From: Oscillospiraceae bacterium
GTDB taxonomy: Bacteria > Bacillota > Clostridia > Oscillospirales > Ruminococcaceae
Reading direction: 5' to 3'
DNA length: 64,000 bases
NCBI GenBank assembly: GCA_900752435.1
Contig: CAADVD010000016.1
Location: 70,367-134,366 of the forward strand
Shown here: positions 1-64,000 of the stretch, in pieces
How positions within the stretch are numbered: position 1 is the first letter of the stretch
How the letters are laid out: the number at the start of each line of letters is the position of its first letter
Notes under the pieces: model-generated
The model's input: the letters and a program-made list of their open reading frames with translations, nothing else
Told to the model about the DNA's origin: nothing
Database searches by the model: none
Translations under genes and position numbers: made by a program

Positions 1-93
1 ATTCATATAATCCAGCATTTTTGTGATTTCATAGGCGTTCAGCGGTTTTTCATTGATTAATCCCAAAAGCATGGTCGCGGTTTTGGATAGCAT
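1..93 (-). CDS. PadR-family transcriptional regulator, N-terminal fragment (gene continues beyond window start)
   Basis: Minus-strand ATG at 93-91, preceded by a GGAGG Shine-Dalgarno at 106-110. Translation MLSKTATMLLGLINEKPLNAYEITKMLDYMN matches the PadR winged-helix N-terminus. Not in the ORF track because it is truncated by the window edge. Confidence 0.5.
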   Translation of the reverse strand, partial: MLSKTATMLLGLINEKPLNAYEITKMLDYMN

Positions 94-394
94 TTGTTTG
101 ATAACCTCCACTTCTCAATTTTAATGCTATATATATGTAGTACTACTATAATATAGCACATATCGTCAGAAAACGCAAGAAAAATTTTTGCAATCGCGGC
201 AGCTATATGGAGCCACCATACGAAAACGCCGCGGTATGAGCAAACACTCTTATCGCGGCGTTCCAATAGGATTCGGCTGACTTGTAAACAATTTCTAAAT
301 ACTTGCGAAAAGTTGCACGTCAACGTGCAACTTTTCGCTTATTTTGAGGGAATAGTGAAAGGGCTTTTTAAGACAATGCCTTTTCCCTTTCAGC

Positions 395-428
395 AAAAAA
401 CAGGCCTGCATATGCAGACCTGTTTTGA
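395..428. terminator. bidirectional rho-independent terminator (downstream of decarboxylase beta subunit)
   Basis: A-run, then near-perfect hairpin ACAGGCCTGCA-TA-TGCAGACCTGT, then T-run. Confidence 0.5.
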
Positions 429-439
429 AAGATTTCGTA

Positions 440-1735
440 TTAACCGAAAATGCTAATCAACACACCAGCGGCTACACCCGAACCGATAACACCGGCTACG
501 TTTGGACCCATTGCGTGCATCAACAGGAAGTTCGTCGGATTTTCCTGTGCGCCCACCTTCTGGGATACACGGGCAGCCATCGGAACAGCCGATACACCAG
601 CAGAACCAATGAGCGGATTGACCTTGCCTTTGGTGAAGATGTACATGAGCTTGCCGAAGAGCACACCGCCAGCCGTACCAACGCAGAATGCACACAAGCC
701 AAGGATGACAATGGCGATGGTTTGCGCGGTCAGGAAGCGTTCCGCAGTCGCGGTTGCACCAACCGTAACGCCGAGGAAAATGGTGACGATGTTCATCAAT
801 TCGTTCTGTGCGGTCTTAACCAAACGGTCAACCACGCCGCTTTCTTTGAACAAGTTACCGAGCATCAGCATACCAACGAGCGGTGTTGCGGATGGAACGA
901 GCAGGCAGACAATCAAAGTAACCATAATCGGGAAGATAATCTTCTCGGTTTTGGAAACCGGACGAAGCTGTTCCATGACAACGGCACGTTCTTTCTTGGT
1001 GGTCAGCGCTTTCATGATCGGCGGCTGAATTACCGGTACCAAAGCCATGTAAGAGTATGCGGCAACCGCAATCGGACCGAGCAGTTCCGGCGCAAGCTTA
1101 CCGGTTGTGTAAATGGCAGTCGGGCCATCCGCACCACCGATGATAGCGATGGAAGCAGCTTGCTCCATGGAGAAGCTCAGGCCAGGAATGTTCAGTGCGG
1201 AAATCGCCATCGCACCAATAAAGGTGATGAAGATACCAAGCTGAGCAGCAGCGCCGAGCAGGAAAGATTTCGGGTTCGCAATCAGCGGACCAAAGTCGGT
1301 CATACAGCCAATGCCGAGGAAAATGAGCGGCGGATAGATGCCGAGTTTCACGCCCTGATAGAGATAGTAGAGCAAACCGCCGTTGGCGTAATTGGCGTTC
1401 TGCGTATTGACAAAGAATTCAACGGTACTTCCATTGTCCGTCAATAGCTGAATCGTTTGGAAATGCGTGGCGGAGTCGTAATTGCTCATATTGGCAATTG
1501 GCTCCAAGACCATCGTTGGATAGTCCATGACGCCGCCATTCGGGATGTTCACCAACAACATACCAAAGGCGATCGGCAACAGCAGGAGTGGTTCATATTG
1601 TTTGACCACAGCCAGATAAATCAGTACACAAGAGATTGCGATCATGATGATGTTGCGCCAGTCGCCGCTGAAAAACGCCACGAAACCGGACTCATTCCAC
1701 AAATCGCTGACACTCTTTAAAAACAAATCGAGCAT
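440..1735 (-). CDS. Na+-translocating decarboxylase beta subunit (oxaloacetate/methylmalonyl-CoA/glutaconyl-CoA decarboxylase family)
   Basis: 431-aa polytopic membrane protein with the typical OadB/GcdB/MmdB sequence throughout. Confidence 0.9.
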   Translation of the reverse strand: MLDLFLKSVSDLWNESGFVAFFSGDWRNIIMIAISCVLIYLAVVKQYEPLLLLPIAFGMLLVNIPNGGVMDYPTMVLEPIANMSNYDSATHFQTIQLLTDNGSTVEFFVNTQNANYANGGLLYYLYQGVKLGIYPPLIFLGIGCMTDFGPLIANPKSFLLGAAAQLGIFITFIGAMAISALNIPGLSFSMEQAASIAIIGGADGPTAIYTTGKLAPELLGPIAVAAYSYMALVPVIQPPIMKALTTKKERAVVMEQLRPVSKTEKIIFPIMVTLIVCLLVPSATPLVGMLMLGNLFKESGVVDRLVKTAQNELMNIVTIFLGVTVGATATAERFLTAQTIAIVILGLCAFCVGTAGGVLFGKLMYIFTKGKVNPLIGSAGVSAVPMAARVSQKVGAQENPTNFLLMHAMGPNVAGVIGSGVAAGVLISIFG

Positions 1736-1790
1736 TGCGTTTGATTCCTTCCTTTTCTTTTTATTTTTTCAAGCACAAGCTTTGCCTGCA

Positions 1791-2165
1791 TTAAAATGGG
1801 CGGGTATTTTCTACCAATCCAGCGTAATTCCAAGCATTGCGCGCTTCACGAACACGTTTGATGCTTTTGATGGCAAACGGCTTGTTTCCCTCGCCTTCGG
1901 ACGACAGCACCACGCTGATCGCCGCAGTGATGGCCGCTACTACATCATCCGTCAAACCGTCGCTGTCTTCTGTAACCACCGGTGCCGGTGCTGCGGGAGC
2001 AGCCGGTTTTACCGGCAGTTCTTTACTGGTTTTGTTTTTTTTTGAATTGTCGATGCTTTCAAAGATTTTTCCCATAATGGATACAATGACAATCAAAATG
2101 ACCAGTACCAAGAATACGACCGCGATGCCCGTAACCATAACGGAAAGAATAAATCCCCAATCCAT
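1791..2165 (-). CDS. Na+-pump decarboxylase gamma subunit (OadG-like)
   Basis: N-terminal transmembrane helix followed by a Pro/Ala-rich linker, typical of OadG, immediately upstream of the beta subunit. Confidence 0.6.
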   Translation of the reverse strand: MDWGFILSVMVTGIAVVFLVLVILIVIVSIMGKIFESIDNSKKNKTSKELPVKPAAPAAPAPVVTEDSDGLTDDVVAAITAAISVVLSSEGEGNKPFAIKSIKRVREARNAWNYAGLVENTRPF

Positions 2166-2263
2166 ACCTTTGATCTTCCTTTCATATACATTTAGAACAA
2201 TTGAAGCACAGGGTTCGACAGACTACTTCTGTTTACACTGTGTTCAAAAAATTGACCTAGTTT

Positions 2264-2292
2264 ATTATAGCCGAAAAGCGCGGGCATTTCAA
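2264..2292 (-). promoter_or_regulatory. sigma70-type promoter for the gamma/beta decarboxylase genes
   Basis: Minus strand reads TTGAAA, 17 nt, TATAAT. Confidence 0.5.
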
Positions 2293-2389
2293 TACTTTTC
2301 GCGAATTTTCTTCGCGCAAAATGAAAAAATGTTATTTTTTTAACAATGTAAGCGAACAAATTCTGCCTGTATGCTTGGCTTACAATTAC

Positions 2390-2420
2390 AACGAAAAAGG
2401 ACGCGCGGCGCGCGTCCCCG
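2390..2420 (-). terminator. rho-independent terminator
   Basis: GC-rich hairpin GGACGCGC-N3-GCGCGTCC followed by TTTTTCG on the minus strand, downstream of the two mini-ORFs. Confidence 0.45.
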
Positions 2421-2423
2421 GCG

Positions 2424-2513
2424 TTAGTTTTCGATCACTTCCTTTTTAATTTTAAATATGGCCCGCAAAATACCAGCCAACACCTTCGGACTTTTCCAAA
2501 CAACGATTTTCAT
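2424..2513 (-). CDS. candidate 29-aa cationic peptide (MKIVVWKSPKVLAGILRAIFKIKKEVIEN)
   Basis: ATG with a strong SD (GAGGAGG, 7-nt spacer). Below the ORF-track length cutoff. Confidence 0.3.
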   Translation of the reverse strand: MKIVVWKSPKVLAGILRAIFKIKKEVIEN

Positions 2514-2543
2514 GCAAATTCCTCCTCTGCACACGCTTGCCTG

Positions 2544-2687
2544 TTACGGCAGCAAAATGATGCCTATGACAATCACCAGCACTGACGCCGCCAACAGCAA
2601 CCCGGGAAAGGCGTGAAAGAAAAGTCCCAGCAAACCGGCACCAATCAGCAGTCCTCCGGAGGGCTTGCTGCAAGGGCGTTTCTTCAT
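2544..2687 (-). CDS. candidate 47-aa small membrane protein (MKKRPCSKPSGGLLIGAGLLGLFFHAFPGLLLAASVLVIVIGIILLP)
   Basis: ATG preceded by GGAGG, with one predicted transmembrane helix. Not in the ORF track because of the size cutoff. Confidence 0.35.
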   Translation of the reverse strand: MKKRPCSKPSGGLLIGAGLLGLFFHAFPGLLLAASVLVIVIGIILLP

Positions 2688-2805
2688 GTTGACCGCCTCC
2701 CTTTTGCGTTTACTGGTCTATCCTATGCGATTCTGGGAAAAAGGGTGCGAAAAATTTTTAAAATGCACGGAGGAATGGCTGTATCCGAAAAAAGACGCGC
2801 TTTTT

Positions 2806-3435
2806 TTATCGATCCTTGGTGCGCAGAATGAGAAGCATGCCACGGCGCACGGTAATGCTGGCGGTTGGCGCGGCCAGCTCATTGCTGACGGTCAGGCCGC
2901 CGGTGGTGTTGTACAGGGTTTTCTCCGTCAGCGGATACCGAAATCCGGTTAGGGTAACGCCCTCGCTTTGGGAGGAATGCGAAAAAATGGACACATAGGG
3001 ATACTCGTTGGGGGTAAGCGTTCGCGTGCCGTTTTGCAGCATGGTCACTTCATTTTGTGCATCCAGCAGAGTGGCTTGTATACCGCGTTCGGTCAGCGAA
3101 GCCAACAACTGCAAATTGGCAACGGTGTGATCCAAACGGCCGCCAAGCGCACCGTACAGCACAAAGGTACGATAGCGTAGCGAAATCCCCTGTGCCACGG
3201 CCAGTTCCATGTCCGTATCGTCCTTTTCCGGTTTGACGCGGATGGTGTTGGGAAGCAGAACCTCCGCCGATTCCGAATCGAAATCGCCGACCACCCAATC
3301 GGGCTGTAAACCGCAGGCTAGGGCGTGATGGTAGCCGCCGTCCGCGCAAATGACCGCATCGCTGTCGTCCAATTCCAGATGAATAAAGCGGTAATCATCA
3401 ATGGGCGCAGCGCCAAAAATATAGCAAGTGTTCAT
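2806..3435 (-). CDS. thiN: thiamine pyrophosphokinase
   Basis: 209 aa with TPK catalytic and thiamine-binding regions, in the same position as B. subtilis yloS/thiN after rsgA. Confidence 0.85.
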   Translation of the reverse strand: MNTCYIFGAAPIDDYRFIHLELDDSDAVICADGGYHHALACGLQPDWVVGDFDSESAEVLLPNTIRVKPEKDDTDMELAVAQGISLRYRTFVLYGALGGRLDHTVANLQLLASLTERGIQATLLDAQNEVTMLQNGTRTLTPNEYPYVSIFSHSSQSEGVTLTGFRYPLTEKTLYNTTGGLTVSNELAAPTASITVRRGMLLILRTKDR

Positions 3436-3454
3436 GTTTTACTTCTTCTCCTTT

Positions 3455-3533
3455 GCAAAACAAAACCACCGCAGAAACGGAAATCGGCTTACCGTATGAG
3501 TTCTGCGGCGGCAAAGCCGATGCAATCGGCTTT
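3455..3533 (-). terminator. tandem hairpins with T-tract between rsgA and the TPK gene
   Basis: Perfect 9-bp hairpin AAAGCCGAT-TGC-ATCGGCTTT, then CCGCAGAA...TTCTGCGG, followed on the minus strand by TGGTTTTGTTTTG. Confidence 0.4.
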
Positions 3534-3535
3534 TG

Positions 3536-4432
3536 TTATTTGAGTTCCCACTCTTTGATCTGCTTGGCTTCGTTGTACAGCTCCACGTAGCTGGCGTGTC
3601 GGGAAGCTTCAATTTTCCCTTCTGCCAAAGCCTCCAGCACGGCACAGCCCTTTTCTACCGTATGGGAACAGCCGGTAAACCGGCAATGTCCCAGATACGG
3701 TTCAAATTCGCGGAAACAATACTGCAAATCGTCCTTTAAAATCACATCGTAACGCATCAAGTCCATGGAACTAAACCCCGGCGTATCGGCCACATAGCCA
3801 TTTACATCCTCTAGTTTGTACAGTTCTACATGACGAGTGGTATGTTTGCCGCGTCCCAGCTTTTGACTAATCTGCGCTGTTTTGAGCTGAAACTCCGGAT
3901 ACAGTGCGTTGAGAAAGCTGGATTTGCCCACGCCGGTATTGCCGGTAAACGCACATACGCTGTTTCGCAACAGCTCCTTGGCTTCCGCCACAAAATCATC
4001 GGCTTGATTGCTGACTGCCAGCACACGAAAACCGGCGTGGCGGTACACGCGTTCCAACGGTTCGGTATCCATCAAATCACTTTTGGTGATGATCACGACT
4101 GGCTCAATGCCCTTGTGCTCGCTCATCGCCAAAAATTTGTCCATCACAAACAAATTCGGCTGAGGCTCACAGATGGAGGCAACCACAAAAATTTTATCCA
4201 GATTGGCCATCGGCGGACGGAGCACTTCGTTTTTGCGCGCAAAAATCTCGGTGACCGTACCCTTTTCCTGTGCATCCAGTTCGATGGCTACGTGATCGCC
4301 GACCACGGGCGAAGTTTCCTTTTTGCGGAATACTCCGCGTGCACGGCATTCATAGACACCGTCGGAGGTCTCTACATAGTAGAAACCTCCGAGCGCTTTT
4401 ACAATGAGTCCTGTTTGCTTCTTTTTCTCCAT
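3536..4432 (-). CDS. rsgA: ribosome small-subunit-dependent GTPase A
   Basis: Circularly permuted GTPase motifs (TKSDL...GNTGVGKSS) and a C-terminal zinc-finger Cys cluster. Confidence 0.9.
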   Translation of the reverse strand: MEKKKQTGLIVKALGGFYYVETSDGVYECRARGVFRKKETSPVVGDHVAIELDAQEKGTVTEIFARKNEVLRPPMANLDKIFVVASICEPQPNLFVMDKFLAMSEHKGIEPVVIITKSDLMDTEPLERVYRHAGFRVLAVSNQADDFVAEAKELLRNSVCAFTGNTGVGKSSFLNALYPEFQLKTAQISQKLGRGKHTTRHVELYKLEDVNGYVADTPGFSSMDLMRYDVILKDDLQYCFREFEPYLGHCRFTGCSHTVEKGCAVLEALAEGKIEASRHASYVELYNEAKQIKEWELK

Positions 4433-4434
4433 CG

Positions 4435-6495
4435 CTAGTTCCGATTCTCAAGCGGCCAGTCAATGGTAGGAGCACTGGATGGTGTTTCGCTTGGCGTAGA
4501 AGATGGTGTAGGTGTTGGGGTTGGAGTTGGCGCAGGTGCAGAGGAAGACGGCGCTGGCGCACTGCTGGATGCCGGTGCCTGAATCATGGACTGATCGCTG
4601 GAGGTCATGTCCGCACGGCCATTGTCAAAGTCCACGGTAACAACCGCAAACTGCTGTCCGTCCGCCTTGATGACCACCTGCTGTTTGCCGGAGCCTTCCA
4701 CCGTCCAAGTAAACGCACCTGCTGTCGCCGGATTGATGGTGGTGGTGCCCACATTGACGCCATCCAGATAGATGCTGAAGGTCACGTTCTTATTCACCGG
4801 ATTGCCCGTAAACGGAATGGAAATCGGTACTTTTTCTTTCGGAGCCTTGCCATTGCTGACTTCAAACGGAATGGTCGCACCTTTCTTCGCCGTACCGGTT
4901 ACACTTTGTTTCAATACAGTTCCCTTTGTCTTTTTGCTGTCCACATAGCTCGGCTGACCCTTCAAACCGGCGTCCTTGAGCAATTTCAGCGCTTCTTCTT
5001 CCGTATGGCCGACCAAATTCGGTACATTCACCGTCGGTGTTTTGCCGGAACTGAGGTAAACGTTGATGGTTTGGCCGGTCTTGGTAACCGTACCTTCGGC
5101 CGGATCGGTGCGAATGACCAGATCCTTTTCAATGTCGTCGTTGTATTCACTCTGGAAGCTAACCTTGAATCCAGCTTCTTCCAGCAATGCTTTCGCAACC
5201 TCTTTGGTTTGACCGGATACGCTTGGAATCGCGGTCGATTCCAGACCGGAGCTGACGACAACGGTCACTTTAGCTCCTTCTTTTACGCGCGTACCCTCTT
5301 TCGGCGATTGTGAAATAATTTGTCCTTTGTCGTACGTATCGCTCTTTTTCTCTTCTCCCACAACAATCTTAATGTTGTCGTATTTCGGATCGTCTTTGAT
5401 GTCGTCGTATACCAATCCAACAAGATTAACCATATCAAATTCATCTTTGGACTGCTTCAATCCCACCATAAAGAGCACCACAGCGGCAATCATGACAATC
5501 GCGCAGGCCAATGCAACCGCCATCAGTACCTGCATGCTGGCCGAGGATTTTTTCTTTTTCTTCGGCTCGCCTTCCTCCTCCGTTTGCTCATCGGAAACGG
5601 CGTCAAAATACTTGGTACTGCCGTCCTCGGTGAAGTATTTGTATTCAAAAACAGTATTGGGATTGCGCTTGAATTCGTCGATGTCGCGCAGCATTTCCGA
5701 TGCGGTCTGATAGCGCAGATCGGGATCTTTTTTCATGGCGCGCACCACGATTTCTTCCAGCCCAATCGGAATATCCGGATTGATGGAACGCGGTTTCGGC
5801 GCTTCCTCCTGCATTTGCTTCACGGCAATGGAAACCGGAGTGTCACCGTCAAACGGCAGACGGCCAGTGAGCATTTCAAACATCAGCACGCCGACGGAAT
5901 AAATGTCGGTTTTTTCATCGGTGACATCGCCTCTGGCCTGTTCCGGGCTGATGTAGTGCACCGAGCCAATGGCTTTCTCGGAGATGGTGCGGCCGTTGTC
6001 ACGGGCAAAGCGCGCAATGCCGAAATCCATCACTTTGACGGTGCCGTCCTGCAAGAGCATCACGTTTTGGGGCTTGACGTCACGGTGCACAATGCCGTTG
6101 TCATGGGCGTGCTGGAGTGCGCGCAGAATCTGCACGGTGAAGTGCACGGCTTCTTTCCATGTGACAACCTTCTGCTGTTCGATGTATTCTTTTAAGGTGA
6201 TGCCGTCCACATATTCCATGACAATGAACTGCACGCGGTCGCCGAAGCTCACGTCAAAAATCTTGACGATGTTTGGGTGCGACAACACGGCAATCGCCTT
6301 GGATTCGTTCCGGAAACGCCGTTTGAAATCCTCGTTGGTCAGGTATTCTTCTTTTAAAATTTTGACGGCGACCTCTTTGTTTTCCGCCAAATCGTACGCC
6401 TTGTAAACATCGGCCATGCCGCCAATGCCAATCAGTTCGCGGATTTCATAGCGGTCGTCGAGACGCTTTCCCAAATACTTATTCAAATTTCCCAC
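4435..6495 (-). CDS. prkC: Ser/Thr protein kinase with PASTA repeats (PrkC/Stk1 family)
   Basis: Hanks kinase motifs (HRDVKPQN, DFGIA), a transmembrane helix, PASTA repeats, an extra C-terminal beta-rich domain and a Pro/Thr/Ser-rich tail. Confidence 0.9.
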   Translation of the reverse strand: MGNLNKYLGKRLDDRYEIRELIGIGGMADVYKAYDLAENKEVAVKILKEEYLTNEDFKRRFRNESKAIAVLSHPNIVKIFDVSFGDRVQFIVMEYVDGITLKEYIEQQKVVTWKEAVHFTVQILRALQHAHDNGIVHRDVKPQNVMLLQDGTVKVMDFGIARFARDNGRTISEKAIGSVHYISPEQARGDVTDEKTDIYSVGVLMFEMLTGRLPFDGDTPVSIAVKQMQEEAPKPRSINPDIPIGLEEIVVRAMKKDPDLRYQTASEMLRDIDEFKRNPNTVFEYKYFTEDGSTKYFDAVSDEQTEEEGEPKKKKKSSASMQVLMAVALACAIVMIAAVVLFMVGLKQSKDEFDMVNLVGLVYDDIKDDPKYDNIKIVVGEEKKSDTYDKGQIISQSPKEGTRVKEGAKVTVVVSSGLESTAIPSVSGQTKEVAKALLEEAGFKVSFQSEYNDDIEKDLVIRTDPAEGTVTKTGQTINVYLSSGKTPTVNVPNLVGHTEEEALKLLKDAGLKGQPSYVDSKKTKGTVLKQSVTGTAKKGATIPFEVSNGKAPKEKVPISIPFTGNPVNKNVTFSIYLDGVNVGTTTINPATAGAFTWTVEGSGKQQVVIKADGQQFAVVTVDFDNGRADMTSSDQSMIQAPASSSAPAPSSSAPAPTPTPTPTPSSTPSETPSSAPTIDWPLENRN

Positions 6496-6498
6496 TCC

Positions 6499-7230
6499 TT
6501 AACTCCTTGTCATATACACAACTGTAATGTTGTCCATCCCGCCGGCATGATTGGCAAGCCGAATCAGGGTGTCACAGACTTCTTCCGGTTTTCGTTCCAG
6601 CATCACGTTTTTGATGAGTTCGTCACTGACGGTGTTGGTCAGACCGTCGGAGCAGAGCAGAAGGCTGGAGTCTTCCACCGTGCTTACCTCGATGTAATCA
6701 ATGTCCACAAAGCGGCTCACGCCGATGGCGCGCGTAATCATATTTTTCTGCGGATGTCTGGCCGCTTCCTCCGGGGTGATTTTCCCCTGATCGAGCAGGG
6801 TTTGCACAATGGAGTGATCATGCGTAATCTGATACAGCTCCTCATCGCGCAGCAAATACAGACGGCTGTCCCCCACATGGGCAATGTAAGCCTTGTCCCC
6901 CACGACCAAAGCCAAAACGCCGGTGGTGCCCATTCCTTTGTAAAGCGGATTGCCCTTTGCCTTTTCGTAAACGGCCACATTGCCGTCGCTCACCGCTTCA
7001 ATGATGATGTCTTTGTAGTCGTCGTCCGACAATCCGCTTTTGTAGTTTCGCTTTAACTCCTCGCAAATGACTTGGCTGGCCACGGCGCTGGCAATTTGAC
7101 CGCCGTTTTCGCCGCCCATGCCGTCGCAGACAATGCCAAAGCAGGCGTTGTCATCCAGCGTTTCAATTTGATAGACATCCTGATTGGAGGAGCGGATTTG
7201 CCCGATGTCGGTTTGACCATATAATAACAC
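6499..7230 (-). CDS. prpC: PP2C-family Ser/Thr phosphatase
   Basis: PP2C metal-binding motifs (DGMGG, GDSR), immediately upstream of the kinase gene. Confidence 0.9.
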   Translation of the reverse strand: MLLYGQTDIGQIRSSNQDVYQIETLDDNACFGIVCDGMGGENGGQIASAVASQVICEELKRNYKSGLSDDDYKDIIIEAVSDGNVAVYEKAKGNPLYKGMGTTGVLALVVGDKAYIAHVGDSRLYLLRDEELYQITHDHSIVQTLLDQGKITPEEAARHPQKNMITRAIGVSRFVDIDYIEVSTVEDSSLLLCSDGLTNTVSDELIKNVMLERKPEEVCDTLIRLANHAGGMDNITVVYMTRS

Positions 7231-7251
7231 GTTCTTTTCACCTCTGTTGGT

Positions 7252-8304
7252 TCAATTTTCGTTTGGTTCTTCGGTTTTAATGTGGTTCCGCCGCAGCTGG
7301 CCGCAGGCAGCACTGATGTCCGCGCCGAGTGTACGCCGGATGGTGGCGTTGACGCCGCGCTTGATGAGTTCATTTTGGAAGCGCAGGATATGCGCACGGC
7401 CGGATTGGTGAAACGACGTTTCGGCAACATCGTTGACGGGAATCAGGTTGACGTGGCAAAGCTGGCCTTTTAGTAAGTTTGCAAGCTTTGCGGCATCCTC
7501 TACGCTGTCGTTTTTCTGATGAATCAGCGCGTATTCAAATGAAATGCGCCGATTGGTTGTGTCGGTGTACCGCTTGCAGGCGGCCAATAAGGCTTCGATG
7601 TTGTAACGGTGGTTGACCGGCATGATGCTGTCACGCGTGGCGTCGTCCGACGCGTGCAGGGAAATGGAAAGCGTCACGCCCAGCTTGAGCTTGGCAAGCT
7701 CGTCAATTTTGTCCACCAGCCCGCAAGTCGAAAGGGAAATATTTCTCAAACTAATATTAGCACCGAATGGAGAATTTATCAACTGCAAAAAGGTTACAAC
7801 ATTCTGATAATTGTCGAGCGGTTCGCCGATGCCCATCAAGACGATATTGGAAATGCGCAGATTCAAGTCGCGCTCGGTCTGGTAAACCTGTTCAAGAATC
7901 TCGCTGGCGGTGAGGCTTCGGACAAAGCCCGCTTTGGTGGAGGCACAAAAGGCACAGCCCATTTTACAGCCTACTTGTGAAGAAACGCAGATGCTGTTGC
8001 CGTGCTTGTACTTCATCAGCACGCTTTCCACGCATTCGCCGTCGGGCAGTGCGTAAAGGTACTTCACCGTGCCGTCAAGCTTGGAAACCAGCTTGCACTG
8101 AATGGTCAGCGTGGTGATTTGCGCCATTTCCTCCAACTGTTCGCGAAGCGCCAGCGGAAGGTTTTTCATTTCCGCAAAGGAGGAAACGCGTTTTTGATGC
8201 AGCCAGTCAAAAATTTGCTTGGCGCGGAACTTGGGCTGGGACAGCGAAACCAGCAGTTCTTCCAGCGCAGGCAGTTCGAGTGATTTGATGTCAATTTTCT
8301 GCAA
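7252..8304 (-). CDS. rlmN: 23S rRNA (adenine2503-C2)/tRNA methyltransferase, radical SAM
   Basis: CxxxCxxC (GCKMGCAFCAS) with the overall RlmN sequence. Start assigned to an in-frame TTG after GGGAGGAAG; the ORF-track ATG at 8358 would overlap rsmB by 29 nt. Confidence 0.85.
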   Translation of the reverse strand: MQKIDIKSLELPALEELLVSLSQPKFRAKQIFDWLHQKRVSSFAEMKNLPLALREQLEEMAQITTLTIQCKLVSKLDGTVKYLYALPDGECVESVLMKYKHGNSICVSSQVGCKMGCAFCASTKAGFVRSLTASEILEQVYQTERDLNLRISNIVLMGIGEPLDNYQNVVTFLQLINSPFGANISLRNISLSTCGLVDKIDELAKLKLGVTLSISLHASDDATRDSIMPVNHRYNIEALLAACKRYTDTTNRRISFEYALIHQKNDSVEDAAKLANLLKGQLCHVNLIPVNDVAETSFHQSGRAHILRFQNELIKRGVNATIRRTLGADISAACGQLRRNHIKTEEPNEN

Positions 8305-8329
8305 ATGAGCTTCCTCCCTTCCGGAAAAA

Positions 8330-9670
8330 TTAATTTTTACGGGTGAATAGGGCGACAAAAAAGCCGTCGCTGTTCATGAATTGCGGCAAAAAGGTTGCCA
8401 TGTTGTCCTCAATCAATGCACGGCCTTGCAGGGTGGATGGAATGGACAGCGGAGCGAAATTCGGGTGCTCAGCCAAAAATGCGGCGGCAACGTCTTGGTT
8501 TTCCGCACGGTTCAGCGAACAAGTGGAGTAAATCAGGCGTCCGCCTGTTTTGACGTAACGGGCGGCGTTGTCCAAAATGCGCCGCTGAATCGGCAGCAGC
8601 TGGTCAAGTTCCGTTTGGGGTTTGTATTTGATTTCCGGCTTGCGGCGGATGATACCGAGTCCGGAACAGGGCACGTCACAGAGCACCTTGTCCGCAAGTC
8701 CCAATGCTTCATTGTATGCGCCGGCATCGCCTTTTTTGACTGCGAGGTTGCGGATGCCCAGTTTGTCCGCAGTTTTCTGAATCAGCTCCAGCTTGTGGTC
8801 GTAGAGGTCGAAGGCCAGAAGTTCGCCTTGGTTGTTCATGGTCTGCGCCATGGTGAAGCTCTTGGAGCCGGGGGCGGCGCAGAGGTCAAAGACGCGCTCA
8901 CCGGGCTGAGCGTCTGCCAGCTTGGCGCAAAACTGCGAGGAAAGGTCTTGGATATAGAAGTGACCGGCTTGGAATTCCGGAATTTGTTCCAAATTGCCGG
9001 TATGCGTCAGCTCCAGCGCATGTTCGAGGCAGCGGCTGGGCGTGACATGGATGCCGCGCTGTTTGAGGGCGGCAGTCAGGGCTTCGTCCGTGGTGAGCAG
9101 GGTGTTGACACGCGCGGTGAGCGGCGGTCTGCCCATGGAGCATTGCAGCAGTTTTTTGGTCTGCTCATAGGAATATTCGGCCGTCCACTTCTGCACCAGC
9201 CACAGCGGACAGGAATACGCGATGGAGAGCGATTTAAGGTCGTCCGGTTCGCGGATGGTGAGGCGCTTGCCGTCACGGATAAAGCCGCGGAGCACACCGT
9301 TGACAAAGCCTTTGGCGCTGACCTTTTTCACTGCATAGCAAAGATTGACGCATTCATTGACAACGGCGTTATCCGGTATGCTATTTAGATAGAGCAGTTC
9401 ATAAAAGCCCATTTTCAAAATCAGCGCTACCTCCAAATCGAGCTTTTGGCAGGATTTTTTGGAATACTGATTCATCAGGTATTCCAGCGTTAAGTCACGC
9501 TCAATCACGCCGTAAACCAATGCGGTGACAAAGGCGTTGGTTTTCTCCTGTTTGCCCCGCCCTTTGGGGAGAAGCTTGTTTAAGGACAGATTGGAGTAGC
9601 CGCCGTTTCGATACACGTCCAGCAGAACGTCCAATGCAAGCTGTTGTTCGTTTTTCACCATGGTTTTCAT
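8330..9670 (-). CDS. rsmB: 16S rRNA (cytosine967-C5)-methyltransferase
   Basis: NusB-like N-terminal domain plus Sun/NOL1 methyltransferase motifs (DLCAAPGSK, PCSG). Confidence 0.9.
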   Translation of the reverse strand: MKTMVKNEQQLALDVLLDVYRNGGYSNLSLNKLLPKGRGKQEKTNAFVTALVYGVIERDLTLEYLMNQYSKKSCQKLDLEVALILKMGFYELLYLNSIPDNAVVNECVNLCYAVKKVSAKGFVNGVLRGFIRDGKRLTIREPDDLKSLSIAYSCPLWLVQKWTAEYSYEQTKKLLQCSMGRPPLTARVNTLLTTDEALTAALKQRGIHVTPSRCLEHALELTHTGNLEQIPEFQAGHFYIQDLSSQFCAKLADAQPGERVFDLCAAPGSKSFTMAQTMNNQGELLAFDLYDHKLELIQKTADKLGIRNLAVKKGDAGAYNEALGLADKVLCDVPCSGLGIIRRKPEIKYKPQTELDQLLPIQRRILDNAARYVKTGGRLIYSTCSLNRAENQDVAAAFLAEHPNFAPLSIPSTLQGRALIEDNMATFLPQFMNSDGFFVALFTRKN

Positions 9671-9680
9671 CCTGTTCGCG

Positions 9681-10370
9681 TTAACGTCTGCGGTTGTTGG
9701 CTAAGGCCAGCAGACGCAGAAGATTGGCAATGGCCATCAGCAGTGCCGCTACATAAGTCAGCGCGGCCGCTTGGAGCATGCGCTTCGCACCGTCGTACTC
9801 CGCACCCTCCAAAATCATATCTTCGCGGATGGTTTTGAGCGCGCGTGCGCTGGCGTTGAATTCCACCGGCAGGGTGACCAATTGGAACACCACAACGGCG
9901 ACAAACAGCCAGATCCCAATGGTGATGAGCGGTTCAAAGCTCAGGACAATACCGGCAATGGCAAGCGGCCATGCCAGCGTAGAACCGAGCTGCGTGATGG
10001 GAACGATGGCAGTGCGGATTTTGATGGGCGCATAACCGACGTTGTGCTGAATGGCATGGCCGACTTCGTGTGCCGCAACGCCGATGGCCGCCACGGATCG
10101 GGAATTGTAAACGGCATCGGACAGGCGCACCACCGAGGCGGAGGGGTCAAAGTGATCGGTCAGCGAACCGGCCACGCGCTCAATGCGCACGGAGTACAGG
10201 CCGTTCTGGTCGAGGATGCGGCGGGCGATGTCATAGCCGGTAAAGCCGCGGGAATTGTTGAGTTTGCTGTATTTGTTGAATGCAGAGGACACATTCATCT
10301 GCGCCAGTGCAACGATGATGAGCGCCGGTATGACGAACATAATGTAATACTGATCAAAAAACCAAAACAT
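9681..10370 (-). CDS. membrane Zn-metallopeptidase (YpfJ-type neutral zinc metallopeptidase family)
   Basis: HEVGH zinc-binding motif (GVAAHEVGHAIQH) flanked by transmembrane helices. Confidence 0.7.
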   Translation of the reverse strand: MFWFFDQYYIMFVIPALIIVALAQMNVSSAFNKYSKLNNSRGFTGYDIARRILDQNGLYSVRIERVAGSLTDHFDPSASVVRLSDAVYNSRSVAAIGVAAHEVGHAIQHNVGYAPIKIRTAIVPITQLGSTLAWPLAIAGIVLSFEPLITIGIWLFVAVVVFQLVTLPVEFNASARALKTIREDMILEGAEYDGAKRMLQAAALTYVAALLMAIANLLRLLALANNRRR

Positions 10371-10397
10371 AACATTCCTCCTTGAAATTCTGAACCA

Positions 10398-11318
10398 TTA
10401 ACCGAGCAGAGTTCCCTTTTCAATGTGCTGGCCGCGCAAAAAGGCTTCGGCAGGCATGCGCTTGGAGCCTTCAAACTGCACTTCCAGCAGACGGATGGCG
10501 GTGCCATCGCCGCAGGCGACGACAAAGGTTTTGTTGTCGAGCACTTCGCCCGGTTTTCCTGTGCCGTTTGCCAACTGGGATTTGTAGACCTTGAGGCGTT
10601 TGCCCATCAGCGAAGTGACAGCACACGGCCATGTGGACAGGCCGCGAATCTGGTTGTGCACCAGTTGGGCGGGTTTGGTGAAGTCCAGTGCGCAAAGCTC
10701 TTTGGTGAGCATGGGGGCGTGGCTGGCTTCTTCGTCGTTTTGCACGGTGCGCGGCACTTGGCCGGTGTGCACCAAACGGAGGGTATCCAATAAGGTTTGC
10801 GCACCCAGCACGGCCAAGCGGTCGTGCAGTTCGCTGGCGGTTTCATCCTCGCCGATGGCAGTCTCCGATTTTAGAATCATGTCGCCGGTGTCAATTCCTT
10901 CCGCCATGTACATGGTGGTAACGCCGGTTTTCGTTTCACCGTTGAGGACGCTCCATTGAATCGGGCCTGCACCGCGATACTTCGGCAGTAAGCTGGCATG
11001 GACGTTGATACAGCCGTGCGGTGGAACATCCAGAATCGCTTGGGGCAGGATTTTGCCGTAAGCCACGACCACAGCCAAATCCGGTTTGAGTGCGGCAAAT
11101 TTGGCCTGCGCTTCCTCGGTGCGGAGCGTTGCCGGCTGGTAAACCGGAATGCCATGCGAAACGGCCAGCTCCTTGACCGGCGGCGGCAATACTTTATGCC
11201 CTCTTCCCTTGGGCTTATCGGGCTGGGTATACACGGCGATCACCTGTTCGCCGCTGTCCAGCAGAGCTTGCAGGCACGGAACGGCAAAATCCGGCGTGCC
11301 CATAAAAACAATGTTCAT
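10398..11318 (-). CDS. fmt: methionyl-tRNA formyltransferase
   Basis: MNIVFMGTPDFAV N-terminus and formyltransferase HASLLPKYRG motif. Confidence 0.95.
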   Translation of the reverse strand: MNIVFMGTPDFAVPCLQALLDSGEQVIAVYTQPDKPKGRGHKVLPPPVKELAVSHGIPVYQPATLRTEEAQAKFAALKPDLAVVVAYGKILPQAILDVPPHGCINVHASLLPKYRGAGPIQWSVLNGETKTGVTTMYMAEGIDTGDMILKSETAIGEDETASELHDRLAVLGAQTLLDTLRLVHTGQVPRTVQNDEEASHAPMLTKELCALDFTKPAQLVHNQIRGLSTWPCAVTSLMGKRLKVYKSQLANGTGKPGEVLDNKTFVVACGDGTAIRLLEVQFEGSKRMPAEAFLRGQHIEKGTLLG

Positions 11319-11345
11319 GCAGTTCTCCTTGTGATATGAGTTGGG

Positions 11346-11804
11346 TTATCCCTTGACTTTCACCATTTCGGTGGCGATGTCCTTAAATATTTTACCCTCC
11401 AAATGGTCGATTTCATGACAGAAGGCGCGCGCCAGCAAATCCGTACCGGTGATGGTGAATTCTTCGCCGTGACGGTTTTGAGCCTTCACCTTGACCTTGC
11501 TCGGGCGGGTCACCTTGCCGTATTCGCCCGGACAGGACAGACAGCCCTCGGTGTCCGTTTGGCTTCCTTTAGCGGAGACAATGACCGGATTGATTAGTTC
11601 AATCAATCCCTCGCCGATGTCCACAACAACAGCGCGGCGCAGAATGCCGACCTGCGGCGCGGCCAGTCCTACGCCGTCCGCTTTGTGCATGGTTTCGGCC
11701 ATATCGTCGAGCAGTGTCCAGAGCTTCTGGTCAAAATTGGTGACGGGTTTGGAGATTTTGCGCAGAACTTCATCGCCTTCCAGGCAGATGTTACGGATTG
11801 CCAT
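11346..11804 (-). CDS. def: peptide deformylase
   Basis: GLAAPQVG, EGCLS and HEIDHL motifs. Confidence 0.95.
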   Translation of the reverse strand: MAIRNICLEGDEVLRKISKPVTNFDQKLWTLLDDMAETMHKADGVGLAAPQVGILRRAVVVDIGEGLIELINPVIVSAKGSQTDTEGCLSCPGEYGKVTRPSKVKVKAQNRHGEEFTITGTDLLARAFCHEIDHLEGKIFKDIATEMVKVKG

Positions 11805-11834
11805 GATGATTGCTTCCTTTCTTTATGAATCGGT

Positions 11835-14330
11835 TCAGTTGTTGATGTCGCCGTTGACGTCCACATAAACGGTGATGTTGCGAAAGCGCTTGTCCTTGCT
11901 GGTACCCAGCAGGCATGTGCGCAAATACGAACGGAAGACGGCGTTGCAGCGGCATTTGATGAGAATTTTTTGACGATATTTGCCATTTAAGCGATAAATG
12001 GCCGGTTTGATGGGTCCGATGACTTTAAACGCCAACCGGTTTTCATAGCCGCTCAATGATTGCTTCATCAAGCTCAAAAAGGCTTCGGCGGCGGCGGTGA
12101 CATGCTCCTCGCGCAGTCCGGCCAGACTCACCACACAGATGTCACAATAGGGCGGATACAACAGAGCTTTGCGGCTGACGATTTCGTCCTCGTAAAACGC
12201 TGTGTAATTCTGCTCCGCCGCAAAGCGCAGAACGGGATTGTCCGGCAGATATGTCTGGATGTAGGCGCGGCCGGTTTTTTCCGCGCGTCCGCTTCGTCCG
12301 ACCACCTGCGTAATGAGCGAAAAGACGCGTTCCACGCCCCGATAATCGTTGGCGTACAGTCCGGCGTCCGCATCCAGCACGCCGACGAGAGTGACATTGG
12401 GAAAATCCAGTCCCTTGGCAATCATCTGTGTGCCAATGAGGAGGTCGTAATCGCCGCGGCGAAAGGCATCGAACTTTTCGCTGTAAGCATAGCGGGAATA
12501 AGTGGTATCGGTGTCCATGCGCAGGATGCGCGCGGTGGGAAACAAGCCTGCCAGCTCATCTTCAATTTTTTGTGTGCCTTGGCCGGAGAGTTTCAGGTGT
12601 TCGCTGTGACAGGACGGGCATTCGCGCCGGAATTTGCGGGCATGCCCGCAGTAGTGGCACATCAGGTAGCCGTTGTCCTTGTGGTAGGTCAGCGGTACGT
12701 CGCATTTCGGGCATTTGACCACCTCACCGCAGGCCAGACAGCAGGCGATGGTGTTGTAGCCGCGGCGGTTGATGAACAAAATCGTCTGCTCGCCGCGCGC
12801 TAGGTTTTTGGTGATTTCCTGCTGAAGCAGCGTGCTGACGGAAGTCGTGTTGGCATTTTTTTCCTCGTCCTTGCGGTCAACGATGTACACTTCCGGCAAT
12901 GTAGCGTTGGCGTAGCGCTCATGCAGTTCAAACAAGCGGTACACGCCGGTTTTGGCTTTGTAGTAGCTTTCCACCGACGGAGTGGCTGAGGCCAACAGCA
13001 GTACGGCATTGTGACGCAGAATCCGCAGTTTGGCGATTTCGCGAGCATGGTAGCGCGGTGCGGAATCGGATTTGTAGGAGGCTTCCCCCTCCTCATCCAA
13101 AATCACCAGACCAATGCGGTCAAACGGCGCAAATACCGCGCTCCGCGTACCCACCACGATGCTGGCCTTGCCCTGTTTCATGCGCTTATACTCATCCAGC
13201 CGTTCGCCCAGCGACAGACTGCTGTGCATCACTGCGACCTGTTCACCGAACAGACTTTTGAAGCGCTGTACGATTTGCGGTGTAAGGGAAATTTCCGGTA
13301 CGAGCATCAGCGCTTGTTTGCCCTGCTGTACGGTTTGTTCAATGAGCTTGATAAAAACGGAGGTTTTGCCGCTTCCGGTCACGCCATGCAATAGGGCAAC
13401 CTGCGGCTTTCCCTGCGCCATCAGCGAACAGAGGCCATCGTACACCGTTTGCTGTTCGTCCGACAGCACCAAGTCCGACAGGCTCTCCCGTTCCCCAACC
13501 GGCAATTCCGGTGTGCGGAACACCTCGCGTTCATAGTATTCCACAATGCTCTTTTGGCCGAGCTTTTTAATCACGCCTTCCCCAACGGCACAGAAATACA
13601 TGATTTCCCGTTTGGTTGCCGCGCCCACGCCCATTAGAAAGTCCACAACCTCACGCTGTTTCGGCGTGAGCTTCAGTTCGTCCGCCAGCATGAGAAAGCG
13701 CTCGGACAAACGCACCATCTGAATGGTTTTGTCGGATACCTTTTGCTTGAGCTGTTCCTGCTTTTGAATCACGCCTTTGGCGAGCAGGGCGTCCACCACC
13801 GGTTTTTTGACGAGATTGCCGGTGCAGTTTAAAAATTCGTCCAGCTCACGCTGGGTTTTGGCATTTTGTAAAAAGGCGATGAGGTTGCGTTCCTCATAGG
13901 TGAAGTCCTGCAGCTCTTCCTCATCAAATCTGCGGACAAGCCGGTAGGTTTCGGTCACCTGCATCCCATAGGCATTGGGCAGGATGGTTTTCACGGCGTC
14001 ATAATAGGTACAGAAGGTTTGGTTGACCATGAAGTCGGCCATGGCAAACATCTCTTCGTCAAAGATGGGTTCGCGGTCAATCTGCGCAAGGATGGGCTTG
14101 AAGCTGGGAGGCTTTTTGCCGGACGGCAGAGCTTCCTCCATCGGATGGAGATTCATCACCATGCCCTGACGGGCGCGGTTGCCATTGCCGAACGGCACAA
14201 GCACCCGACAGCCGCGCTGGAGCGTCGTGTGCAGTTCTTCCGGCACCAGATAGTCAAAGGCCTTGTCAAAATGAAAGACCGCTTTGTCCACGTGAACTGC
14301 GGCCAACAGGCGCTTTTGCATCATGACCAT
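11835..14330 (-). CDS. priA: primosomal protein N' (replication restart helicase PriA)
   Basis: 831 aa with Walker A (GVTGSGKT), DEEH, a Cys4 zinc-binding insertion and helicase C-terminal motifs. Confidence 0.95.
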   Translation of the reverse strand: MVMMQKRLLAAVHVDKAVFHFDKAFDYLVPEELHTTLQRGCRVLVPFGNGNRARQGMVMNLHPMEEALPSGKKPPSFKPILAQIDREPIFDEEMFAMADFMVNQTFCTYYDAVKTILPNAYGMQVTETYRLVRRFDEEELQDFTYEERNLIAFLQNAKTQRELDEFLNCTGNLVKKPVVDALLAKGVIQKQEQLKQKVSDKTIQMVRLSERFLMLADELKLTPKQREVVDFLMGVGAATKREIMYFCAVGEGVIKKLGQKSIVEYYEREVFRTPELPVGERESLSDLVLSDEQQTVYDGLCSLMAQGKPQVALLHGVTGSGKTSVFIKLIEQTVQQGKQALMLVPEISLTPQIVQRFKSLFGEQVAVMHSSLSLGERLDEYKRMKQGKASIVVGTRSAVFAPFDRIGLVILDEEGEASYKSDSAPRYHAREIAKLRILRHNAVLLLASATPSVESYYKAKTGVYRLFELHERYANATLPEVYIVDRKDEEKNANTTSVSTLLQQEITKNLARGEQTILFINRRGYNTIACCLACGEVVKCPKCDVPLTYHKDNGYLMCHYCGHARKFRRECPSCHSEHLKLSGQGTQKIEDELAGLFPTARILRMDTDTTYSRYAYSEKFDAFRRGDYDLLIGTQMIAKGLDFPNVTLVGVLDADAGLYANDYRGVERVFSLITQVVGRSGRAEKTGRAYIQTYLPDNPVLRFAAEQNYTAFYEDEIVSRKALLYPPYCDICVVSLAGLREEHVTAAAEAFLSLMKQSLSGYENRLAFKVIGPIKPAIYRLNGKYRQKILIKCRCNAVFRSYLRTCLLGTSKDKRFRNITVYVDVNGDINN

Positions 14331-14359
14331 CCTTTCTCCTCCGAGTTACCGCTCGTTTT

Positions 14360-15547
14360 TTACAGCTCCAACAATTGCGTCAGCACGCGGTCGGCCGCTT
14401 CGGCTTTGCTCATTTTGGGGAGCGGAAGCACGCGGTCTTTGGTAATCAGCGTGATGATGTTGGTATCGCCGCTGAAACCGGCGCCCTCTTCTTTTAAGTT
14501 GTTGGCGACAATCAAATCGGCGTGCTTCTTTTGCAGCTTGGCTTGGGAATTTTCCACCATGTTCTGCGTTTCCATGGAAAAGCCGCAGATTTTCTGGCCA
14601 GGACGTTTGTGCTCGCACAGATAGCTTAAAATGTCCGTGGTTCGCTTGAGCGGAAGCGACAGGGTATCGCTGTCTGATTTTTTCATCTTCTCCGCCATGG
14701 TTTGTGCCGGTGTGAAGTCGGCAACGGCGGCGGCTTTGATGACAAAATCGGCTGTTTGCGCGTGTTCACGCACGGCATCAAACATCTCGGCGGCACTGCG
14801 AATGGAGATTACCTTCACCCCTACCGGCGCTTCCAAATTGGTCGGGCCGGAAATCAGAATGGTATTCGCACCGCGCTTGACAGCGGCGCGCGCCAGCTCA
14901 TAGCCCATTTTACCGCTCGAATGGTTGGTGAGATAGCGCACCGGATCGATGTCCTCGCAGGTTGGGCCGGCGGTGACAAGTACGGTTTTGCCGGACAAAT
15001 CCTTTTGCTTGCACAGCGCGTTCATCAGATAGCCGTGCAGAACCTCCGTTTTGGGCAAGCGGCCTTTTCCGATGTCCTTGCAGGCAAGCACGCCCGATTC
15101 GGCTTCAATGACGGTATGACCGAGTTCTTTCAAGGTTTCCAGATTTCGCTGAGTGACCGGATTCTCATACATCGCGGTGTTCATCGACGGCGATACGAGA
15201 ATCGGACAGCGCGCCGCCAACAAGGTGGTCGTCAGCATATCATCGGCAATGCCGTGCGCCATCTTTGCCACCACATTGGCGGTGGCCGGTGCAACCAAAA
15301 AGACATCGGCGCGCTTGGCCAGCGAAACGTGCTTGACATCCCACTCAAAATCGCGTGCAAACGTATCGGTGATACACTTGTTGCCCGTTAAGGTTTCAAA
15401 GGTGAGCGGTGTGATGAATTCCATGGCGTTTTTGGTCATGATGACGTGAACGTCATAGCCCTCCTTGGTCAGACGGCTAGCCAAATCGGCCATTTTATAC
15501 GCCGCAATGCCGCCGGTTACGCCCAGTACAATTGTTTGCTGTTCCAT
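14360..15547 (-). CDS. coaBC: bifunctional phosphopantothenoylcysteine decarboxylase / phosphopantothenate-cysteine ligase
   Basis: N-terminal flavoprotein domain and C-terminal DFP/CoaB domain. Confidence 0.95.
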   Translation of the reverse strand: MEQQTIVLGVTGGIAAYKMADLASRLTKEGYDVHVIMTKNAMEFITPLTFETLTGNKCITDTFARDFEWDVKHVSLAKRADVFLVAPATANVVAKMAHGIADDMLTTTLLAARCPILVSPSMNTAMYENPVTQRNLETLKELGHTVIEAESGVLACKDIGKGRLPKTEVLHGYLMNALCKQKDLSGKTVLVTAGPTCEDIDPVRYLTNHSSGKMGYELARAAVKRGANTILISGPTNLEAPVGVKVISIRSAAEMFDAVREHAQTADFVIKAAAVADFTPAQTMAEKMKKSDSDTLSLPLKRTTDILSYLCEHKRPGQKICGFSMETQNMVENSQAKLQKKHADLIVANNLKEEGAGFSGDTNIITLITKDRVLPLPKMSKAEAADRVLTQLLEL

Positions 15548-15571
15548 TGTACCCTTCTTTCCTTGATGGAA

Positions 15572-15790
15572 TTATTCGATGTCGTCGCCGATGTCATGTG
15601 ATTCAATCAATTTATATTTGCCTTTGGCAAATTCGTCCACGGCAAGCTGTACCGGTTTGATTTTCAATTCCTTGTGCTGTTCCTCGGCTTCCTCGGCAAT
15701 TTCACGGGCGCGTTTGGCCACGGCCACCACCAATGAATAATAGCTTTCTCCGTTTTTCAGAATTTCTGTGCTTGCTGGTCTGTGCATCAT
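15572..15790 (-). CDS. rpoZ: DNA-directed RNA polymerase subunit omega
   Basis: YSLVVAVAKRAREI core. Start moved to the ATG preceded by GGAAAGGAAG (MMHRPAS...). Confidence 0.85.
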   Translation of the reverse strand: MMHRPASTEILKNGESYYSLVVAVAKRAREIAEEAEEQHKELKIKPVQLAVDEFAKGKYKLIESHDIGDDIE

Positions 15791-15837
15791 AATGCTGTTC
15801 TTCCTTTCCTGATTCAATACGGGTTGTTCCGTGCGGT

Positions 15838-16446
15838 CTATTCCGCGATTTGCTTCAAAAACGCCTGCATGCGTTTGGCACTGCTTTTTTCTGCGCGGAT
15901 GATGGCTTCCATGTCCTTGGCGGCTTCGGAAACCGTATCGTTGACCACGATGTAGTTGTATTTGCTCGCCGAATTCATTTCCTGGCGCGCCGTGTTCAAG
16001 CGGCGGCGGATGGTTTCGGAATCCTCCGTCTGGCGGTCAGTCAGGCGGCGTTCCAGTTCCTGCAAGCTCGGCGGCATCACGAAGATGGAAACGGCTTCGG
16101 GGTATTTTTCAATCACCTGCATCGCGCCCTGTACTTCGATTTCCAAAATCACGTCTTCGCCGTTTTCCAGCCGGTCAAACACCGGTTGTTTCGGGGTGCC
16201 GTAGTAGTTGCCGCAGTAGTTGGCGTATTCGAGCATGCCGTCCTGTTTGATTTCGGTTTTGAACTGTTCCTGCGACAGGAAGTAGTAATGGGTGCCGTCC
16301 ACTTCGCCCGGTCTGGGGCTACGCGTGGTGGCGGAGGTGGACAGGAACACCCGGTCCGTATCGGCAAGCAGTTCCTTCAAAATCGTGCCCTTGCCGCATC
16401 CGGACGGGCCGGACACCACCAAAAGCAAACCCTTCTTTTGCTTCAT
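15838..16446 (-). CDS. gmk: guanylate kinase
   Basis: P-loop GPSGCGKGT and GMP-binding motifs. Start at MKQKKG, preceded by AAGGAGAG which overlaps the remA stop. Confidence 0.95.
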   Translation of the reverse strand: MKQKKGLLLVVSGPSGCGKGTILKELLADTDRVFLSTSATTRSPRPGEVDGTHYYFLSQEQFKTEIKQDGMLEYANYCGNYYGTPKQPVFDRLENGEDVILEIEVQGAMQVIEKYPEAVSIFVMPPSLQELERRLTDRQTEDSETIRRRLNTARQEMNSASKYNYIVVNDTVSEAAKDMEAIIRAEKSSAKRMQAFLKQIAE

Positions 16447-16462
16447 TGACTTTTCTCTCTCC

Positions 16463-16723
16463 TTATTCATCGGCTTCTTCTTCATCCTCGTTGTCGTCCA
16501 GACGGTTGGCCACCGTTTCCGGCTGAATGGCGGAAAGAATGACGTGATCGCTGTCCATCACAATGACGGCGCGCGTGCGGCGGCCATAGGTGGCGTCAAT
16601 CAGACAGCCTTTATCACGGGCGTCCTGAATGATGCGTTTGATGGGCGCGGATTCCGGACTGACAATGGCAATCAAACGGTTGGCCGATACCATGTTGCCG
16701 AAGCCGATGTTAATCAGTTTCAT
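16463..16723 (-). CDS. remA: DUF370 / RemA-family regulator (YlzA homolog)
   Basis: 86 aa with an acidic C-terminal tail, in the same position as B. subtilis ylzA between yicC and gmk. Confidence 0.85.
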
Positions 16724-16752
16724 GGTTGTTCTCTCCTTCTTCGCATGGACGT

Positions 16753-17631
16753 TTATTCGATGTTTTGGATTTGTTCGCGGATTTTTTCAATTTCAGATTT
16801 GATGTCCACCACATAGCCCGTGATTTCCACGTTCTGCGCTTTGGAACCGATGGTATTTGCCTCGCGGTTCAATTCCTGTACCAGAAAGTCAAGCTTGCGG
16901 CCGACGGCCTCCTCCGATTCCAGCATACTGCGAAACTGCTTTAAGTGGCTGCGCAGGCGGACGGTTTCTTCATCCACGGCGATTTTTTCCGCGTAGATGG
17001 CGGCTTCCATCAGCAGACGCTGTTCGTCTACGGCAGTATCCGCCAGCACCTCGCGCATTTTGGCGGCAAGACGTTCGCGGTAAGCGGTGACCGTCTGTGG
17101 TGCGGCCGCTTCAATTTTTTCAACAAGACTGCCGATGGTATCCAGTCGGGCGCAGACATCCTGCTTCATGCGTTCGCCCTCAACGGCGCGCATCGCCACA
17201 AAGCGCTCCACCGCCTCAGCGGCAACCGTCTGCACATCGTTCCAGATGACCTCTTCGTCCTCCACCGCCTTGCGCACGGAGAAGATGTCCGAAAAACGCG
17301 TTAAGTCGGAAAGCGTCAAATCATCCGCCAAACGCAAGGGTTCGCTCACCTCACGCAGTGCATCCATGTAGCCCTGTGCCAGCGAGCGGTTGATTTCCAC
17401 TTCGGATTCCTTGCCCTCCAGCACAAAGATGGTGACGGCCACATCCACCTTGCCGCGGGAAACGAGCGACTGCACATAGGCTTTCAGCTTTCCTTCCAAG
17501 TAGCCGTACACACGCGGAACACGGGCGGAAAATTCAAAAAAGCGGTGGTTGACCGATTTAATTTCCACGGAGATGTCGCGGCCATTTAAGATTTGCTGGC
17601 TGCGGCCATATCCGGTCATGCTTTTCACCAT
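16753..17631 (-). CDS. YicC/YloC-family stress-induced protein
   Basis: MTGYGRS N-terminus and YicC N/C domains. Confidence 0.9.
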
Positions 17632-17754
17632 AAGTTTTGATTCTCCTTTTGTCCAGTATGGGCAGAATACGCCGCACCATGCCGATACTTTACCAGTTTA
17701 TGATTCTTATCATTTTAGCATAGTTTTTTTCAGAATACAAGTTTTTGTTCATAG

Positions 17755-17780
17755 ATTGTTTACAACTAATTGTAAACAAT
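17755..17780. promoter_or_regulatory. perfect 11-bp inverted repeat ATTGTTTACAA-CTAA-TTGTAAACAAT (candidate operator)
   Basis: Seen directly, in the divergent intergenic region between yicC and the 17901 membrane-protein gene. Confidence 0.3.
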
Positions 17781-17833
17781 TTTTACTACACGAACTACTT
17801 GCACTGTATTTTTTGAATATCGGTTATTTTTTA

Positions 17834-17862
17834 TTGACAAACAATAATATTCATGCTATACT
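17834..17862 (+). promoter_or_regulatory. sigma70-type promoter (TTGACA, 17 nt, TATACT)
   Basis: Seen directly, upstream of the membrane-protein gene. Confidence 0.45.
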
Positions 17863-17900
17863 GCCTTAACCAAACAATTGTTGGAAGGAATGTGTCGAAT

Positions 17901-19115
17901 ATGTTGATTCGAGAGGTCGGAGATGTGATGGGATATCTGGTGCTGCTGGTATTGGGGGGGTTCTTTTTTGTTGTTCCCTTTGTCCTTTGCTGGTTGGAAT
18001 TCTGGTACTTGGTGATGGCCATGGTTCTTCACCGCCATTTTGAGGAACGGGAGGGCGACCCTCTGCAAAAACGGGTGAAAAACCGCTGGCGGCGCATGAC
18101 AGTCGTGGATGGACTGTCCCTTGGATTGGGGTTTTTCTTTTCGTCCATCCTGCTTTATGAGCTGCCGGAATATGATGAGGCTTTTTGGGTTGGCGAGAAC
18201 TATATCAATGCGCATACCCCGATTTCGTGGGACAATGGCGGAATCGTTCTGATTCTGCTGTGGCTTGTCGGCGTGGCCGGTATCTTTCTGACCAGTCATG
18301 CCTGCCGCAAAACGCTTCCGCCGCTGCTGACTGTGCTGGCGCTGGGAGCGAATGTGCTGGGAATCGTGGTCATGGCCGTGTATTTGGTGCAGCTGACCAC
18401 ATTTGAGGGAGGAATCATGCTGCTGTTGTTTCCGCTGGCGCACCTGCTCTGTGCAGTGCGAAGTCTGGTGCTGTTCGTCTGGCATTACACGGAACAGCAT
18501 TTGTCAAAACAGGCCGAAATTCCATCTAAGGTGCAGTTTTATGCGGCGGAATTGCTCCGGCAAAGTGCAAAATGGATGGGGCTGGCCGTGCTGGGAGCGC
18601 TTCCGCTTTTGCTGATTTGCACGGTGATTTTGCTGTTGTGCGGTCAGCGGCCGGATGCGTTCATCCGCGCCTTTACACAGACGAGTGACTGGCGGTTGTC
18701 CCAGCAGATTGCGCCGCCGGATTTGGTGTATGACGCGCACTATCTGTGCACCGTTTCCCTGCGCGGACACCGCAGGCTTGTGCGGCCGCTTCGTTATGGC
18801 ATCCGACAAAATCACCGGATTGTGGTCAACCGGCAGTTGATGGCGGCCAATGCGTTTGAGGATTTGCTGATGGAACGCACACCGCGCTTTCACCGGCTAG
18901 TGCGGTCGCTGTATGACCGGTATGGGTATCCGGTGGCGCGCCACATTCGTTCGGCATGGAGTGCGGATGTGGTGTATCTGCTGATGAAGCCGCTGGAATG
19001 GCTGTTTGTCGCGGTGCTGTATTTGTGCGATGTAAAGCCGGAGAATCGGATTGCAGTGCAGTATCTGCCGTGGGAGTTTCAGCAGAAAGTGCGAGAGGCG
19101 CGGAAGATGGGATAA
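17901..19115 (+). CDS. hypothetical polytopic membrane protein with a basic cytoplasmic C-terminal domain
   Basis: Multiple hydrophobic helices. Start at ATG 17901 after GGAAGGAA. No recognisable family. Confidence 0.6.
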   Translation: MLIREVGDVMGYLVLLVLGGFFFVVPFVLCWLEFWYLVMAMVLHRHFEEREGDPLQKRVKNRWRRMTVVDGLSLGLGFFFSSILLYELPEYDEAFWVGENYINAHTPISWDNGGIVLILLWLVGVAGIFLTSHACRKTLPPLLTVLALGANVLGIVVMAVYLVQLTTFEGGIMLLLFPLAHLLCAVRSLVLFVWHYTEQHLSKQAEIPSKVQFYAAELLRQSAKWMGLAVLGALPLLLICTVILLLCGQRPDAFIRAFTQTSDWRLSQQIAPPDLVYDAHYLCTVSLRGHRRLVRPLRYGIRQNHRIVVNRQLMAANAFEDLLMERTPRFHRLVRSLYDRYGYPVARHIRSAWSADVVYLLMKPLEWLFVAVLYLCDVKPENRIAVQYLPWEFQQKVREARKMG

Positions 19116-19161
19116 AGAAAACCCTTGTATCGCTTTTTGATACAAGGGTTTTAATTTACAA

Positions 19162-20544
19162 TTACACAATCGCTTCTTTTACTGCCTGCAAAATCGTACT
19201 CACGCCTACCACATCAATCTCCGTCAGCTCCACTGCCGCCAACGCTTTCAGCGACTGCCTCGGCACAATGCACTTGCGGAAGCCCAGCCGCTGGGCTTCC
19301 TTGACGCGCGGCACGATGTTGTTCACACTCCGCACCTCGCCGGTCAAGCCGATTTCGCCGAACGCCAGCACATCGTGCGCAATGGGCTTGTCCCGCAGGC
19401 TGGAAATCAGCGCCAGCGCAATGGACAAATCCGCCGCCGGTTCATCCAGCCGCAGACCGCCGACCACGTTGACGTACGCGTCCAGATTGGCGAAAAAGTA
19501 ACCGCACCGTTTTTCCAGCACCGCCAAAATCAGCGCCATGCGGTTGTAATCAAATCCAGTGGCCGTACGCCGCGGATTGCCGAACGCCGTCTTGCTCACC
19601 AGCCCCTGCACCTCTGCCAGCATCGGGCGTGAGCCCTCCATGACGCATGCCACGCAGGTGCCGGAGGCGTTCTCCGGACGGCCGGACAGCATCATTTCAG
19701 ACGGGTTCTCCACCTCCTGCAAACCAACGTCGAGCATCTCAAACACGCCGATTTCATTGGTTGAGCCAAAACGGTTTTTGACCGCGCGCAGAATGCGGTA
19801 GCTCTGGTTGCGGTCGCCCTCAAAATGAAGCACCGCGTCCACAATGTGCTCCAGCACCTTAGGGCCGGCAATCGCGCCGTCCTTGTTGACGTGACCGACA
19901 ATGATAATGGGAATGTCCTCGCTCTTGGCGATGTGCAAAAAGGCATTTGTGCTCTCGCGCACCTGCATGATGCTTCCCGGTGAGGACTGGATTTTTTCGA
20001 TGCTCATCGTCTGGATGGAATCGACCATCACGATGTCGGGATGATTGGCTACAATGGTGTTGGCGATGGTTTCCACGTCGGTATTGGCGAGCAGGTACAG
20101 GTTTTCGCTGTGCACCTGCAAGCGGTTGGCGCGCAGTTTGATTTGCCGAACCGATTCTTCACCGGACACATACAAAATTTTTAGACTGCGCCCCAGATAT
20201 TCGCAGATTTGCAGCAACAACGTAGATTTTCCGATACCGGGATCACCGCCCAACAGCACCAGACTTCCCTTGACAATACCGCCGCCCAACACGCGGTCCA
20301 ACTCGTTGACGCCGGTCTGAAAACGGATTTCATCGTCGATGTCCACTGAATTGATGTTGTACAAGCTTCCCTGACGTCCGCCAGCATCGACACGCACTTT
20401 TTTCGTGCCGCCCGCAACGGCGGAAACCGGTTCGGCGATATGCTGTTCAAGGGTGTTCCACTGTCCGCAGCCAGGGCATTTGCCGTACCATTTCGGGGTT
20501 TCATAGCCGCATTGACTGCATACATAGGTATCGCGTTTTTTCAC
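19162..20544 (-). CDS. radA: DNA repair protein RadA/Sms
   Basis: N-terminal C4 zinc finger, RecA-like Walker A (GDPGIGKST), KNRFG motif and a Lon-like C-terminal domain. Confidence 0.95.
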   Translation of the reverse strand: MKKRDTYVCSQCGYETPKWYGKCPGCGQWNTLEQHIAEPVSAVAGGTKKVRVDAGGRQGSLYNINSVDIDDEIRFQTGVNELDRVLGGGIVKGSLVLLGGDPGIGKSTLLLQICEYLGRSLKILYVSGEESVRQIKLRANRLQVHSENLYLLANTDVETIANTIVANHPDIVMVDSIQTMSIEKIQSSPGSIMQVRESTNAFLHIAKSEDIPIIIVGHVNKDGAIAGPKVLEHIVDAVLHFEGDRNQSYRILRAVKNRFGSTNEIGVFEMLDVGLQEVENPSEMMLSGRPENASGTCVACVMEGSRPMLAEVQGLVSKTAFGNPRRTATGFDYNRMALILAVLEKRCGYFFANLDAYVNVVGGLRLDEPAADLSIALALISSLRDKPIAHDVLAFGEIGLTGEVRSVNNIVPRVKEAQRLGFRKCIVPRQSLKALAAVELTEIDVVGVSTILQAVKEAIV

Positions 20545-21332
20545 TGAGAGGTGCCTCCTTCGCTCTGCACATCGGATGCGGCTGCATCGGATGGATCAGA
20601 GGGTGTTTGAACTTCCTGATTTTGTTTGTAATGGAGAATGCCGCAGTAAATGGTGAACGCCACCTTTTGCTGGTAGGCATCGTCGGTGAGCAGGACGGAT
20701 TCCTCGCCGTTCGAGAGAAATCCGCATTCCACCAGCACCATGGGCACAGTGGCATGCTCGAGCAGATAGACCGAGTGCGTTCCCTCCTTGACCTGCCGCG
20801 TGTTGTCGGCCTGCAAATTGGTGACAAAAGCTGTTTGCAGGCTGTTGGCCAGTTCTTGACTGAGCGGATTTTGCTTGGCATAGAACATCTGGGCGCCGCG
20901 TGAGGAGCTTTCCTCGAATTTATTCTGATGGATGGAAACGGCGATGCAGTTGGGATTGGCTTCGATGATTTTTAAACGGTTTTTGATGTCCGAGCGCTTT
21001 TGCTCCGCCACCGTTTCACAGCCCTTGTCGTGAATGGACTCATCATCATCGCGCGTCATCACCACATCAAAGCCGCTGAAGGTGAGCATGGCTTCCAGCT
21101 TTTTGGCAATCGCCAAGTTGATGTCCTTTTCAATTTCGCCGTGAATGCCCACTGCGCCGCCGTCCAATCCCCCATGACCGGCGTCCACCACAATCTGCTC
21201 CATCTGCACCGGCGCGGTGTTTGTGGCAACGGACACGCCGCGGTTGGTTGTGAGGTATATACCTGCACAGACAGCGGCAACAGCCAGCGCCGTCACTTTG
21301 ACCGCTGTCAATTCGTTTCTCCGTTTATACAT
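20541..21332 (-). CDS. N-acetylmuramoyl-L-alanine amidase (Amidase_3 family, CwlD-like)
   Basis: Signal-anchor followed by IVVDAGHGG...D...E catalytic motifs. Confidence 0.8.
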   Translation of the reverse strand: MYKRRNELTAVKVTALAVAAVCAGIYLTTNRGVSVATNTAPVQMEQIVVDAGHGGLDGGAVGIHGEIEKDINLAIAKKLEAMLTFSGFDVVMTRDDDESIHDKGCETVAEQKRSDIKNRLKIIEANPNCIAVSIHQNKFEESSSRGAQMFYAKQNPLSQELANSLQTAFVTNLQADNTRQVKEGTHSVYLLEHATVPMVLVECGFLSNGEESVLLTDDAYQQKVAFTIYCGILHYKQNQEVQTPSDPSDAAASDVQSEGGTSQ

Positions 21333-21422
21333 GGAAACACACCCTTTCACAATACAAGTTTCCCTGTATCATGTATATGGGTGTGCCAATTTTTTTATCC
21401 CTGCCGGTAACCGGCACTGCGC

Positions 21423-22001
21423 TCAAGCTTTTGGGGTTTTCTTCTGATTTTTATAAATCACTTTTTCGGCTATGACAATGTCTTTGTAACCCAGCAGATA
21501 GTAAACTTCCCAAATCACCGGCGGAATGAAGTTGAGCAGGCAAACTCCGATGACCTGCGGCCAAGAAACCATGGTCAAATACGCACTTTGCACACCGCGA
21601 AACGCTCCGTCAATCAATCCGATAAAGGCCAGCATTTCCCCGTTCACCAATTTGTAGATGATGTAGAAGTTCGGCAGCAGCTCCGCTTTTGCCAGCAGCA
21701 GTCCAATCGCCAGCACAAACATGGGCACGGACGCCACCATTCCAATTTTGAAACCGCGCAGCAAATCCTGTTCGCGGCGTTTGAATTTGACTTTATTTAA
21801 ATCGCGGTTTCCCTGCTGCCATGCCGGCGAACCAATGATGCTTCCATAAAGGAGCAAGGACAGTATGCCAATCAGCACCAGCAACGGCGTGGAATTCGTC
21901 AGCGCCGTTAACGCAAAGGAAAGAAGAAAGCACAAAATCACTCCCATTACATGTCTGCCGAACCAGCCCCATGCAATCCGAATCACCGATTTTTCTTTCA
22001 T
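21423..22001 (-). CDS. hypothetical membrane protein
   Basis: 4-5 predicted transmembrane helices. No recognisable family. Confidence 0.55.
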   Translation of the reverse strand: MKEKSVIRIAWGWFGRHVMGVILCFLLSFALTALTNSTPLLVLIGILSLLLYGSIIGSPAWQQGNRDLNKVKFKRREQDLLRGFKIGMVASVPMFVLAIGLLLAKAELLPNFYIIYKLVNGEMLAFIGLIDGAFRGVQSAYLTMVSWPQVIGVCLLNFIPPVIWEVYYLLGYKDIVIAEKVIYKNQKKTPKA

Positions 22002-22037
22002 TTTGCTGCCGCCTTTCTTACTCTTGTCTATTCAGCT

Positions 22038-22247
22038 TTACGCCTTATTTTTTCTATACTCAGCTTTTACAACGTCAATTGTCTTTCCGCCAATTCCGAT
22101 GTTTTGATCCGGCAATTCTTTTATTGTGGTCATGAAAAATTCGGGTGGAATTTCCATGATTTCAGCGGCCGTTTCGGTCAATCGTCTAATCAAATTTTCT
22201 TTTTGCTCATCGGTTAATTTTCCGCCTTCAACTGTAATATAGGGCAT
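22038..22247 (-). CDS. 4-oxalocrotonate tautomerase-family protein
   Basis: MPYITVEGG... Pro1 tautomerase signature. Start at the ATG after AGGAGA. Confidence 0.75.
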   Translation of the reverse strand: MPYITVEGGKLTDEQKENLIRRLTETAAEIMEIPPEFFMTTIKELPDQNIGIGGKTIDVVKAEYRKNKA

Positions 22248-22351
22248 CGTATTTCTCCTATCAAACAAAGATTCTGACTTTCAGTGTACCACAAGCCCGT
22301 TCGAGAGGTATGAAAATTGTCTGAATTTTTCAAAATTCAGCAATTTACACA

Positions 22352-22390
22352 AGAAAAAAGAGTTGTTTTGCACAATCAACAAAACAACTC
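22352..22390 (-). terminator. rho-independent terminator downstream of ptsH
   Basis: 11-bp stem GAGTTGTTTTG...CAAAACAACTC followed by TTTTTTCTT on the minus strand. Confidence 0.5.
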
Positions 22391-22407
22391 TTCAACAATT
22401 CGCATTA

Positions 22408-22671
22408 TTATTCCGCGAAACCGGATTCCACCAATTTCACCAAACCATCTACCGCATCCTGCTCATCCGAACCGTCCGCAATAATTTTAATGGTCGTACC
22501 GCCAACGATGCCCAGCGACAAAACGCCCAATAAGCTCTTTGCGTTGACTCTTCTTTCGTCTCTTTCAATCCAAATCGACGATTTGTACTCATTGGCTTTC
22601 TGAATAAAGAAAGTTGCCGGACGCGCATGTAAACCAACCTGATTTTGTACTTCAACATCTTTAATGTACAT
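22408..22671 (-). CDS. ptsH: phosphocarrier protein HPr
   Basis: His15 region GLHARPAT and Ser46 region. Start at MYIKDV after AAGGAGAG. Confidence 0.9.
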   Translation of the reverse strand: MYIKDVEVQNQVGLHARPATFFIQKANEYKSSIWIERDERRVNAKSLLGVLSLGIVGGTTIKIIADGSDEQDAVDGLVKLVESGFAE

Positions 22672-22761
22672 GTTTCTTACTCTCCTTAACTGCTTATCTC
22701 CATCAAGTGCCAAACATACACACCGTGCCGTTGGCCACTTACACTTGTTTTCAATGGTTTT

Positions 22762-22790
22762 ATTATAGTCTTAAAAGAAAAGACCGTCAA
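22762..22790 (-). promoter_or_regulatory. sigma70-type promoter for ptsH (TTGACG, 17 nt, TATAAT)
   Basis: Seen directly. Confidence 0.5.
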
Positions 22791-22914
22791 GAAGTTGTAA
22801 AATTTTTTAGATTATTTTCCAACTTGAAAGAATCTGTCAATCGGTTGTTTGTGTAAAACCTCTATAAACTTTTCAACACTTTAAGTGAACTTTTCTATGA
22901 TTTTTCAACAGAAT

Positions 22915-23622
22915 TTATTTTTCGCTGTGATTTTGTCGATATTTGTCCATCATATCCGGCCGTTTGCGCTCTGTGCGCGCCAGCGATTCCTCCAGCCGCC
23001 ACCGCTCAATGTTAGCGTGATGGCCGGACAACAGCACCTCCGGCACGCTTCGCCCTTCCCAGACTTCCGGTCTGGTATACTGCGGATATTCCAGCAAACC
23101 GTTGTAATGGCTCTCCTGTTCAAAGCACTCCGAACCGGACAGCACCCCATCGCACAGCCGCACCACACTGTCCGTCAGCACCAATGCCGGCAGTTCGCCG
23201 CCGGTGAGCACATAGTCACCGATGGAAATTTCCTCGTCTACGATTTTCTCAATGACGCGTTCATCCACGCCCTCATAGTGTCCGCAGAGCAAAATCAAGT
23301 GCTCCATTTTGCTGTACGCAATGGACTTCTGCTGTGTTAGGCAATTCCCCTGCGGCGACAAATAAATGACGTAAGGGCGCTCCGTGCCAGCCATTTCCTT
23401 GACCGCCTGATAACACCGATCAATCGGCTCGGCCTGCATCACCATGCCCTTGCCGCCGCCATAGGGCGCATCGTCTACCCGACGGTGCTTGTCCAGCGTA
23501 TAGTCGCGGATGTTGTGACAGTACAGCTCCACCAGCCCGCTGCGCCGCGCCCGTCCGACGATGCTTTCGTTGAGCACCGTTTCACACATCTCCGGAAACA
23601 GCGTTAAAATGTCAATTCTCAT
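22915..23622 (-). CDS. trmD: tRNA (guanine37-N1)-methyltransferase
   Basis: MRIDILTLFPEM N-terminus and the SPOUT knot motifs. Confidence 0.95.
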   Translation of the reverse strand: MRIDILTLFPEMCETVLNESIVGRARRSGLVELYCHNIRDYTLDKHRRVDDAPYGGGKGMVMQAEPIDRCYQAVKEMAGTERPYVIYLSPQGNCLTQQKSIAYSKMEHLILLCGHYEGVDERVIEKIVDEEISIGDYVLTGGELPALVLTDSVVRLCDGVLSGSECFEQESHYNGLLEYPQYTRPEVWEGRSVPEVLLSGHHANIERWRLEESLARTERKRPDMMDKYRQNHSEK

Positions 23623-23624
23623 GT

Positions 23625-24152
23625 CTAGCGTACTTCCTCCGCTTCATCAAATAAGCCCTTGAGCGGCGTAATGGCCATAAAGCCCTCTTCCACATTGGTT
23701 TCCTTCACCACATCGGCGATGGCCGGAATCAGCACAACGTTGCCGCTCTCTTCTTTAATGTGGTAGACATCGTTTGCACCCGTTTCCGTCACATCCACCA
23801 GTTTGCCGTATACCTTGTCCGGTTGATCAGCGTCAATCACCTGAAGCCCCAGCAAATCCTGAATGAAATAGCTTCCCTCTTCCAGCTCCACGTCGTCGCG
23901 GTTCATGTACAGAATTTTGTTGCGGAGAGCCTGTGCGGCATTCATATCGTTGACGCCGGCCAGCTTCATCACCACCACGTTCTTGTGCACGCGCGCTTCT
24001 TCCACCTCCACCGCTGTTCGTCCTTTGTCAAAATACAGCGTATCAAATTCCGTCAAAAATTCACTGCTGTCACACCACGCCTGCACGCGGACTTCGCCCT
24101 TGATGCCATGAGTGGATACAATTTTTCCAATCTCCAAAAACTGCTTTTTCAT
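23625..24152 (-). CDS. rimM: ribosome maturation factor RimM
   Basis: GKIVSTHGIKGEV... PRC-barrel. Start at MKKQF; the ORF-track start further upstream lacks an SD. Confidence 0.9.
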   Translation of the reverse strand: MKKQFLEIGKIVSTHGIKGEVRVQAWCDSSEFLTEFDTLYFDKGRTAVEVEEARVHKNVVVMKLAGVNDMNAAQALRNKILYMNRDDVELEEGSYFIQDLLGLQVIDADQPDKVYGKLVDVTETGANDVYHIKEESGNVVLIPAIADVVKETNVEEGFMAITPLKGLFDEAEEVR

Positions 24153-24289
24153 CTGCCGGTTCGCTTCCTTTCCCGATTCGTACCACACAGTATACCAAAT
24201 TCCCTCCAAAAACGCAACACAGGGAAGTGTAAACACACACTTCCCTGTTTGACTATTCATCCTGATACCGGATGCAAGCGTGGCCGCTG

Positions 24290-24523
24290 TCAATCAATCT
24301 CGACAGCAATTTTTTGATCCACTCTGCTTGCGCCTGCACGCATCACGGCACGGATCGCTTTTGCAATGCGGCCCTGTTTGCCAATGACACGTCCCATGTC
24401 GTCCGACGCCACGTGCAAATGATACACAATGACGCCCTCTTCATTGGGTTCATCAACCTGTACCTCGACAGCGTCTTTATTCTCCACAAGACCCTTTGCA
24501 ATGGTTTCCAGCAATTCTTTCAT
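24290..24523 (-). CDS. KH-domain RNA-binding protein (YlqC/UPF0109)
   Basis: GRVIGKQGRIAKAIR KH motif, in the conserved position between rpsP and rimM. Confidence 0.8.
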   Translation of the reverse strand: MKELLETIAKGLVENKDAVEVQVDEPNEEGVIVYHLHVASDDMGRVIGKQGRIAKAIRAVMRAGASRVDQKIAVEID

Positions 24524-24540
24524 TCCAATTCCCTCATCCA

Positions 24541-24783
24541 TTACTCAGCGGAAGAAATTTTAATCAATTTCTTGACGGTATCGGTCGGTTGCGCGCCATT
24601 TGCCATCCATTTCTGAGCCTTTTCCATGTCAATTTTAATCACGGACGGTTCTTTGGTCGGATCGTAGTAACCGATTTCTTCAATGAAACGGCCATCTCTC
24701 GGATATCTGGAGTCTGCTACAACGACACGGTAAAACGGTGCTTTCTTTGCGCCCATACGACGTAATCTAATTTTAACAGCCAT
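24541..24783 (-). CDS. rpsP: 30S ribosomal protein S16
   Basis: [26 protein letters not shown]. Confidence 0.95.
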
Positions 24784-24867
24784 GTACTGTCACCTCCTGC
24801 AACTTTTCTCATAATAGGTTATATTGACAACCGTCCGCCAAACGGCAAACAGTGTAATACCAAAGAC

Positions 24868-26250
24868 TTAAAACGGCAGTGAGCCTCCGCCCATTCCATT
24901 CATACCGCCCATGCCGCCTTTCGGCATCAACGGAAAACCGCGGCGTTTTTTCTTGCCGCCTTTGCCGCCCAATTGCTTCATCATCTTCTGCATTGTCTCA
25001 AACTGCTTGAGCAGTTGGTTGACGTCCTCCACCTTATTGCCGGAACCGGCCGCAATGCGGCGCTTACGGCTGGGGGGAATGATTTTCGGATTGGCGCGTT
25101 CTTCTTTTGTCATGGAGTAGATGAGCGCTTCTGTGCGCTTCATACGCACATCGCCCTGCTCCAAGTCTGCCTCTTTAATCTTGTCGCCGCCCGGAAGCAT
25201 GCTGACAATTTGTTTGATGGGTCCCAATTTTTTGACCTGTTTCATTTGGTCAAGCAAATCGTTCATGTCAAAGCTGTTTTGTTTGAGCTTTTCCATCATT
25301 TTGGCGGCTTCTTTTTCATCGAGCGTGGCCTGCGCCTTGTCAATCAGCGAAAGCACGTCGCCCATACCCAGAATACGGGAAGCCATACGCTCCGGATGGA
25401 ACGGTTCAAGATCATCCAGTTTTTCACCGATACCGGCAAATTTGACCGGTTTCCCCGTCACCGCCAGTACGGACAGCGCCGCACCGCCACGGGTATCGCC
25501 GTCGAGCTTAGTCAAAATCACCCCGTCGATGCCCAGCGCATCATTGAAGCTTTCCGCCACATTGACGGCATCCTGACCGGTCATGGAGTCCACCACCAGC
25601 AAAATTTCCGTTGGTTCCACGGTGGATTTGATGTTTTTCAGCTCGTTCATCAGCGTTTCGTCAATGTGCAGACGGCCTGCGGTATCCAAAATCACCAAAT
25701 CATGGCCGTAATCCTTGGCATGTGCCACCGCCTTTTGCGCAATGGTCACCGGATCAATCTGCCCCATCTCAAACACCGGTACGCCGGCTTTTTCACCGAC
25801 CACCTGCAGCTGCTGAATCGCCGCCGGACGATAGACGTCGCACGCCACCAACAGCGGCCGATGTCCCTGCGCTTTAAAATGTTTGGCAAGTTTTGCCGAA
25901 TGCGTTGTTTTACCAGAACCCTGCAATCCGCACATCATCACGATGCAGGGCGGCTTGGACGGAAACCGAATGCGGGAATTTTCATTTCCCATCAGCTTGC
26001 AAAGTTCTTCGTTGACAATTTTAATCACCTGTTGAGCCGGCGTCAGGCTCTCCAGCACTTCCACACCCACCGCGCGTTCGCTCACGCCTTTGACAAAGTC
26101 CTTTACGACCTTGTAGTTGACATCCGCTTCCAGCAGTGCCAGCCGCACTTCGCGCATGGCCAGTTTGATGTCGTCTTCGTTCAGTTTTCCCTTGGATTTG
26201 AGCTTTTTAAATACCGCCGACAATTTATCGGACAAACCTTCAAACGCCAT
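24868..26250 (-). CDS. ffh: signal recognition particle protein Ffh
   Basis: N, G (GLQGSGKTT, DTAGR) and Met-rich M domains. Confidence 0.95.
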   Translation of the reverse strand: MAFEGLSDKLSAVFKKLKSKGKLNEDDIKLAMREVRLALLEADVNYKVVKDFVKGVSERAVGVEVLESLTPAQQVIKIVNEELCKLMGNENSRIRFPSKPPCIVMMCGLQGSGKTTHSAKLAKHFKAQGHRPLLVACDVYRPAAIQQLQVVGEKAGVPVFEMGQIDPVTIAQKAVAHAKDYGHDLVILDTAGRLHIDETLMNELKNIKSTVEPTEILLVVDSMTGQDAVNVAESFNDALGIDGVILTKLDGDTRGGAALSVLAVTGKPVKFAGIGEKLDDLEPFHPERMASRILGMGDVLSLIDKAQATLDEKEAAKMMEKLKQNSFDMNDLLDQMKQVKKLGPIKQIVSMLPGGDKIKEADLEQGDVRMKRTEALIYSMTKEERANPKIIPPSRKRRIAAGSGNKVEDVNQLLKQFETMQKMMKQLGGKGGKKKRRGFPLMPKGGMGGMNGMGGGSLPF

Positions 26251-26290
26251 TCGGAAACCTCCCCTCTATCTTCACTGCGGCATTGCCGCT

Positions 26291-26656
26291 CTAGTTGTTT
26301 TCTAATTGCTGTGCCGCGATTTGCCGCAATCGTTTGGCGTTGGTGCGCAGCTTTTGCGACTGGTACCCCTCGCTGATTTGCTCAATTTCCGCAGACAGCT
26401 GAGCAATTTCCTCAAACACCGCCTGCGTTTCTTTATAACGCTTGAACAGGCCGAGCTTTTCTTCCAGCTCATACAAAAAGACCTCGCCGCGCTTGACGCT
26501 GTCGCGCACACCCTGACGGGTGATTTTTTGAAGCTGGGCAATTTCCCCCAGCGACAAGTCCTCGTTGTAATATAAATCAATCAAATCGCGTTGTTTGTCG
26601 GTGAGCATTTCGCCGTAAAAATCCAGCAAAATCGAAATATCCAGATTCTTCGCCAC
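26291..26656 (-). CDS. ylxM: YlxM/p13-family putative DNA-binding protein (UPF0122)
   Basis: Conserved protein upstream of ffh. Start assigned to the GTG after GGGAGGAAG. Confidence 0.8.
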   Translation of the reverse strand: MAKNLDISILLDFYGEMLTDKQRDLIDLYYNEDLSLGEIAQLQKITRQGVRDSVKRGEVFLYELEEKLGLFKRYKETQAVFEEIAQLSAEIEQISEGYQSQKLRTNAKRLRQIAAQQLENN

Positions 26657-26709
26657 GGCGCTTCCTCCCAACCGTTTTTTCTGTAAAGGAATTTGCTTTA
26701 CAAGGTGCT

Positions 26710-26738
26710 ATTATACACGAAACCCGAACGGCTGTCAA
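26710..26738 (-). promoter_or_regulatory. sigma70-type promoter of the ylxM-ffh-rpsP-rimM-trmD operon (TTGACA, 17 nt, TGnTATAAT)
   Basis: Seen directly. Confidence 0.5.
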
Positions 26739-26780
26739 GCTTTTTCCTTTACACATTGGAACAAAAACAAAAATCAGCAA

Positions 26781-26802
26781 AACGCACAAAAAGGCGGCCG
26801 CC
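26781..26802 (-). terminator. short GC hairpin (GGCGGCCGCC) plus T-tract downstream of ribH
   Basis: Seen directly; this is a weak terminator. Confidence 0.35.
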
Positions 26803-26850
26803 CTTCCCAGAAGAGCTGGCAGCCTTTTGTATGCTGAATCGGCTAAAATC

Positions 26851-27324
26851 TTAGTCTTCGATTTCTCGAATCAGATTCACCATTTCAATCGCACCCAACG
26901 CACAATCGTAGCCCTTATTGCCTGCTTTTGTACCGGCGCGTTCAATCGCCTGCTCAATGTTTTCCGTTGTCAGTACGCCGAACATCACCGGAATATCACT
27001 GGCCAAAGAAACGGAAGCAATCCCTTTGGAAACCTCACTGCACACATAGTCATAATGACTGGTACTGCCGCGAATGACCGCTCCCAGACAAATCACCGCA
27101 TCGTACTTGCCGCTTTTCGCCATTTTGGAGGCAATCAGCGGAATTTCAAATGCGCCGGGCACCCACGCTACGTGAATATCCTCTTCCTTTACTTCGTGAC
27201 GCAGCAAACCATCCATAGCACCGCCAAGCAGTTTGGATGTGATAAACTCGTTAAAACGTGCGGCAACAATACCGACTTTGATTCCTTTGGATACTAAATT
27301 TCCTTCATACGTTTTCATCATCAA
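26851..27324 (-). CDS. ribH: 6,7-dimethyl-8-ribityllumazine synthase
   Basis: Lumazine synthase fold motifs. Confidence 0.95.
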
Positions 27325-27340
27325 TCGTCTCCTATTTCAT

Positions 27341-28540
27341 TTAGTAGTTTAAAATATGACCCATTTTTGCTTGTTTTGTTTTTAAATAGAACAAATCCTC
27401 TGTTGTTGCGTCCATTTGAATGGGAACACGTTCCGTAATTTCCATACCAAAATCCGAAAGCTGATAAACTTTATCGGGATTGTTGGTGAGAAGACGCAGG
27501 GTTTTCGCCCCCAAATCGCGCAAAATTTGTGCTCCGATGTAATATTCACGCTCATCACCGGCAAAGCCGAGTGCCAGATTGGCCTCCAAGGTATCCATCC
27601 CCTGCTCCTGAAGCTCATAAGCGCGCAATTTGTTGATGAGGCCAATGCCGCGTCCCTCCTGGCGCATATAAAGCAGGATACCACGGCCTTCCCTCTCAAT
27701 CTGAGTCATGGCCGCCGCAAACTGCTGGCCGCAGTCACAGCGTAAGGACCCGAACGTATCACCGGTCAGACATTCGGAATGCACTCTGCACAGCAAATTC
27801 TCGCCATTCCCGATTTCTCCCTTTACCAAAGCCACATGATGTTCGCCGTTGAGCCGGTTGACATAGCCATAAGCCATAAAGTTCCCATATTTAGTAGGCA
27901 TCTTTGTCACCGTCACACGATCCACCAGTTTTTCATGCCGCTTGCGGTAGGCCTGCAAAGCTTGAATGGTGATGAATTTTAACTTCCATTTTTGAGCCAG
28001 TTCCATCAGCTCCGGAGTCCGCATCATCGTGCCGTCCTCCCGCATGATTTCACAGCACAGTCCGCATTCCTTCAGTCCTGCCAAACGCATCAAATCCACT
28101 GTGGCTTCGGTGTGGCCGTTTCGCTCCAGTACGCCGTTTCTCTTCGCCAACAGCGGAAACATATGCCCCGGACGGCGGAAATCCTCCGGCTTGACGCCGT
28201 CTTCCACGCACTTCATAGCGGTGACGGAACGTTCTGCGGCAGAAATCCCAGTCGTGGTGCTGATATGGTCGATGGAAAACGTAAAGGCAGTTTCGTGATT
28301 ATCCGTATTTTGCGTCACCATTTGAGGAATTTGCAGTTTGCGCACATATTCCTCCGACATGGGCATACAGATAAGCCCTTTCCCATGCGTTGCCATGAAG
28401 TTGATGTTTTCCGTCGTAGCAAACTGCGCGGCGCAGATAAAATCGCCCTCATTTTCCCGTTCCGGATCATCCGTGACCAGCACAACTTTCCCCTGCCGCA
28501 GATCGTCCAATGCTTCTTCAATTGTGTTGAATGTAACCAT
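27341..28540 (-). CDS. ribBA: bifunctional 3,4-dihydroxy-2-butanone-4-phosphate synthase / GTP cyclohydrolase II
   Basis: N-terminal DHBP synthase and C-terminal GCHII with a CxxGxxxxSxRCDC zinc motif. Confidence 0.95.
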
Positions 28541-28559
28541 TCTCCAGCTCCTCTCTTCG

Positions 28560-29207
28560 TCAATAACCGTATTTGGCCAAAAATTCTCGTGTCAATCCGC
28601 CGTTCGGTTGGGAGACAGCTTTGGGACACAGAAATTTTTCAACATACTTTCCAACAATGTCCGTTTCCAGATTGACGGCATCTCCAATCCGCCGTTCTTT
28701 TAAGGTCGTTTCGCGGACGGTATGCGGAATGGCGGAAATCGAAAAATACGCCGTTTCCACCTTTGCCACCGTTAAACTGATGCCGTCAATCGCAATCGAG
28801 CCTTTCTCGACAATGTATTTCATCACCGATTCCGCCGCCTGGACGGTGTACCAAACGGCATTGTCGTCCTGCTCAATCCGCATAATCTTTCCCATGCCAT
28901 CTACATGGCCGGCCACAATATGACCACCAAAACGTCCGTCAACCGGCATGGCACGCTCCAAATTCACACGACTGCCGGTTTGAAGCAGCGCAAGAGCGGA
29001 ACGGTTCAACGTTTCGTGCATGACATCCGCCGAAAAGCCCTGCTTATGAAACGAAGTGACGGTCAGGCACACCCCATTGACCGCTACACTGTCGCCAATC
29101 TTCAAATCATCCAAAATCTTCTGCGCCTGGATGTGCAGAACGGCGGAATGCGAACCATTCTGAATGCGTTCAATCTTTCCAACTTCCTCAATGATTCCCG
29201 TAAACAT
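28560..29207 (-). CDS. ribE: riboflavin synthase alpha subunit
   Basis: [10 protein letters not shown] duplicated lumazine-binding repeats. Confidence 0.9.
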
Positions 29208-30294
29208 CTCCGCACACCTCGCTCTCAATCAAAAAATCTTCTCCCAACGGCAAAATCGTACTATTTTTCAAACGCACCGCATCCGCTGGTTCGGCAAAAC
29301 CCAGTCCGCTGACCGGTGATTTCGCAGTCCGCCCCCCGAATAATTTCGGCGCAACATACGCCTGCACTTTCTGTACAATGCCGCTTTCAAGCGCCGCCCA
29401 GTTGAGTTCCGCACCGCCCTCCAGCAGAATGCTGTCAATGCCAATCGAACCAATCTGTTTCATCAGCTCCTGCAAATCAACACGACCGTTTCGTTTCGGC
29501 AGAGTAAAAACACGGCACCCCGCATTTTGATAGGCCAACTGCCTCTCCTCATCGGTACAGCAAGTGGCCAGTATCGTGGGAACCTCCTTGGCTGTCTGCA
29601 CCAACTGAGCGGAAAGCGGCGTCCGAAGCTGTGTGTCACAAACGATGCGAACCGGGTTCTTACCGCCCTCAATGCGGCAGGTCAACAGTGGATCATCGGC
29701 CAACACCGTTCCGATTCCCACCATAATGGCACTGTATCGGTGCCGCTGCTGATGAACATGCTTCCGAGCCGTTTCCCCCGTAATCCATTGGGAAGCACCA
29801 GTATACGTCGCCATTTTCCCATCCATCGTCATCGCGTATTTCAGCACCACATAAGGGCGCTTAGTCCGAATAAAATGGAAGAACACCTCGTTGAGCTTCC
29901 TGCATTCTTCAGCCAAAACCTGTTCCGTGACGGCTACGCCATGCCGGCGGAGAATCTCAATCCCCTTACCCGAAACCAAGGGATTCGGGTCGCCGGAGCC
30001 AATCACCACACGGGCAATTTTCGCCTCCAAAACCGCTTCCACACAGGGCGGCTGTTTGCCGTGGTGACAGCATGGCTCCAACGTGACATACATCGTCGCA
30101 CCGGCAGGTGATTCCGTACAGGCGGCCAAAGCGTTTCGCTCGGCATGGAGTTCCCCGTATTTTGCATGATACCCCTGCCCAATGATGCGCCCGTTTTTCA
30201 CAATCACCGCTCCTACCATGGGATTGGGCGATACCCAGCCACAGCCCTTTTGGGCAAGCTGTATGGCAAGATTCATGTACTCTGGGTCGCTCAT
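29188..30294 (-). CDS. ribD: bifunctional diaminohydroxyphosphoribosylaminopyrimidine deaminase / 5-amino-6-(5-phosphoribosylamino)uracil reductase
   Basis: CMP/dCMP deaminase zinc motif (HAE...PCxxC) plus a RibD C-terminal reductase domain. Start at the ATG after GGAGGGG. Confidence 0.9.
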   Translation of the reverse strand: MSDPEYMNLAIQLAQKGCGWVSPNPMVGAVIVKNGRIIGQGYHAKYGELHAERNALAACTESPAGATMYVTLEPCCHHGKQPPCVEAVLEAKIARVVIGSGDPNPLVSGKGIEILRRHGVAVTEQVLAEECRKLNEVFFHFIRTKRPYVVLKYAMTMDGKMATYTGASQWITGETARKHVHQQRHRYSAIMVGIGTVLADDPLLTCRIEGGKNPVRIVCDTQLRTPLSAQLVQTAKEVPTILATCCTDEERQLAYQNAGCRVFTLPKRNGRVDLQELMKQIGSIGIDSILLEGGAELNWAALESGIVQKVQAYVAPKLFGGRTAKSPVSGLGFAEPADAVRLKNSTILPLGEDFLIESEVCGDVYGNH

Positions 30295-30310
30295 TTTGTT
30301 CCCCTCCAAA

Positions 30311-30346
30311 AGCAAAAAATGTCTTGAACGAAATCGTTCAAGACAT
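30311..30346 (-). terminator. riboswitch expression-platform terminator (attenuator)
   Basis: GTCTTGAACGATTTCGTTCAAGAC hairpin followed by TTTTTTGC, immediately before the ribD SD. Confidence 0.6.
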
Positions 30347-30575
30347 TGATAAAAGGAACGCCAATACGGCTTTGCTCAAAACACAAAATGGCTCTGAAAT
30401 GATACACATTCCAGAGCCATGATACGCAAACAAATCCATGCAATCCTGCATTCCATCATCTTCTTTCATCCAGACTGTACTGTCGGCTTCGGAGTTTCAC
30501 CGAATCATACCTTGCGGTTCGTGGGCTATACCACCGGTAGGGAATTCCACCCTGCCCTGAAGATTTCGATTCAAT
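30323..30575 (-). ncRNA. FMN riboswitch (RFN element) leader of the rib operon
   Basis: The minus strand contains conserved blocks ...CAGGGCAGGGTGGAATTCCCTACCGG...GGTGAAACTCCGAAGCCGACAGTACAGTCTGGATGAAAGAAGATG..., matching the RFN consensus (GGTGAAATTCC / GCCGACAGT / AGTCTGGATG / GAGAAG). Confidence 0.85.
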
Positions 30576-30581
30576 TGTTTT

Positions 30582-30610
30582 TATTATATCCGTCAAACAC
30601 GGTTTTGTCA
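30582..30610 (-). promoter_or_regulatory. sigma70-type promoter of the rib operon (TTGACA, 17 nt, TATAAT)
   Basis: Seen directly upstream of the riboswitch. Confidence 0.55.
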
Positions 30611-30629
30611 ACACAAAGCCTTTGCACGT

Positions 30630-32866
30630 TTAATTCCCAGTTGCTACGCCAGCCTTGTAGTAACCGCCATTTTTCTGCACAACGCCGCTGTCATCCAAAT
30701 AGCTGAAATCCTTTGGCTCGTAAGTCGCATAAATCTGGCTGAAAATATTATACCAGACGCGCGCCGGTGAATAAACCAAATCGGAATCAATGCTGCTGTT
30801 ATCGTCGTAGCCCATCCAAATAGAAGACACATAATATGGTGTTGCTCCGACGAAGGCCAAGCCCTTGTCTTCACCAGTACCGGTTTTACCAATGACTTCA
30901 ATGCCCAAGCTATCCAAGCTGGCCGCCGTACCAGTCGAGCCAGACTGCGCGATAACGGTGCGAAGCAGACGATTCATAATATAAGCCGTATCGGAATCAA
31001 GCGCTTGATTGCCCGCCGTATCCGCTTCCAAGACAACCTCACCTTTGGAGTCGTACACAATCGTATAGTTTTTCGGATCATGATGTACGCCGTTGTTGCC
31101 GAACATCAGATAACCGGCTGTAAATTCATCCAAATGTACGCCATTGGTCATACTTCCCAATGCCGTTGCATAACCATCGCCTGCATAATCCACGGTACTG
31201 ATGCCGAGATCGTGCTCCATCCATTGCAAAACGGATTCCATTCCCATCTGCATTTCCAATTCAACTGGAATGGTGTTTTTAGACCAGCGCAAAGCATCCA
31301 CAATGGTCACATTGCCGGAATAGCTGTCGTTCCAGTTATTCGGCCAGTTGGCTTTGCCGTCCTTTTTGAGTTCGCCGGTGTCGTCGTCAATACACAATTT
31401 CGCTTCGTCTTTCCGAACCTGATCCCAATAAATCAAATCATTCTGAAGCGCCGGCGCATAGGCGGCCAGCGGTTTCATACAAGAACCGACGTTCAGCATC
31501 CCGCTGAACACTTTACTGTCTCCAAGATAACCGGTCTTTGGCTGACGGCTTCCGACCTGCGCCACCACGTTGCCTTCATAGTCCATGACACAAACTGCCG
31601 CATCCGGCGGATTTTCCGGCATCCAGCTGTTAAACGTATCCGGATTGGTCATAATCGACTCCAACTGATTCTGCAAATCGATGTCAATCTTCGTATAAAT
31701 ACTATAACCGCCGCTCTTGAGCTTGCTGATGGCCGTTTCGTAATCCCAGCCTTCCTGATCGGCCAAGTCCTCGGCCACATCGTGCATGGTGGCGTCTACC
31801 GCCCACGAATAATAACCTTTATCGTCCGTGCCATCGTCCACCGTGCCGTCATGCGGAATCAACGCCGCTTGAATGTCCTCGTTGATGGCTTGGTCGTACT
31901 CTTCCTGCGTGATGTACTCTTCTTCCAACATAGTTTTGAGTACCCAGCTGCGGCGTTCCTTGTTGTCTTCCGGACCATCAATCGGGTTGTAATAGGCTGG
32001 AGACTTGGTGATACAAGCCAAAGACGCCGCTTCGGCAATGGTCAGCTCCTGCGTGCTTTTACCAAAGTAATATTCCGCACCGGCTTCAATTCCGTAGTTG
32101 TTGTAGCCCAGAGAAATATAGTTCATATAAGCGCCCAGAATCTGTTGTTTGGAATAGGTTTTTTCCAAATTGAGCGCCGCCAAAATCTCTTTTACCTTGG
32201 TTGAAGCTTCACGGTTGTAGAAATCCGCATTGATATTTTTAATCAGCTGCTGTGTAATGGTGGAAGCACCGCTGTCAAATCCCAAATCAAGTCCCACATA
32301 TCCCAGCATCATATTGGTAAACGCCGCAAACGTACGCGGCCAGTCCACCCCTTCGTGCTCGAAAAAGCGCTTATCCTCCGCACAGATTACCGCATCCTGC
32401 ACATGTTCCGGAATCTCCGTAATATCCAGCCACTCGCGGTTTCCTTGGTTGGAGATGCTCTGAATGATGACTTCTTGTCCGGCGCTTAACCCGATGATGT
32501 TGGTTGTGTATGTGGTCTGCACATTGTTGAGGTCATAAGTGCTCTCCGAATCGACGTACTTCATGACAAATACCGTCAGCGCCGTCGCGGCGATACAACC
32601 CACAATCACCATCAGCAAAAACAGTGCCGCGATGGTTTTTCCAATAATTCCAAACGTTTTGGTCAAAACACGGACGCCGACCGGACGCTGTTTTTTCTTG
32701 CTTTTTTTGCTCTTTCCGCTCGTTTTGCTTTTGGCACTTTTGCTGCTCGTTTTGGACGTTTGTCCAGATGCAAGGCGCTGCTGTGCCGCTTTTTTCTGTT
32801 CCTCCGCACTGGGCGCTGTCCGGACAACTCGTTTCACCGGTTTTTTCTGGTTGCTGTCGCCCATAA
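30630..32866 (-). CDS. penicillin-binding protein 1A (bifunctional glycosyltransferase/transpeptidase)
   Basis: GT51 motifs (EDKRFFEHEGVD) and transpeptidase motifs (SxxK, SxN, KTG), with a long Lys/Ser-rich cytoplasmic N-tail. Start at ATG 32866 after AAGGAGG. Confidence 0.9.
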
Positions 32867-33269
32867 AATACCTCCTTGTTGTTGACCGCTGTGCATCTTG
32901 GCACAGCACACATACGCACGGTCCTGTTTCCATCCATATGCTTCTGCTTCAATAGACTTGTTCGGAAATCTTACTAAAAGATAAAAAAGTGTAAACTTGA
33001 GAAGGCTTTCGAGCCAATTTAATTGAATCAAAAAAGATTTCCTTCTCTGTCAAAGGCAATCTTCCTATAAGTATAGCACAAACCCCGCAATTTGTTAAGC
33101 AAATCCGGAAAAAAGTCGGGCTTTCACGTATAAAACTCCCATTATCGCCAAGAATAAAAACGTAAGTTTCCACTTTTTTTATAGGATTGTACCAATTCAA
33201 GCTGTCAATATCACACATATTTTTACATAATCTCTGTGGCCATTTCCCAACGGCCGCATTAAGAAAGGT

Positions 33270-33596
33270 GTGTATGGTGTGAAATTCACTCGTACCAATT
33301 TGATTCTAAGCATCACAGCCGCTGTTATCGCACTGCTTGTGTTCTTTTTTTTCGGCTTTTGGTGCGGACAGGCAACCGCTTCTGCAAACGATGTGGCAAC
33401 CGAACAGGAATCACTTCTGCTGAAGGATTACCACGGTCAAGTAGCGTTATTCATTCCGCCGTCCGATACGCCCGAAACCGTCTATGATATCTACTCCCAG
33501 ACCTTGCCAAAGCTGGATCAACAGCGTTTACTGGAAGGAATTCCGCTCAAAGACGAGCAAGAGCTGAAGTTATATCTGAACGATTTTGACAGCTAA
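33270..33596 (+). CDS. hypothetical small membrane-anchored protein
   Basis: GTG start after AAGAAAGG, with an N-terminal transmembrane helix. No confident family. Confidence 0.45.
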   Translation: MYGVKFTRTNLILSITAAVIALLVFFFFGFWCGQATASANDVATEQESLLLKDYHGQVALFIPPSDTPETVYDIYSQTLPKLDQQRLLEGIPLKDEQELKLYLNDFDS

Positions 33597-33754
33597 GGTC
33601 TGCGCGAAACCCCTGTTCTTCCTATCCTTTCCTATTTTCAAACTGATGTACGCTCAGTATATCTGCTGAATATGAAAAAAATAAGAAGAAATTCTTAAGA
33701 ATACCATTAGGATTCCTTAAATCACACAGCGAATAGGCGGTATTAGCTTTCATT

Positions 33755-34606
33755 TCACAATGAAGTTTTTTGCCCATTCAACTGTGCTTGCTGTTTGCGG
33801 TATTCTTTGGGAGAACAATGCATCCACTTTTTAAAAACCTTAGAAAAATAGAGCGGATCTTCATATCCGACGGAGTTGGCCACTTCGCTGACACTTAAGG
33901 AAGTCTGCTCAAGCAGTATGCTTCCCTGCTTTATGCGGTAACGCTCCAAATAGGATTGCGGCGAAGCGCCGGTATACTTCATAAATACGCGGTACAAATG
34001 ACTTCGGCTGATTCCCAAATGCGAAGCGATATCCGCCACTGCAATGCGAGTTCCGTAATTTTCACTGATAAAGTCCACCGATTTTTTACTGTAAACCTGC
34101 AAAATGTCCACTTCCTCCTCCTTTTTCTCAGAGCAGGCAATCAGTACGGATAAAAATAAATACAAATACCCCACCATTGCAATGTGCCGGTAAAACTCTC
34201 CGCCGCTGGAATGATAAATGCTGAGCAAAATTTCTTTCAATTCTTCGCCACGCTGCGTATGAATCACGGCGTGTTCCGGCGAAAAGTCCGTTTTGGCGAT
34301 CAGCGACTTCACATCCACTCCGCCAAACCCCACCCAATAGTACTCCCACGGATCACTTTCATCCGCGACATACGATACCACCTTATTGGGATAAATAATA
34401 AATGTATCGCCCTCATGAATTTCATAAGTATGCTGATCCACGGTATAACGACCCTTGCCGGACACCACATGGTGAATCAAATATCGATTGCGCACCACCG
34501 GCCCCATCGCATACCCGCTCTCGCACTTCTGGTAACCGCAGTTGTATACGTTAATCAAAATATTGTCGTCTTTTTCCGTTTTATAGGAATACTTAAAGCT
34601 GTCCAT
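33755..34606 (-). CDS. AraC-family transcriptional regulator (cupin sensor plus HTH)
   Basis: C-terminal AraC HTH signature. Divergent from galK-galT. Confidence 0.85.
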   Translation of the reverse strand: MDSFKYSYKTEKDDNILINVYNCGYQKCESGYAMGPVVRNRYLIHHVVSGKGRYTVDQHTYEIHEGDTFIIYPNKVVSYVADESDPWEYYWVGFGGVDVKSLIAKTDFSPEHAVIHTQRGEELKEILLSIYHSSGGEFYRHIAMVGYLYLFLSVLIACSEKKEEEVDILQVYSKKSVDFISENYGTRIAVADIASHLGISRSHLYRVFMKYTGASPQSYLERYRIKQGSILLEQTSLSVSEVANSVGYEDPLYFSKVFKKWMHCSPKEYRKQQAQLNGQKTSL

Positions 34607-34812
34607 ATTGCCCTCCGTTTCATCGAATCGGATCCGTTTGCTTTATTATAGCAAAAGCAAAACAACGACACAACATTTTTCCATATTTATAAAACAAATA
34701 GAAATTGACTTTTCCCTTGAAAAAGAATACACTGAAAGCACAATAAATCGGAATAATTGCTAAAAATTCATTTGCAATCGAAAAATAGTTAGACAAAAAA
34801 GGAGTTCTTGCC

Positions 34813-36102
34813 ATGAGCACACTCACTGTTCTCAAACAACAAATTCTTGCCGGAGACTACAATCCTCTGTTTGCAAAATTATACGGCAAACGACAATCGT
34901 ACATATCCGCACAACAAAAGCGCTACCTGCAAGCCATGGATAAATTTTCCGAGCTTTTCCCAAACAGCAAAGAAATTTCTCTCTTTTCCGCACCGGGACG
35001 CACCGAAGTCGGAGGAAACCACACCGATCATCAGCATGGCGCCGTCTTAGCGGCCGCCGTCAATCTGGATGTCATCGCGGTTGTTTCGCTCAACCATTCC
35101 GACACGATCCGTGTGCAGTCCCAAGGTTTTCCAATGGATACCGTCGATCTCGCCGATTTGGGTGTTTGCGAAACAGACAAAGGAACCTCCACCGCCATCA
35201 TTCGCGGCATCGTATCACGCTTTGCGCAGTTGGGCTATGCCGTCGGCGGCTTTGACGCCTACACCACCTCCAACGTCCTCAAAGGCTCCGGTTTGTCCTC
35301 CTCCGCCGCATTTGAAAATCTCATCGGTACGATTCTGAATCACGCGTTCAACGCCGGCCGCATTTCCGCTGTCGAAATCGCCCAAATCAGTCAGTACGCA
35401 GAAGTGCACCATTTTGGAAAAGCCTGCGGTCTGATGGATCAAATGGCCAGCTCTGTCGGCGGCTTTTCTTCCATGGATTTCCGCGACCCCATCCATCCGG
35501 CCATCGAAAAAATTGATTTTAACTTCGCGGACTGCGGCTATGCACTGTGTGTGGTGGATACCAAGGGCAGTCATGCCGACCTCACGCCGGACTATGTCGC
35601 CATCCCCACCGAGATGAAACAAGTTGCCGCGTACTTTGGCAAAGAAGTTCTGCGCGAAGTGGATGAAACAGAATTTTATGCAAACATTGCCGTTTTGCGT
35701 CATTCGGTGTCCGATCGTGCTATTCTGCGCGCCATTCACTTTTTTGCTGAAAACCGCACTGCGCTGGAAGAAGCCGCCGCCCTCAAGCAGGGCAACTTTG
35801 ACGCGTTTTGCCGTCTGGTCAAATCCTCCGGCAATTCCTCGTTTAAATTTCTGCAAAACATCTATTCCAGCGCGCATCCAGCCGAACAGGGCGTGAGTCT
35901 GGGACTGGCGCTCAGCGAACGGATTTTGGGTGAGCGCGGTGCCTGCCGCGTGCATGGCGGCGGCTTTGCGGGCACCATACAAAGCTTCGTGCCGCTCGAT
36001 TTGGTGGAAGTGTACCAACAAGCTATGGAGCAGGTTTTCGACACCGGTTCTTGCTATGTGCTCAACATTCGGCCGCTGGGCGGTGTTGCCGTAGAAGTCT
36101 AA
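34813..36102 (+). CDS. galK: galactokinase (GHMP kinase)
   Basis: GHMP ATP-binding motif GSGLSSSAA and N-terminal GRTEVGGNHTDHQ sugar-kinase motif. Adjacent to galT. Confidence 0.8.
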   Translation: MSTLTVLKQQILAGDYNPLFAKLYGKRQSYISAQQKRYLQAMDKFSELFPNSKEISLFSAPGRTEVGGNHTDHQHGAVLAAAVNLDVIAVVSLNHSDTIRVQSQGFPMDTVDLADLGVCETDKGTSTAIIRGIVSRFAQLGYAVGGFDAYTTSNVLKGSGLSSSAAFENLIGTILNHAFNAGRISAVEIAQISQYAEVHHFGKACGLMDQMASSVGGFSSMDFRDPIHPAIEKIDFNFADCGYALCVVDTKGSHADLTPDYVAIPTEMKQVAAYFGKEVLREVDETEFYANIAVLRHSVSDRAILRAIHFFAENRTALEEAAALKQGNFDAFCRLVKSSGNSSFKFLQNIYSSAHPAEQGVSLGLALSERILGERGACRVHGGGFAGTIQSFVPLDLVEVYQQAMEQVFDTGSCYVLNIRPLGGVAVEV

Positions 36103-36134
36103 ACGCAGTTGAACCGACGGAAAGAGGAAGTGCT

Positions 36135-37637
36135 ATGACAACCGAACAAAACATCAAAGCCTTAGTGCAGTACGGTCTGCATACCGGACTCTTGGAACCG
36201 GCTGATGCAATTTACACCACCAATCGCTTGCTGGAATTGTTTCGGCTTGACGATTACAGTGACCCTGCGCTTCCGGCTGAAGAAGGCACACTGGAAGATA
36301 TTCTGAAAGCGCTCCTTGACGACGCCTATGAACGAGGAATCGCAAAAGAAAACAGCATTGCTTACCGCGATTTACTGGATACCAAAATCATGGGCTTGCT
36401 CACGCCGCGTCCAAGCGAAGTGATACACCGTTTCTATACGCTCTACGAACAGTCTCCCGAGCAGGCCACCGACTATTTTTACAAGCTCTGTCAAGACAGC
36501 GACTATATTCGCCGGTACCGCATCCGCAAGGACATCAAATGGGTAACGCCCAGTCCTTACGGCAACATCGACATCACCATCAATCTTTCCAAGCCGGAAA
36601 AAGACCCCAGGGCCATCGCGGCCGCCAAGCTTGCCAAACCAAGCGGCTATCCAAAATGTCAGCTCTGCAAGGAAAACGAGGGCTATGCCGGACGCGGCAA
36701 CCATCCGGCACGTCAAAATCACCGCATCATTCCCATTACCATTCACGGTTCGGACTGGGGCTTTCAATATTCACCCTATGTGTACTACAACGAACACTGT
36801 ATCGTGTTCAACGGTCAGCACACGCCGATGAAAATCGGGCGCGATACCTTTGTCAAGCTGTTCGATTTCATTAAGCTATTTCCGCATTACTTCATCGGCT
36901 CCAACGCCGACCTGCCGATTGTGGGCGGTTCCATTTTGAGCCATGACCATTTTCAGGGCGGCCGTTATCCGTTTGCCATGGCATCCGCACCGATTGAGGC
37001 GCACTACACCATCGCCGGCTATGAAGATGTGGAAGTCGGCATTGTGCATTGGCCGCTGTCCGTGATTCGCATTCGCTCCACGGATGAACAGCGATTGATT
37101 GCATTGGGCGATCACATTCTAACCCACTGGCGCGCTTACACCGACGAGTCCGCCTTCATCTTTGCCGAAACAGATGGAGAACCGCACAACACCATCACGC
37201 CAATTGCGCGCATGGTGGACAACACGTTTGAGTTGGACTTGGCTCTGCGCAACAACATCACCACAGAGGAATTTCCGCTGGGTGTCTACCATCCTCATGA
37301 AAAGCTCCATCACATCAAAAAAGAAAACATCGGCCTGATTGAAGTGATGGGATTGGCCGTACTGCCTGCCCGTCTGAAAGACGAAATGAACCAACTGGCC
37401 GATTTTATCCTGCACGGAAAAGACCTTCGCACCAACGATGCGCTGGCCAAACACGCGGATTGGGTGGATGAATTTTTGCCGCGTTATCCCAATTTGAACG
37501 CGGACAACATCATGGAGATTCTGCATCAGGAAATCGGCATCGTCTTCACGCAGGTGCTGGAAGATGCTGGTGTGTTTAAGTGTACGCCGGAAGGACGCAA
37601 AGCGTTTGGGCGGTTTTTAAACTCCCTGTCGCGTTAA
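36135..37637 (+). CDS. galT: galactose-1-phosphate uridylyltransferase, class II (Firmicutes type)
   Basis: About 500 aa with the HDHFQGG motif. Start at the ATG after GAGGAAG; the ORF-track N-terminal extension lacks an SD. Confidence 0.85.
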   Translation: MTTEQNIKALVQYGLHTGLLEPADAIYTTNRLLELFRLDDYSDPALPAEEGTLEDILKALLDDAYERGIAKENSIAYRDLLDTKIMGLLTPRPSEVIHRFYTLYEQSPEQATDYFYKLCQDSDYIRRYRIRKDIKWVTPSPYGNIDITINLSKPEKDPRAIAAAKLAKPSGYPKCQLCKENEGYAGRGNHPARQNHRIIPITIHGSDWGFQYSPYVYYNEHCIVFNGQHTPMKIGRDTFVKLFDFIKLFPHYFIGSNADLPIVGGSILSHDHFQGGRYPFAMASAPIEAHYTIAGYEDVEVGIVHWPLSVIRIRSTDEQRLIALGDHILTHWRAYTDESAFIFAETDGEPHNTITPIARMVDNTFELDLALRNNITTEEFPLGVYHPHEKLHHIKKENIGLIEVMGLAVLPARLKDEMNQLADFILHGKDLRTNDALAKHADWVDEFLPRYPNLNADNIMEILHQEIGIVFTQVLEDAGVFKCTPEGRKAFGRFLNSLSR

Positions 37638-37695
37638 TTCGTCCATGAGATTCGGTATCCTGCTGAAAAATACCCTTTCACTATACCCGCAAAAG

Positions 37696-37733
37696 GAAGA
37701 AAAAGTTGCACGCTTTTGTGCAACTTTTTCTTC
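37696..37733. terminator. bidirectional rho-independent terminator after galT
   Basis: Perfect 16-bp stem GAAGAAAAAGTTGCAC / GTGCAACTTTTTCTTC with A- and T-tracts. Confidence 0.6.
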
Positions 37734-37880
37734 ATGATTCAGGAAATGTTTACAATATTCATAAAATAGTCATCATCCTTGTCTGCCCTAAGAAAAAGCC
37801 TTCTTGACCGTTCCGGAAGGAAAGGTTAAAATGAGGTAGAACAATCCATCGACAGACAATTGCAAACAAAGGAGATTTTT

Positions 37881-38246
37881 ATGAACCACGAAAAAGACCC
37901 CATTGAAACCTGCGACACCACCTGCAATCACCGCGATACACTGGACGCCATCGCCAACCAAATGCCGGCGGACGAAATCTTATACGACGTTGCCGAACTG
38001 TTCAAAGTTTTCGGCGACTGCACCCGCATTAAAATTCTCTGCGCGCTGTTTGAAAGCGAATTGTGCGTCTGCGACATCGCCGATGTGCTGGGCATGAGCC
38101 AATCCGCCATCTCCCACCAACTGCGCGTACTCAAGCAAACCCGTCTGGTCAAATACCGTCGAGAAGGCAAAACCGTCTTTTACAGCTTGGCAGACGCGCA
38201 CATTCAAACCATCTTTAATCAAGGCTTGGAGCATGTGCTGGAGTGA
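37881..38246 (+). CDS. ArsR/SmtB-family metal-sensing transcriptional repressor
   Basis: ArsR HTH (CVCDIADVLGMSQSAISHQLRVL) plus an N-terminal Cys cluster (CDTTCNH). Start after AAAGGAG. Confidence 0.85.
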   Translation: MNHEKDPIETCDTTCNHRDTLDAIANQMPADEILYDVAELFKVFGDCTRIKILCALFESELCVCDIADVLGMSQSAISHQLRVLKQTRLVKYRREGKTVFYSLADAHIQTIFNQGLEHVLE

Positions 38247-38248
38247 TC

Positions 38249-39538
38249 CTACAGCAGAGCGGGACGCTCGGCTGGTTGTTCCGTTCCGATGATAAACGCC
38301 TCGTCCAACAGCCGTTGTGCCGGTTTCAGCCGTTCCTCCTCGGAGGTGTACAGTTCTGCAATCACATCACCTGACGATACCGCATCGCTGTAATTTTTAT
38401 GAAGCACAATGCCGGCGCCGTAATCAATGGCATCCTCCTTGCGCTCCCGTCCAGCGCCCAGCACACAGGCCGCCATGCCGCATTTCTGCGTATCGATGCG
38501 GCTGATAAAGCCGGATGCTTTCGCTCGATAGGCCGTACAAATCGGTGACCGAGCCAACCGCTCGGGATGTTCGATGCACCGCACATCACCACCCTGTGCG
38601 CACACCACCTCGCAGAGCTTGCGAAATGCCGAACCATCTTTGATGCTTTGCTGTGCCATCCGGCGGCAATCGGGCAATTCCCCTTTGTCCGCCAGAACCA
38701 GCATCTGGGCGGTCAGTTCGATGCAAAGAGCAGTCAAGCGCGCTTCGCCCCGTCCGCGCAGTACGTCCACGGCTTCGGCTGTTTCCAGCGCATTTCCGAT
38801 GGTTCTCCCCAACGGCATTTCCATATCTGTCAAGACGGCCGCTGTTTTGCGGCCTGCACGCTCGCCAATGGCTTTCATGGTCTCGGCGAGCTTTTTGGCG
38901 TCCGCTTTGGTTTTCATAAACGCGCCGCTTCCTACCTTGACATCCAGCAGAATCGCATCCGCTCCTGCGGCAATTTTCTTGCTCATGATGCTGGCCGCAA
39001 TCAGCGGAATGCTCTCCACCGTACCGGTTACGTCGCGCAAAGCGTAGATGCGCTTATCCGCCGGCGCCAAATTGCCTGTTTGCCCCACCAAGGCAATGCC
39101 GATTTCACGCACTTGCTTCACAAATTCTTCCGTGCTCAGTCCAATTCGGTAACCCGGTATGGACTCCAGCTTATCCGCTGTTCCGCCGGTGTGACCCAGT
39201 CCGCGGCCGGACATTTTTGCCACCGGTACGCCGCATGCCGCAGCCATCGGACCGACAATCAGCGTTGTTTTATCGCCCACGCCGCCGGTGGAATGCTTAT
39301 CTACCTTGATTCCCGGAATGGAGGACAAGTCCAACTGTTCGCCCGACCGCGCCATGCACTGGGTCAACTGCGCCGTTTCCGCTTCGTCAAATCCGTTGAG
39401 AAATCCGGCCATCAACAGCGCCGCCATCTGGTAGTCGGGAATGATTCCTGCCGTGTACCCCTCCACCACAAAGCGAATTTCTTCATCGGACAGTTCCTGT
39501 CCGTTCCGTTTCTTGACAATGCAGTCCGTCATGCGCAT
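38249..39538 (-). CDS. pdp: pyrimidine-nucleoside (thymidine) phosphorylase
   Basis: KHSTGGVGDK motif and the glycosyl-transferase family 3 fold. Confidence 0.9.
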   Translation of the reverse strand: MRMTDCIVKKRNGQELSDEEIRFVVEGYTAGIIPDYQMAALLMAGFLNGFDEAETAQLTQCMARSGEQLDLSSIPGIKVDKHSTGGVGDKTTLIVGPMAAACGVPVAKMSGRGLGHTGGTADKLESIPGYRIGLSTEEFVKQVREIGIALVGQTGNLAPADKRIYALRDVTGTVESIPLIAASIMSKKIAAGADAILLDVKVGSGAFMKTKADAKKLAETMKAIGERAGRKTAAVLTDMEMPLGRTIGNALETAEAVDVLRGRGEARLTALCIELTAQMLVLADKGELPDCRRMAQQSIKDGSAFRKLCEVVCAQGGDVRCIEHPERLARSPICTAYRAKASGFISRIDTQKCGMAACVLGAGRERKEDAIDYGAGIVLHKNYSDAVSSGDVIAELYTSEEERLKPAQRLLDEAFIIGTEQPAERPALL

Positions 39539-39650
39539 CTGGATTCCCTCTTTCCGTTTTCTTTATCACCAAATTACTCCAAACGAGGGCAATCAATTCC
39601 TCTCGTATGCCTAACGATCATGAAAAAAGTGTCTCACATAAACTGGAATT

Positions 39651-40361
39651 TTACTCATTATACCAATATCCCTTTTCATCCACCCTCCGAGGATGTTCTT
39701 TCAAATAGGGGCTGTTATCTCCCACAAGCCAATAATCACACACAGTATTGTTGGAACAAGTATGTTTCCGGATTAGGCCTGCATGTAAAAGCTCCATAGC
39801 CGGATAATCTCCATTGCAAAATGCGGGCATTAAGTTTAGATAGTTATGCGCTTTTGCAAATTCTGCAATCGGACATTGTTCAAATTGATAGTGTATGCCT
39901 TTCTCTTTGTCATAAGCGTCCACCTTCATAATATATCCACTGGGGATGGCATTCTTTTCATCTTTTTTTGCTGTGGAAACAAAAGCCTGATTCAACAGTC
40001 TCAACACCAGCGGATGATTCGCATTGATCACTTTTCCCAGCAATTGAAACGCCGGAAGGAATGTCTCATTATTCATCTGATACAGTTCATTCATCGACGG
40101 TTTCTCATCCTGTACTTCATAATAAGCAAAGAGCGCAATGCAGTCATAGGTGCCTCCTGTCCCGTTATGTTCGTTTTTCTTCCCTCCCAGATCAGGAAGA
40201 TCTTGCAGAAATTCAACATACTGCATCTGTACTTTTTCCCACATATCTTGAGCCGCTTCTTCAGAATAATGCATCCGAAGGTGTTTCTGTATGACTGTTT
40301 TCACCCGTTTTGAATAGCACACATGTTTTTCTCGGTCAAAGTTTATGCTTTTTTCATCCAT
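39651..40361 (-). CDS. hypothetical Cys-containing protein (possibly ATC-hydrolase-like, from memory); first gene of the low-GC island
   Basis: 236 aa, AT-rich relative to flanking DNA, start after GAGGTGA. Weak family recollection only. Confidence 0.45.
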   Translation of the reverse strand: MDEKSINFDREKHVCYSKRVKTVIQKHLRMHYSEEAAQDMWEKVQMQYVEFLQDLPDLGGKKNEHNGTGGTYDCIALFAYYEVQDEKPSMNELYQMNNETFLPAFQLLGKVINANHPLVLRLLNQAFVSTAKKDEKNAIPSGYIMKVDAYDKEKGIHYQFEQCPIAEFAKAHNYLNLMPAFCNGDYPAMELLHAGLIRKHTCSNNTVCDYWLVGDNSPYLKEHPRRVDEKGYWYNE

Positions 40362-40568
40362 TAACGTTCACCTCAAATTTAGGTCTACTACTTTATTGTA
40401 ACACGTTCTGCTGTTCATTGCCACTACATTCTCTCCGGATGCTCCTCGGATATCCTTGCACAATCGAATGGTCGTACACAACCGAAAACAGCCCACTGCA
40501 ATACAGTGAGCCGTTCCGGAAAAATATCATATTCGCTTTATGAAAAGGCTTTCGCCCAATCACCAAAA

Positions 40569-41111
40569 TTAATAGTTTTGCGCTTTTACTTGGAAGTAAG
40601 CCTGCGGATGTGCGCATACCGGACAGATTCCCGGCGCTTGTTTGCCAATGTGAATGTGACCGCAGTTGGCGCACTGCCAAATGGTGTCGCCGTCCTTGGA
40701 AAAGACCAGTCCGTCTTTGACATTTGCCAACAGCTTGAGGTAACGTTCCTCGTGTTCCTTTTCGATTCGGCCGACCGCTTCAAACAGATACGCAATGTGG
40801 TCAAAGCCTTCCTCTTTGGCTACTTTGGCAAATTCAGCGTACATGTCCGTCCACTCGTAGTTTTCACCGTCCGCCGCGTCTTTCAGATTGGCCGCTGTGT
40901 CCGGAATGCTGCCGTCGTGAAGCAGTTTAAACCAAATTTTCGCATGCTCTTTTTCGTTGTTGGCAGTTTCTTCAAAAATCTGTGCGATTTGAACGAAACC
41001 GTCTTTTCTTGCCTTGGAAGCGTAATAAGTATACTTGTTTCTTGCCTGGCTCTCGCCCGCAAACGCCGCCTGTAAGTTTGCTTCTGTTCTTGAACCTTTT
41101 AATTCCATCAT
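40569..41111 (-). CDS. rbr: rubrerythrin (ferritin-like diiron domain plus C-terminal rubredoxin-like CxxC...CxxC)
   Basis: ExxH diiron motifs and CANCGH...CPVCAHP. Start at the ATGATG after AAAGAGG. Confidence 0.9.
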
Positions 41112-41161
41112 CAAAACCTCTTTCTTTTTTCGCCTATTGTATCGGATTGCCTGTATGTGTG

Positions 41162-41548
41162 CTAATGTCCTTGTTTTTTGCTGCATTCTTTGCAAGTGCC
41201 GTAAAACAACAGCTCGCAGCGCGATACAGCAAAACCAGTCTGTTCAAAGATGGATTCCTCCAGCGATTTCCACTCTGGAAGCTCCACGTCCAACACCGTT
41301 TTGCATTCACTGCAAATCATGTGAAAATGCGGCTGGGTGCATCCATCAAACCGGTCGCTTCCGTTGGGTACGCTGATTTTTAAAATATCGCCGTTTTGCG
41401 CCAACAGATTGAGGTTGCGATAGACGGTACCCAAACTGATGTTGGGCAATTTTTGGCGAATCAGCGCATACACGTCATCGGCCGTTGGATGAATCCGATT
41501 CTGCAGCACGGTCTCCAAAATTAACTCCCGCTGTTTGGAATATTTCAT
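41162..41548 (-). CDS. perR: Fur-family peroxide-responsive repressor (PerR-like)
   Basis: Fur-family HTH, HFHMIC...C and CxxC metal sites. Directly upstream of rubrerythrin. Confidence 0.8.
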
Positions 41549-41571
41549 TCCTCCACCTCCGCTGTTGTTTA

Positions 41572-41602
41572 ATCAATAATAGTAATCATTACTATTATTG
41601 AT
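41572..41602. promoter_or_regulatory. 31-nt perfect palindrome (14-bp arms TCAATAATAGTAAT/ATTACTATTATTGA); putative PerR/Fur box
   Basis: Seen directly, between the perR -10 element and the SD. Confidence 0.5.
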
Positions 41603-41608
41603 GTGTTT

Positions 41609-41637
41609 ATTATATCGCATCCGCATCCGGTTGTCAA
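41609..41637 (-). promoter_or_regulatory. sigma70-type promoter of the perR-rbr operon (TTGACA, 17 nt, TATAAT)
   Basis: Seen directly. Confidence 0.5.
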
Positions 41638-41878
41638 GGAATTTTTTTATTTTTTCTCCTTTATTTTGAGCGATTTTTGTTTTGCCTATACAAGTCTGCA
41701 AATAAAAAGCCAAGAACGAAATGGAAGTACATTCACAAATCTACACGCCGAAAAAATTTTTTCAAAAAATTTTTCCTTCCGTGAAAGTGTCTGAAATGCC
41801 CATTGTTACACAATTGTTTCCTTTTGGTAACCGTCCAATAGTGTCCTTTTGGTAACTACGCCACAATAAAGTGCTTAC

Positions 41879-41907
41879 TTTACAGGTGAAACTTGCCTGC
41901 GTATAAT
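41879..41907 (+). promoter_or_regulatory. sigma70-type promoter (TTTACA, 17 nt, TATAAT) of the FMN-protein/macro/SIR2 operon
   Basis: Seen directly. Preceded by direct repeats CCTTTTGGTAAC at 41820-41831 and 41855-41866. Confidence 0.45.
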
Positions 41908-42017
41908 ATAGACAAGAGCTACAAAGAGCGGCCGCTCCGAAGCCAAAATGACAAACACTTAGAAAGTTCTTGAACTCATTAACACTTTCGCTACTGATGA
42001 TTAGGAGGACAGAAAAG

Positions 42018-42632
42018 ATGGACTATTTACGATATTTAGAACAAGAAATCCATTCCGTCGTTATGGCAACTGTTGATCATACAGGATTGCCTGTTACCTG
42101 TGCCGTTGACATCATGGATAGTGACGAAAAAGGACTGTATTTTCTTACCGCAAAAGGAAAGGGCTTTTATGACCGATTAAAAAAGAACGGCTATGCTGCA
42201 CTAACCGGAATGAAAGGAAATGATACGCTGTCCTGCGTGGCAGTTTCTGTTCGTGGTAAAGTATGTGAGCTTGGGAGTAAACCGCTTCCTAGGTTGTTTG
42301 CAAAAAACAAATATATGAACGAAATCTACCCAACCGAACAATCCCGCAAAGCTCTTACCGTTTTTCAGCTTTATGAGGGCAGCGGAGAATGGTTTGATCT
42401 TTCAAAGAGGCCGATTGAGCGAGCTTCTTTTACAATTGGAGATAAACAAGAAGAAACACAGGGTTATTGGATTACCAAAAAATGTACCGGCTGTGAAGTC
42501 TGCAAAACCGTTTGTCCGCAGGGCTGTATTGATTTTACGGCCGCCCCTGCTATAATAAAACAGGAAAATTGCCTGCATTGCGGTAACTGTTTGGAGATTT
42601 GTCCGCAAGGTGCAGTTGTTCGGAAAGGATAA
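42018..42632 (+). CDS. pyridoxamine-5'-phosphate-oxidase-like FMN-binding split-barrel protein fused to a 2x[4Fe-4S] ferredoxin domain
   Basis: Start after AGGAGG. The C-terminus carries CTGCEVCKTVCP and CLHCGNCLEICP ferredoxin motifs. Confidence 0.7.
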   Translation: MDYLRYLEQEIHSVVMATVDHTGLPVTCAVDIMDSDEKGLYFLTAKGKGFYDRLKKNGYAALTGMKGNDTLSCVAVSVRGKVCELGSKPLPRLFAKNKYMNEIYPTEQSRKALTVFQLYEGSGEWFDLSKRPIERASFTIGDKQEETQGYWITKKCTGCEVCKTVCPQGCIDFTAAPAIIKQENCLHCGNCLEICPQGAVVRKG

Positions 42633-42636
42633 AAAA

Positions 42637-43416
42637 ATGACACAAACCGAAAGAAGAAAGTATTTGATCTCGGCGCTTTTGAAAGAACAGCCACAGTATT
42701 CTAAAATTGAAATTCCGGCGAGTGAGCAGGAACAAAAAGTTCTGCTCCGTTCGCTTTTTAATATTCGTATGGCACAGCCTGTGAGCGATGAATTTTTAGA
42801 AGTGCAGGACACCTATCTGAAAGAGGAAACCAAGAAAAAGGGGATCACTGACCTTGCCGACTTACAGCCTATACAGCAAGGCTTCTATCTTTGGCAAGGT
42901 GATATTACCACGCTTCGGTGTGACGCTATTGTAAATGCTGCCAACAGTCAAATGCTCGGCTGTTTCTATCCAAATCACGGGTGCATTGATAATGCCATTC
43001 ACACTTTTGCGGGGGTGCAGCTGCGTATTTCTTGTGCGGAATTGATGAAAAAACAGGGACACGAAGAAGCGACGGGAAAAGCAAAGATCACGCCTGCCTT
43101 TAATCTGCCCTGTAAATATGTCATCCATACCGTTGGTCCGATTGTTCGTAATAGGCTTACAAAAAAAGACAAGGAGCTGCTTGCGTCTTGCTACCATTCC
43201 TGTCTGGAGCTGGCGGAAAGAAGGGGTGTGAACAGCATTGCGTTTTGCTGTATTTCTACGGGAGAGTTCCATTTTCCCAATGATCAAGCGGCAAAGATTG
43301 CGATACAGACTGTAAAGGCGTACAAAGCACAGACACACAGCGAAATAGAGGTGATTTTCAATGTTTTTAAGGAAATCGATTATAGCATCTACCGAGAACT
43401 GCTCCGAGCAAATTAA
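42637..43416 (+). CDS. macrodomain protein (ADP-ribose-binding/hydrolase; SirTM-associated type)
   Basis: GDITTLRCDAIVNAANSQMLG...HTVGP macro motifs. Start is 5 nt after the upstream stop. Confidence 0.8.
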   Translation: MTQTERRKYLISALLKEQPQYSKIEIPASEQEQKVLLRSLFNIRMAQPVSDEFLEVQDTYLKEETKKKGITDLADLQPIQQGFYLWQGDITTLRCDAIVNAANSQMLGCFYPNHGCIDNAIHTFAGVQLRISCAELMKKQGHEEATGKAKITPAFNLPCKYVIHTVGPIVRNRLTKKDKELLASCYHSCLELAERRGVNSIAFCCISTGEFHFPNDQAAKIAIQTVKAYKAQTHSEIEVIFNVFKEIDYSIYRELLRAN

Positions 43417-44227
43417 CAAGCTGAAAAAAGAGCTCGAAACTGCCGATGCTATCGTAATCGGAGCAGGTGCGGGAATGTCTGCTTCGGCGGGTTTTGCGTA
43501 TGACGGCGAACGGTTCAAACGGTATTTTTCCGACTTTGAAGCAAAATACGGTTTTCACGATATGTATTCCGGCGGATTTTACCCTTATGAAACATTAGAG
43601 GAATACTGGGCGTGGTGGTCGCGGCATATATGGATAAACCGATATGATATTGGTGTTGGAAAACCATATGCCGATTTGCTGGAGCTTATAAAGGACAAGG
43701 ACTATTTTGTGCTTACCACCAACGTGGATCACCAATTCCAGCTTGCCGGTTTTGATAAAAAACGGCTGTTCTATACGCAGGGAGATTACGGCTTGTGGCA
43801 GTGCTCCAAAGCCTGTCACGATCAAACCTATGACAATGAGGACGCCGTGCGAATCATGGTGGCAGAACAAAAGAATATGAAAATCCCCACCAATCGGATT
43901 CCGAAGTGCCCTGTCTGCGGTGCTCCTATGACCATGAACTTACGCTGTGATGATCAATTCGTACAGGATAAAGGCTGGTATGCCGCCGCTGACCGATACG
44001 ATGACTTTATCCGTCGCCACAAAGATTTGCATATTCTGTTTTGGGAAATGGGCGTCGGGTTGAATACTCCTGTTATCATTAAATATCCGTTCTGGCAGAT
44101 GACGGCAAAGAACCCGAAAGCGGTCTATGCCTGCGTCAATGCCGGGGAGACTTATGCTCCAAGGGAAATCAAAGACCGATCCATCTGTATCAATGCAGAT
44201 ATTGGGGAGGTACTGGAACAATTATAA
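43361..44227 (+). CDS. SIR2-family protein, macrodomain-linked (SirTM-like putative protein ADP-ribosyltransferase)
   Basis: GAGAGMSASAG, TTNVDHQ and CPVCG zinc ribbon. The ATG lies 56 nt inside the macro gene, after AGAGGTGA. Confidence 0.8.
   Translation: MFLRKSIIASTENCSEQINKLKKELETADAIVIGAGAGMSASAGFAYDGERFKRYFSDFEAKYGFHDMYSGGFYPYETLEEYWAWWSRHIWINRYDIGVGKPYADLLELIKDKDYFVLTTNVDHQFQLAGFDKKRLFYTQGDYGLWQCSKACHDQTYDNEDAVRIMVAEQKNMKIPTNRIPKCPVCGAPMTMNLRCDDQFVQDKGWYAAADRYDDFIRRHKDLHILFWEMGVGLNTPVIIKYPFWQMTAKNPKAVYACVNAGETYAPREIKDRSICINADIGEVLEQL
44048..44227 (+). repeat. copy 1 (in the intact gene) of the SIR2 3'-end direct repeat
   Basis: About 80 nt are near-identical to 45866-45946 and there is about 70-75% identity to 46766-46930. 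Confidence 0.7.
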
Positions 44228-44430
44228 AACAACAGATTTAATTACACTTCTATGGTGTCATTTATCGTGTCAAACACTGGTTAGAATAATGGGTAGAATC
44301 GATATGCTTTCATTCTATAACTTGGAAAATAGCATTGAATTTGAGTGTAATACTCGCCTACATTTGTGGGCATAATGAAAAATATCAGGTCAAATCGGGT
44401 CGTGATTGGGTCAGAATCGGGTCATGTGCA

Positions 44431-44459
44431 TTGACGCGATTGCCCCGATTTGATATAAT
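44431..44459 (+). promoter_or_regulatory. sigma70-type promoter (TTGACG, 17 nt, TATAAT) for the AlbA_2 gene
   Basis: Seen directly. Upstream direct repeats ATCGGGTC occur twice at 44393-44427. Confidence 0.55.
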
Positions 44460-44493
44460 GTGTCCAGCGAATGAAAGCAAAGGAGATGGTATT

Positions 44494-45843
44494 ATGCTTT
44501 TTCGGGAAAGTGAAACCGTAGAACTGAAGGAAGTAATTGTAGATGATATAAAAAAGGAAATCATTGCTTTTGCTAACTGTGACGGCGGCAAACTGTATAT
44601 AGGTGTCCGGGATGATGGTACAGTCGTTGGCCTTGATGATCCTGACGGCGTTTCTTTACAGATCAGCAATATGGTAAGGGATGCAATCAAGCCCGATGTG
44701 ACGATGTTCCTGCATTATAAAACGATAAAGGAAGATGGAAAAGACCTTGTTGCGGTGGAGATTCAGCGCGGAACGAATCGCCCGTATTATCTTGCTAAAA
44801 AAGGGATGCGGCCAGAAGGCGTATATGTCAGGCAGGGATATTCTTCTGTTCCGGCCACTGACACGGCAATCCGCCATATGATTAAGGAAACGGATGGAGA
44901 CCGCTTTGAGGCTATGCGCTGCTTAAATCAGGAACTTACATTTGAAGCCGCAAAAAAAGAATTTGATCTTCGGGAAGTAGAGTTCGGACCACAGCAAATG
45001 CGTACTTTGAAGCTGATTGATCAAGATAACCTTTATAGCAATTTAGGCCTGCTTCTGTCCGATCAATGCGTCCATACGATTAAAGTCGCTGTTTTTCAGG
45101 GAACAGATCAGACAGTTTTTAAGGATCGCCGGGAATTTTCCGGATCGCTGATGCAGCAAATGAATGAAGTCTATGATTTTATTGACTTCCGTAATCAAAC
45201 CCGTGCAACCATAAAAAAGCTGTATAGAATTGATGTCAGGGACTACCCGGAAATCGCCGTTAGGGAAGCGTTACTAAATCTGCTGGTTCATCGCGATTAT
45301 TCCTTTAGTGCCAGTGCGCTTATCAGTATTTATGATGACCGGATTGAATTTATATCGATTGGCGGATTGATGCCGGGAATTGACCTGGAGGATATTATGG
45401 TAGGCATTTCTGTATGCAGAAACCAGGATCTTGCGAATGTGTTCTACCGGCTGCACTTGATTGAGGCTTATGGTACCGGAATGGGAAAGATTATGAGGGC
45501 ATACGAAGGTATGGAAGAAAAGCCCTTGATTGAAACGACCAAAAATGCCTTTAAGATCATATTGCCTAACATTAACGCAAAATATGAAATGGGAAAGGTT
45601 TCTGCACCGAAAACAGAATCAATCACAAATTCTGTTGCCGGAGCTAAAAAAAGCCTGAGCAATGAAGAAAGAGTATTGGAATATGCTCAGTCTCATGGTG
45701 TTATTACAAGAAATGATGTCATCGAATTGCTTGAAGTAAGTACATCTACCGCTTCCAGAGTTATTCGGAAAATGGTAAAAAACAACTTGCTAAAGCGGAA
45801 TGGAAAAGCAAGAAGCACCAATTACACTGTTATAAAACAGTAA
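44494..45843 (+). CDS. Schlafen/AlbA_2 (divergent AAA) domain protein with C-terminal HATPase-like region and HTH (RecG-like putative transcriptional regulator)
   Basis: N-terminal ...LKEVIVDDIKKEIIAFANCDGGKLYIGV... is typical of AlbA_2. C-terminal winged HTH. Start after AAAGGAGATGG. Confidence 0.75.
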   Translation: MLFRESETVELKEVIVDDIKKEIIAFANCDGGKLYIGVRDDGTVVGLDDPDGVSLQISNMVRDAIKPDVTMFLHYKTIKEDGKDLVAVEIQRGTNRPYYLAKKGMRPEGVYVRQGYSSVPATDTAIRHMIKETDGDRFEAMRCLNQELTFEAAKKEFDLREVEFGPQQMRTLKLIDQDNLYSNLGLLLSDQCVHTIKVAVFQGTDQTVFKDRREFSGSLMQQMNEVYDFIDFRNQTRATIKKLYRIDVRDYPEIAVREALLNLLVHRDYSFSASALISIYDDRIEFISIGGLMPGIDLEDIMVGISVCRNQDLANVFYRLHLIEAYGTGMGKIMRAYEGMEEKPLIETTKNAFKIILPNINAKYEMGKVSAPKTESITNSVAGAKKSLSNEERVLEYAQSHGVITRNDVIELLEVSTSTASRVIRKMVKNNLLKRNGKARSTNYTVIKQ

Positions 45844-45844
45844 A

Positions 45845-46027
45845 ATGGTGCGCAATAAACATAACACCCCTGTTATCATTAAATATCCGTTCTGGCAGAT
45901 GACGGCAAAGAACCCGAAAGCGGTCTATGCCTGCGTCAATGCCGGGGAGGCTTATGTGCCAAAGGAAATCACAGACCGTGCAATCTGTATAAATGGAGAC
46001 ATTGGTCAGATTCTGGAGAAAATATAG
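45845..46027 (+). pseudogene. orphan SIR2 C-terminal fragment (copy 2 of the repeat)
   Basis: 60-aa ORF MVRNKHNTPVIIKYPFWQMTAKNPKAVYACVNAGEAYVPKEITDRAICINGDIGQILEKI aligns with the last ~57 aa of the SIR2 gene. No SD; the ATG is 1 nt after the AlbA_2 stop. Confidence 0.5.
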
Positions 46028-46062
46028 GCGGCGCCTACCATAAGTAAACGCCGCCTCTGTTC

Positions 46063-46329
46063 TTAAAACTGGTCTAAAATATCATGGTGTCCGACATCAA
46101 TGAGGATAATCATTTTGTCGCCCTCGTAGTACCAGATAATGCGGATGTCCATGTTGACGCTGCATTCAAACAAATCTCTGGTGCCTTGGATGCGCTTGGT
46201 GCGTAGGGATGGGTGCATAGGATTCTCAGCTAAAAGCTGCAATTTATTTTAAAGCTGCTTTTTCTCCTGTGCGCTCAGACCTTTAAAGTGTTTTTGAAAC
46301 CGTTTGGTAAAGGTAAACTGGTAGGCCAT
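46063..46329 (-). pseudogene. RelE/ParE-family type II toxin gene disrupted by an in-frame TAA at codon 27
   Basis: Reading through the stop gives MAYQFTFTKRFQKHFKGLSAQEKKQL*NKLQLLAENPMHPSLRTKRIQGTRDLFECSVNMDIRIIWYYEGDKMIILIDVGHHDILDQF, a ParE/RelE fold signature. The ATG overlaps the antitoxin stop (ATGA). Confidence 0.6.
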
Positions 46330-46589
46330 CAATCCGCCTCCAGTTTCGCAAACAGTGCGTCTACACTGTCGAATACGGGCTGTTCGCCGGAGGCAATCTT
46401 TGCTTTTGCCTCGTCAATTTCTCCTCGGAGCTCATCGAGGTACTTTTTCGGATATACGGCAACCGGCATCATGCAGATGGTTCCGTCCTGCTCGAAAATG
46501 TCCAGCATATCGCCTTCAGATAGTCCCAGTTTTACGATGATTTCTTTGGGGATGGTAATCTGTGACTTCTGACGTAATTCGGCCAGCAT
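46329..46589 (-). CDS. AbrB/MazE (SpoVT_AbrB)-type antitoxin
   Basis: SQITIPKEIIVKLGLSEGDML swapped-hairpin motif, SD AAGGAGATG, directly upstream of the toxin remnant. Confidence 0.7.
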   Translation of the reverse strand: MLAELRQKSQITIPKEIIVKLGLSEGDMLDIFEQDGTICMMPVAVYPKKYLDELRGEIDEAKAKIASGEQPVFDSVDALFAKLEAD

Positions 46590-46744
46590 ACAATCATCTC
46601 CTTTGCTGCAAGAGTGAAAGTAGGAATTTCTAACTTTCTTACTTATAGTATATCCACTTTTGGAGGATTATGCAAGAGAATGCGAAAAAATTCACAAAGT
46701 AAAACAATATTATTCCACGTAAAAGGCATGAATGGTTTCATAAA

Positions 46745-46930
46745 ATGGCGCGCAATAAACACAGCACCCCTGTTATCATTAAATATCCGTTCTGGCAGAT
46801 GACGGCCCAAAACAGGAAAGCCACCTATGCTTGTATCAACTTCGAACAGGCTGTCTGCCCGAAAGAGATTCAAGGGCAGTCTATCTGCATTGACAGCGAC
46901 ATCGGAAGCGTCTTAAATGCTCTAAAATAA
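46745..46930 (+). pseudogene. orphan SIR2 C-terminal fragment (copy 3 of the repeat)
   Basis: 61-aa ORF MARNKHSTPVIIKYPFWQMTAQNRKATYACINFEQAVCPKEIQGQSICIDSDIGSVLNALK. No SD. Confidence 0.5.
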
Positions 46931-47232
46931 GAGAGCGGCAAAGAAAAAGGGCGCTGCCAAAACGACAGCGCCGCAACACAAAAGAAAGGAAGAATGGAAG
47001 GGTAAACAGTCCACAGAAACAAATTGTCCGTATTGCGTCATTTTTTCATTGAAAAAGATTGAAAAATTTTTCATTTTATGCTTAAATGAAAAAGGTACAA
47101 TGCAGTTTCAAACAACACAATTGACAATTCATTTTTGAGTACATCCATAGTATAACACAAACACCCCCATGAGTTTGTCGAAAAACTGTATGTTTATCAT
47201 GAAATTTTTATGACCGAAAGGAAACTTTTCCG

Positions 47233-48396
47233 ATGCTCATTCTAAACGCCAACATCCTCTCCATGGAAAAACACAATTACCCAAACGGGTATTTGCACAT
47301 TCAAGACGGCCTCATCCAAGCGGTCGGCGACATGCAGAGTCTTACCATTGAAGATGCCGAAACACTGGATGTGCAGGGCGCAACCGTCATTCCCGGCTTG
47401 ATTGACGCACATTCTCATTTGGGCATGTGGGAGGACGGCTTGGGCTTCGAGGGAGATGACGGCAACGAGGAAACCGACCCGGTCACGCCGCAAATGCGCG
47501 CCATCGACGCGGTCAATCCGGCTGACCGGTGCTTTACGGAAGCGCTTCAAGCCGGTATCACCACCGTGCTGACGGGACCGGGCAGCGCCAACCCGATTTC
47601 CGGTGTGTGGTGTGCCATGAAAACCTATGGCCGCCGCATTGACGATATGCTTCTTCAAGCGCAGGCCGGTATGAAGTTCAGCCTCGGCGAAAATCCCAAA
47701 AGCGTTTACAACGGCAAAAATGAAACGCCCATGACGCGCATGGCGACCGCCGCCCTTATCCGCGAACAGCTTGAAAAAGCCAGACGTTACATGCAGGACG
47801 TCAAACGCGCCAAAAAAGAGCATGAAGATCCACCGGAATATGATATTAAGTGCGAAGCGCTGATTCCGGTTCTGAAGCGCAAAATGAAAGCGTTTTTCCA
47901 CGCTCACCGCGCGGACGATATCTTTACAGCCATTCGCATCGCAAAAGAATTTGAACTCGATTATGTCATTGTTCACGGTACGGAAGGCTACCAAATTGCC
48001 GATATTCTGGCGGCAGAACAGACGCGTGTCATCGCCGGTCCGATTCTCTGTGACCGCTCGAAGCCGGAACTGCGCAATCTGAACATTGAAAATCCGGCCA
48101 TCTTAGCCGCGCACGACGTCACCACCGCCATTTGCACCGACCATCCGGTGATTCCGATTCAATATCTGCCGCTGACCGGCGGCATTGCCGTCAGGGCTGG
48201 ATTGGATGCAGACAAAGCACTTGCCATGATGACCAGCGTTCCGGCAAAAATTTGTGGCATCGACAAGCGCGTCGGCTCCATCAAGCCGGGCAAAGACGCC
48301 GATTTGCTGATTTACCGCGGCGATTTGCTCAATGTTTATTTCAATCCCGACTATGTACTGATAAACGGCGAAATTGTCGTCAACAATAAGAAGTAG
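47233..48396 (+). CDS. metal-dependent amidohydrolase-family protein
   Basis: IDAHSH metal-binding motif and a TIM-barrel amidohydrolase layout. Confidence 0.8.
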   Translation: MLILNANILSMEKHNYPNGYLHIQDGLIQAVGDMQSLTIEDAETLDVQGATVIPGLIDAHSHLGMWEDGLGFEGDDGNEETDPVTPQMRAIDAVNPADRCFTEALQAGITTVLTGPGSANPISGVWCAMKTYGRRIDDMLLQAQAGMKFSLGENPKSVYNGKNETPMTRMATAALIREQLEKARRYMQDVKRAKKEHEDPPEYDIKCEALIPVLKRKMKAFFHAHRADDIFTAIRIAKEFELDYVIVHGTEGYQIADILAAEQTRVIAGPILCDRSKPELRNLNIENPAILAAHDVTTAICTDHPVIPIQYLPLTGGIAVRAGLDADKALAMMTSVPAKICGIDKRVGSIKPGKDADLLIYRGDLLNVYFNPDYVLINGEIVVNNKK

Positions 48397-48414
48397 GAAA
48401 AGAGTTGTGCTAGC

Positions 48415-49260
48415 ATGAAAGAAATTCATACCGACCTCATTACCAAAACGATACGCGACCTGTGCATTCAGGCCAATATGGTGCTTCCCTGTGATTTGAA
48501 CGCGCTCATTGACCACAGTAGAGAAACCGAGCAGTTTGATTTGGCAAAAAGCGTGCTGTCCGATATTTCCGACAACATCACCTGCGCCAAGGAAATCAAT
48601 GTTCCCATTTGTCAGGATACCGGCATGGCGGTGGTGTTCATGGAGCTTGGTCAGGACGTACATTTGGTCGGAAAAAGCTTGGATGAAGCCGTCAACGAGG
48701 GCGTTCGCCAGGGCTATCTGGAGGGCAAGCTGCGCTGTTCCATCGTTTCCGATCCGCTGCGCCGCGTCAATACCGGCGACAATACGCCTGCCGTACTGCA
48801 TCTGCACCTGGTGGACGGCGAACGCATTCACATCACCGTTGCACCCAAAGGCTTCGGCAGTGAAAACATGAGCGCCATGCGCATGTTCACCCCGTCCGCC
48901 ACACCGGACGACATTGTCCATTACGTTGTCCGTCAAATCGAAATTGCCGGTTCCAATCCCTGCCCGCCGATGGTGATTGGCGTGGGTATTGGCGGCGACT
49001 TTGAAAAGTGCGCGTATTTGGCGAAAAAGGCACTTTGCCGCGCGGTATCCGAGCACAATCCGGATCCGTTTTACGCCGATATGGAAGCGCGGATGCTCGA
49101 GGGCATTAACGCGCTCGGCATTGGTCCGCAGGGCTTCGGCGGTACGACCACCGCGTTGGCTGTCAACATCGAAACCTACCCCACCCACATTGCCGGACTG
49201 CCCGTTGCCATCAACGTCGGCTGTCACGTCACCCGTCATGCCAGCGCAGTCATCGAATAA
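48415..49260 (+). CDS. Fe-S hydro-lyase (class I fumarate hydratase / L(+)-tartrate dehydratase) alpha subunit
   Basis: CQDTGM...C...C cluster-binding motifs of FumA/TtdA N-terminal-domain type. No beta-subunit gene follows. Confidence 0.85.
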   Translation: MKEIHTDLITKTIRDLCIQANMVLPCDLNALIDHSRETEQFDLAKSVLSDISDNITCAKEINVPICQDTGMAVVFMELGQDVHLVGKSLDEAVNEGVRQGYLEGKLRCSIVSDPLRRVNTGDNTPAVLHLHLVDGERIHITVAPKGFGSENMSAMRMFTPSATPDDIVHYVVRQIEIAGSNPCPPMVIGVGIGGDFEKCAYLAKKALCRAVSEHNPDPFYADMEARMLEGINALGIGPQGFGGTTTALAVNIETYPTHIAGLPVAINVGCHVTRHASAVIE

Positions 49261-49269
49261 AGGAGTACC

Positions 49270-50385
49270 ATGAGCAATCTCACCTATCTTGCACCCTGCC
49301 ACTTTGGACTGGAAAGCATTCTGGCAGGCGAACTCAAACGCATGGGCGCGGAGGACGTCCGCGCCGACAACGGCAAAGTGGAATTTTCCGGAGATTTTCA
49401 CCTGCTTGCACGCGCCAACCTTGGTTTGCGCACGGCGGAACGTGTGCTCATCAAGTTGGGCGCTTTTCCGGCACACAGCTTTGAGGATTTGTTTCAAGGC
49501 GTCAAGGCCATTCCGTGGGAGGATTTCATCGGCAAGAAGGACGCCTTTCCAGTCAAGGGATGGAGTCTGAACTCTCAGCTTCGCAGTGTGCCGGACTGTC
49601 AGTCCATTGTTAAAAAGGCTGTGGTGGAACGCTTGAAAGCGCATTATGGACAGTCTTGGTTTGTCGAAACCGGTTCACTGCACCAAATTCAGTTTTCTAT
49701 CCTTAAAGATGAAGTGACCGTCATGCTGGACACCTCCGGCGCAGGCTTGCACAAGCGCGGCTACCGTCAAAAATCCAACGAAGCGCCCATCAAGGAAACG
49801 CTGGCCGCCGGTATTGTGGATTTGGCGCGCGTGAAGGACTTCTCTACTGTCTGCGACCCGTTTTGCGGCTCCGGGACGGTTTTTATTGAAGGCGCTACCC
49901 AAGCGCTGAACATTCCGCCGTGCATCCGCCGCAAATTCATTGCGCAGGACTGGGGCTTATTCGAGGAATCCGTCTGGAAGGAAGAACGCGCCCGTGGGCT
50001 GGACGGCATCAAACGGGATGCCGAATTTGCCGGTTATGGAAGCGACCTTGATCCGCACGCGGTGGAGCTGACCAAAGCCAATGCCAAAAAGGCTGGTGTA
50101 CTTGGGCGGCTTTCCGTTACCACTGCCGATATCAAGAATTTCCGCGCCAAAGAAAAGCTCATCACCTTTGCCAATCCGCCTTACGGCGAACGTATGCTGG
50201 AAAAGAAAGATGCGGAGCGCATTTATCAGATTATGGGCAAGGTGTTTCGGCGGATGGAACAGAACAGCTATTGGATTATTTCACCGCATGAGGAGTTTGA
50301 ACAGATTTTCGGACGGCGTGCGGATAAAAAGCGAAAAGTCTATAACGGAATGATGAAATGCAATGTGTTTCAGTATTTCCGGTAA
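49270..50385 (+). CDS. THUMP-domain class I SAM-dependent RNA methyltransferase (RlmL/YpsC-like)
   Basis: THUMP domain plus DPFCGSGT SAM motif and NPPYG catalytic motif. Confidence 0.85.
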   Translation: MSNLTYLAPCHFGLESILAGELKRMGAEDVRADNGKVEFSGDFHLLARANLGLRTAERVLIKLGAFPAHSFEDLFQGVKAIPWEDFIGKKDAFPVKGWSLNSQLRSVPDCQSIVKKAVVERLKAHYGQSWFVETGSLHQIQFSILKDEVTVMLDTSGAGLHKRGYRQKSNEAPIKETLAAGIVDLARVKDFSTVCDPFCGSGTVFIEGATQALNIPPCIRRKFIAQDWGLFEESVWKEERARGLDGIKRDAEFAGYGSDLDPHAVELTKANAKKAGVLGRLSVTTADIKNFRAKEKLITFANPPYGERMLEKKDAERIYQIMGKVFRRMEQNSYWIISPHEEFEQIFGRRADKKRKVYNGMMKCNVFQYFR

Positions 50386-50388
50386 CTT

Positions 50389-50423
50389 AAAAAAGTCATG
50401 CTTTTATTGAGCATGACTTTTTT
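50389..50423. terminator. bidirectional rho-independent terminator between convergent genes
   Basis: AAAAAGTCATGC-loop-GCATGACTTTTTT. Confidence 0.6.
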
Positions 50424-50429
50424 GTGTCG

Positions 50430-51200
50430 TTATTCTTCCATTCCAATCAGATAATCGAGCGCCATCTTCACTGCCGGCTGCCAAAAGCTCCAGTCATGTA
50501 CGCCGCTCCATTCGCGGTATTCATAGTCCAAATCCAACGTTTGCATGTAATCGCGAAAACGCACGTTCATATCGTACAGTACATCCTCCGTGCCGCACAG
50601 GTGCAGGATTTTCGGCTGTACCGGCTGACCCTCCAACTGCTTGGCAATCCGAAACAAGTCCTCCTGTTCCAGATTTTCATAGTTCAGGCCGAATACAGCC
50701 TGAAATTCCGCATCGTCCACAAGGGGATTGCCGCCCACGTTGTCCTTGATGTCACAAACCGCTGAAAACGCCGCCACACCGCAGTAGGTCTCCGGATGGC
50801 GCATCGCGCATTTGAGCGCACCATAACCGCCCATTGACATGCCGATGATGTAGGTGTCCTCCCGTTTGGCGGAAATGTTGAACAAACTGGCGCAGAGCTT
50901 CGGAAGCTCCTCCGAAATATAGGTGAAGTATTTAAGCCCATACTTCATATCCGTGTAAAAGCTGCGCTGAACTTCTGCGGTGATAAACACCACATTGTAT
51001 TTCGTCGCGTTAATTTGCGCCTCCGTATTGATAAGCCAGTCGGCGCTGTTGGCGGACAGCCCATGCAGCAGGTATACCACCTTATAGGGCTTTCCATTGT
51101 ATTCGCGTCCGAAAGGAATGGCTTTTTTGGGTGCAATCACCGCAATGTTGGTGTCCATACGCAGTGTTTCCGAATAAATGGTTCCAGTAAAATACGCCAT
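50430..51200 (-). CDS. esterase-family protein (esterase D / S-formylglutathione hydrolase-like alpha/beta hydrolase)
   Basis: GMSMGG nucleophile elbow plus a His/Asp triad. Start at MAYFTG after AAGGAGAG. Confidence 0.8.
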   Translation of the reverse strand: MAYFTGTIYSETLRMDTNIAVIAPKKAIPFGREYNGKPYKVVYLLHGLSANSADWLINTEAQINATKYNVVFITAEVQRSFYTDMKYGLKYFTYISEELPKLCASLFNISAKREDTYIIGMSMGGYGALKCAMRHPETYCGVAAFSAVCDIKDNVGGNPLVDDAEFQAVFGLNYENLEQEDLFRIAKQLEGQPVQPKILHLCGTEDVLYDMNVRFRDYMQTLDLDYEYREWSGVHDWSFWQPAVKMALDYLIGMEE

Positions 51201-51315
51201 GATCTCTCTCCTTTTTATTGAACAGCAAAGCGGGCAAGGATTGCTCCCCACCCGCTTATGAATCGTGGATTCCCTTCGCCTGCCGCCCCTCTATCGTGTT
51301 CGGCGTGCGATTGCT

Positions 51316-52593
51316 TTATTCATACAGTGGGTATTTGTCGCCCAATGCAATAATTTTTGCGCGAATTTCGTCCGCTTTGTTCTCAAAATCAGATGCCGCC
51401 AAATAAATGCACTCCGCAATCACTGCCATGTCTTCCGGCTGCATGCCGCGGCTGGTCACTGCCGGCGTACCGATGCGGATACCGCTGGTTACAAACGGTT
51501 TTTCCGGATCGTTCGGAATCGCATTTTTGTTGACTGTGATGTACACTTCGTCCAAACGTCTTTCCAATTCTTTGCCGGTGATGTGGAAGTTGCGTGTATC
51601 CACCAGCATCAAGTGGTTATCCGTACCGCCGGAAACGAGGTCAAAGCCGTAATCCATCAAGCCCTTTGCCAGTGCCGCCGCGTTGTCAATGACCGTCTGT
51701 GCGTACACCTTAAAGGATGGTTTCAGCGCTTCGCCAAGGCAAACGGCTTTCGCCGCAATGATGTGCATCAGCGGGCCGCCCTGTGTGCCTGGGAAAATGG
51801 CTTTGTCAATGGCTTTGGCGTATTCCTCTTTGCAGAGAATCAAACCGCCTCTTGGGCCGCGAAGCGTCTTGTGCGTGGTCGTGGTCACCACATCGGCATA
51901 CGGAACCGGACTCTGGTGCAGACCAGCGGCCACCAAGCCAGCGATGTGCGCCATGTCCACCATTAAATAAGCGCCGACTTCCTTCGCGATTTTGCCCAGC
52001 TCTTCAAAATTGATGGCACGCGGATACGCGGAGGCACCTGCCACAATCATTTTCGGTTTGACTTCATTCGCCAATGCACGGACTTTATCATAATCAATGA
52101 CCTGCGTATCGTCTTCCACACCGTAGGAGACAAAGTTGAAGTATTTACCGGACATGTTGACCGGAGAACCGTGGGTCAGATGGCCGCCGTGTGCCAAGCT
52201 CATGCCCAACACGGTATCGCCCGGCTGTAACAGCGCAAAGTAAACCGCCATGTTGGCCTGTGCTCCGGAATGCGGCTGCACGTTGGCGTGTTCCGCGCCG
52301 AACAATTTTTTTGCACGGTCAATGGCAATCTGCTCCACCACGTCCACGCACTGACAGCCACCGTAATAACGTTTGCCCGGATAGCCCTCCGCATATTTGT
52401 TGGTGAGCACGCTGCCCATCGCCGCCATTACGGCCGGTGAAACGATGTTTTCGCTCGCGATTAACTCGATATTTCTTCTCTGTCTGGTCAGCTCCGCCTG
52501 CATGGCTTCGCCGACTTCTTGATCATAGCCTTCTACAAAGCCGATGGTATCCATCAAATCTTGAAACATGTTTGTGTACTCCTTTTCTATCAT
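51316..52593 (-). CDS. glyA: serine hydroxymethyltransferase
   Basis: PLP-lysine region [13 protein letters not shown] and full-length SHMT similarity. Confidence 0.95.
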
Positions 52594-52706
52594 GTGGAAA
52601 ATTTTATTTTCCTTGTAACGATAATTTTATTATACACAGTTTTCCAGACGAATTCAAGAAAAAGTCGAAAAGCCATGTGGTTTTTAAACAAATTTTTCAA
52701 TTTAAA

Positions 52707-52735
52707 TTGCTTTCTCTCCCAAACAATGCTACAAT
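52707..52735 (+). promoter_or_regulatory. candidate promoter (TTGCTT, 17 nt, TACAAT) for the GT2 gene
   Basis: Seen directly. Confidence 0.35.
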
Positions 52736-52773
52736 AAAAACAATTCAAAGCACAATTCTATTTCACACCGACC

Positions 52774-52801
52774 ATTTGCAATTTGCAATTTACAATTTGC
52801 A
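52774..52801. repeat. heptanucleotide tandem repeat (ATTTGCA x4, one ATTTACA variant) in the 5' leader of the GT2 gene
   Basis: Seen directly. Ends 18 nt before the start codon. Confidence 0.7.
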
Positions 52802-52819
52802 ATTTTCCGAGGTATCGCC

Positions 52820-53770
52820 ATGAAACACAACGACATTCTCTACCTAGTCATCCCCTGCTACAACGAAGAAGCCGTCCTTCACGAAACCGCCAAGCGTTTA
52901 AAAGAAAAGCTCAACACCATGATGGACAACGCGCTCATCTCCCCTGACAGCCGCATTGTCTTTGTCAACGACGGCTCCAAAGACCGCACATGGGACATTA
53001 TCCAAGAACTGCATGAGCAGAATCCCTTGTTCTGCGGCATCAAGCTTTCGCGCAATAAAGGACATCAGAATGCCCTGCTCGCCGGATTGATGACCGTCAA
53101 GGCGCACTGTGATATGGCCATTTCGCTGGACGCCGATTTGCAGGATGATGTGGATGCCATTGACCGGTTTGTGGAAAAATATTATGAGGGATGTGACGTT
53201 GTTTACGGCGTGCGCAGTGCGCGCGACACCGACACCTTCTTTAAAAAAACGACTGCTGAGGGCTTTTACAAGGTCATGAAAATGCTGGGCGTGGACATTG
53301 TGTACAACCATGCCGATTACCGTCTGATGAGCAAGCGTGCGCTGGATGAGCTGGAAAACTTCAAGGAGGTCAACCTCTTCCTGCGCGGCATTGTTCCGCT
53401 CATCGGCTTTCGGTCGGATACGGTGCTGTATGAACGCCACGAACGCTTTGCAGGCGAGAGCAAATACCCGCTCAAAAAGATGCTGGCCTTTGCGTTTGAC
53501 GGCATTACGTCGTTCAGCGTAAAGCCCATTCGCCTGATTACCACCTTGGGTGTGATTATCTTTTCCATCAGTTTGCTGATGCTGTTGTACTTTCTCATCC
53601 TTTATTTTATGGGAAAAACCGTTGCCGGATGGGCCACTATCGTCATTTCCATCTGGGCAATTGGCGGGTTGCAGCTGCTGTCCATCGGCGTGATTGGCGA
53701 ATACATCGGGAAAATCTATTTGGAAACCAAAGCACGGCCAAAATTTATTGTGGAAACCTTTTTACATTGA
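52820..53770 (+). CDS. family-2 glycosyltransferase, polyisoprenyl-phosphate hexosyltransferase (GtrB/CsbB-like)
   Basis: GT-A DxD region (NDGSKD...D...DAD) plus two C-terminal transmembrane helices. Confidence 0.85.
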   Translation: MKHNDILYLVIPCYNEEAVLHETAKRLKEKLNTMMDNALISPDSRIVFVNDGSKDRTWDIIQELHEQNPLFCGIKLSRNKGHQNALLAGLMTVKAHCDMAISLDADLQDDVDAIDRFVEKYYEGCDVVYGVRSARDTDTFFKKTTAEGFYKVMKMLGVDIVYNHADYRLMSKRALDELENFKEVNLFLRGIVPLIGFRSDTVLYERHERFAGESKYPLKKMLAFAFDGITSFSVKPIRLITTLGVIIFSISLLMLLYFLILYFMGKTVAGWATIVISIWAIGGLQLLSIGVIGEYIGKIYLETKARPKFIVETFLH

Positions 53771-53824
53771 GCATGAAAATTACCCCTGCTGTTACACTTT
53801 TTTGTGCAACACCAGGGGCAGTTT

Positions 53825-54355
53825 TTATGCTTTCTTCAATTGCTGAACAAACTCTACAATCGGTTCAATCAACGCTTGATCTGAAATATCATACGAATGG
53901 CTGATCATGTTCAGCATTTGCTCTTCCTGCGGCGTCCGATTGGGCTTTTTCTCCAAAGAAGTGCACAGCATTTTCATCATTGTTTTGGAGACAAATCCCA
54001 TCTTTTCATAATTCAGTCCGCCCTGCAAATAGAAGCTCTTCACTGCACTTTCCGGCGGAACATTCTTTTCCATAGCTGTGTTTACATCCGGACTGGCCAT
54101 CGGCGATGCGCCCACTGCAAACACTGCGTAGTGCTTCTGCGGATGCTTCTTCTGCATCTCCCAAAGCCAGTTGAGCTTTAAAATGCGCCCTGCATGACAC
54201 CAGCTTCCAAAAATAAGTACGTCATACGCATTGACGTCCACTCGTCCGCGCTCCTCATAGCGGACACAGTCGCAGTTGAGTGCCTGCGCTAACCACTCTG
54301 CATACCGCTTGGTAAAACCCGTCTTTGAATAATACACAATTAATGTCTTCATCAA
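53825..54355 (-). CDS. flavodoxin-domain protein (cytoplasmic)
   Basis: MKTLIVYYSKTGFTKRYAEW flavodoxin phosphate-binding-loop-like N-terminus. Confidence 0.7.
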   Translation of the reverse strand: MMKTLIVYYSKTGFTKRYAEWLAQALNCDCVRYEERGRVDVNAYDVLIFGSWCHAGRILKLNWLWEMQKKHPQKHYAVFAVGASPMASPDVNTAMEKNVPPESAVKSFYLQGGLNYEKMGFVSKTMMKMLCTSLEKKPNRTPQEEQMLNMISHSYDISDQALIEPIVEFVQQLKKA

Positions 54356-54391
54356 AATAATCCACCTTTCCTCGGAACAGCTAACATGCTG

Positions 54392-54862
54392 TTATTCCTG
54401 CCTATTTTCCATGTTTTTTTCCAGTGTCATCAGTACGCGCAAGGTGCTTTTCAGCTCATCCGGCTGAGTTCCTGCAAACAACTGCTTGATAAATTCCGTC
54501 TCTTTTTCGTGATACGCAGATGCCAATTCTGCGCATTTGTCTGTTTTTGCTACCCGGCTTTTTCGGCGGTCACGTGCGTCTGTATACAGTTGTACATAAC
54601 CTTTCTGCTGCAGCTTCAATACAAGCTGTTTGACGTTTTGATGTGAACTGCCGACTGCATCGGACAGTTCATTCAGCGTGGGGTGCTCCTCCCCAAACAG
54701 CTCCAATGTCACGAGCACAAACCACTGTTTCGCGGTAATTTCTTGGTAAAACCGATCGCCGATTACCTGCAGTCGATTGCTGACGGCAAAAATCATTCCG
54801 AACAGCAAATAGGAATCTGGATACGGCGGAAGTGTTGGCAACATAGAAAAACATCCTTTCAT
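54392..54862 (-). CDS. MarR-family transcriptional regulator
   Basis: Winged-helix MarR core (LNELSDAVGSSHQNVKQLVLKLQQKGYV). Confidence 0.8.
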   Translation of the reverse strand: MKGCFSMLPTLPPYPDSYLLFGMIFAVSNRLQVIGDRFYQEITAKQWFVLVTLELFGEEHPTLNELSDAVGSSHQNVKQLVLKLQQKGYVQLYTDARDRRKSRVAKTDKCAELASAYHEKETEFIKQLFAGTQPDELKSTLRVLMTLEKNMENRQE

Positions 54863-55743
54863 TATTGTTTCTTTCCACAGACATAAGAAATGCGATCAAC
54901 GTTCCCATCAAAATAAATGAAATCGCCCTCTTCATAATTCCATACTGCCTGAAATACCGTCGGATGAAGAATTCCATCCGAATTTTCTCGATATTCACCG
55001 CAAACCGCTGACCACGGCACTTGTTCCACTGTGCCGTCCGATGCAATATTCCTGCGGTCCTCCGTGGTGAACAGCACCATCTCCCAATTGTCATTGAACG
55101 TAAACACGCCGCTGGCGGTCAAATCTTTATAAGAAATGGTCGCCTGAATGTGATATTCATCCAGTTCCTCTAAGGTTATATAATCCTGCAATAAGGAAGT
55201 CGGTGCAAACAAGCACTCGGCTAAAAAAGTCGCCAAACAGGCTCTATCCATCTCCTCACCGGTTTGATGAAACAGACAGATCAGTTTTCCGATAACCCCT
55301 TTCATTCCGCCTTTCCCATTTAAAAAATAGTCATACCCTTCAAACGGAATACCATACAATCCACTGTCTATCAGTGCCAAACGGCTTGGCTGTGCAATAA
55401 AATTATACTGCGTATAATCAATGGTCAGCGCTGGGCCATTCTTGCTCTGCATAAAATCCACGTCGTGATACTCCATCTTCATGTACGTCATTTTTGGCGT
55501 TCCGATATAACCGCAATGTTCCAAATAGCGTTGAATCGCCATTGGAAAGTTCGCAAACTCTTCTTTCTGAAACACTCCATTTACATCCAAATCGTTGCTT
55601 GTTTCCGCTAAACTTTTCACATCTCGATGAAATTCCCGTTTCAGCGGCGAATCATTGACATTGAAGAAAATAATAACCGCTCCAACCAGCAGCAAAACAG
55701 CTCCAATCCACAGCATTCTTTTCCTCGCTTTCTTCATTGGCAT
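54862..55743 (-). CDS. hypothetical N-terminally membrane-anchored protein
   Basis: N-terminal transmembrane helix, then a ~260-aa domain of unknown function. Stop overlaps the MarR start. Confidence 0.55.
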   Translation of the reverse strand: MPMKKARKRMLWIGAVLLLVGAVIIFFNVNDSPLKREFHRDVKSLAETSNDLDVNGVFQKEEFANFPMAIQRYLEHCGYIGTPKMTYMKMEYHDVDFMQSKNGPALTIDYTQYNFIAQPSRLALIDSGLYGIPFEGYDYFLNGKGGMKGVIGKLICLFHQTGEEMDRACLATFLAECLFAPTSLLQDYITLEELDEYHIQATISYKDLTASGVFTFNDNWEMVLFTTEDRRNIASDGTVEQVPWSAVCGEYRENSDGILHPTVFQAVWNYEEGDFIYFDGNVDRISYVCGKKQ

Positions 55744-55950
55744 TCTCTCCTCTGAATAAATGTAACTTATTACCTTTTATATTATGTAGTATATTACATT
55801 TTAATTCATCTGTCAAGTACAAGCACATGCTGCATCATGTTGAATTTTTGGTGAACTTAAATTAAACTATCTAATTTTTGTAATATATAACAAAATACCA
55901 GTTTGTATATACGATATGTTTTGCCCTATACCACGCAAATAACCTTTTGA

Positions 55951-55989
55951 GGGTAAAAAGAAATCCCGACCTTGAACAACGATCGGGAT
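55951..55989 (-). terminator. rho-independent terminator downstream of apbE
   Basis: ATCCCGA...TCGGGAT hairpin followed by TTCTTTTTACC on the minus strand. Confidence 0.5.
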
Positions 55990-56032
55990 ACCTCTCAAAC
56001 GGCGCAAGCCAATATCAATATTTTCTGTTTAC

Positions 56033-57070
56033 TCATCTCGTTATCACATAAATCTCCATATCGGAAAAATCCTTATTCAGAATGAAATCATCTTTAATTC
56101 CTTCTGTCAGATAAATTTCTTTTTCATCCGTTATCAGCAACATTTCAAAATTGCCGTTTTCCTGCCAGTATTCTGTTGCTCCATTAAGCCCCATTACATA
56201 AATAGCCGTAGACAGGGCATCGCACAACTTGCCTTCTTTTGCCATGATGGAAACAGAGGCTAAACCGCTTTCTGCCGGATAGCCGGTGGAAGGGTCAATA
56301 ATATGCCCGTATTGCTTTCCATCCTCACCTACAAAATATCTCTCATAATTCCCGGACGTCACCACAGCACTGTCCTCGCTCTCCAAAATACCCAAGCTGC
56401 CTTCTCCAAACGGGTTCTGTATGCCAAGCCGCCACCTGCTGCCATCTGGTTTTCTGCCGACCATCTGAATATTTCCGCCTATATCCAACAGAGCCGAAGT
56501 AACTCCCTGCTCTTTCAGTAATTCTGCTATGATGTCGCCTGTATATCCTTTTCCCACCGCGCCGAGATCCAACTGCATTCCATCTGGCAGGGTTACAAAG
56601 TTTTCTTCTAAAAGCACTTTTTCATAGTCTACGTTTTTCAATAGGCCTGTCAGTTCATCCGCAGCAGGTATTTGATATTCTCCGCTGATAAAGCCCCATG
56701 CAGTCACAACTGGGAAAATGGTCGGATCAAGTGCTCCATTTGTCCGATGCGCCATATCCAGTGCAAATTGTAAAATTTCTGCTGTTTCTTCGTGAATCTC
56801 GGTTGGTATACCGCCGTTTTGGTTCACTGTATAAATATCGCTGTTTTCATCCGTAACCGACCATAGGGATTCCAGTTCTTTAATTCTATCCTCGGAAAGC
56901 GTAAGCGCTTCCTCTGCTGACTCTCCATAGGCAGTCAGTGTCATATAGGTACCCATTGCAAACACTCCGACTGTGTGTTCTTCCTCTGGTTTGCTCTGTA
57001 CGCTGCACCCGGAAAGCAACAGCGCAAATAAGAGCAGAAGGGAAATGAATTTATTGCTTTTTCTCCACAA
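56033..57070 (-). CDS. apbE: FAD:protein FMN transferase ApbE, lipoprotein
   Basis: ApbE-family sequence throughout. Start at an in-frame TTG 7 nt after GGAAGGAGG, giving the lipobox LLSGCS. The ORF-track ATG extension has no signal peptide. Confidence 0.85.
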   Translation of the reverse strand: MWRKSNKFISLLLLFALLLSGCSVQSKPEEEHTVGVFAMGTYMTLTAYGESAEEALTLSEDRIKELESLWSVTDENSDIYTVNQNGGIPTEIHEETAEILQFALDMAHRTNGALDPTIFPVVTAWGFISGEYQIPAADELTGLLKNVDYEKVLLEENFVTLPDGMQLDLGAVGKGYTGDIIAELLKEQGVTSALLDIGGNIQMVGRKPDGSRWRLGIQNPFGEGSLGILESEDSAVVTSGNYERYFVGEDGKQYGHIIDPSTGYPAESGLASVSIMAKEGKLCDALSTAIYVMGLNGATEYWQENGNFEMLLITDEKEIYLTEGIKDDFILNKDFSDMEIYVITR

Positions 57071-57245
57071 GTTTTTTCCTCCTTCCGGCCAGCTTTTGAA
57101 TCCCCTTGGAAGTATAATGTGCCAGAAAAACCAACAGGCCCATGATGGCAATATACTCCGTAAAAAAGAGCAGGACAGGCCTTTCAAAATCAAAGAAAAC
57201 AAAGGAGGATGTCAAAAACATATAGGACAAAAATTGATTTTTCAC
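57051..57245 (-). CDS. possible 64-aa two-helix membrane peptide overlapping the apbE start
   Basis: ORF-track entry; hydrophobic. No clear SD. Speculative. Confidence 0.2.
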   Translation of the reverse strand: MKNQFLSYMFLTSSFVFFDFERPVLLFFTEYIAIMGLLVFLAHYTSKGIQKLAGRRKKLVEKKQ

Positions 57246-57260
57246 GAAAGCATAAAGGCC

Positions 57261-57752
57261 TTACCCGGCCACCAAGGCCGCAGCTATGCGCAGAAGGATT
57301 CGCAACGGTTTAGAAGCAACCGGCCCGGTGGCTTTACGCACCATGCCGAGAATCATATTCCAGTGTAGGCCGAGATGCAGGGCCATCAGCACAAATCCCC
57401 AAAATGCGGAAAGCACATGCAACGGCCTTGCCAGAGCGATACCGCCGGAAATCGGCAGGAAAGCGAAAACCTCTCTGGAAAGAATCATTCCGCTTACCAT
57501 TAAACCGAACATGGAGAGCAGTACAGCGAAATTTGTCACTGTCTGCAAAATGCGTATAGGCGTATATTTTCCTTTGAAAAGATGGCTATACCAGCTCCGG
57601 TTGAGAATATGATGGGCAATCCATAAAATAAGCATACCCGCTCCGAGCCATTCATGAGCGGAATCTCCGGTGAGCTGCCGCGCCATGAGGAACAGCAATA
57701 AGACCGTCATGATCAGATCCATGACGATTTTGCATATCCATTTTTTCTTCAT
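57261..57752 (-). CDS. 4-TM His-rich membrane protein (DUF4405-like, from memory)
   Basis: Four predicted transmembrane helices with conserved His (HEWLG, HHILN, HVLSAFW, HLGLHW). Start at MKKKW after GGGAGGAA. Confidence 0.55.
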   Translation of the reverse strand: MKKKWICKIVMDLIMTVLLLFLMARQLTGDSAHEWLGAGMLILWIAHHILNRSWYSHLFKGKYTPIRILQTVTNFAVLLSMFGLMVSGMILSREVFAFLPISGGIALARPLHVLSAFWGFVLMALHLGLHWNMILGMVRKATGPVASKPLRILLRIAAALVAG

Positions 57753-57823
57753 CAGAAACATTCCTCCCATTTGCAGATAAGAGCCTGCCTGTCAAACCAC
57801 GGGCAGGCCCTTACTTGTTATCA

Positions 57824-58582
57824 TTACTCGGCGGCCAAATTAAGACCATTCACCCAATCCACAACATCACTCTCTGCTCCTGATACACTGTTTCGGGAAA
57901 TAGAAAGACCGTCGGAAATAACGGTTGCGTTCGGCTGCAATTCCGAGATCGTCTGAATGGTTCTGGAAAATCCGCTTCCACCGTGAGTGGTAAATGGAAT
58001 AATGGTTTTGCCGCTGAAATCATATTCTTCAAGAAATGTATAGAGCGGCATCGGCAAGTCGGCATTCCAGTTCGGGTAGCCCAAGAAAATCACGTCATAG
58101 CTGTCGAGGTTTTCAATCTGTGTCGCAAGCTCTGGTCTGGCATTGTCGGCTTTTTCATTGTAGGCAAATTCCAAGAGGGGATCGTGCGTGGTCGGATATT
58201 CCTGCACCGTTTCAATGGCAAACAGATCGCCGCCCGTTTCGCGCTGAATCATTTGTGCAATGTACTCGTTATTTCCCAAGACCTCTCCGTTTACTGCTAC
58301 GCGACTTGCACCGGCTACGGTGTCCACGCCGTCCGTTTCCATGACGGAAAAATATGCAATCAGAATATTGCTGTTACCCGCTTCCGCAGTTTTCGCGCTG
58401 TCTGTGATGCTTTCCATTCTTTCTCCCGGACTTTCCACACTGCTGTCACCGGATTCCATTGTCGGAGCTTTGGACTCCGTTCCTGCTGATGTATCCTCCA
58501 CAGTATTTTGATTGCTGTTGCCACAAGCAGCCAGAGAAAGAACCAGCAGAGCAGAAAGAAGTATGGCTGTTAATTTTTTCAT
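57824..58582 (-). CDS. flavodoxin-like lipoprotein carrying a flavinylation-like DTVAGAS insertion in place of the FMN phosphate-binding loop
   Basis: Lipobox LSLAACG, and YFS followed by VMETDGVDTVAGASRVAVNGEVLG where paralogs have the YTGNT loop. The rest aligns with the flavodoxin lipoproteins at 59682 and 62031. Confidence 0.7.
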   Translation of the reverse strand: MKKLTAILLSALLVLSLAACGNSNQNTVEDTSAGTESKAPTMESGDSSVESPGERMESITDSAKTAEAGNSNILIAYFSVMETDGVDTVAGASRVAVNGEVLGNNEYIAQMIQRETGGDLFAIETVQEYPTTHDPLLEFAYNEKADNARPELATQIENLDSYDVIFLGYPNWNADLPMPLYTFLEEYDFSGKTIIPFTTHGGSGFSRTIQTISELQPNATVISDGLSISRNSVSGAESDVVDWVNGLNLAAE

Positions 58583-58621
58583 AGAATTTTGCTCCTTTAC
58601 TTTTTATTATCATGATCTATG

Positions 58622-59164
58622 TCAACAGATATTTTTACCCATCTGGTATGCTTCCTGCATTGCAGGATTTCTTTGAATATCGCCAAGCTGCCAAGCTCCA
58701 GCGCCATAGATAACGCCCATCTCTTTTGCTCCCGGCAGGCATTCGATGTAACCGCGCAGCCCGTCAACTGTCCGTTCCATAGCCGCCTTTTCATCGGCGG
58801 CAGTAGCGATCAGATAAAACTCTTTGTTTTCCAGACCGGCTTTCTGCGCTCCGCCCAAAGTACGGTCGATTATGGTTTTCATCTGCGCACACATGGTGTA
58901 GAAGTATACAGGAGTAGCCAAAACGATCACATCCGCATCCCGCATTTTCGCAATGACCGATTCCATATCATCCTGCTTCACACAATGTCCTAGCTTTTTA
59001 CAGGCATAGCAGGCGGAACAATAGTCAATGATGAGTTCCGCAAGCCGGATTTTATTCACCCGATTGCCCACTTCTTCCGCGCCTTTCATAAACTGATCGC
59101 AAAGCGTGTCTGAATTGCCGCTCTTACGGGGGCTGGACGAAATAATCAAAACATTTTTACTCAT
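58622..59164 (-). CDS. iron-sulfur flavoprotein / NAD(P)H-dependent FMN reductase family (cytoplasmic)
   Basis: Flavodoxin-like fold (LIISSSPRKSGNS) plus CxxCxxCx5C (CSACYACKKLGHC). Confidence 0.75.
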   Translation of the reverse strand: MSKNVLIISSSPRKSGNSDTLCDQFMKGAEEVGNRVNKIRLAELIIDYCSACYACKKLGHCVKQDDMESVIAKMRDADVIVLATPVYFYTMCAQMKTIIDRTLGGAQKAGLENKEFYLIATAADEKAAMERTVDGLRGYIECLPGAKEMGVIYGAGAWQLGDIQRNPAMQEAYQMGKNIC

Positions 59165-59669
59165 TTGCAGTCTGAACTCCTTCCTCATTCACTAATTCCA
59201 ATCGTACCGTTCCTGATTCATTTGCCATTGTTTCGGCTCCTGTTTCCGCATGGCCCAACGGAATTACCTCTACAATGGTCTGTTCATAAATATCATCGTA
59301 GAAAATCGCGAGGTCTGGCCCGGCGTTCCAGTAGCCAAAATCTCCAATCTCGTATTCCCTTGTTGTGGCTTCTACAGAGGAAAGGCGTTCCGGCAGCGTC
59401 ATGCCTTTTGCAAAACTGTTCCTTTCAATCAATGTCATTTCCAGCGGCAGCATTGTCACCAGATCGGCAGCAGCCCTCGAATCGTTTAATGTAATAACTA
59501 CCTCTGTATTTTCGGTAATCATTTTGATTTGAGTGCCTTCTACACTCTCATAGCTGCTATTTTCAGATACATCGAGCTCCCCTGTATCCTGCTGTCTGGC
59601 TACTCCACAGGCCGCCAGAGAACAAAGCATAAGGAAAAGCAGTCCGACGCTAAGTGCTTTTTTGAACAT
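59157..59669 (-). CDS. cyclophilin-like-fold lipoprotein
   Basis: Lipobox SLAACG, with ...ITLNDSRAAADLVTMLPLEMTLIERNSFAKG...GDFGYWNAGPDLAIFYDD... resembling the cyclophilin-like family commonly paired with flavodoxins (from memory). Confidence 0.55.
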   Translation of the reverse strand: MFKKALSVGLLFLMLCSLAACGVARQQDTGELDVSENSSYESVEGTQIKMITENTEVVITLNDSRAAADLVTMLPLEMTLIERNSFAKGMTLPERLSSVEATTREYEIGDFGYWNAGPDLAIFYDDIYEQTIVEVIPLGHAETGAETMANESGTVRLELVNEEGVQTANE

Positions 59670-59681
59670 AGGCTTTCTCCT

Positions 59682-60326
59682 TTATTCCATAAGTCCAAGC
59701 CCCTGAATCCACGGATCAATATCATTCAGATCATTTGCGGTAAGTCCTTCTGCAATCTCCGCATCCGGGCAAAGCTCACTGAAAATATGCAGGCTGTTGC
59801 CAATGTCGTCGCTGGAGCTTGTGCAGAAGGGGATGATCGTCTTACCCGAAAAATCATTCTCTGCAAGGAAAGTCGCTATCATGGCCGGAGCCTCATCCCA
59901 CCAGATCGGATAACCTACAAAAATCGTGTCGTATCCCTCAATACTATCCACGGACACAGTAATCTCCGGGTGTATGCCATCCAAAATTTCTGCCTCGGCT
60001 TCCTCCTGCAAATCTCCATATTCTTCTGTACGCTGAATCTCAGCCAAAGTGCCGCCAGTGTATTCCGCAATCATCTGCGCTACTTCTTCCGTGTTTCCTG
60101 TATAGGAAAAATATGCAATCAAAACATTTCCACCATTCGCTCCTGTCTCTGCGGTTTCCGGTTCTGTTGTTTCAGGTTCTTCTGTTTGCAGCGCCTCCGA
60201 TACAGTCTCGGTTTCGTCAGCCACAGAAGATGTTTCTGCAGAAGGGTTATTGTTACCGCAAGCTGCCAATACAAAGCTGAGAACCAACATTAAAGTAAGA
60301 AGTAAAATACTTTTTCTGATTTTCAT
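59682..60326 (-). CDS. flavodoxin-like lipoprotein (extracytoplasmic)
   Basis: Lipobox LAACG, acidic linker, YFSYTGNTE FMN loop and GYPIWW motif. Confidence 0.7.
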   Translation of the reverse strand: MKIRKSILLLTLMLVLSFVLAACGNNNPSAETSSVADETETVSEALQTEEPETTEPETAETGANGGNVLIAYFSYTGNTEEVAQMIAEYTGGTLAEIQRTEEYGDLQEEAEAEILDGIHPEITVSVDSIEGYDTIFVGYPIWWDEAPAMIATFLAENDFSGKTIIPFCTSSSDDIGNSLHIFSELCPDAEIAEGLTANDLNDIDPWIQGLGLME

Positions 60327-60348
60327 TGTGTACCATCCTTTCTCAAAA

Positions 60349-61296
60349 TCATTCTTTGTGTGTATTCAAATATTCCAAAATCCAGTCGATTGCCTGTCTG
60401 GCATCCTCACCCGAAAAGCCATGTCCGGCTCCCGGAAGCACTTCCAGCCGGGCAGAATCATAAGTCTCCACTGCTTTTTCCGAATAGGAGAGAGGAACAA
60501 TACTGTCGGCATCTCCATGAATCATAAGAACGTCCTTGTCATAAGCTGAAATTGCCTCATAAATATCATAATCCAACAAATTTTCTGCATAGGCGCGCCC
60601 TACTGTCATCCACATCAAATAATAAGTATCTGGAATGTCCTCCACGTTCTCAAACTGTTCTTTTGCGCGATCCACCAGCACAAAGGCCGGATACAAAAGA
60701 ATGGCACCTTTGATTTCTTCTTTGTTCGCAGCAGCGGTAATAGCCGATACTGCGCCACCCTGACTTGTTCCCATTAAGAACATATTTTCTTCGTCCACAA
60801 AAGGCTGCTCCTGTATCATGTGGATTACCGCTTCTAAATCTGCCTGCTCAGTGAAAATGGACATATCCAAAGTGGAGCCGTCGCTCCGGCTTCCCGGACT
60901 TCCTCCGCAAAAATCAAAGCAATAGACTACATATCCTTTCCCGGCAAAAGCTTCCGCAAATTGCGTTCCAACCTGATAATTACCTCCAAATCCATGAGAA
61001 AAGATAACCGCTGGCATTTTCTCTCCTGCGTTCTTCGGAACGTAGAGCAGTCCATAGATTTGGTTTTCATCCCGCCTTGCATAAAGCTCCTGTGTTTCAT
61101 ATTCGTAAACAGGCGTTTCCAATGTTGGAGTGTCATCAGTAGTCGATGCAGGCGCTGTCTCCGTCTTTTCTTCGCTTGCAGTATCACCAGCCTGCATTTC
61201 TGATGATGCGGAAGCCTCATGATTAACAGCACATCCGCTTAATATCAACAGTGGGAGCATAAGCATACAGAGTATAAGATAGATGCTTTTTCTCAT
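60349..61296 (-). CDS. alpha/beta-hydrolase lipoprotein
   Basis: Lipobox ILSGCA, nucleophile elbow GTSQGG, and a C-terminal His/Asp. Confidence 0.7.
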   Translation of the reverse strand: MRKSIYLILCMLMLPLLILSGCAVNHEASASSEMQAGDTASEEKTETAPASTTDDTPTLETPVYEYETQELYARRDENQIYGLLYVPKNAGEKMPAVIFSHGFGGNYQVGTQFAEAFAGKGYVVYCFDFCGGSPGSRSDGSTLDMSIFTEQADLEAVIHMIQEQPFVDEENMFLMGTSQGGAVSAITAAANKEEIKGAILLYPAFVLVDRAKEQFENVEDIPDTYYLMWMTVGRAYAENLLDYDIYEAISAYDKDVLMIHGDADSIVPLSYSEKAVETYDSARLEVLPGAGHGFSGEDARQAIDWILEYLNTHKE

Positions 61297-61308
61297 TTCC
61301 GCCTCCTG

Positions 61309-62019
61309 CTATTTGCTGCTCACCGTATATACCAACCGGATTCCATCACCTTTCAGTCGCTCTATATTCTTGAGCTGAAAGACTGCCGGATCACTTGGTG
61401 GAAGCATGGCTGATTTTTCAAACACCGTTACGGAATCCGGATTTCCATCCGCAGCCGGAGCAAGCAAAAGGCTTAGTTCATCCACTGCACCCTGCTGTAA
61501 AAATGTCCAGTTAATTGTGCCTCCGCCGCAGATCAACAACGTGCCAATGCCAAATAACCGGTACAACTTCTCCGCAACGATTTTGCTATCCAGCATTTCC
61601 GATCCGGCTAAAATATAGGACACTCCACGTTTACGAAGATAAGCTCGGTAAGCTGGTGCTGTACGCTCTGTCAATACTTCGATCACATGGGCGTCTGGCC
61701 TTCCAGCTTTTCGGAATATACCGGACTCCCATCCAATTTCTCCCTGTGTGTCTACAGAGACATAGTAAAGTGCCGCATCATTTTCCGCCACAAAGTCCCC
61801 GTCAGGAACCTCTGTCACAGAATCAAGCTCCGGCTTACGCCTCTGTGTAAATTCTTTCGTTGTTACCGTTCCATAAAGCCATGCATCCGCCTGATACTCT
61901 GAACGAATACGAGCATATTCCTCACTTACGGTCTGCGCCGTTTTGGTTCCCATGAACGCGCCTGTAATTTTCCCATCCAGCGCACTCAAGATGTGACAGA
62001 TCGTATATGGTCGCTCCAT
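61309..62019 (-). CDS. RibD C-terminal domain / dihydrofolate-reductase-like family protein
   Basis: ...ILSALDGKITG...GGGTINWTFLQQGAVDELSLLLAP... is typical of the RibD_C/DHFR-like reductases. Confidence 0.75.
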   Translation of the reverse strand: MERPYTICHILSALDGKITGAFMGTKTAQTVSEEYARIRSEYQADAWLYGTVTTKEFTQRRKPELDSVTEVPDGDFVAENDAALYYVSVDTQGEIGWESGIFRKAGRPDAHVIEVLTERTAPAYRAYLRKRGVSYILAGSEMLDSKIVAEKLYRLFGIGTLLICGGGTINWTFLQQGAVDELSLLLAPAADGNPDSVTVFEKSAMLPPSDPAVFQLKNIERLKGDGIRLVYTVSSK

Positions 62020-62030
62020 AATAACCTCCT

Positions 62031-63242
62031 TTATTCTACAAATCCATTCTCTGTCAGATAAGCAAGGATACCCTCCGTATCAGATGCCTCTGTAAACAGA
62101 CCATCATGGACATTCGCTCCCGCAGCGCTTTCCCGCACAAATCCCATAGAATTTTCAAACTGTTCTGTATCCATGGATGCGGACTGCGTGAAAGGATAAA
62201 CCTCAACACCGGAAAGATCGTAGTTTTCTAAAAATGTTCCGATAATCATCGGAGCCGTATGCCACCAGATGGGATAGCCCACGAAGACTGTATCATATTC
62301 TGAAATGGAATCCGGCAGATTGGCTATTTCCGGTCGGGCATTTTCGTCACGTTCTACCAACGCAACATCTCCACATTCTTCATAGTCTGTCGGATAGGGA
62401 ATCAGAGGTTCAAGCTCCAGCAGGTCGCCGCCAATCTGCTCCTGAATGTAGGTTGCCATTTTCTCCGTGTTTCCAGAGGTAGACCATGAGAAATATACAA
62501 TCAAAGTTTTTCCATTCTCACCAGATACCCCTGTTGCCTCTTTACCTTCCTCGCTTACAGTCGTTTCAGGTTTCGAAGGTTCAGCCTGAGTTTCATCACT
62601 GGGCTGCGCAGCATTCCCAGTCAACCCTAATTCTGAAAGCCATCCATCAATCTGGCTTGTTCCACTGATCCGTCTTTCCCCATATACTGCTAAGCCGTCA
62701 CAGGAATTAAGGAATGTTGGCATTGTTTCGTCAATGTCACTTCCGCCGCTGGTGCAGAACGGAATAATAAGTTTTCCTGTCAGATCATAGCTTTCCAAAA
62801 ACGTGTTGATGGGGGCCGGTGTTGCGTGCCACCATACCGGATAGCCCACAAACACAATGTCATATTCCTCCATGTTTTCCACTGTATCCGTCAAAGCTGG
62901 CCGTTCATTTCCCCTGATTTCACGATTGGATTCCATATATACATTGGAATAGCCATCCTGCGGGGTTATCTCAAACAAGTCGCCGCCAGTTTTTTCGCTG
63001 ATTGCATTTGCAATGTTTTTTGTTGTCCCGGAATAGGAAAAATAAGCAACCAGCACTTTTATGTCGGATTGAGAAAGGATTTCCTCCCTCACTTCCTCAA
63101 CCTGCGAATCATTCAAAGAATTGTCCGTCAAACTTCTGAACATTGCAGGGTAACGGTAAATGTTGTACCCTACGAAAGCGAGGGCAAGAATAACGATCAC
63201 TGCGATTACCGCAATGAAACCTTTTTTACGCTTCATTGTCAT
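62031..63242 (-). CDS. membrane-anchored tandem (double) flavodoxin-like protein
   Basis: N-terminal transmembrane anchor, then two flavodoxin modules (YFSYSGTTK...GYPVWW and YFSWSTSGNTEK...GYPIWW) joined by an acidic linker. Confidence 0.7.
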   Translation of the reverse strand: MTMKRKKGFIAVIAVIVILALAFVGYNIYRYPAMFRSLTDNSLNDSQVEEVREEILSQSDIKVLVAYFSYSGTTKNIANAISEKTGGDLFEITPQDGYSNVYMESNREIRGNERPALTDTVENMEEYDIVFVGYPVWWHATPAPINTFLESYDLTGKLIIPFCTSGGSDIDETMPTFLNSCDGLAVYGERRISGTSQIDGWLSELGLTGNAAQPSDETQAEPSKPETTVSEEGKEATGVSGENGKTLIVYFSWSTSGNTEKMATYIQEQIGGDLLELEPLIPYPTDYEECGDVALVERDENARPEIANLPDSISEYDTVFVGYPIWWHTAPMIIGTFLENYDLSGVEVYPFTQSASMDTEQFENSMGFVRESAAGANVHDGLFTEASDTEGILAYLTENGFVE

Positions 63243-63248
63243 CTCTCC

Positions 63249-64000
63249 TTACATACATTCCATCAGAATCTGATAAATTTCCTCCCGGTCAAGTTCGCGG
63301 GGATTGCACTTAATGATATTGCAGGTATCAGCCACCTGCCGCAGTACCTCCGGCGTAATTTCCACCGTGGATTTGAGCTGACTCATTTTGGTAGGAAGCC
63401 CGCACTCTTTGATAAAGTTTTCCAGAGCGTCTACACCAGCTTCGGCAGTATCTACATCGAAAACAACCTTTGCCAATCGAGTAAATTTGTCCGGCGCATC
63501 CTTTACGATGTGGCGGTAATAGGCGGGATGGATCACCGCAAGCCCCTGCCCGTGGTTACAATCTGTATAAGCGCCCAACTGATGCTCAATCTGATGTGCC
63601 TGAAAATCAGTCAAGCGGCCACATTTCAAAATCCCGTTTTCCGCCATGGCAGAGTCCCACATCAAATTGCTCCGAGCCTGCCTATCATTGATATTTTCCA
63701 GCAGACGGCGCATATTGACCACAGTGTTGCGCATGATTGCCAGCGCCACATCATCTGACACATTATCTTCATCGGAGGTTCCGAGATAGGTTTCCATCGC
63801 ATGGCTCAGCGTATCAAAAGCGCCGGAGAGCACCTGCATGGGCGGCACCGACATGGTATAAGCCGGATCAAGAACAGCAAAGGAGGCTGCGGTTCCAAAA
63901 ACTGGCCCTTTCCACTTTTTCTCCTCATAAGTAATCACCGCACCAGCGTTCATTTCCGCGCCGGTGCCGGAAGCCGTCACAACCGCACCCATCGGAATCC
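63249..64000 (-). CDS. iron-containing alcohol dehydrogenase, C-terminal part (gene runs past window end)
   Basis: Fe-ADH signature region ...GxxH...H... (AYTDCNHGQGLAVIHPAY). The N-terminus is outside the window. Confidence 0.8.
   Translation of the reverse strand, partial: IPMGAVVTASGTGAEMNAGAVITYEEKKWKGPVFGTAASFAVLDPAYTMSVPPMQVLSGAFDTLSHAMETYLGTSDEDNVSDDVALAIMRNTVVNMRRLLENINDRQARSNLMWDSAMAENGILKCGRLTDFQAHQIEHQLGAYTDCNHGQGLAVIHPAYYRHIVKDAPDKFTRLAKVVFDVDTAEAGVDALENFIKECGLPTKMSQLKSTVEITPEVLRQVADTCNIIKCNPRELDREEIYQILMECM

Follow-up and report, generated by a model that had tools for sequence, protein, structure and literature searches.

Huang et al. 2024 (mSystems, PMC11334425) mined the GTDB for apbE-linked genes and described a class of PF12682 (Flavodoxin_4) proteins flavinylated by ApbE, in which an insertion between strand beta1 and helix alpha1 bears the flavinylated serine and whose genes are co-localised with apbE and with genes for DUF4405 haem-b cytochromes. 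When the proteins of Anaerocolumna xylanovorans and Desulfosporosinus lacus were co-expressed with their cognate ApbE they carried a UV-fluorescent covalent flavin, and the covalent flavin was lost in the Ser-to-Ala mutants of both. The same study gave the ApbE motif as '[S/T]GA[S/T]-like', reported flavinylated Flavodoxin_4 proteins as frequent products of clusters with apbE and DUF4405, detected haem b in a purified DUF4405 protein and likened DUF4405 to the MsrQ and PepSY-like cytochromes (PMC11334425). Our literature search found no paper beyond this one that links apbE, DUF4405 and flavinylated Flavodoxin_4. We analyzed a 64,000-nucleotide stretch of DNA (the window) and found that the product of the gene at 57824..58582 (minus strand) has the features described for the class (PMC11334425), namely the PF12682 domain, the beta1-alpha1 insertion, the motif serine, a neighbouring apbE, a neighbouring DUF4405 gene (interrupted) and a predicted extracytosolic location. 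The initial annotation had proposed that this flavodoxin switched from non-covalent FMN binding to covalent, ApbE-dependent flavinylation, and both the match to the experimentally validated class (PMC11334425) and the gene context support that proposal. It had also taken such a switch to have no described precedent, which is incorrect, since the class was published with experiments in 2024 (PMC11334425). We consider it highly likely that the protein belongs to the ApbE-flavinylated Flavodoxin_4 class and works by the mechanism set out below.

The gene at 57824..58582 encodes a 252-aa Flavodoxin_4 lipoprotein precursor and a predicted ApbE substrate. Its N-terminus, MKKLTAILLSALLVLSLAAC, is encoded at 58523..58582 (minus strand) and has the form of a signal peptide with a lipobox. 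The consensus for a lipobox is [LVI][ASTVI][GAS]C, and the translated product reads LSLAAC (L-A-A-C) with the cysteine at position 20, which predicts that the mature protein is extracytosolic and lipid-anchored. An acidic, Ser/Thr-rich tether runs from residue 21 to about residue 70 and is followed by the flavodoxin-like domain, which contains ILIAYFSVMETDGVDTVAGASRVAVNGEVLGNNEYIAQMI. In the Pfam search the product matched PF12682 with an E-value of 5.7e-21 and 75.1 bits (cut-off 24), while FMN_bind (PF04205) was absent at E<=0.01. The PF12682 match begins at profile position 13, past the phosphate loop, so that the loop part of the profile is left unmatched. The NCBIfam equivalog NF005389 'flavodoxin' scored 234.9 bits against a cut-off of 172, and its profile covers the insertion as well; since NF005389 already spans the insertion, annotation pipelines call such proteins simply 'flavodoxin'.

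We aligned the domain with the Flavodoxin_4 modules of the window by MAFFT and located a 21-residue insertion, ETDGVDTVAGASRVAVNGEVL, at residues 82-102 (58277..58339, minus strand). The initial annotation had put the insertion at the same length relative to the paralogous flavodoxins, and the alignment with the three canonical modules agrees, the excess over the third module being 19 residues. The insertion interrupts the FMN phosphate-binding loop that joins strand beta1 to helix alpha1. The contiguous T/S-x-T/S-G-x-T loop of canonical Flavodoxin_4 domains is absent here, being split by the 21 residues, and remnants of it flank the insertion on both sides, with Ser79 (S10 of the domain) before it and G-N-N after it (G-N-T in most relatives). 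Thus the loop was not deleted, as had been suggested, but split and expanded, with the S...G-N-(T/N) pattern still present. Within the insertion, residues 87-93 form the motif D-T-V-A-G-A-S at 58304..58324 (minus strand), exactly where it had been placed, and the predicted acceptor of the FMN phosphoester is Ser93 of the precursor (58304..58306), one residue on from the Ser92 named at first. When the long ORFs of the window (30,154 aa) were scanned with the pattern D..[AST][GSA]A[ST], D-T-V-A-G-A-S of this protein was the single match. A chance origin of the motif was ruled out by this frequency of one match in 30,154 aa together with the column-wise conservation described below.

To place the insertion in the fold we used an AF2 model built from a 37-sequence alignment, which reached a pLDDT of 88.3 and a pTM of 0.87. 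In the model beta1 spans domain residues 4-8 and alpha1 residues 35-47 with the insertion between them, folded as a short helix (19-22) and a hairpin (25-34) at moderate confidence (pLDDT 67-75). The top fold matches in the PDB were 4ICI, 4J8P and 3KLB, with Foldseek E-values of 2.5e-10 to 4.8e-9 and target-normalised TM scores of 0.75-0.85. These three structures also lead by sequence, at 24-26% identity, and the sequence matches begin at residues 33-36, just past the insertion, and end near residues 150-158.

More than 7,600 relatives of the protein were found, and the best 120 were all at least 80% identical over the aligned regions. The few that carry organism names belong to Frisingicoccus, Roseburia, Eubacteriales MAGs and [Clostridium] innocuum. 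With more than 7,600 relatives, many of them above 80% identity, the class is very common in gut Firmicutes, and it reaches Proteobacteria and plasmids. We then searched 1.84 billion cluster representatives (50% identity), obtained 568 matches below 1e-30 and aligned the best 150 with phmmer. Among these best 150 of 568 representatives, 117 domains had the same beta1-alpha1 insertion, and 76 of the 117 carried D..[AST][GSA]A[ST] in the same alignment column. The individual motif columns of the 117 domains were occupied by Asp in 96, by Ala in 89 and by the acceptor Ser in 110 cases. At position 4 of the motif the residue was Ala in 41, Ser in 33 and Thr in 23 of the 117; the alanine that the initial annotation had regarded as a deviation is hence the commonest residue there in the subfamily (41/117). 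DTVAGAS itself occurred in eight and DAVAGAS in 11 of the best 150 representatives. An alternative insert, PETxxxNMTxEExNSTVVIDG, which keeps the serine and has no G-A, was found in 15 of the 117 domains, and D..xRAS in five representatives of the best 150. The motif was kept in 207 of 212 close homologues; its positions 4 and 5 varied by A/S and G/S exchanges, which the ApbE motif tolerates. Judged by these alignments, the insertion is a defining trait of a large Flavodoxin_4 subfamily. That alanine is the preferred residue at the first position of the motif is an addition to the 2024 description.

We examined the genes around the insertion-bearing flavodoxin. The genes between 63242 and 56033 all share the minus strand, and in the order of transcription they encode a membrane-anchored double Flavodoxin_4 protein (62031..63242, loops YFSYSGTT and YFSWSTSGNT), a RibD_C protein, an alpha/beta-hydrolase lipoprotein, a canonical Flavodoxin_4 lipoprotein (59682..60326, loop YFSYTGNT), a cyclophilin-like lipoprotein, a cytosolic FMN_red protein, the insertion-bearing flavodoxin, the DUF4405 protein and a lipoprotein ApbE. 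On contigs encoding the identical protein, MerR, FMN_red, CMD and Fe-ADH genes lie upstream and DUF6544, MarR and Flavodoxin_5 genes downstream. The FMN_red protein (58622..59164, minus strand; PF03358, 2.1e-23) is an NAD(P)H-dependent flavin reductase of 180 aa in which neither a signal peptide nor a flavinylation motif was found. Since the trio of FMN_red, insertion-bearing Flavodoxin_4 and DUF4405 is conserved in five compared loci (L006, L009, L010, L091 and L094), we infer from this conserved adjacency that FMN_red is a candidate cytosolic electron donor. The DUF4405 gene (57051..57752, minus strand; PF14358, 2.6e-11) is a membrane protein gene of 233 codons. The ApbE (FAD:protein FMN transferase) lipoprotein is encoded at 56033..57070 (minus strand; PF02424, 1.1e-83); it has 345 aa with the lipobox LLSGC and is full length, as its PF02424 match spans profile positions 1-265 of 266. 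Its best NCBIfam match was FAD:protein FMN transferase ApbE at 9e-39 and 133 bits, which lies below the equivalog cut-off of 498 bits. The same apbE gene, of 345 aa, was called in L001 and L094. A lipoprotein ApbE does lie downstream of the flavodoxin, as first noted, at a distance of two genes and not three; it appears three ORFs downstream because an in-frame stop cuts the intervening DUF4405 gene. By Pfam and a motif scan of the long ORFs, we found no second protein of the window with a flavinylation motif or an FMN_bind domain. The three motif-less Flavodoxin_4 modules of the operon are likewise predicted to be extracytosolic. By these predictions, motif-less paralogues outside the membrane are a poor fit to the simple rule that extracytosolic flavodoxins are flavinylated, and their coexistence with a putatively flavinylated one is context added to the 2024 description.

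We scanned one genome per GTDB species with the subfamily profile, obtained 80 loci and classified every Flavodoxin_4 domain in them; the HMM seeds for the ORFs of these loci were the window ApbE and the intact DUF4405 orthologue of C. innocuum (L006). An apbE was present in the fetched flanks (at most 10 kb) of seven of the 37 loci with a motif-bearing copy versus none of the 43 loci without one (Fisher p=0.003). Counted by domain, apbE lay within 5 kb of 10 of 44 motif-bearing domains versus 0 of 85 canonical ones, the domains of one locus not being independent. The check proposed in the initial annotation, a search for Flavodoxin_4 proteins with GA[ST] inserts beside apbE, thus found apbE solely near motif-bearing copies among the 80 loci. 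On the other hand, 30 of the 37 motif-bearing loci had no apbE in the fetched flank, which counts against the flavinylation reading. Insertion-bearing homologues that lack a neighbouring apbE had been named beforehand as an observation that would speak against the switch, and such homologues do occur in many genomes. Their occurrence does not settle the matter, since ApbE works in trans, many contigs are short and truncated apbE remnants persist at those loci. The order insertion-bearing flavodoxin, DUF4405 and, in some cases, ApbE was seen in Paenibacillus phytohabitans, Thomasclavelia saccharogumia and Oscillospiraceae MAGs. The flavodoxin-DUF4405 pair was found with no local apbE in Chelonobacter, Aggregatibacter (DGVSGAS) and Pseudocitrobacter (DGFSGAS), and also on a Klebsiella pneumoniae IncFIB/HI1B plasmid, where CMD, an alpha/beta hydrolase and a second flavodoxin recur beside it. 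When the module of the window was compared with plasmids, megablast gave no match and the relatives found by tblastn were all below 60% identity. Across Lachnospiraceae and C. innocuum the identity of the module exceeds 80%, and in C. innocuum it borders conjugation genes. Adjacency to DUF4405 was rejected as a specific marker of flavinylated copies, since the frequencies (14/44 versus 20/85 for canonical domains) did not differ significantly.

The single frame of the DUF4405 gene is interrupted by an in-frame TAA at 57261..57263 (codon 164). The orthologues in L006, L091 and L094 are unbroken and have TAT (Tyr) at codon 164, and the sister strain L094, at 98.7% DNA identity, has an intact gene. 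The TAA at codon 164 was found in the window and in four independent assemblies, which rules out a sequencing error. An alternative genetic code was also ruled out, since the codon is TAA, the other genes end normally and the orthologues have Tyr. By comparison with these orthologues, the change from TAT to TAA is a recent nonsense mutation. The first 20 nt of apbE also form the end of the DUF4405 reading frame, and the stop may remove an overlap-coupled read-through and so uncouple the translation of apbE. Because of the recent nonsense codon, the electron chain may be impaired in this strain. Further lesions were seen in close relatives: apbE was cut to 118 aa in the commonest close variant (403 index blocks); C. 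innocuum (L006) retained an apbE remnant in a module that abuts MobL, TraG and Toprim genes; and L094 had fragments of CMD and RibD_C and lacked one canonical flavodoxin gene. The frequent loss of, or damage to, one or the other of the local apbE and DUF4405 genes is a further addition to the 2024 description. These lesions, together with the stop at codon 164 of 233 shared by the window and the four assemblies but not by L094, raise the question of whether the flavodoxin, while a member of the flavinylated class, is a functional relic of a module decaying in this lineage; with DUF4405 truncated, it would be made, and perhaps flavinylated, but cut off from the cytosolic electron pool. We regard this as a possibility to be taken seriously, although we would not favour it. 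Four transmembrane helices are still predicted in the 163-aa DUF4405 product, whose helices 2 and 4 retain their His residues, and an internal GTG could start separate translation of the 69 downstream codons, which are unbroken. Moreover, the flavodoxin and ApbE genes are themselves intact with the motif conserved, and the mutation is so young that decay would not yet show.

Two other explanations were weighed. In the first, the local ApbE serves another substrate or is an FAD pyrophosphatase or flavin-trafficking protein, its proximity to the motif-bearing flavodoxin being secondary; in either of these last two roles it would provide FMN for the operon's three extracytosolic Flavodoxin_4 modules, which bind it non-covalently. 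Those canonical modules, predicted to lie outside the membrane, would indeed need external FMN, and some ApbE/Ftp homologues are FAD pyrophosphatases (PMC4767422). However, the window encodes no other candidate substrate with a flavinylation motif or FMN_bind by the Pfam and motif scans above, and across genomes the association of apbE follows the motif-bearing and not the canonical copies, so that we find this explanation improbable; the two roles are not mutually exclusive. It is likewise improbable that the insertion serves surface-exposed flavodoxins for structure or for docking a partner, with FMN still bound non-covalently and the GA[ST]-like sequence being no target of ApbE here, since the retained S...G-N-(T/N) of the phosphate loop, the alanine at position 4 where the textbook motif has Ser/Thr, the 15 of 117 insertion-bearing domains with an NMTxEExNS insert that lacks GA[ST] and the many loci with no nearby apbE are outweighed by the near-invariant Asp, Ala and Ser of the motif across the subfamily, the free interchange of Ala, Ser and Thr at position 4 in close homologues, the presence of apbE solely near motif-bearing copies and the loss of covalent flavin upon mutation of the Ser in two members of the class (PMC11334425).

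The flavin is very probably attached covalently to the flavodoxin of 57824..58582 by the neighbouring ApbE. We propose the following mechanism. The flavodoxin would be exported and lipid-anchored at Cys20, and at the outer side of the membrane it would meet the lipoprotein ApbE from two genes downstream or a different ApbE made by the cell. With FAD as the donor, this enzyme would transfer FMN to the Ser93 hydroxyl within D-T-V-A-G-A-S, forming a phosphoester. The tethered flavin would still fill the conserved isoalloxazine pocket, which it can reach because the insertion sits in the FMN phosphate-binding loop, and the covalent tether would prevent the cofactor from diffusing off outside the cell. 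As to the direction of electron flow, we infer a chain in which electrons would pass from cytosolic NAD(P)H through FMN_red and the DUF4405 haem-b cytochrome to the flavinylated flavodoxin and on to a putative extracellular or cell-wall acceptor. It is also conceivable, though we think it unlikely, that the flavinylated flavodoxin is the membrane-proximal entry of a larger surface relay of covalent and non-covalent flavodoxins, a horizontally mobile system of gut bacteria for extracellular reduction or detoxification. Partners in such a relay would be, within the operon, the three motif-less Flavodoxin_4 modules and the cyclophilin-like and alpha/beta-hydrolase lipoproteins, and, further, the products of CMD, Fe-ADH and RibD_C genes under MerR/MarR-type regulators. 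If true, a relay of this kind would contradict the simple rule that the extracytosolic flavodoxins are the flavinylated ones. The protein of the window is an ordinary further member of a class already described and experimentally confirmed in 2024, and it opens no new question. It does show that a genuine post-translational switch, here of a flavodoxin from non-covalent FMN to FMN tethered by ApbE, can be recognised by reading the sequence alone, and the details of our survey may help the annotation and study of extracellular electron transfer in gut anaerobes.

The closest described proteins are those of A. xylanovorans (SHO45324.1) and D. lacus (WP_073032509.1), which, compared by their description, share with the protein of the window the PF12682 domain and the Ser-bearing beta1-alpha1 insertion. 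All three come from Firmicutes, are encoded in a cluster with apbE and DUF4405 and are predicted to be extracytosolic. Unlike the systems so described, the window has a nonsense codon in DUF4405, and its operon adds three motif-less extracytosolic Flavodoxin_4 modules. The structures 3KLB (Bacteroides fragilis, an FMN complex), 4ICI and 4J8P have the same fold as the domain of 57824..58582; in contrast, they have a contiguous short phosphate loop, bind FMN non-covalently and carry neither the insertion nor a flavinylation motif. In NqrC, RnfG and Listeria PplA (FMN_bind) and in NqrB/RnfD, an extracytosolic Ser/Thr in D-x-x-[s/t]-[g/s]-A-[S/T] receives FMN as a phosphoester through ApbE, and PplA, like the flavodoxin of the window, is a surface lipoprotein that ends an electron-export chain, in our case a proposed one. 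The FMN_bind substrates have an unrelated fold, whereas in the protein of the window the motif has been added to an older, non-covalent flavin site. An ApbE motif has also been acquired by another flavodoxin-like, non-covalent flavoprotein, the flavinylated FMN_red of Lactococcus lactis and L. taiwanensis (PMC11334425), in which the motif is on a C-terminal extension and not in the beta1-alpha1 loop. Finally, the logic that we propose, from a cytosolic flavin reductase through a di-haem-b membrane protein to an extracytosolic redox protein, is that of Fre-MsrQ-MsrP and of the PepSY-like and MsrQ-like flavinylation-associated cytochromes, although both the family of the membrane protein and the acceptor protein of these systems differ from those of the window.

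The window flavodoxin (57824..58582, minus strand) was matched by the NCBIfam equivalog NF005389 (PRK06934, 'flavodoxin') with 234.9 bits against a cut-off of 172. Since this match spans the insertion and still exceeds the cut-off, in standard annotation the subclass with covalent flavin is concealed behind the unspecific label 'flavodoxin'. An alternative insert, PETxxPNNMTxEEENSTVVIDGxVLGNT, was found at the same beta1-alpha1 position in 15 of the 117 representative domains. This subtype keeps the Ser column and is missing the G-A. It was located in comparison loci L021 (4453..5208), L028 (9671..10549) and L029 (9830..10534; Enterococcus pallens), and also in L032, L034, L037 and L049. No apbE was found in the fetched flank of any of these seven loci, and proteins of the second subtype may be unflavinylated or differently modified.

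Natural fusions and tandems of Flavodoxin_4 domains were seen among the homologous proteins P0008, P0066, P0102 and P0121. P0008 unites a canonical and an insertion-bearing domain in one lipoprotein, while tandem proteins have two or three domains. Since each tandem domain carries its own motif (e.g. DASAGAS and DANASAS), these proteins are probably multi-flavinylated flavodoxins. The operon that encodes the probably flavinylated copy in the window also encodes three canonical Flavodoxin_4 modules (59682..60326 and 62031..63242, minus strand) with the loops SYTGNT, SYSGTT and STSGNT and no flavinylation motif. From their export signals, a lipobox (LAAC) for one and an N-terminal membrane anchor for the other two, an extracytosolic location is predicted for these modules as well.

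A 10-bp GC-rich inverted repeat (GCCTGCCTGT...ACGGGCAGGC; 57783..57808) was identified within the 53-nt gap that separates the flavodoxin stop codon from the ribosome-binding site of DUF4405. This repeat could act as an attenuator inside the operon or form a hairpin that stabilises the mRNA. The window also contains an FMN riboswitch (RF00050; 30454..30568, minus strand; 111 bits, E 5e-25). Immediately downstream of it is a minus-strand run of three ORFs (27341..30315), which we take to be a putative riboflavin-biosynthesis operon. The riboswitch looks ordinary, and some 27 kb separate it from the flavoprotein island.

The DUF4405 cytochrome gene adjoining the flavodoxin (57051..57752, minus strand) is a single 233-codon frame with a TAA at codon 164 (57261..57263), a position that is TAT (Tyr) in orthologues. 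The TAA was found in four independent assemblies, and the DUF4405 gene of the sister strain (L094) is uninterrupted. The TAA is a recent nonsense mutation. Since the start of apbE overlaps the end of the full-length DUF4405 frame by 20 nt, translational coupling may also be lost with the TAA.

Among close relatives the island showed mosaic decay. apbE is reduced to about 115-118 aa in the P0051 variant (L091-L093, 9564..9920), the most widespread among close relatives (403 index blocks), and in [Clostridium] innocuum (L006, 11553..11897). The sister strain has intact DUF4405 and apbE, CMD and RibD_C fragments (2939..3205 and 5726..6037) and no canonical Flavodoxin_4 lipoprotein gene.

In the C. 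innocuum locus (GCA_024591195.1, 1668..8964), genes for a MobL relaxase, a TraG-like coupling protein and a Toprim protein directly adjoin a trio of FMN_red, insertion-flavodoxin and DUF4405, whose flavodoxin is 82% identical to the window protein. Because of these neighbours and the >80% identity of the insertion-flavodoxin module across Lachnospiraceae and Erysipelotrichaceae, horizontal spread of the module on a mobile element is suggested. A flavodoxin-DUF4405 cluster was also found on a conjugative IncFIB/HI1B plasmid of Klebsiella pneumoniae (L089; NZ_CP141562.1, 44902-55450), in the order heavy-metal two-component system, flavodoxin with a DGFSGAS insertion, DUF4405, cupin, CMD-family protein, second flavodoxin, FGE-family protein and alpha/beta hydrolase. 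Both the plasmid and the window clusters include CMD, alpha/beta hydrolase and an additional flavodoxin as partners, and this common set hints at a shared function.
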